From a virus (lineage: Duplodnaviria; Caudoviricetes), in the IMG/VR virus record IMGVR_UViG_3300036768_001392, positions 1-25,249 of that record: DNA of 25,249 nt; one strand, written 5' to 3'. Numbering within the stretch: the first letter of the stretch is position 1; every line of letters starts with the position of its first letter. Of this stretch, positions 1 to 25,249 are shown one piece after another. The notes under the pieces are model-generated. The model saw only the letters and a list, made by a program, of their open reading frames with translations, had not been told where the DNA came from and made no database searches. The position numbers were made by a program, and so were the translations under genes.

Positions 1-9
1 GCGTACCTC

Positions 10-17
10 TATTTATA
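10..17 (-). promoter_or_regulatory. T4-type late promoter TATAAATA, pointing out of the left edge of the window
   Basis: Exact T4 gp55 consensus on the minus strand, inside the inverted repeat ACCTCTAT-TTAT-ATAGAGGT (5-24); gp55 is encoded in this window. Confidence 0.8.
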
Positions 18-133
18 TAGAGGTTTGCTAAAAACAGCTAAAAAACCAGCGCGTTTACCGCGCTGGCGCAGCTCTGAGCAACCGCGAGCTAAGCTAGCCA
101 ACAACGCGCCGAGCGCGCCACCGGCTCTTAAGC

Positions 134-265
134 TTGACATCCTCCCCGGCCTTGAAGGCCGGAGATTCCTGCAACGCTACGCATAGATCGCTCGATGCGC
201 AGTCGTCTCGGTGGGTTCCTGCTTGCGACGGCCAACGCCGTTCGATCCACAGGCCATCCGGGCTG
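134..265 (-). ncRNA. TnpB omegaRNA (reRNA) scaffold; predicted guide is the flank 133 to ~114 (GCTTAAGAGCCGGTGGCGCG)
   Basis: GCCCGGATGGCCTGTGGA...AAGCAGGAACCCACCGAG...GGAATCTCCGGCCTTCAAGGCCGGGGAGGATGTCAA resembles IS605/IS609-type tnpB 3' ends; the 5' boundary is approximate. Confidence 0.7.
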
Positions 266-425
266 ACTCAAGCAGTGCACCCACTTGAATCCCGACCGAA
301 GCGTCGGTCGTGTCCTGCCCTTCGTCTCGCAACTGCTGTATCCCGCGAGAGAGGATATTTATCGCGCTGACCACATCGGCGTTGTCCTCGAACCTACATT
401 CCACGCACTCGAACCTGGCTTGCGT
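177..425 (-). pseudogene. tnpB: C-terminal remnant of TnpB (second zinc-finger CxxC and RuvC-III motif)
   Basis: Translates as TQARFECVECRFEDNADVVSAINILSRG...ACG...KQEPTE, matching the TnpB pattern F.C..CG...NAD..A.NIL; an in-frame TGA lies just upstream and the rest of the gene is missing. Confidence 0.88.
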
Positions 426-478
426 TCAGCGGTCAACCTAGCTTGCTCTCACAAGCTCCGCCCTTCAGGGCGGGGTAG

Positions 479-655
479 TTAATCAACGTCAAGCTCAGGC
501 TCGGCAACGCTGGCAGCCCTCGAGTCCGCACCATCTAGCCCCAAGACCTCGCGGGACTTGAGGGTAAGGTAGTTGTGGAGATCAAGGGTTGCCTGCTCCA
601 TGTTGTCTTCGATAAAGTTCTGCAGCATGCTCTTCAGAGCTTCTCGTTTATCCAT
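479..655 (-). CDS. Small acidic 58-aa protein, probable prohead core (T4 gp67-like); not in the ORF track
   Basis: MDKREALKSMLQNFIEDNMEQATLDLHNYLTLKSREVLGLDGADSRAASVAEPELDVD*; strong SD AAGGAGAG upstream; directly downstream of the prohead protease. The function is inferred from size, acidity and position. Confidence 0.75.
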   Translation of the reverse strand: MDKREALKSMLQNFIEDNMEQATLDLHNYLTLKSREVLGLDGADSRAASVAEPELDVD

Positions 656-780
656 CGCGTTTCTCTCCTTCTGACCAGCGGGCTATGAGCCCGCGTTGGG
701 GTTTGACGCCTTACCGCGGCGTCTAAGCGGTTGTTTTTAAAAGCTTTTTAGCTCTACAGCCGGAGGCACACCGTAGGCTA

Positions 781-1398
781 TCAGCGCCGCCGGGTGAGCT
801 CGTTGATAAACCGTTTCACCTCTTGCGCCAGGTACCGCTGGGCTTGCTCGTCGTGCACCACGGCCTCAGCCAGCGTCATGATCGGCTTGTAGCCAAGCGC
901 CTCGGTCACAACGTCGGGGTAGCACCCAGGGCCAGAGGGCTGGGCCACGATGTCGATGGTGACGAACTGAAAGTCCTCAACGATGCCCTCGTTGGTGACG
1001 TTGCCGGTGCCCCGGGACGAGACGCCAAGCTTCATGCCGCCCTCGATCAGGGCCTTCACGATCTGGCCAGAGGGGGTGTTGAGCACCCGGCACTTGCCCA
1101 TCGCGTTGTTCCCGTCCATCCACGCCTCGGTGATGATGTGGGAAACGTTCTTCAGGTCGATGGACAGGTTGTCTGGGTGGTTAAGCTCGCCGGCGATGTA
1201 CATCCCCTCCTTGGCGCGCTCGTTGATCAGCTGCACGGCCTTCTCGATCTCGTGCCGTGGGTAAATGCGCTGGTTGAGGTTCTTTTGCTCAGCGGCCATC
1301 ATGCGGCCGGCTAGGTAGAGGTTCTTTTGGGCGTCCCGCGACTCGACCAGGTTGACCTCCGACGGGTCATAGCGCTCGATCAAGAACTGTTGTCGCAT
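781..1398 (-). CDS. gp21: Prohead core scaffold protease (T4 gp21-like)
   Basis: Motifs N.N.R.YP, GELNHP (His), GVSSRG.G (Ser), DIVAQPS; lies downstream of the portal gene. Confidence 0.95.
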   Translation of the reverse strand: MRQQFLIERYDPSEVNLVESRDAQKNLYLAGRMMAAEQKNLNQRIYPRHEIEKAVQLINERAKEGMYIAGELNHPDNLSIDLKNVSHIITEAWMDGNNAMGKCRVLNTPSGQIVKALIEGGMKLGVSSRGTGNVTNEGIVEDFQFVTIDIVAQPSGPGCYPDVVTEALGYKPIMTLAEAVVHDEQAQRYLAQEVKRFINELTRRR

Positions 1399-1462
1399 TG
1401 TTGCTTCCCTCCGATGGAGCCTAACAGGGCAAAGAGCTCGCCCGGGCTGTTGCTAGATGCCC

Positions 1463-1468
1463 TATTTA
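1463..1468 (-). promoter_or_regulatory. Late promoter (cTAAATA) for the protease gene
   Basis: Intergenic TAAATA core in sense orientation, 65 nt upstream of the ATG. Confidence 0.65.
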
Positions 1469-1513
1469 GCGAGTTGCTGTTGCTAACGCCGTTTCTTTAG
1501 CTCCAGCTGAAGC

Positions 1514-3124
1514 TCAGCTGGCTGGTGGCTCCGCGCCTAGGTCAAGCTCTTCGCTTTCCTCGCCGCTGCCCTCACCCTCCCCGGAAGGGGACGGCTGAGC
1601 CCCAAGCGCGCCCGGCTCAGGTTGCGCCTGCTCACGGTTATCGTAGATGAGCGGGTCATAGACCTGCCGCAGCTCGTCTACCCCAGCCGCTTGGGTGATG
1701 CCGCGTTCCTGCTTGAGCATGACCTCGTTCATCTGGAGCTCGTCGTCCGTCAGGCCAAGGTAGCGCTTCAGCATGAAGCGCTTGGAGATGTACTTCGTGT
1801 CCTCGATGGCCTTGAACGCGTTGATCAGCTCGGCGTCAAGCGCGGCTTGCCGGTACAGGGCAAAGTTCTGCGGCTCGGGCAGCTCTAGCCTGAAGAGATC
1901 AATGTCGACATCGATGCCGATGACCTGCAGGTAGAGCTTGAACTGCTCGTCGACTACCTTCTCAACGGCGGCCTGCAGGCGCATGATGTAGTTGGCAAAG
2001 CGCAGCTCCTCGATGTACGCGATGCCCACCTTGCCGTCGTTGTATTGGGCGCCCTGGGCATCTTGCCCCTTCATGTAAGAGGTCGGGACGCGCAGCGCCC
2101 GGAACACCTTGTTCATGAAGTACTCTAGCTCAGGCATCTCCCAGGTGGTGCCCGTCGCGAGGGTTTCCACCCTAGATCCCCGCCCGGCTGCCGTCACTGG
2201 GAAGAAATAATCTTCCTGGATCGTTTCCGGGTTATACTGGCTGTCAACGGACGTACCGGTCGTGGTGTTCGGGATCTTCTTCTGGCGGATGTCATTGATG
2301 ATCGACGCCATGTATGCCTTGACGCGCTGGGCTGGCATGTTGCCGACGTCGATGTAGAACACGCGCCGCTCTGGCGCGCGCACGATCCGGTAGATGATGG
2401 CAGCGTCCTCCAGCATCGAGAGCCGACGGTAATCACGGACCGCGTCCTGCAGAACCGACTTGCCAAATGGCGCCGAGTCCCCCATATCGTTCGACAGCGT
2501 GAAGTGCACGATCGCCGCGGCCGGCACTCGCTCAGCCGCCACGTCGGTGGTCGTAGGGGTAAGCCGCTGCTTAAAGCTCGTTTCCTTGATGTGAAAGGCG
2601 ATCGGCCGGTTCGTGTTTGGGTCGATCTCGATCCCGATCACCCTCGTGGGGTCGATGTACTCCCAGGCCTTAGTGTCTGACCGCTTCCTGAAAAAGCAGT
2701 CGCCGTACTTGATCAAGCACCTGGTGATCGCGAACAACCGGTTGCGGAAGTCATGCAGGTTGCTCCATGCCCGGAGAGCAGCGCGCAGCGTGACGATGAC
2801 GTTGTCCTCAATGTCCTCGCTCTGCTCCGTTTGGTACTCGATGATGAACGGCAGCCCAGTTTTACGGTCGAAGTTGGTGATCTCCTCAGCGGTGATGTCT
2901 AGCGCCCTCGCGATGTCGCCGTGATCCATGGCGTCGTACTGCTTGTAGCGCTGCAGGCGCGACGTGGCGCTCTTCAGAAGGTTAGCGAGCCAGGACACTG
3001 ACGCGTGCGCCGAGTAACCGGCGGTAGTCAGGTCATAGCCATCATCGAGGTTGACGCCGCTTTGGTAAGCAGCCTTGCGTGAAGCCGGCTTAACGATGCG
3101 CCAGTAGTTTGTCCAGTGTGCCAT
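1514..3124 (-). CDS. gp20: Portal protein (T4 gp20-like)
   Basis: Hallmark motifs MLEDAAIIYRIVRAPERRVFYIDVGNMP, EDYFFP...GRGSRVETL, YFMNKVFRALRVP, EELRFA. Confidence 0.97.
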   Translation of the reverse strand: MAHWTNYWRIVKPASRKAAYQSGVNLDDGYDLTTAGYSAHASVSWLANLLKSATSRLQRYKQYDAMDHGDIARALDITAEEITNFDRKTGLPFIIEYQTEQSEDIEDNVIVTLRAALRAWSNLHDFRNRLFAITRCLIKYGDCFFRKRSDTKAWEYIDPTRVIGIEIDPNTNRPIAFHIKETSFKQRLTPTTTDVAAERVPAAAIVHFTLSNDMGDSAPFGKSVLQDAVRDYRRLSMLEDAAIIYRIVRAPERRVFYIDVGNMPAQRVKAYMASIINDIRQKKIPNTTTGTSVDSQYNPETIQEDYFFPVTAAGRGSRVETLATGTTWEMPELEYFMNKVFRALRVPTSYMKGQDAQGAQYNDGKVGIAYIEELRFANYIMRLQAAVEKVVDEQFKLYLQVIGIDVDIDLFRLELPEPQNFALYRQAALDAELINAFKAIEDTKYISKRFMLKRYLGLTDDELQMNEVMLKQERGITQAAGVDELRQVYDPLIYDNREQAQPEPGALGAQPSPSGEGEGSGEESEELDLGAEPPAS

Positions 3125-3130
3125 CTTTGT

Positions 3131-5899
3131 TTACGGTGGTCCGTTTCCGTTCAGGTAGGCGTTCGCGCCAACGGCCGCGCCCGCGCGGGGAGCAGTGGCC
3201 GGCGCGCGCTCGAAGGCCATGCCCCTCATCAGCTCATTGGCTTCTCGCATGAGGGTGACCAGCTGCTTAAGGTACTCGGTAGCAACGCTGTCGGTCACCG
3301 AAAGCACCTTATCGCCAAGCCCCCTGGTACCCTCGATGACCTCCGCCCCGATATTTATCGGGGGCTGAACAGGCCCGCCTGGTTGACCCAGCGCGCCGTT
3401 GTTGCTGCCAAAGAGCTCACGGAGCTTGTCCATGTTCGTGATGATGCCAACGCCGCCGCCGATGAGGCCACCAACAGCCGTGCCCACTGGGCCCAAGAGC
3501 GACCCAACGCTAGCGCCCATTAGGGCAGTGCCCAGGATGTCCGCGCCGACGTCGATGCCGGCGCCAAGCCGGCCACCGATCCCTTGCCCCAGCAGCGAGC
3601 CACCAAGACCGATCGCTAGCCCAGCACCGCCTAGCTTAGCTGCACCGAGCAGCTTTCCGCCCCGCCCGCCAGCAACTCCCCCGGTTGCCCCGCCGCCCGC
3701 CAGCGCGACGCCACCGAGGGCTCTGGCAGCGAAGAGCGCCGAGATCGCGGTCCCCGCCAGCGCTGCGCCAGCCGCCTTAGCCGCTGTGCCCAGCGTGCTG
3801 TCGAGCAGCGCCGAGATGGAGTTCAGGATGTTTGTGAGCTCCGTCAGCGGCTTGTATGGCTCCGCGGCGCGCACGGCGGCGGCCAGCTCCGCGTCGGTCC
3901 TGGCCTTGCCGACCTCGCGTGCCTGCACCGTCTTCAGCCCTGCGGTGTAGAGGTGCCCAAGCCCGCTCTCCCCCAGCAGCCGCTCCATGACCACCTCGGC
4001 CCCTAGGTTGCCCTGCTGGACCTGCTGCTCAAAGCTCTGCTGCACCTGCCCGAGCACCTGGTTCAGGAACGCCAGGTTCTCTGGGGTCTGCCCAGCGCGG
4101 CCCCGCCGGATGATGGCCCCCGCCATGGCAGCGGCTTCAGGCGAGATGCCGGCCTGGGCCGCTGCCATCTGCAGCATTGCTGCCTGCCTGAAGCGCTCCC
4201 TGACTGGCGCCCGCAGCTGGGCCTGCTGCTGCTTGACCAGCTCCTGGGCTTGGTCGATGCTCAGGCCTTGCTGCACGTAAAGGTTGCGCAGCTGGACCAG
4301 CTCGTCGGCGTAGGCCTTGCGCCGCTCGACGTCCATGCCCATCAGCGTCTTGAAGATGTCCTCGGTCGAGAGCAGCTCCTGGTCAAGCCGGGCTACCTGC
4401 TGCACCGTCAGCCCGGTCATCGCGCCCAGCTGCTTGGCGTACGCTGTGAACTTGTCCGTAGCCTGGCCAAGCTCCGAGATGCTCCGCAGGTTGATGCCCT
4501 TCGCGGTGAAGACCTCCAACATGCCAGACAGTGACTCGGCCGCCTCTGGCGCAGTGTACCCAGCCTTCTCGAAGCTTTCCTTGAAGGTCGAAAACGCAGC
4601 GTCAAGCTTGTCGCCGAGCCAAAGCGACGCGATCTGCCCGTTCTCGCTCAGCAGCTTGGCGGTTTCCTCAAACGACAACCCAAGCTTGATGGCCTGACGG
4701 TAGACGTTAAGGAAGCTGGTCGCGATGTTGGCGGTGTTGAACCGCACTATCTGCTGGTAGGTCTGGAGCAGCGCGTGGAACGCCTTGTTGAGGTTGGCTG
4801 CGACGGCGGTTGAGCTAGCGAGCTGCCCAGCGTGCCGCTTTAGCCACTCAGTGGCGCTCTTGGCGCTGATGGAAAGCTTGCTGGCGTTGATGGCCGTCTC
4901 GAGCAGCGCGCCGTTAGCAGCGCTGGCGCCGCGGCTTAGCTGCCCTAGCTCAGCGAGCAAGTCCTTCGTAGGCAGCTGCTGGAGAGCGGCTGAGTTGACG
5001 CCGTGGGCACCCAGCGCCTCGGCTGTTCTGTAGGGCAGAGCCGCGGCCACTGGCAGCACGCGCTCCCGCACCTCGATGGAGAGCGCCTGCAGGTCATCGC
5101 TGAGCTGGTTCGTGACGGCGTACAGGCCATGCAGCCCCCGCCCCTCCTTGTCAAGGAGCTCGTTGATCTTGAGCTGCAGCTGCTTGTTCCCGGCGGCGCC
5201 CTGGACGAGCTCCTCGAGGAGGTTAGCGGCTTCCTTGTTGGCCTCAGCGATGGTGGCCTGCACCTCGCCCATCGTTTGCGCCAGCTTGGCGTAATCCTCA
5301 AGCTCAAGGTCTGACCGCAGCTGACCAAGCTCATCATCATAGAGCTTCAGGGACTTGGCGATGTCGCTCAGCGTCGCCGAGGACCGGACAAGGTCGTTAA
5401 TCGACCGGTGCAGCTTGACCATCACGTCGCCCCGCTTGGTGTCGGACAGCTGCTCGGCGTTTTGCAGCATCGCCTGCGTCAGCATCGAGCTGGCGCGGCT
5501 GGCCTTGGCAGCCTCGCTGCTGGCCTTGAAGTAAGCGTTGCTCAGGTCACCGACGGCAATGGTGGCCTCTACCAGCTCCTTGCCATGCAGCCGGCGCAGG
5601 TAGGTGTTCATCTGCTTGAGCGAGGAAGCCGACGCGGCGACCTCCTTGCTGAGCGCGCTGAGCTGCTTGGTTGAGCTCACTTGCGCCGTCAAGAGGGTGG
5701 TCAGGCTCCGCTGGTAATCGGCGAGCGAACGCACCTGCCGCTTGGTGGCCCTGGTAAGCTCCTCCGGCTCATAGTCAGCTAGGCTCGGCCGGCTCCGCTT
5801 GGCGCTGCCAACGTTCAGCCCGCTCCCACGCAGGAACTGCTCTAGCCGGGTGATAGCCGCGGAGAGCTGGTTGATGTCCTTGGGTGAAAGATCTGCCAT
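3131..5899 (-). CDS. Probable tail tape-measure protein
   Basis: 922 aa, Ala/Leu/Gln-rich helical composition with a C-terminal Gly-rich hydrophobic glycine-zipper (GALAG...GPVGTAVGGLIGGGVG); divergent from the chaperone-like genes. Confidence 0.65.
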   Translation of the reverse strand: MADLSPKDINQLSAAITRLEQFLRGSGLNVGSAKRSRPSLADYEPEELTRATKRQVRSLADYQRSLTTLLTAQVSSTKQLSALSKEVAASASSLKQMNTYLRRLHGKELVEATIAVGDLSNAYFKASSEAAKASRASSMLTQAMLQNAEQLSDTKRGDVMVKLHRSINDLVRSSATLSDIAKSLKLYDDELGQLRSDLELEDYAKLAQTMGEVQATIAEANKEAANLLEELVQGAAGNKQLQLKINELLDKEGRGLHGLYAVTNQLSDDLQALSIEVRERVLPVAAALPYRTAEALGAHGVNSAALQQLPTKDLLAELGQLSRGASAANGALLETAINASKLSISAKSATEWLKRHAGQLASSTAVAANLNKAFHALLQTYQQIVRFNTANIATSFLNVYRQAIKLGLSFEETAKLLSENGQIASLWLGDKLDAAFSTFKESFEKAGYTAPEAAESLSGMLEVFTAKGINLRSISELGQATDKFTAYAKQLGAMTGLTVQQVARLDQELLSTEDIFKTLMGMDVERRKAYADELVQLRNLYVQQGLSIDQAQELVKQQQAQLRAPVRERFRQAAMLQMAAAQAGISPEAAAMAGAIIRRGRAGQTPENLAFLNQVLGQVQQSFEQQVQQGNLGAEVVMERLLGESGLGHLYTAGLKTVQAREVGKARTDAELAAAVRAAEPYKPLTELTNILNSISALLDSTLGTAAKAAGAALAGTAISALFAARALGGVALAGGGATGGVAGGRGGKLLGAAKLGGAGLAIGLGGSLLGQGIGGRLGAGIDVGADILGTALMGASVGSLLGPVGTAVGGLIGGGVGIITNMDKLRELFGSNNGALGQPGGPVQPPINIGAEVIEGTRGLGDKVLSVTDSVATEYLKQLVTLMREANELMRGMAFERAPATAPRAGAAVGANAYLNGNGPP

Positions 5900-5931
5900 T
5901 GAACGCGCTGGGTAGGGGTCACCGTTGGCCC

Positions 5932-5957
5932 TAAATATGGGGCGATGAGCTATTTAT
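5932..5957. promoter_or_regulatory. Face-to-face late promoter pair: TAAATA (+, 5932-5937) and ATAAATA (-, 5957-5951)
   Basis: One motif per strand in the divergent gap between the tape-measure gene and the chaperone genes. Confidence 0.7.
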
Positions 5958-6046
5958 CCCCAGCAGCCTGTCCCCATAACGCCACCCGAAGCTGAGCTCT
6001 AGCATTAAACATAGCGCTCTCGAAGGGATATTATCGCAAGGTAAAA

Positions 6047-6250
6047 TGCCCATTGGTGTTTTGGGCAGTACAACGCTGAAGGTGCAACGGCTGGCAACCG
6101 TAACTGCCCTACCCGTGGCGAGTCCGTCCCGTAAGGGCGGCGCTGCGCAGGGGATGGTCCCCAGCGCAGTCGGGAAGGTCACGCCTGCCAGGCACGACAC
6201 TGGCTTGGCAGGAAGAAAACCACGCATGCAAGCGCGTGCTTTCTTGATAG
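6047..6250 (+). ncRNA. Putative structured RNA of unknown class (ncRNA or 5' leader)
   Basis: At least six stems in ~200 nt, with G-U pairs and GNRA loops favouring the plus strand; no convincing ORF. Confidence 0.55.
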
Positions 6251-6256
6251 CAAACT

Positions 6257-7045
6257 ATGACAGAGCAAGCAAACCCGCTCTTGGCCAACGCTAAGCTGCC
6301 GGGGCGGATCTTTCAGCTCCCATCGCGGGGGCTCTTTTATACCCACGGTGAGCTCGATGACACGGTCAAGAACGGCGAGGTCCACGTGCAGCCGATGTCC
6401 GCCCTTGATGAGATCATCATGAAGAACCCGGACCAGCTGTTCAGCGGCAACGCCGTCGAGACCGTCTTCAAGACGTGCGTGCGGGGGGTCAACCGTCCCA
6501 TGCAGCTCCTGTCGAAGGACGTCGACGCCATCACCATGTTCCTGCGGGTGGTGACGTACGGCCCGATGTTCGACTTCTCCGTCAAGCACACGTGCCCGCA
6601 AGCCAAAGAGCACTCATACACCGCAAACCTTGACGAGATGATCGTGGGCATGAAGATGATCGACCCCACCACGGTTAAGACGGCGTTCAGCGTTACGCTG
6701 CCGAACGGGCAGCTCGTCCAGCTCCGCCCCAACCGGTACGCTGACGTCATCGAGATGGTCAAGGAGAACCACGAGAAGCACGAGCTGACGGCACAGGACA
6801 TGCAGCGCAACCTGAAGGCCCTGCTCCTCAGCGTGATCGAGAGCGTGGACAACGTCACTGACCCACGGCTCATCGGCGAGTGGCTGGAGCAGCTCCAGGT
6901 TACGTGGGCCAACCGCATCATCGAGAAGCTCGATGGCTTGAACGAGTGGGGACCGACCATGCGCTGGCAGGTCGCCTGCAAGGACTGCGGGGAGCAGTTT
7001 GACGTGCAGCTACCGCTGAACCCCGTGTCTTTTTTCACCGAATGA
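6257..7045 (+). CDS. Baseplate hub / tail assembly chaperone (T4 gp26-like)
   Basis: NPL...LPSRG.FY, V.PMSA.DEI.MKNPD.L..G, D.D.I...LR..TYG, and a C-terminal CKDCG...LNPVSFF. Confidence 0.8.
   Translation: MTEQANPLLANAKLPGRIFQLPSRGLFYTHGELDDTVKNGEVHVQPMSALDEIIMKNPDQLFSGNAVETVFKTCVRGVNRPMQLLSKDVDAITMFLRVVTYGPMFDFSVKHTCPQAKEHSYTANLDEMIVGMKMIDPTTVKTAFSVTLPNGQLVQLRPNRYADVIEMVKENHEKHELTAQDMQRNLKALLLSVIESVDNVTDPRLIGEWLEQLQVTWANRIIEKLDGLNEWGPTMRWQVACKDCGEQFDVQLPLNPVSFFTE
7030..7036 (+). other. Candidate programmed -1 frameshift slippery heptamer T TTT TTC
   Basis: In-frame X XXY YYZ (TCT TTT TTC) just before the stop; the -1 frame is open into ORF 7042..7272. Confidence 0.6.
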
Positions 7046-7272
7046 TCAGGGACGGCAACATGCACGAGGTTCGCCGGATCATCGAGCAGCTTGGCGCGGA
7101 GGTCAAGCAGCTCGTGCGGTCCGCGATCGAGCTCTCGTACTTCTCGCGTGGAGCGTGGAGCTACGAGACGGTGCTGCGCATGTCAGCCGGCGAGCGGGAG
7201 ATCGCGCTTGAGTTCATCAACTCGCGCATCGAGGCGGCCAAGAAGACGCAGACTGGCATGACGTTCATCTGA
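7042..7272 (+). CDS. Small tail/baseplate assembly chaperone (gp51-like, or lambda-T-like frameshift extension)
   Basis: ATGA overlap with the upstream gene; LSYFSRGAWSYETVLRMSAGERE resembles the W...E...M...ER pattern of tail chaperone C-terminal domains. Confidence 0.75.
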   Translation: MIRDGNMHEVRRIIEQLGAEVKQLVRSAIELSYFSRGAWSYETVLRMSAGEREIALEFINSRIEAAKKTQTGMTFI

Positions 7273-8523
7273 TCGGTCCCGGAATTCAGCCACTTGGAAG
7301 GGACGCTTAGCAAGGGGGTCAGTAGCTGACCCCCTTTTGCTATCCTTAATGCTTATCTTTAGCCCGGTAACCTCCTCGAGCTCAGCGGCCACGGCGGCAG
7401 CGCGCGCAGGGTCAACCTGCACGCCATCTAGCCCATCGTGCAGCATTAGGCCGGTTCGGCCCACGGCGAGCCAAAGCTTATGGCGCGCCTCGCGCTCCCA
7501 CTCAAAGTACCGCCAGAAGAGCCGCCGCTGGGCCGCCTTGGTCGGGCGCTCGCGCAGCAGGTAGGTGCAAAGCTCCCGCCTTGCCCGCTTGAACTGGTCA
7601 GCCAAGCGCTTGAGGCGCTGCCCAGCCGCGAGCAGCTGTGCCTCGGTCAGCCACGGCGCCTCTTGCGCCAAGATGGCAGCCACGCTGCTCTTGGGCGACC
7701 GCCGCGCCAGCAGCGTGGGTGAAACTGGCGCCCCGTTAGCGATCGCCATGAGCACCCGCTTGATGAGCTTGGTGCTCTCGGGCGTTGGCTCAGCGTGCAG
7801 CACCTCGCGGCAGAGCTCAGCCCTGAACGCGGTCCTGTCCTCCAGCAGCCGCACGAGGTCAGGGTACTTCAGCGCGAGCTGGCGCGCCGCCGCGCCGTGC
7901 TTCTGCGTGAGCCCGGCCATGAGGAACTGGCAAAACGCCACGTTAAGGTCGATGGCGGTGCCGAAGAGCTGGGAGCGCAGCCAGGCCGGCCACGTCTCGA
8001 TGGCCCTGATCGGCCAGACCGAGGTGTCCCGCGCGCCAAGCTTGCCGCTGGGCTTAAAGAAGAAGGTGATGGGACCCTGCTGCGCCAGCAGCCACCTGAC
8101 GGCTGGCACCAGGTCGAGCCGGCCAGTGGCCTCAAGGGCCACGAGCAGGTCCTCACCCGCTGAGGAGCAAACCTGCACGCGCGAGGCAACGAGGTCGGGC
8201 TGAGCTTGGGGCGGCGGCCCGGGGTCAAACGCCACCGCGTCCTTCAGCTGCTCGATCTCCTTGACCAGCTCCCCTGGTAGCTTTCTCGGGGTGATGGTGG
8301 TGGGCGCCGCCCGCCCGTTGGCGAACCGGTAGCCCAGCCGCTCGATCTTGAAGAACCGCTGCAGGATCTCCTTGGCGTCGGGCGCCTGGCGCGCCAGGGC
8401 GGAGAGGTAGATGGTCTGCTCGAGGAGCGCTGGGGCGTGCTCAGCCCGCTGGACGGCCCGGCGCCAGGCCAGCGCCAGCCCGATGATCAGCGCCTGCCGC
8501 TGCCGCCTCGTCCGCCACCACAT
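7183..8523 (-). CDS. Divergent family-A-like polymerase palm protein (TV-Pol-like); the ORF is open up to 8625
   Basis: Ordered motifs SGKLGARD..WP..LR..LFG, AIDLNVAF (motif A Asp), KLIKRVLMAIANG (motif B), FEWERE, LMLHDGLD (motif C); SD AAGGGG before the ATG at 8523. Confidence 0.6.
   Translation of the reverse strand: MWWRTRRQRQALIIGLALAWRRAVQRAEHAPALLEQTIYLSALARQAPDAKEILQRFFKIERLGYRFANGRAAPTTITPRKLPGELVKEIEQLKDAVAFDPGPPPQAQPDLVASRVQVCSSAGEDLLVALEATGRLDLVPAVRWLLAQQGPITFFFKPSGKLGARDTSVWPIRAIETWPAWLRSQLFGTAIDLNVAFCQFLMAGLTQKHGAAARQLALKYPDLVRLLEDRTAFRAELCREVLHAEPTPESTKLIKRVLMAIANGAPVSPTLLARRSPKSSVAAILAQEAPWLTEAQLLAAGQRLKRLADQFKRARRELCTYLLRERPTKAAQRRLFWRYFEWEREARHKLWLAVGRTGLMLHDGLDGVQVDPARAAAVAAELEEVTGLKISIKDSKRGSATDPLAKRPFQVAEFRDRSDERHASLRLLGRLDARVDELKRDLPLAG
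7312..7340 (+). terminator. Rho-independent terminator
   Basis: Stem AAGGGGGTCAG-TAG-CTGACCCCCTT running into TTTT, 40 nt after the stop of 7042..7272. Confidence 0.75.
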
Positions 8524-8684
8524 CCGGCGCCCCTTGAGGAAGTTGCTCACGTGCAGGGGGCTGGTCACCGGCACCTGGCACGTTTCCCAACCTAAAAGGC
8601 AGAGGTTCGTCCCGGAGCTGTGCATGCGATTACGCTGTCAGCGCTAGCCTTCTCAGGGCTTGTCGCGCACCCGGTCAATAATGG

Positions 8685-8939
8685 TTAGCGTCCGAACCGG
8701 CGCTCCCGCTTAGCCTGCCGTTTCATTTGTTGATAGACGCCCCGGCCGCAGCTGGGGAGCAGCCAAACCGTTTGGTCCGGCACGCGAACCTCCTTAAGGT
8801 GCCCTTCCTTATCTCTAGCTACCCGCGTCAGCGTGCGGTTACGCACGCCATACTCCACCCAGGCTTTGCTCTCGATGGTGCCCTTCTCTTGGAGCAGGTG
8901 AACAAGCTTTCTCAGCTTCTTTGCCGCTTTCAGGTTCAT
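8685..8939 (-). CDS. Small basic hypothetical phage protein
   Basis: 84 aa, SD GAGG upstream; MNLKAAKKLRK...CGRGVYQQMK; co-oriented with its neighbours. Confidence 0.8.
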   Translation of the reverse strand: MNLKAAKKLRKLVHLLQEKGTIESKAWVEYGVRNRTLTRVARDKEGHLKEVRVPDQTVWLLPSCGRGVYQQMKRQAKRERRFGR

Positions 8940-9057
8940 GTTAAAACCTCGTAAGAAAACCCGCCATTTGAGTTGCGGGGAAACTTGGTTGCTGCCAGGC
9001 GCTCAAGCTAAGCGCTACCTAAGGTTGCCGCAGGCCAAGCGTGACTATGGCGCTGAG

Positions 9058-9717
9058 CTAGATGATCCCAGACCACCGCGGGTTGATGGCGGTGTCCACG
9101 TGCTCGATCAGGTAACCACCGGTTCGCCTGAAGAAGAGGGCCTCCCACCTCAGCAGGTTGGGCGTCGCCAGCTTGCCCAGCCTAGGCCGGACGATGATGA
9201 GCTTCACGTCGTTGGGGTGCATGGTCAGGTTCTCCACGTATACCGGCGAGCTCGCCCCAAAGAGCGTGAGCTCGGTCACGGAGCGCACGCTTTGGGGCTG
9301 ACGGTGCCCCCTTGGCCTAAACAGCTCTGGTTGGGGCTCAGCGCGCTTTAAGCTAAACAGCCCCGGCAAAAACTGGGCCGAGTGGTGGGTGACCGCGCTT
9401 GGCAGGATCAGCTGCCGCCGGCCCTTCGTCCTGGCGCAGAAGTCGATCGCTGCCTCAACCATCGCTGCGTAGGCCCGCTCGCTAACGTACGGGCGCGGGC
9501 GCCCGAGCACCGCTAGCAGCTGCTGCCGCTCGGGTGGGCGGTACGGGAACGTGGAGCCAACCTGCTTGGCGTTCCACGGCCCGATGAAGGCGCTGAGGCG
9601 GCTGTACGCTTCAAAGTAGGCCGCGATGATCCGGTTAAGGTCGCTGAAATCATGCTCGCCAACCGGCCTCAGCACGTCGCACCGCGCGCTCCACGTGATC
9701 GTTGGTTGGGTATCCAT
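9058..9717 (-). CDS. Hypothetical protein; possibly related to the TnpB N-terminal (WED/REC) region
   Basis: 219 aa, starts 3 nt after the resolvase stop. The CDS is well supported; the fold assignment is pattern-level only. Confidence 0.75.
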   Translation of the reverse strand: MDTQPTITWSARCDVLRPVGEHDFSDLNRIIAAYFEAYSRLSAFIGPWNAKQVGSTFPYRPPERQQLLAVLGRPRPYVSERAYAAMVEAAIDFCARTKGRRQLILPSAVTHHSAQFLPGLFSLKRAEPQPELFRPRGHRQPQSVRSVTELTLFGASSPVYVENLTMHPNDVKLIIVRPRLGKLATPNLLRWEALFFRRTGGYLIEHVDTAINPRWSGII

Positions 9718-9720
9718 CTG

Positions 9721-10260
9721 CTAGCTGCTAGAAGCGTACCAAAAAGTTGGAAACTGCAAGAGCGCTTGCAGGTCGTAGACCGCCAAGAGCCGTTCAGTGC
9801 TGCTGCCGTCGCTGATGATGACCCGGCGCAGGTCCACGGTTGGCGCTGGCTGCAGCGGCATCGCGACGAAGATCCTGGTGTTATTCCACTTGAAGATCAG
9901 CGCCGGTTCCTTGTCAACCTTCTCCGCGTCAACGCGCGCCTCGTTGAACCACTTGAAGATGTTGGCCGTACCAGCCACCAGCGCTGGGAAGCTGTCTGGG
10001 GTTTTATAGAACTTGCACTCGACGCTGAACCTGAAGCGCAGCCCAACGGCCCGCTCGTTAACTGGCACGACGTCGCCGACGAAGAGCTTAAGCGCGTCCT
10101 CCCCGAACAGCTGGCCGATCGTCCCAAAGTTCTTCCCGCCCACCCTGGCGCCAGACGACTGGGTGCGCACAAAGTTAAGGGGCGCTAGGTGCTTTGACAA
10201 GAGCTTAGCCACGGACGCCTCAAAGGCGTTCCCTTTGGCCTTGCCACCACCAGGTTTCAT
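9721..10260 (-). CDS. Holliday junction resolvase-like PD-(D/E)XK nuclease (Hjc type)
   Basis: KAKGNAFE..VAK.L, RT.SSGA, GDV, VECKFYK motifs. Confidence 0.85.
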   Translation of the reverse strand: MKPGGGKAKGNAFEASVAKLLSKHLAPLNFVRTQSSGARVGGKNFGTIGQLFGEDALKLFVGDVVPVNERAVGLRFRFSVECKFYKTPDSFPALVAGTANIFKWFNEARVDAEKVDKEPALIFKWNNTRIFVAMPLQPAPTVDLRRVIISDGSSTERLLAVYDLQALLQFPTFWYASSS

Positions 10261-10359
10261 GCTTAAGTTAATCCTTGCTTAGGGGAGAGAGTTGCGCCCT
10301 GGAGCAGTGCTGGGTGGACACGCGCGAGGGACCGTTAGCTGTTCATCCAGGTTTAACGT

Positions 10360-10365
10360 TATTTA
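10360..10365 (-). promoter_or_regulatory. Late promoter (cTAAATAa) upstream of the resolvase
   Basis: Intergenic TAAATA in sense orientation, ~100 nt upstream of the ATG. Confidence 0.6.
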
Positions 10366-10373
10366 GCTGCCGT

Positions 10374-10502
10374 TCAACGCCACGGGCCGGGCCTGTTGGG
10401 CGGGAGGTACCGCTGGATAGTGGCTACCCAGATCACCCCCAAGCTGACCACGAGGAGCGCTAGCGCAAGCACGGCAATGCCAACCTTTACCATAAGCCCC
10501 AT
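10374..10502 (-). CDS. 42-aa single-pass membrane peptide; not in the ORF track
   Basis: MGLMVKVGIAVLALALLVVSLGVIWVATIQRYLPPNRPGPWR*; starts 4 nt after the gp46 stop and has a ~22-residue hydrophobic run. Confidence 0.6.
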   Translation of the reverse strand: MGLMVKVGIAVLALALLVVSLGVIWVATIQRYLPPNRPGPWR

Positions 10503-10506
10503 GGCG

Positions 10507-12300
10507 CTACAGGGCTAAGCCAGCGGCGCCCTCTTCTTCGCCTGGGTTAATCACGCGGGAGAACCCGTTCTGCTTGCGGATGAGCAGCTGCCGGTCAAAC
10601 CGGCCAACTGCCTCTGGCCGGTGGGAGATGATAAACAGCGAGAGACGCTCATCGCGCGTTTTCTGCTTGAGCAGCTTGAAGATGGCTTCAACGCCGGTGG
10701 CATCGAGTGAGCCGTCAATTTCATCAATGAACAGGCCGTTAACCTTGTAGTGGAGGTGGTGGAGCACGTCCCTGAAGGCGAGCGAGAGCGAAAAATTGAC
10801 CCGCTTTTTCTCCCCGCTTGACAGGTTACCGAAGTCCAGCTCCCGCCCATACTCCGAGACCGTGCACGTCATGTTGTCATCGAACCGGATGAGGTGGGTT
10901 ACTCCCAGGCTCCTCGTGTAGTGCTCAAGCCGGGCATTCAGGAACGGGATCATCCGGTTGATGATCTTTCGCCGGATGAACGAGTTCTTGTCAGTTAACA
11001 GCTTCAGCAGGAACTCCTGGTGCTCAAGGTCGCGCTTAAGCTCATCTAGCCGCTCATAGGCAACCGGCGCTGGGCGGTGCTGCTCAAGCAGCGCCAGCGC
11101 CTCCTCGTGCGGGTTCGTAGCGGTAGCCAGCTCTTGAAGCCGATGCGCTATGGTCTCGCGGTTGGCCTTGGCCTCAAGCACGGCGCGGTGGGACGGCAGG
11201 GTGAGCTTTGCCTCTAGCTCCTTGAGCGCCGCGGTCAGCTCGGTAACGTCGGCTTGGGCGGCCCCTAGCTGCTCGCTGAGCGCCCGCAGCTGCTCGCGCT
11301 TTTGCTCCAGCAACTCCTCCTGCTGGTGCAGCTTCTCCGCGGCGCCAGCGTAACGCTGCAGGCAATATGGGCACTTATCCTCCAGGAGGTGCTTGACCTC
11401 ACCCTCTAGGGTGCTCACGTCTTTGGTTAGCTGCCGGTGGTCCTTGCTGAGGATGGAGCAGGCCAGGTCGCGCTCCCGCTTTGCGGCCTTGAGCTCTTCC
11501 ACCTGCTCGTGCAGCTGGCGCTCTTGCTCAAGGTCAAGCGACGATAGCAGCTCTAGCTGCTCCTTCAGGGCGCTGAGCTGGGCAGCCCGCTCTTGCTCCC
11601 ACCGGTCCCGCCGGCCCTGCGCCTCTTTCAGCTGCCGGTTGTAAAGGTTGATGGCGCCCTCTTGCTCCTTGATAACGGCGGCCTGAACAACGATGTCCTT
11701 TTCTGTTTCCCTGATGATCTCCTTGAGGCGGACCGCCTTCTCGGAGAGCAGGGTGATGTTGAACAGCTCCTCGATGAGCTGGCGCTGCGGTTGCACCGGC
11801 AGCTGCAAGAACGGCGTAGAGCTGCCAGAGAAGATAATGATCTTGGTAAACAGGTCATATGAGAGCCCGACGATCTCCTCGATCACGGCGTCGGTCTCGG
11901 CGATGCTGTCCAGCGTTATATCTTCCCCGTTGCGGACAACCCGCACGTTGGTGCTTTCCCCACGGCACCGGTAAACCTCGTACTCATCGTTCCCCTTAGT
12001 GAAGGTCAACCTAACCTCCATCAAGGTGTTCTTCGGGGAGTTCGTCGAGTTGATGAGGCGCTGGAGGGAGATGTTGTCAAACGGCTTGTTGTAGATGGCG
12101 TAGCAGATAGCGTTGAAGATCGTGGTCTTGCCGGCGCCGTTGGCCGTGTTCGCGTCCAGGTTCTCGCCTTGGATGAGGGTGCTGCCTGGTTGGCTGAGAT
12201 CGATCTCAGTCAAGTTATTGCCGAAGGAAAGGAAGTTACGCAGCTGTAGCTGCTTGAGCACAAGCCTAGCAGTCACAGCTGCTGTCACAGTGGCTGTCAC
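10507..12300 (-). CDS. gp46: Recombination endonuclease ATPase subunit (T4 gp46 / SbcC / Rad50)
   Basis: NFLSFGN, Walker A NGAGKTT, coiled coils with CPYC zinc hook, signature LSSGE, Walker B FIDE, ISH. Confidence 0.96.
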   Translation of the reverse strand: MTATVTAAVTARLVLKQLQLRNFLSFGNNLTEIDLSQPGSTLIQGENLDANTANGAGKTTIFNAICYAIYNKPFDNISLQRLINSTNSPKNTLMEVRLTFTKGNDEYEVYRCRGESTNVRVVRNGEDITLDSIAETDAVIEEIVGLSYDLFTKIIIFSGSSTPFLQLPVQPQRQLIEELFNITLLSEKAVRLKEIIRETEKDIVVQAAVIKEQEGAINLYNRQLKEAQGRRDRWEQERAAQLSALKEQLELLSSLDLEQERQLHEQVEELKAAKRERDLACSILSKDHRQLTKDVSTLEGEVKHLLEDKCPYCLQRYAGAAEKLHQQEELLEQKREQLRALSEQLGAAQADVTELTAALKELEAKLTLPSHRAVLEAKANRETIAHRLQELATATNPHEEALALLEQHRPAPVAYERLDELKRDLEHQEFLLKLLTDKNSFIRRKIINRMIPFLNARLEHYTRSLGVTHLIRFDDNMTCTVSEYGRELDFGNLSSGEKKRVNFSLSLAFRDVLHHLHYKVNGLFIDEIDGSLDATGVEAIFKLLKQKTRDERLSLFIISHRPEAVGRFDRQLLIRKQNGFSRVINPGEEEGAAGLAL

Positions 12301-12313
12301 AGCGCTCGTTCCC

Positions 12314-13345
12314 TTATAGTGCTAGGTAGATGTCAACCAGTCGATCAGGGTTGATCGCGTTGGTGCCTTGGATGCCTGTCTTGATCATCTTGACTACGGC
12401 GTCATTCAACGAGCTAAGCTCGAACGTTTCGATCACGTCCTCACCCTCAAGGACAGCGCGCTTTTCTTCCTCATTCTCTTCCAGGGAGAACTCCCGCAGG
12501 TCATATAGCTTCACCATCTCCTCGCGCAGTGCCTGCGCCTCTGAATAAAGGATCTCGGTATCGACCAGGCAGCGAACCCGGCACTTGCTAGGGAAGGCGA
12601 TGTTACCACCTAGCACCTCCGATAACCGGATCTTCCTGTATGTCGGGGCTTCGACCCAATCTTCAAACCAGACCTTATCAGCGGCAACGTCGAAAAAGCA
12701 GCACCCTCGCGCATCATCGCCAGCATCCCCGTAGTCCATAGGGAAAGTGTTGCCGATGTAGATGACGTTGTCCTGGGCTTGACGCTTGTGAAAGTGCCCC
12801 GTGAAGATGTAGCGCTGCTCCTTGAACAGCGTGTGCTCGAGGCCGGTTTCCATCCGCCGGTCAGACCCGGTGATGATAAAGTTCTTGAACTCAAAGTGCC
12901 CAAACCAGAACGGCACGGTCCTAAACTTTGCCAGCTCACCACCCTCTTCCTTGAAGATGAACGGGCAAAGCAGCAAGTCACGATCAAGCACGGTTGGCTC
13001 GTTGACCATGGTGATGTGCTTGAAGTCCCCGAAGATCCTAGTCGAATAGATCTTCCGGTTCTCACGGTAGTAGAGATCGTGGTTACCTACCAGCATGTAG
13101 ATCGGGAGACCCAAGCTCGTCAACCGACGCAGCGCCTCGTGCGCGTATGTCAAGGTTAACACGTTAACTGAGTTGCGGTTCTCAAACCAGTCGCCTAGGA
13201 AGAGGATGTGCGTTACATTACCCTCTTCAGTTACCCGGCGGCAAAACCAGTCAACGAAGTCAAGGCAGTCCTGGTTGTGCTGGGGTGAGTTGTTCTTCTT
13301 CCCAAAGTGGATGTCCGTGAACATCGCTAGCTTTTTGCTTGGCAT
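12314..13345 (-). CDS. gp47: Recombination endonuclease nuclease subunit (T4 gp47 / SbcD / Mre11)
   Basis: Metallophosphoesterase motifs TDIHFG, LGDWF, GNHD, GHFE, GHFH. Confidence 0.96.
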   Translation of the reverse strand: MPSKKLAMFTDIHFGKKNNSPQHNQDCLDFVDWFCRRVTEEGNVTHILFLGDWFENRNSVNVLTLTYAHEALRRLTSLGLPIYMLVGNHDLYYRENRKIYSTRIFGDFKHITMVNEPTVLDRDLLLCPFIFKEEGGELAKFRTVPFWFGHFEFKNFIITGSDRRMETGLEHTLFKEQRYIFTGHFHKRQAQDNVIYIGNTFPMDYGDAGDDARGCCFFDVAADKVWFEDWVEAPTYRKIRLSEVLGGNIAFPSKCRVRCLVDTEILYSEAQALREEMVKLYDLREFSLEENEEEKRAVLEGEDVIETFELSSLNDAVVKMIKTGIQGTNAINPDRLVDIYLAL

Positions 13346-13362
13346 AGCGGTTTACCACTCCG

Positions 13363-14139
13363 TTACTTTTTCAACGCGCGCTTCTTGCTCAGCTTACTAT
13401 CATCAACGCGCGGTTTTTTCTTTGGGGTAATCACCAGCTCATGCTTGGTAACCTTTTTTACGTTGACAAGCTCCTCATCGAGGAACGAAAGGTTACCGTT
13501 CTCATCCTGTACAAACGCTCCTGGCTTATAAACTTTGACGGGACCAGAGGCGTGAGCTTCAGCTCTTACGGTGCTCTTAGGGGTAACTTTGCTTCGCTTG
13601 CCTTCTTTCTTAGCTTTATCAAGGTTGCTAGCAATCAAGCCGAGATCATCATCGATCTGGTCAACAGCCTCGCTCTCAGGCAGCTCCTTCTCTTCCTCAG
13701 GCTTCAGGGCAGCTTCATGCTCTTCACGCTCATGCTCCTCGAGGTAGGTGAAAGAAGGATTGGCGCCAGCCTTTACCAGCAGGGCGTCCCGCGTGTCGCG
13801 GTGCTTCTTTTCTTCCCCCTTGTACTGCTGAAAAGAGTTATGGATCGCTGTTGTATAATAGGCGAACGGGTTATTGAACCTTGTGTGATCGAACTTGAGC
13901 GCGTTTTGGCACAAGTTCGCCACCGCGTGGGCGACCATGTCCTCACGGTATGAGTACCCAGAAAACCAGGACTTTCTAGAATAGCGCTCAGCGATGAGCA
14001 GCAGCATCTTCGCGAGCCGGTTCGTTACCCGGCCAAGCTGCTTAGCCTCGATCACCGCTGGCAGAAGTTGGGCGTTTGTTACATAGTGCCCTTTCGTGGT
14101 GGTGCTCTTTTCCCGCTTTACCCGCTTTATTTTTTTCAA
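13363..14139 (-). CDS. gp55: Late-transcription sigma factor (T4 gp55-like) with a long charged C-terminal tail
   Basis: HYVTN..L, LIAE.YS....FSGYSYREDM, FD.....NPFAYYT....NSF.....EKK; TTG start with GGAG SD. Confidence 0.93.
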   Translation of the reverse strand: MKKIKRVKREKSTTTKGHYVTNAQLLPAVIEAKQLGRVTNRLAKMLLLIAERYSRKSWFSGYSYREDMVAHAVANLCQNALKFDHTRFNNPFAYYTTAIHNSFQQYKGEEKKHRDTRDALLVKAGANPSFTYLEEHEREEHEAALKPEEEKELPESEAVDQIDDDLGLIASNLDKAKKEGKRSKVTPKSTVRAEAHASGPVKVYKPGAFVQDENGNLSFLDEELVNVKKVTKHELVITPKKKPRVDDSKLSKKRALKK

Positions 14140-14180
14140 AGCTAATCTCCCAGACGTAGCTACGCTCGGAGATAAAGCTT

Positions 14181-14209
14181 ATTATACCACGCCGCTGCGC
14201 GGGTAAAAA
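14181..14209 (-). promoter_or_regulatory. Sigma70-type promoter for the gp55-gp47-gp46 operon
   Basis: Perfect extended -10 TGGTATAAT (14189-14181), with TTTTTA 17 nt upstream of the hexamer as a weak -35. Confidence 0.75.
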
Positions 14210-14238
14210 GCGCGCTCTCCCGCGAATGCCCACGGATG

Positions 14239-14246
14239 ATAAATAA
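14239..14246 (+). promoter_or_regulatory. Late promoter ATAAATAA heading the baseplate operon
   Basis: TAAATA core; it overlaps the ORF-track start at 14236, which favours the ATG at 14281. Confidence 0.7.
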
Positions 14247-14280
14247 ACAAGAACAATGTCCCCCCGCGAGCCCACAACGC

Positions 14281-14979
14281 ATGGTTAACCCGAAGGCAAC
14301 CAGCCCAGAGCCCAAGCTCCCGCCTCCTGGCAAGGAACGGGCTGCCGTGATCGTTGGCCGGTTCAACCCCCCGACCAAGGGGCACTACGCGCTGATCAGC
14401 GCTGCCAAGGCGCACATCCGGAAGCACCCCAAGCTCAACCTCCTGGCTAGCCCGGTCGTCATCGTCATCGCTGGGATTAAGTCAAGCGAGGACCGCCGCC
14501 GCAACCCGCTGACGGCGGAGCAGCGGATCAAGTTCATGCAGGCCTCGGGGCACGCCAACGGGGTAAAGTTCATGACGGCCACGGACCCGTTGGCCGGGTT
14601 TGCAGCCATGCGCGAAGCTGGGCTGGAGCCCATCCTCGTGGTAGCCGGGGACGACCGGGCCGCTAAGTACGTCGAGCTCCTTGACAGGTACTTTACGGCC
14701 ACGGACGGGTCCCCGATCAAGCACCACGCGCTAACGCTTGACCGGGACGGAGACCCGGCACCCAAGTCAGCGGTCGACGCGGCGCTCCAGCAGCTGGAGA
14801 AGCGCGGCACGCTTGACGTTGAGCAGATCTCGGCCTCGGTGGTGCGCGCGGCCGTCGAGCACGATCTGTTCCCGGAGTTCATGGAGCTGACCGGGCTCGA
14901 GGGCAAGGAGGCCCTAGCGCGGCGGCTGTTCAACGCCGTCAAGGCAGCGCTGCAAGAGGGTACAGATGCCAGCGCGTGA
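14281..14979 (+). CDS. Cytidylyltransferase-like (HIGH-superfamily) nucleotidyltransferase
   Basis: GRFNPPTKGH, RNPL, VAGDDR and ISAS.VR motifs typical of T4-like phage cytidyltransferase-like proteins. Confidence 0.85.
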   Translation: MVNPKATSPEPKLPPPGKERAAVIVGRFNPPTKGHYALISAAKAHIRKHPKLNLLASPVVIVIAGIKSSEDRRRNPLTAEQRIKFMQASGHANGVKFMTATDPLAGFAAMREAGLEPILVVAGDDRAAKYVELLDRYFTATDGSPIKHHALTLDRDGDPAPKSAVDAALQQLEKRGTLDVEQISASVVRAAVEHDLFPEFMELTGLEGKEALARRLFNAVKAALQEGTDASA

Positions 14980-16126
14980 TATCTTAGTCAACACGCAGCT
15001 GCTGCCCACGGTTCAACGCCAGGCAGAGGGCGCGGCCAACAACGCGATCAACCTGCTCAGCGGCGGGCTACAGCAGGTAACCAACCACGCGCTGCCTACC
15101 ATAGCCCAGCGCCTGGGCGAAGCCACCAACAAGACAATCAAGGCCGGCAACATCACCGACTTTAGCGCCATGTCGGCCAACCTTGGGCTAGCTTCCAAGG
15201 GGCTACCGGGGACCTTCCTGGTGGACTCAACAACCGGGGCTCCCCTCCAGCAGCTGACCGTCAGGAACGATGAAGACCTGCTGCCAGTGGAGCTGATCAA
15301 GGACCAGCCGATCGCCGACACTGCCGAGCTAAAGGTCAAGCTGAGCGCGAGCAACGTGCTTGGCACGCAGGAGGACACCATCGTTCTAACCGTGATGCCG
15401 ACTATCCAGGAGGGGCAGTCCGCGGAGTACGTTGAGTTTAACCCAGTGCATCACCCAGGGTCGATCCTCAAGTACCGCAAAACCTCCGCGAGAACCTGGA
15501 CAGTCAGCGGCAAGCTCATCTCCAGAACTAGGGAGGAGGCTGAGCAGAACCTCCGTTACCTGAACATCATCCGGTCCTGGGTGATGCCCCAGTACGGCAG
15601 CCGGACCGTTACAGCCACCCTGGGCGCGCCACCGCCAATCATCACCCTGCAGGCCTTTGGGCCAAGGATGATTGGGCCCGTAAAGTGCGTGCTGGAGAGC
15701 TTTGGGTGGACGTTCCCCAACGACGTTGACTACATCCCGACGCTCGCCAACGAGCCCTTCCCGGTCATCCTTGACGTCAGCCTGAACCTCAAGGAAAGCT
15801 GGGCTCCGAGCGAGTTCAGCAGCTTCAACCTGGCAGCCTACCGGCAGGGCAACCTGTTTGGCAACCAGAACTCGGCCTTCTACTACGTCCCAACGCAGGT
15901 TCTCCCCCCGACTGGCAGCAAGGGACCGCCCATTGCGACGGGCACGAGCGTTAACTTTGTGGCCGGAGGCAACGCGCTCAGGCGCGTCGAGCAGCTGCCA
16001 CAGGTGCCGCCGGCTTTTAACAATACCAGCACCAAACTCACAGTACAAGAGCTCGTTGGGCTTGGTATGAACCCAGCCGAGATCGCCAGCATGGGTGCCG
16101 CTGATGCGCCCTACGTTGCGCCCTAA
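14966..16126 (+). CDS. Baseplate tail-tube initiator/cap-like protein (gp48/gp54-like)
   Basis: Y..TS.R.W.VSGK, GAPPP...L..FG, CVL.SF.W.FP.DVDYI, P....VSL.L.E; immediately upstream of gp53. Confidence 0.65.
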   Translation: MPARDILVNTQLLPTVQRQAEGAANNAINLLSGGLQQVTNHALPTIAQRLGEATNKTIKAGNITDFSAMSANLGLASKGLPGTFLVDSTTGAPLQQLTVRNDEDLLPVELIKDQPIADTAELKVKLSASNVLGTQEDTIVLTVMPTIQEGQSAEYVEFNPVHHPGSILKYRKTSARTWTVSGKLISRTREEAEQNLRYLNIIRSWVMPQYGSRTVTATLGAPPPIITLQAFGPRMIGPVKCVLESFGWTFPNDVDYIPTLANEPFPVILDVSLNLKESWAPSEFSSFNLAAYRQGNLFGNQNSAFYYVPTQVLPPTGSKGPPIATGTSVNFVAGGNALRRVEQLPQVPPAFNNTSTKLTVQELVGLGMNPAEIASMGAADAPYVAP

Positions 16127-16145
16127 CCACTAGGTGATAACCCAA

Positions 16146-16517
16146 ATGGCGGCGAACAGCGTTTTTAACAAGCATTCCAGGTACGTGCACGGGGGGACGA
16201 CCGAGGTCAACGGGCAGCGGCTAGAGTGGTTTGAGCGCGCCATCTTCACGGTCGATCCCTCGGACATCGCCTACGTCGTCGAGAACCAGTATGCTGGGCG
16301 CCTCGACCTGCTGGCCTCCGTGTTCTACAACGAGCCGCGCTACTGGTGGGTCATTGCTATGGTCAACAACGTGCTTGACCCAGCCACCGAGGTTATACCA
16401 GGCCGCGTGCTCTACGTCCCAACGCGCGAGCGGCTGGTGACGCTGCTGAGCGGGCGGCAAGGGGGCGTTGACTCTAAGCGCGAGGCGGTGCCGTTGGTGC
16501 CGCCGGTGGTGTTTTAG
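16146..16517 (+). CDS. gp53: Baseplate wedge protein, LysM-like (T4 gp53-like)
   Basis: GRLDLLASVFYNEPRYWWVIAMVNNVLDP...G..L.VP; SD AGGTGA favours the ATG at 16146. Confidence 0.85.
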   Translation: MAANSVFNKHSRYVHGGTTEVNGQRLEWFERAIFTVDPSDIAYVVENQYAGRLDLLASVFYNEPRYWWVIAMVNNVLDPATEVIPGRVLYVPTRERLVTLLSGRQGGVDSKREAVPLVPPVVF

Positions 16518-16553
16518 CTTTTTTCGAAGCTCCCTTTCCCCTGAGGTAAGCAG

Positions 16554-18668
16554 GTGAGTGACCAGGCGTCAAACTACCCGAACCCGCTCGACGAGTTCAG
16601 GAGCTACAGCTACCACTTCATCATGACGGTGGCCTCGACAACTGAGGCCCTGCGCAAGCAGCTCGATGGCGTTGGGGGGCAAAAGCTGTACTCGCTGGTG
16701 CAGTCGCTCCCCCTCTTAGGCGAGCTTAACCTTGGCAACGAGGACGTTGCCTACCTCGTGCTCGACACCCGCCGCTTCTCGCAGTTTTCGGTTACCGAGT
16801 TCGAGAGCGAGCACGTGTACGGTACCGGAAACCCCAACAACCCGACCGCGCAAACCTCGTTCGCGCGGATGAAAATCATCGATACCACTGGGTTCAACTT
16901 CTTCAACTACATGATGGAGCTGCTGCAGGTGCGGGTTAAGTCAGCCCGCGCGTCGGCGTTCTTCCTGCTGAACATCATCTTCATCGGGCACCGGACGGAC
17001 GGCACCACCACGCTGGTGACCTCCTGCTACATGCCGCTTCTCCTGCAGCTGATGTCAGCCGAGTACAACTCAAGCGGGTCAACGTTTGAGCTGGAGTTTT
17101 CTGAAGTTGAGGGCGGCTTTGGGCAAAACACGCGGCTGTGGCAGCTCAACCACCTCGCGACAAAGGTGACAGCGGTTACCCCGCCTGGCAAGAACAGCCT
17201 GGCTGACCTGGTGCAGGCGTTTGAAGACCAGCTTAACGCCAACTCGCTCAGCTTCTACCGTAACTACCAGGCCGAGGCGCTGCTCAAGCCGCCTGGCACG
17301 ACCGTCGCCGGCAAGCTAGTCCAGTACATGATCAACCTGCCGCGAGAGTGGATGGGCGACAACTATAAGGTGACCGCCGCCGGCTACACGAAGCGCCTGG
17401 AGCAGGTTTTCATCGCCGCGGGACAAACCGCCAGCGAGGCTGCCCAGCAGGCGCAAGCAACCACGGCGGCGAGGGGCATCAACGTGGCGAAGGACAGCTC
17501 AGTCCAGATCTCGTTCTCGGAGCGGATGAGCATCACCGACGCGCTAACCAGGATCCTTGAGGCCTGCGACCAGGTGCTGGCGCACGCTGGCGCCGACGCC
17601 AGGGCCAGGGGCACCGCGTCCACCTTCAAGATCGTGTCAAGCATCACCAGCGACGGGGGCACCTACATCGTGCACTTCGACGTCTACCCGTACGTGATGC
17701 CTCCGCCCAAGCCGCGCGCCACTGACGGGACAAGGTACCAGAACCACATTTTTTACAGCTACATCTTTACTGGCAAGAACAGCCACATCGAGGACCTGAG
17801 GATCAACTACCTGCCAGAAAGCGCCATCGCGCTCGATACGCGCGTCCCGCTCGGCTCCTGGCGGATGGCGCAGGTTGCCGGCGTTGGCCAGCGCCTGGAC
17901 CTGGTCGACAAGAGCTCCCTCAGGGACCAGCGGTCGCTTGACCGGTTCTCCACCCTGAGGCCAAACGACCCGATCTTTCCAACGGCGCTGACCACCGCCC
18001 AGCAGACCAACTTTGCCGCGCAGCGGGACATCGAGCAGTACCCACCAGCCGTTGCCCAGGAGCTGATCCAGCGGCTGCAGGAGTACAAGTCAACCGTCGC
18101 GTTCTTCCACATGGCCAGCTCGATCGACCTCGAGCTCACCATCCGGGGCAACCCCAACCTGCTGAAGAAGTACGCTGACCGCCAGCAGCGCGGCGGCATG
18201 CCGCCCCACACGGCCGGCTTTAACTTCGACCCAGCTAGCGCCTCCCAGCAGGGGGACTTTGCGCAGCGCGTGGCGACAGCCTTCAACGCCGCCAGGGCCC
18301 AGTACCGGCAGCTCTACTATGAGCCCCGCGTGGCCGCCGCCTGGCGGGGGCAGGTGATCTCGCCGATCGAGCTCGGGCGGGACCCGCTGCTAGATAACGA
18401 GCTAGACGTCGCCGCTTACCCGATCTACGTCCAGCTGGACATCCGGTCCCCTAACACCAACTGGGACGGTGAGTTCATTGACCGAAACAACCTGTTCACG
18501 TCCACGCAGTTCTTTGGAGGGCCATACCACGTGCTGTTCATCAAGCACAGCTTCATCGAGGGCGAGTTCAGGCAAACGCTCTCGCTCGTGCCGCACCCAG
18601 ACGTGCCGACCGGCGTGCCTGAGGCGCGCCAGGGAGCTGGCAGCCAGGGGCAAAAGGTGATCAGATGA
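16554..18668 (+). CDS. Probable baseplate hub protein (gp27/GpD-like)
   Basis: NPLD.F.SYSYH N-terminus, YSYIFTGKN..I, LTIRGNP, G.Y.V....H.F..G.F.Q.L C-terminus; sits between gp53 and the spike gene. Confidence 0.7.
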   Translation: MSDQASNYPNPLDEFRSYSYHFIMTVASTTEALRKQLDGVGGQKLYSLVQSLPLLGELNLGNEDVAYLVLDTRRFSQFSVTEFESEHVYGTGNPNNPTAQTSFARMKIIDTTGFNFFNYMMELLQVRVKSARASAFFLLNIIFIGHRTDGTTTLVTSCYMPLLLQLMSAEYNSSGSTFELEFSEVEGGFGQNTRLWQLNHLATKVTAVTPPGKNSLADLVQAFEDQLNANSLSFYRNYQAEALLKPPGTTVAGKLVQYMINLPREWMGDNYKVTAAGYTKRLEQVFIAAGQTASEAAQQAQATTAARGINVAKDSSVQISFSERMSITDALTRILEACDQVLAHAGADARARGTASTFKIVSSITSDGGTYIVHFDVYPYVMPPPKPRATDGTRYQNHIFYSYIFTGKNSHIEDLRINYLPESAIALDTRVPLGSWRMAQVAGVGQRLDLVDKSSLRDQRSLDRFSTLRPNDPIFPTALTTAQQTNFAAQRDIEQYPPAVAQELIQRLQEYKSTVAFFHMASSIDLELTIRGNPNLLKKYADRQQRGGMPPHTAGFNFDPASASQQGDFAQRVATAFNAARAQYRQLYYEPRVAAAWRGQVISPIELGRDPLLDNELDVAAYPIYVQLDIRSPNTNWDGEFIDRNNLFTSTQFFGGPYHVLFIKHSFIEGEFRQTLSLVPHPDVPTGVPEARQGAGSQGQKVIR

Positions 18669-19933
18669 TCAGCGGGCCGTTTGCCAACTACATCCCCTTC
18701 ATCATGGAGGGCCAGGTGGTGGCCACGGATGACCCCGACCAGATGGGGCGCGTCCGCGTGTGGGTGCCAGCGCTCGACGGGGACACGTTTGACATCGAGC
18801 AGCTGCCCTGGGCCGAGTACGCTACCCCGTTCTTCGGCTTCACGGTCAATTACCCAGCTGGGGCTGGCCCGACCGCCAACAAGACGCACGCCTCGTACGG
18901 GTTCTGGGCGGTTCCAAAGGTTGGCGCTACGGTGCTCGTCTTCTTCCTCAACGGCGACCCAGCCATCAGGTTCTACTTCGCCGCCGCCATCCGGCTGCAC
19001 CGGAACCGATCGCTGCCAGCTGGGCGCAACGTGGATGCCAACGGCAACCATGGTCCCTTTGGGGACGCCGGCGACGCCAATGGCAACCTCGTTAAGCTAG
19101 AACCCGCCTACAGCAACCTGCGCGAGCAGTTCGCCGGGAAGATCACCGCCCCGCAGGCGCAGACGCGCGGCGCCTTTGAGCGCGCGGTGGCCCAAGCGGG
19201 CGCCAACAAGACCGGTGATGACGGGTATGCGCCGTCCCCCATCCCCGGCCAGGGCTACCTCGACCCGCAGACGTACGCGTGGGTTACCCCAGGGCACCAC
19301 GCCATCATCATGCAGGATCACCCTAAGGGGGCCAGGGTGCGTGTGAAGACCGCCGAAGGCCACCAGGTCATCCTCGATGACACCAACGAGCGCATCTACG
19401 TCAGCACCGCGAAGGGGAAAACCTGGGTAGAGCTCGACCAGGACGGGCACGTCCACGTCTTCGGGGCGGCCTCGGTCAGCGTCCGCGCAGGGGAGGACCT
19501 GAACGTGCGCGCTGACCGGGACATCAACCTGGAGGCTGGGCGCGGCGTCAACGTGAAGGCAGTTGGCGGCGACGTTCGGGTCGATGCTAGCGCGGCGCTG
19601 CACCTCCGCTCAGGCGCCAGCACCTTCGTGACGGCCTGCGCTAGCCTGAACGCCTCGGCCGAGCAGGGTATCCTGTTGACAGCCGCCGGGAACATGGACA
19701 TCTACGCGGCCGGCAGCATCGCGCAGCTGGCAGGCAGCACCTATGATGTGTTGGCGGGGGACGTGGAGCGGCACCGCGCCGCTAGGATCTTCCTCAACAG
19801 CCGCGCGCAGCCTCGCGAGGCTGAAAAGGCAGCCTGCGCTACCCCCGCGCAGGAGCCGCCAGTTGTGCCTGGGCACGAGCCCTGGGACCGTCCTCCAACC
19901 AAGGGCACGAGAGGCCAAAACTGGCGGCCCTAG
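18665..19933 (+). CDS. gp5: Baseplate central spike (T4 gp5 / VgrG-like), no lysozyme domain evident
   Basis: OB-fold G.VV...DP..MGRVRVW.P...LPWA, P.VG..VLVFF.NGD; GH.I..DD...E.I beta-helix repeats; C-terminal HEPW.RP. Confidence 0.9.
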   Translation: MISGPFANYIPFIMEGQVVATDDPDQMGRVRVWVPALDGDTFDIEQLPWAEYATPFFGFTVNYPAGAGPTANKTHASYGFWAVPKVGATVLVFFLNGDPAIRFYFAAAIRLHRNRSLPAGRNVDANGNHGPFGDAGDANGNLVKLEPAYSNLREQFAGKITAPQAQTRGAFERAVAQAGANKTGDDGYAPSPIPGQGYLDPQTYAWVTPGHHAIIMQDHPKGARVRVKTAEGHQVILDDTNERIYVSTAKGKTWVELDQDGHVHVFGAASVSVRAGEDLNVRADRDINLEAGRGVNVKAVGGDVRVDASAALHLRSGASTFVTACASLNASAEQGILLTAAGNMDIYAAGSIAQLAGSTYDVLAGDVERHRAARIFLNSRAQPREAEKAACATPAQEPPVVPGHEPWDRPPTKGTRGQNWRP

Positions 19934-19953
19934 CTGGAGGCCGCCGGCGCGCA

Positions 19954-19959
19954 TAAATA
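19954..19959 (+). promoter_or_regulatory. Late promoter (aTAAATAa) for gp25
   Basis: Intergenic TAAATA 30 nt before the ATG. Confidence 0.7.
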
Positions 19960-19989
19960 ACCGCATCTCAAGCAGCTGCAAGGACCGGC

Positions 19990-20361
19990 ATGGCCAACGC
20001 GATCTACAAGGGCTTCTCCACGGCAGACTGGGGGAACCGGCGAACCTTCAAGCTCACCAACCTTGAACTGGTGAAGCGGGACCTGCTCAACCACATCTTC
20101 ACGCTCAAGGGCGAGCGCCTGTACATGCCAAACTTTGGCACGCGGATCCCGCTGCTGGCCTTTGAGCCCAACGATGAACAGACCCGCGCGATCGTGGAGA
20201 CCGACCTCCGGGAGGTATTTGACTACGACCCCCGCGTCAAGCTGCTTGACCTGGCCGTCACCTCGCTCCCGAACAACAACGCGATCCTCGCGCTTGCCGA
20301 CCTGTTCTACGTCGAGTTCCAGGTAAGGGACGTGCTGCGGATCGAGGTGCCAACTCAATGA
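19990..20361 (+). CDS. gp25: Baseplate wedge / sheath initiator (T4 gp25-like)
   Basis: LVKRDLLNHIFT.KGER...PNFGT.I...FEP, YDPRV. Confidence 0.93.
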   Translation: MANAIYKGFSTADWGNRRTFKLTNLELVKRDLLNHIFTLKGERLYMPNFGTRIPLLAFEPNDEQTRAIVETDLREVFDYDPRVKLLDLAVTSLPNNNAILALADLFYVEFQVRDVLRIEVPTQ

Positions 20362-20642
20362 GCGCTAGGCCAACGCTTGATAGCGGGGCTGCCATCACGG
20401 TAGCCGTGCTGCGAGCGTGGGTCGATGAGCTGCAGCCCCTGCTAGAGCAGCTAGCTGCTCCAAGCGATGTCGTTCCTATCAAGGAAAAGGTACGGCTGCT
20501 TGACAACCTCATCAACCGCTTGCAGGCCGCCCGGAACCTGCTCTTGGCTGAGGCCACGGTTAAGCAAGCGCTAGAGGGTGGCAACGCGCATGCCAAGGTG
20601 CTCGCGCGCGCTAAGAGGCCAGCCACCGGGCAAAAAGCCTAA
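20358..20642 (+). CDS. Hypothetical helical protein
   Basis: 94 aa, ATGA overlap with gp25, fills the gap before the gp6 promoter. Confidence 0.65.
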   Translation: MSARPTLDSGAAITVAVLRAWVDELQPLLEQLAAPSDVVPIKEKVRLLDNLINRLQAARNLLLAEATVKQALEGGNAHAKVLARAKRPATGQKA

Positions 20643-20647
20643 CAAGC

Positions 20648-20653
20648 TAAATA
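20648..20653 (+). promoter_or_regulatory. Late promoter (cTAAATA) for gp6
   Basis: Intergenic TAAATA 35 nt before the ATG. Confidence 0.7.
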
Positions 20654-20688
20654 CCAAGAACTGACCACCCGGCAAGGGCAGCCAGCCA

Positions 20689-23600
20689 ATGACCATCCGA
20701 AACACGTACGCAGCCGAGACCTGGGACAAGGTTTATGACGCCTTTACCCAGATCAACTTTACGTCATATGACTATGATACGGTAAAGGAGTCGCTGCTCC
20801 AGTACCTCAAGATCTACTACGCTGAGAGCTTTAACGACTTCATCGAGAGCTCCGAGCTGATCGCCATCCTTGAGCTCTTCGCGTACGTAGCCGAGCAGCT
20901 AGCTTACCGGATCGACCTGGCAGCCCACGAGAACTTCATCACTACGGCCCAGCGCAAGCAGTCCGTCCTGCGCCTGGCGAGGCTGGTGTCCTACCGCGCG
21001 AGCCGCAACATCCCGGCAAGGGGGCTAGTTAAGCTAACCACCGTCCGAACCACTGAGACCGTGGTCGACTCGCTTGGCAACAACCTTGCTAACGTCTCGA
21101 TTACCTGGAACGACCCCAACAACCCGAACTGGAAAGAGCAGTTCTTCCTGGTCATGAACAAGGTCATGACGTCGAAGTTCGGTCAACCGCAAAAGTCCTT
21201 CCAGGTCAATGACGTGCTGCTGGAGCTGTACACGTTCAACAACGACGTCGGCACGTTCACCAACGGCGTTTTCTCGTTTACCCCATCGACTGGCACCAGG
21301 GCTCCGCTAGAGGTTGTGCCGGCGGACCTTGACGAGAACGGGCCGTTCGAGCGGGCGCCCGACCTTAACTCGCAGCTAAACCTCTTGTACGCTAGCGATG
21401 GGCGGGGCGATTCGTCTGACTACACCGGGTTCCTGCTGTTCATCAAGCAGGGCACGCTAACCAGGACGGATTACACCATCCTGGAGCCCACCGAGAACAG
21501 GCGCCTGGAGCTAGACGCGGCCAACATCAATGATACTGACATCTGGGTCTACCGGGTTGACGACCTCCAGAACATCATCGAGGTCTGGAAGCGGGTTGAA
21601 TCGCTGAACGAGCAGAACCTGTTCTTCAACGATGACAGCTCAACGCGCAAGAAGTTTGAGGTCGAAACGCTAGAGAACGACCGTGTAGCCCTGCTGTTCG
21701 GTGACAACAACTTCAGCGATGCCCCGGTTGGCAACTTCCAGATCTGGGCGCGCGTTTCGTTGAACCAGAACATTACCATCGAGCGCGGTGCCGTGCTGAA
21801 CCAGCCGATGGCCTTCAGCTACAAGAACGCTAGCGGGCAGCCGCAAACGTTCAGCTGCACGTTCTCGTTGACCTCACCACTCACCAATAACGCTGCTTCC
21901 GAGACAGCCGAGCAGATCCGTCAAGCCGCGCCAGCCACCTATTACGCCCAGAACCGGATGGTTAACGCGCAGGACTATAACACCTTCATGCTGAAGGACC
22001 CAACCATCCTGCGGCTAAAGACCATCAACCGGACCTTTGCCGGGCAGCCGAAGTACATCGAGTGGAACGATGCATCTGGCAACTACCAGAACATCAAGCT
22101 GTTTGGCGATGACCTGGTGATGTTCTATGACATCTCGCTCGGTGCGCTGGAAACAGCTACCTCAGCTAAGGGTCTCATCGACGCGGTCATTGAGCCGCTG
22201 CTGTCGAAGTTCGGCGTGTTCAACGCGCTGAACTACATCTCGGACATGGTGGAGGACGGGTACGGCATCATCTCCAACCCCCGCACTAGGTTCATCGAGG
22301 ACAACCAAAGCCTGTACAAGAAGCTAAACGGAACCAACGTGACGCCGTATGGCAGCTCGCTGTCGCCAAGCGACGTGACAGCCGGGTCCTTGACCGAGAA
22401 GAGCGCGATCCAGGCCAACCTTGACGGGCACTGGTACGGTGAGCCACTTGGCTTCGTCACGATCGGCGGCGTGAGGCACGGCATCATCCCTGACCCGATC
22501 TTGGTTCCCGAAGACGATGGAAAGCTCTATGATGACACGTTGCCGCGCACCATCGACGGCGTTAACACTTACCCGCCAGGGGACGTTGGCTCCGGGCTGC
22601 AAACGACAAGCGCCTCGAGCTACTTTGGGCTCCGCTTTAACCGGTTCATGGCGGCCTTGGGAAACGGTCGGATCTGGCTAGCAGACACCAACAACATCGA
22701 CGCAAACTACGGGCCGGTTACCATTGCCCCTGCGCACGCGCTGACGCAGTATCCTAAGCGCATCGAGGTGTTTACCATCGAGCTTCAGGACGACCGCACG
22801 ACCTTCACGGTCATCTCTAACCTGCGCGGCCGGCTCCCAAGCTACAGCCTGCTGTCAACTAACCAATATTACCTGCAGCAGAACCCGAAGGCACCGATCA
22901 ACTTTAGGGTTGAGCAGGGAACAACCAGCTTTGAGCCAGGTGACGCGTTCATCGTTGAGCTAAAGAAGAACGGCGCCAACTGGGAGACAACCGTCCGGGA
23001 CATCAGCGGCGCTAAAAAGGCCAACCTGAAGGGGTGGTGGCAAATCATCTCACCAAGCGAGCTATCCAACCCCACTTACAACATCGACCTCAGCAGCGGC
23101 GGTAAGCCGACGCTGGCGCAGGTGCTCAACTTTGACCCGAACGACCCCGTCAACAGCTGGCTGATCCTGGTAGCTGCTGACTATGACACCATCGGCAACG
23201 TCAAGTCTTGGCGAGTCTTTTACCGCAACATGCGCCTGGTGGCCGAGAGCCCGACCACGAAGTTCTGGTTTAACCAGACAACGCAGATCATTGACCCGCA
23301 GACGAAGAAGCCGGTTTACGATAAGCTGAGCGTGCTTCGCTCAAACCTTGACCCCGATGGCCTGCCACTGCTGCAGAACGACGTGTATGACGTCGTTGGC
23401 TTCGTGCAGGATGCCGATGGCAACATTAACTTCAACCAGCTAGAGGTGCTACCGACGGACACCACCGGGTTTACCACGGCCGGCGACGGGTTGCCTGACA
23501 ACATCCTCCAGTTCCTGGACTTCTCGCGCGGCGCCTTCCAGTTCTTCCTTATCGATAACACCAACCCGAGCAACCCGACCTTTGCTGGCTACCTCTCGTG

Positions 23601-24447
23601 CACGGACTATCAGGTAGAGACTGGGTTTGACGTGCTGCCGTTCGATGTCGATAACTACGACGACGCGTGGGTGACGTACCAGTCAGTCCAGTTCAACTTT
23701 GAACAAGGCAGCTTCATCTCGCTCAACTATCACGTGATTGACGGCACCCCATACTATCTTGGGCGCCGCCGGCGCGTGCCGCCGCCAGCGCTGTACGATG
23801 CAAACCTCAGCCAATCGGTCTGCAACGCGAACCAGGGGCTAGACTTTATGTGGCAGCACTTTAGCCCCAACACGAACCTCATCGACCCGTCGGTCACGAA
23901 CATCCACGACGCGTTCATCATGACGCGGGGCTATTACACCGCCCTGCAGAGCTTCATCCGTGGCCAAACGACAACGCCGCCGACGCCCCCAACGCCGCTT
24001 GAGCTGAGGACCGCGTACGGCTACCTGCTGAAGAACAAGATGCTATCGGACACGGTGGTGCTGCACCCTGGCCGGATCAAGCTGCTGTTTGGCGCCTTGG
24101 CCGATGCTCCCCTGCGGGCCAAGTTCAGGGTTGTGAAGCAGCCCACCACGACCATGTCCAACGAGCGGATCAAGGCCGAGGTCATCGCGGTCATCAACGC
24201 CTTCTTTGACATCCAGAACTGGGACTTCGGGGACACGTTCTACGCGACCGAGCTGATCGCCCTGATCCACCAGCGCCTCGCTGGGCACATTGCCTCGGTC
24301 GTGCTGGTGCCAACCTACTCAATCAATTCCTTTGGGTCTCTGTTTACGGTAGAGGCTGGGCTTGACGAGATCCTCCAGTCCTGCGCGACCGTGAGCGACG
24401 TTGAGCTCGTCGACGCCTTGACGCCAACGGTGCTGCGGCAGCGATAA
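20689..24447 (+). CDS. gp6: Baseplate wedge subunit (T4 gp6-like), enlarged to 1252 aa
   Basis: YDYDT.K.SL..Y....Y.E.FNDFIESSE, ENF..TA.R..SV.RLA....Y, FGD, E..E.IR..AP..Y..QNRMV...DY, C-terminal FF....WDFG.TFY..EL. Confidence 0.92.
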   Translation: MTIRNTYAAETWDKVYDAFTQINFTSYDYDTVKESLLQYLKIYYAESFNDFIESSELIAILELFAYVAEQLAYRIDLAAHENFITTAQRKQSVLRLARLVSYRASRNIPARGLVKLTTVRTTETVVDSLGNNLANVSITWNDPNNPNWKEQFFLVMNKVMTSKFGQPQKSFQVNDVLLELYTFNNDVGTFTNGVFSFTPSTGTRAPLEVVPADLDENGPFERAPDLNSQLNLLYASDGRGDSSDYTGFLLFIKQGTLTRTDYTILEPTENRRLELDAANINDTDIWVYRVDDLQNIIEVWKRVESLNEQNLFFNDDSSTRKKFEVETLENDRVALLFGDNNFSDAPVGNFQIWARVSLNQNITIERGAVLNQPMAFSYKNASGQPQTFSCTFSLTSPLTNNAASETAEQIRQAAPATYYAQNRMVNAQDYNTFMLKDPTILRLKTINRTFAGQPKYIEWNDASGNYQNIKLFGDDLVMFYDISLGALETATSAKGLIDAVIEPLLSKFGVFNALNYISDMVEDGYGIISNPRTRFIEDNQSLYKKLNGTNVTPYGSSLSPSDVTAGSLTEKSAIQANLDGHWYGEPLGFVTIGGVRHGIIPDPILVPEDDGKLYDDTLPRTIDGVNTYPPGDVGSGLQTTSASSYFGLRFNRFMAALGNGRIWLADTNNIDANYGPVTIAPAHALTQYPKRIEVFTIELQDDRTTFTVISNLRGRLPSYSLLSTNQYYLQQNPKAPINFRVEQGTTSFEPGDAFIVELKKNGANWETTVRDISGAKKANLKGWWQIISPSELSNPTYNIDLSSGGKPTLAQVLNFDPNDPVNSWLILVAADYDTIGNVKSWRVFYRNMRLVAESPTTKFWFNQTTQIIDPQTKKPVYDKLSVLRSNLDPDGLPLLQNDVYDVVGFVQDADGNINFNQLEVLPTDTTGFTTAGDGLPDNILQFLDFSRGAFQFFLIDNTNPSNPTFAGYLSCTDYQVETGFDVLPFDVDNYDDAWVTYQSVQFNFEQGSFISLNYHVIDGTPYYLGRRRRVPPPALYDANLSQSVCNANQGLDFMWQHFSPNTNLIDPSVTNIHDAFIMTRGYYTALQSFIRGQTTTPPTPPTPLELRTAYGYLLKNKMLSDTVVLHPGRIKLLFGALADAPLRAKFRVVKQPTTTMSNERIKAEVIAVINAFFDIQNWDFGDTFYATELIALIHQRLAGHIASVVLVPTYSINSFGSLFTVEAGLDEILQSCATVSDVELVDALTPTVLRQR

Positions 24448-24480
24448 GGGCCCCCACTCCGGGGAGTTGGTGCCTTTAAG

Positions 24481-24486
24481 TAAATA
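24481..24486 (+). promoter_or_regulatory. Late promoter (gTAAATA) for the next structural gene
   Basis: Intergenic TAAATA 33 nt before the ATG at 24520. Confidence 0.7.
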
Positions 24487-24519
24487 TGGGTAAAGGACCA
24501 CCAGCGCGCCGACTAATCA

Positions 24520-25249
24520 ATGAAGCAAAAGCTTGACCTTACCAAGCTGCTCCCAAGCGGCCTCAAGAACGAGACCCTTGATAGCTTGGTTGCCAACCTT
24601 TTTAACCGTTTCCTGTCAGAGGAGCGCACGGTTTTTGTTGCCGGGGAAGTTGGAAAGAAGGACAACCTCCAGTCGACCGCTGAGATCCAGGCCCCTGACC
24701 TAGACCGGGAGCTGAACGCGCTGGTCCCAGCCGCCTACGTCAAGACCTCGACCGTTGAGAACGCGTACGTTTTCGCTGACCTGGTGAACCGGCTAAAGGC
24801 GCTTGGCTGCGACGTTGACCGCCTGCGTGAGGTGCTGGCGGAGCAGTGGCTAAACTTCGCGCCCCCGTTTGACCTCGATCGGTTCATCAACTATGCGAGC
24901 TACTACTGGGTTGGCCCTCAGCTAAAGGATAGCCGGGCCAAGATGAGCTGGAACCCGGCCGCAGCGCCTGAGTATTACGTGATGAAGCGTCCACCAGCCA
25001 CTGACAGGAAGAAGCTGTCAGTTGACTGGGCCGTCGAGGCTGGCCGCACGCTCGCGCTCTGGGGTGCTGACCGTCCCGGCATCACCAACCTCGATGGCTC
25101 AATCGCTGGCGAACGCTTCACAATCACGTTTACCAGCATCAACACCTTTACGATCTCGGCAACGAGCGATAACTGGAAGCTGCCAGAAAACCGAACCGCC
25201 TTCATCATCTGGGACCGTAACCCCACAAACCAAGACCTGCTGGGCGACG
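24520..25249 (+). CDS. Large virion structural protein, probably gp7-like baseplate wedge (partial, runs off the window); not in the ORF track
   Basis: MKQKLDLTKLLPSGLKNETLDSLVANLFNRFLSEE...PPFDLDRFINYASYYWVG..., apparently open to the window end; follows gp6 and a late promoter. Confidence 0.8.
   Translation, partial: MKQKLDLTKLLPSGLKNETLDSLVANLFNRFLSEERTVFVAGEVGKKDNLQSTAEIQAPDLDRELNALVPAAYVKTSTVENAYVFADLVNRLKALGCDVDRLREVLAEQWLNFAPPFDLDRFINYASYYWVGPQLKDSRAKMSWNPAAAPEYYVMKRPPATDRKKLSVDWAVEAGRTLALWGADRPGITNLDGSIAGERFTITFTSINTFTISATSDNWKLPENRTAFIIWDRNPTNQDLLGD

Follow-up and report, generated by a model that had tools for sequence, protein, structure and literature searches.

The window analysed here, 25,249 bases in length, is a virus contig that makes up the whole of its record and encodes a T4-like portal and prohead protease (profile search). 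Related complete records are 343–358 kb long, so most of the phage genome is absent from it. Near its start, on the minus strand, the prohead protease gene (781–1398), with a TAAATA motif 70 bases upstream, precedes a small conserved head-module ORF of 58 amino acids (479–655, delimited by ORF and homolog comparison) and an insert that closes this ORF. No genes lie between the protease and the small ORF (655–780), where relatives have one to several acidic genes. Homologs of the small ORF are 54–70 amino acids long with a variable acidic tail and, in all seven relatives with listed ORFs, lie upstream of and adjoin the scaffold and major capsid genes, two names that reflect a by-eye reading of sequence and position rather than a profile. 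The earlier description of this ORF as 'gp67-like' found no profile support, with 0/18 homologs matching Pfam or PHROGs at E 0.08, a search in which short proteins are easily missed, although the head-module position is conserved. The region was present in two microbial-mat runs, X1 and X2, which possibly belong to one campaign and of which X1 is possibly the sample of origin. In runs X3 and X4 coverage fell mainly on the insertion sequence (IS) part and was uninformative on phage habitat, and no RNA run was among those listed as containing the region. No GenBank phage matched window 482–1500, and a protease-based search returned relatives of only 71–80% identity, too distant for comparison of the junction.

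The insert is the right end of an IscB element (481–431) fused to the terminal 300 bases of a tnpB element (433–134). An earlier note, made from the sequence alone, had described a single mini-element with one left and one right end; the IS200/IS605 derivation, the lack of a protein and the TnpB omegaRNA were all borne out, and the single-element structure was not, given the fusion of IscB and tnpB ends.

The tnpB piece (433–134, minus strand) shares 84–89% DNA identity with nine metagenomic and viral relatives, from which it differs by only four private substitutions plus one insertion. It begins with a 3′ coding remnant of tnpB (177–433) containing the zinc-finger end and the RuvC-III motif, with an in-frame TGA at 428–426. 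This C-terminal remnant matched phrog_506 (E 5e-5) and has 72% amino-acid identity to an intact TnpB; about 80% of tnpB is absent in comparison with relatives, as the note had supposed in stating that most of the gene was gone. The omegaRNA scaffold core (134–274) scored 135.5 bits in a covariance model built from 22 relatives with the window left out. Nine full-length held-out copies, some of them near-duplicates of training rows, scored 99–149 bits in the same model, two short or distant held-out copies scored 44–45 bits, and the modelled structure covaries at 12/20 pairs. Since the window scores like intact copies and the structure covaries, the claim of an intact-looking scaffold stands and the scaffold is not decayed. 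The last 136 bases differ from L119 only by an additional A in the terminal loop. The IS605 right end itself (134–168) comprises a GAAT guide, a hairpin with a one-base loop insertion near 152 and a TCAA cleavage site (137–134). The usual length is found in 45/49 right ends, which the window exceeds by its extra loop base, and the boundary at TCAA is the same in all close relatives, in line with the right boundary first proposed.

The left piece (431–481, minus strand) had been read as the left end of the TnpB element. It instead belongs to an IscB element, of which it is the right end, where the omegaRNA starts; it comprises the truncated first stem of a HEARO-like IscB omegaRNA, as determined by Rfam and a genome scan. 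Rfam on 1–2000 placed HEARO at 482–433, covering only positions 2–51 of 211 at 21.6 bits against a cut-off of 83; a sub-threshold HgcC match from the same search was discarded, and Rfam on the whole window gave no matches. A 29-base left motif, scanned exactly against species genomes, was found at 76 loci. Almost all of these copies (75/76) begin GTCAAC with unrelated flanks before GTC, TGAT precedes GTC in none of the 76, and the first stem is closed as in the window in 57. An IscB match lay downstream in 31 of the 49 loci with at least 1 kb of downstream sequence and a TnpB match in 0/76, and iscB was annotated downstream in 3/6 plasmid matches examined. Where the far end of the IscB elements was found, ATGA came next in every case (34/34). 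Window 480–431 is identical to the best IscB right ends over 49/50 bases, with the terminal GTC eroded. Regarded as a TnpA end, the piece reads on the plus strand, with a CAAG guide, a hairpin and a former TGAC cleavage site that is now TAAT. The IscB element is incomplete, with no full omegaRNA and no ATGA-flanked far end at the locus and no iscB within the contig. Multi-copy IscB-type elements also occur in Allochromatium (L032, L046, L048, L054, L074 and L082); their far end lies ~350 bases from the omegaRNA start, which makes them omegaRNA-only mini-elements.

Alignments and the points at which other contigs diverge define the joint. At 431 other contigs part from the window and continue as IscB omegaRNA, and at 433 others continue as tnpB coding sequence; the pieces therefore join at a three-base ACC microhomology (431–433). 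The right end is the source of IscB omegaRNA scaffolds (Meers preprint 10.1101/2023.03.14.532601), and the insert thus consists of two outward-facing right ends on opposite strands. A left-end signature (motif, spacer, guide tetramer, hairpin and tail) was absent from both strands of the window, in which the only other guide-plus-hairpin is on the plus strand and is the IscB right end. TnpA is reported to cut both ends on one strand, guided by the four bases before each hairpin (PMC3201880); with no left end and single-strand cleavage of this kind, the insert is predicted to be immobile, in that TnpA following these published rules should be unable to move it. Exact-match scans, which divergent copies may escape, found the junction in no JGI metagenome and in only three chance matches in IMG/VR, and it is single in the contig. 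The exact end patterns likewise gave 0 matches in IMG/VR, and among 178 loci compared only the window has both ends together. Exact-match unitigs inside the element had a depth near that of the phage flanks and showed no multi-copy level. For the 348-base extent originally proposed, the right end at 134 is firm; the left end is uncertain by one or two bases (481–483), because at the junction the real empty alleles carry 12 bases more than simple removal predicts.

These empty alleles came from a read search that the earlier note had suggested, and their existence bears out its expectation of an element-free allele. Two versions were found in X2, both joining 119 to 483 via 28 other letters: one (depth 53) is nearly identical to the window further out and the other (depth 13.6) is ~9% diverged, these depths being rough and not a measure of the share of cells. 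Among those listed for X1 there was no empty joint. Read by hand, both alleles encode 63 residues with a tail of an aspartate run plus alanine, the same length as a homolog (P0003, 63 aa) that is 83% identical. Removal of the insert had been predicted to give 59 residues, one more than at present; the real alleles are five residues longer than the filled gene. On the minus strand TTGAT (486–482) does lie directly before base 481, and TAA (481–479) closes the 58-codon ORF, as first described. Base 481 is T in the window versus C in all 76 genomic IscB ends, and this C>T change creates the TAA, without which the ORF would extend to 68 codons; the stop is therefore derived. A near-neutral insertion fits the variable tail and the spread of homolog lengths, as the element sits where the small gene tolerates change.

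The predicted 16-base guide (118–133), the host flank after TCAA, was compared by hand with the empty alleles. It matches both at positions 1–9, 11 and 16 and mismatches both at 10 and 12–15 (or, aligned otherwise, with one bulge and two mismatches), and the site is preceded by ATGAT as motif in the depth-53 allele and by ATGAC in the depth-13.6 allele. For ISDra2 TnpB, double mismatches within guide positions 1–12 are reported to abolish cutting (PMC10097598). The proposal that the guide matches the empty allele thus fails for both observed alleles, which carry mismatches within the 12 bases required by ISDra2 TnpB. A perfect target (motif plus full guide) had 0 matches in IMG/VR, and the contig contains no target of the guide. 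Because the ~9% diverged allele shares the mismatched flank, the mismatched state looks ancestral and the filled lineage appears to have changed. The differences from the close empty sibling are concentrated right beside the element (120–133 and 482–483), with flanks farther out nearly identical: a 12-base loss and three changes in six bases adjoin the element, against 2/66 bases further out.

TTGAT (482–486, minus strand) had been taken as the target motif of the element. With 61 copies in the window it is weak evidence alone, and the siblings have TTGAC at this position. True left ends of this tnpB clade consist of the motif, an 11–12 base spacer, the guide tetramer, a hairpin and a tail. 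Among 14 such left ends (that of L163 read by eye), nine have TGAC with CAAG, three TGAT with CAAA or CATA, one TTAC with AAAG, and one is unresolved. Six of the nine relatives that are ~84–89% identical have a visible left end, and all six carry TGAC; it is not visible in L119, L116 and L122. The relatives nearest at the 3′ end (L119–L121 and L123) have no left end in view, which leaves room for a TGAT donor. Taken together, the TGAC of the six close relatives, the TTGAC of the siblings and the missing left end indicate that TTGAT is probably not the original target motif. For ISDra2 the motif recognised by TnpB equals the TnpA target (PMC8612924), and we infer by analogy the same equality for the clade of the window.

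Several signals bear on whether the omegaRNA could be expressed. TAAATA occurs 11 times in the window versus 3.1 in shuffles (15, 361, 1468, 3357, 5956 and 10365 on the minus strand; 5932, 14240, 19954, 20648 and 24481 on the plus strand). Six of these lie 36–105 bases before the start of a structural gene, and those at 5932 and 5956 form a divergent pair. One, within TATAAATA (10–17, minus strand), is a candidate late promoter of the next (scaffold) gene that the insert leaves undisturbed, and TAAATA is found in the same place in 11/11 relatives. This enrichment and conserved placement make a T4-like late-promoter core likely. Another TAAATA, recognised by motif only, lies inside the element (356–361, minus strand), 227 bases before the right end and near the 231-base scaffold length reported for ISDra2 (PMC10097598). 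It results from a C>A change and is absent in 11/11 close relatives and 36/36 tnpB loci compared. An origin in the phage under selection was considered (0.4% by chance, a post hoc figure) and set aside, as an IS contig in X2, although not identical overall, does not differ at 360, and the donor may thus have brought the motif. The scaffold lies in the sense of head transcription, as noted before. A transcript from the protease promoter likely continues via the small ORF into the element, and read-through from that promoter into the omegaRNA is plausible. On these sequence signals, late transcription of the omegaRNA during infection is likely, and the RNA could be loaded into a host TnpB, which is reported to trim omegaRNA 5′ ends itself (PMC10278001). 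A terminator-like hairpin with a T run (45–67, minus strand) lies ~70 bases beyond the right end, a feature found once versus 1.2 times expected by chance.

The nuclease would have to come from elsewhere. The earlier note had looked to an intact tnpB in the rest of the phage, and the 25-kb contig has no tnpB, tnpA or iscB; the TnpB zinc-finger family also had no match in five of five related phage records, two of them complete. Both X1 and X2 contain many close relatives of the right end, and there are relatives in which tnpB is intact. In a search of Burkholderiales-type families, 21/401 genomes contained the tnpB part, and with a best match of only 78% the phage host was not found there.

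We consider the insert to be, probably, an immobile, tolerated and inert relic left by a pair of insertions and an internal deletion, with a guide that is predicted not to cut the siblings seen. This reading builds on what was directly observed, namely the two origins, the ACC join, the missing left end, the derived stop, and empty alleles that are both longer and mismatched; the order of events has only three alleles to go on. Two IS200/IS605 elements would have entered the run of aspartate codons that closes the small head gene. In the favoured model they would have inserted side by side and eight bases apart, IscB before ATGA and tnpB after TGAC or TGAT. A deletion at ACC would then have taken both left ends, both genes and the eight bases, and a six-base in-frame loss with one C>T would have yielded the present left junction. 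In a nested model, tnpB would have inserted after the TGAC that siblings carry at the left junction, and IscB inside tnpB; a second deletion may have run via CAACT, which starts three close left ends and is present in the IscB end, and a CC>TT change and a 12-base slip would complete the left junction. In both models TTGAT would be a by-product. The C>T change would have restored a stop five residues early, and since this falls in the variable acidic tail, the phage would tolerate the insert. A host TnpB loaded with the omegaRNA would do little, given the TGAC motif and the mismatched guide positions 10 and 12–15, and any spread of the insert would be by ordinary recombination with the phage. 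Signs of decay are present in the in-frame TGA at 428 and the extra base in the terminal loop.

The earlier note had favoured a protein-less homing or competition cassette. In such a reading, a late omegaRNA and a host TnpB would cut matching sibling alleles and the surviving empty alleles would be resistant; it would require that matching alleles have already been eliminated or fall outside the data covered here. We regard this as unlikely, and find equally doubtful its more specific form, an immobilised TnpB guide that is locked by the IscB-end fusion, carries an internal late-promoter motif and has already eliminated the matching allele of the head site. The intact scaffold (135.5 bits), its sense orientation with the head genes, the TAAATA 227 bases before its end and reports that standalone omegaRNAs function in trans (PMC10691335) are all compatible with cutting, as is the abundance of right-end relatives in the same runs alongside the existence of intact tnpB relatives; against this, neither the contig nor the five related phage records (two complete) hold a tnpB, the closest clade uses TGAC, and the TAAATA variant is apparently also present in a non-identical IS copy of X2. 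The 12-base loss and three changes in six bases beside the element could also be traces of co-conversion in the course of homing. However, both X2 empty alleles share the mismatched flank and the longer tail and, as one of them is ~9% diverged, this points to an ancestral rather than an escape state; nor did IMG/VR contain a perfect target. The lack of a listed empty joint in X1 would suit this reading, but X1 may be the source sample. A role without cutting, in which the RNA is kept as a decoy for host TnpB or the insert for its promoter-like site, is improbable. It would accommodate the intact scaffold, the lack of a guide target in the contig and the TAAATA within the element; yet with only four private substitutions plus one insertion relative to relatives, intactness needs no selection, a terminator-like hairpin lies downstream, and empty siblings persist in X2.

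There is little chance that the insert is a true PATE, a non-autonomous mini-element that TnpA carried into TTGAT in one piece. Such a history would explain TTGAT immediately before 481, and TGAT left ends do occur in three more distant relatives; removal of 481–134 also leaves an in-frame D-A-stop like the last codons of the siblings. However, the minus strand lacks the left-end guide, spacer and tail, the left piece is identical to IscB right ends over 49/50 bases, and the two ends are found together in the window only among the 178 loci. Insertion of a PATE 3′ of a clade motif would cost no host bases, and here 12 have been lost in comparison with both empty alleles. The same family does include a true guide-only mini-element, the 501-base L124 (minus strand), with a TGAC left end and an internal deletion, and it looks different from the insert; L118 is similar. 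Of L124 and the insert, L124 is the more promising candidate for a guide that is mobile and acts in trans. We give least credence to a chimera assembled from two abundant repeats. Each piece is a repeat of high depth in both runs, X1 and X2, and none of the listed contigs spans the 431–433 join or the outer junctions by 31 bases on each side. Three shared bases are too few to collapse a k-mer assembly graph, however, and three are all that the pieces share. Private changes lie on both sides of the join, and zero-mismatch unitigs of phage-like depth cover 453–1500, 303–425 and 1–152 in X1 and 338–425 and 54–152 in X2.

The relic resembles described systems in part. IS200/IS605 copies reduced to a guide and dependent on TnpB in trans have been reported (Meers preprint 10.1101/2023.03.14.532601; PMC10691335), and like these PATEs and standalone omegaRNAs the insert has no protein, an intact TnpB omegaRNA and right end, a flank-derived guide and a need for TnpB in trans. 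PATEs, in contrast, have a left and a right end on one strand and are mobile by TnpA, whereas the insert combines two right ends that lie on opposite strands and belong to two nuclease families. Over its last 300 bases the insert is 84–89% identical to an IS605 tnpA–tnpB clade with a GAAT/TCAA right end (L114, L117, L125, L163 and the transposase region of Ralstonia phage Dimitile), but it lacks the left end (TGAC, an 11–12 base spacer with CAAG, hairpin and tail) and the tnpA of that clade. It matches IscB elements with a HEARO-type omegaRNA (RF02033; L032, L046 and L025) at 49/50 bases over 480–431 and keeps their first stem, without everything after that stem, iscB and the ATGA-flanked far end, and with the terminal GTC eroded. 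The TCAA end, the flank-derived guide and the TnpB logic are as reported for ISDra2 TnpB and its reRNA (PMC8612924, PMC10097598), for which the motif is TTGAT, unlike the TGAC of the closest relatives of the window, and which has its nuclease in cis where the window has none. Viral CRISPR mini-arrays, whose spacers match related viruses and for which competition has been shown (PMC11656645), offer the same idea, guides carried alone and a borrowed host nuclease turned against siblings; those arrays match their targets, whereas the guide here is mismatched to the observed siblings and its cutting role is hypothetical. A review considers homing directed at co-infecting phages (PMC13565253), and decayed IS605 copies have been described (PMC7290912). 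A literature search with most subscription papers outside its scope found no report of a fusion of IscB and TnpB ends.

As a relic, the insert is a case of two RNA-guided transposon families piling into one low-complexity run of aspartate codons, which supply both ATGA and TGAY. The collapse into a double-right-end fusion would have been tolerated after the stop codon was regained. For genome scans it carries two cautions: a hairpin that follows TTGAT need not be a left end, and a reconstructed empty allele can differ from the real one. If the homing reading were true, TnpB would have its own guide-only analogue of the viral CRISPR mini-arrays, in a setting where filled and empty phages share one sample.

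Other isolated ends were encountered in the same searches. Two Ralstonia phage matches, L003 and L004, were rejected as further copies of the fusion because they are separate short IS ends: L003 has a tnpB-type right end at 1745–1845 and L004 an IscB-type start near 1800, both between Ralstonia phage genes. This suggests that isolated IS200/IS605 end relics are common in phages. A Janthinobacterium plasmid (L112) carries two tnpB-type right ends in tandem, near 2573 and 2717 and thus ~144 bases apart. The viral contig L163 carries, at 2011–3400 on the minus strand, a solo intact tnpB of 435 aa that belongs to the same clade as the tnpB piece of the insert and has a TGAC left end whose hairpin is apparently altered.
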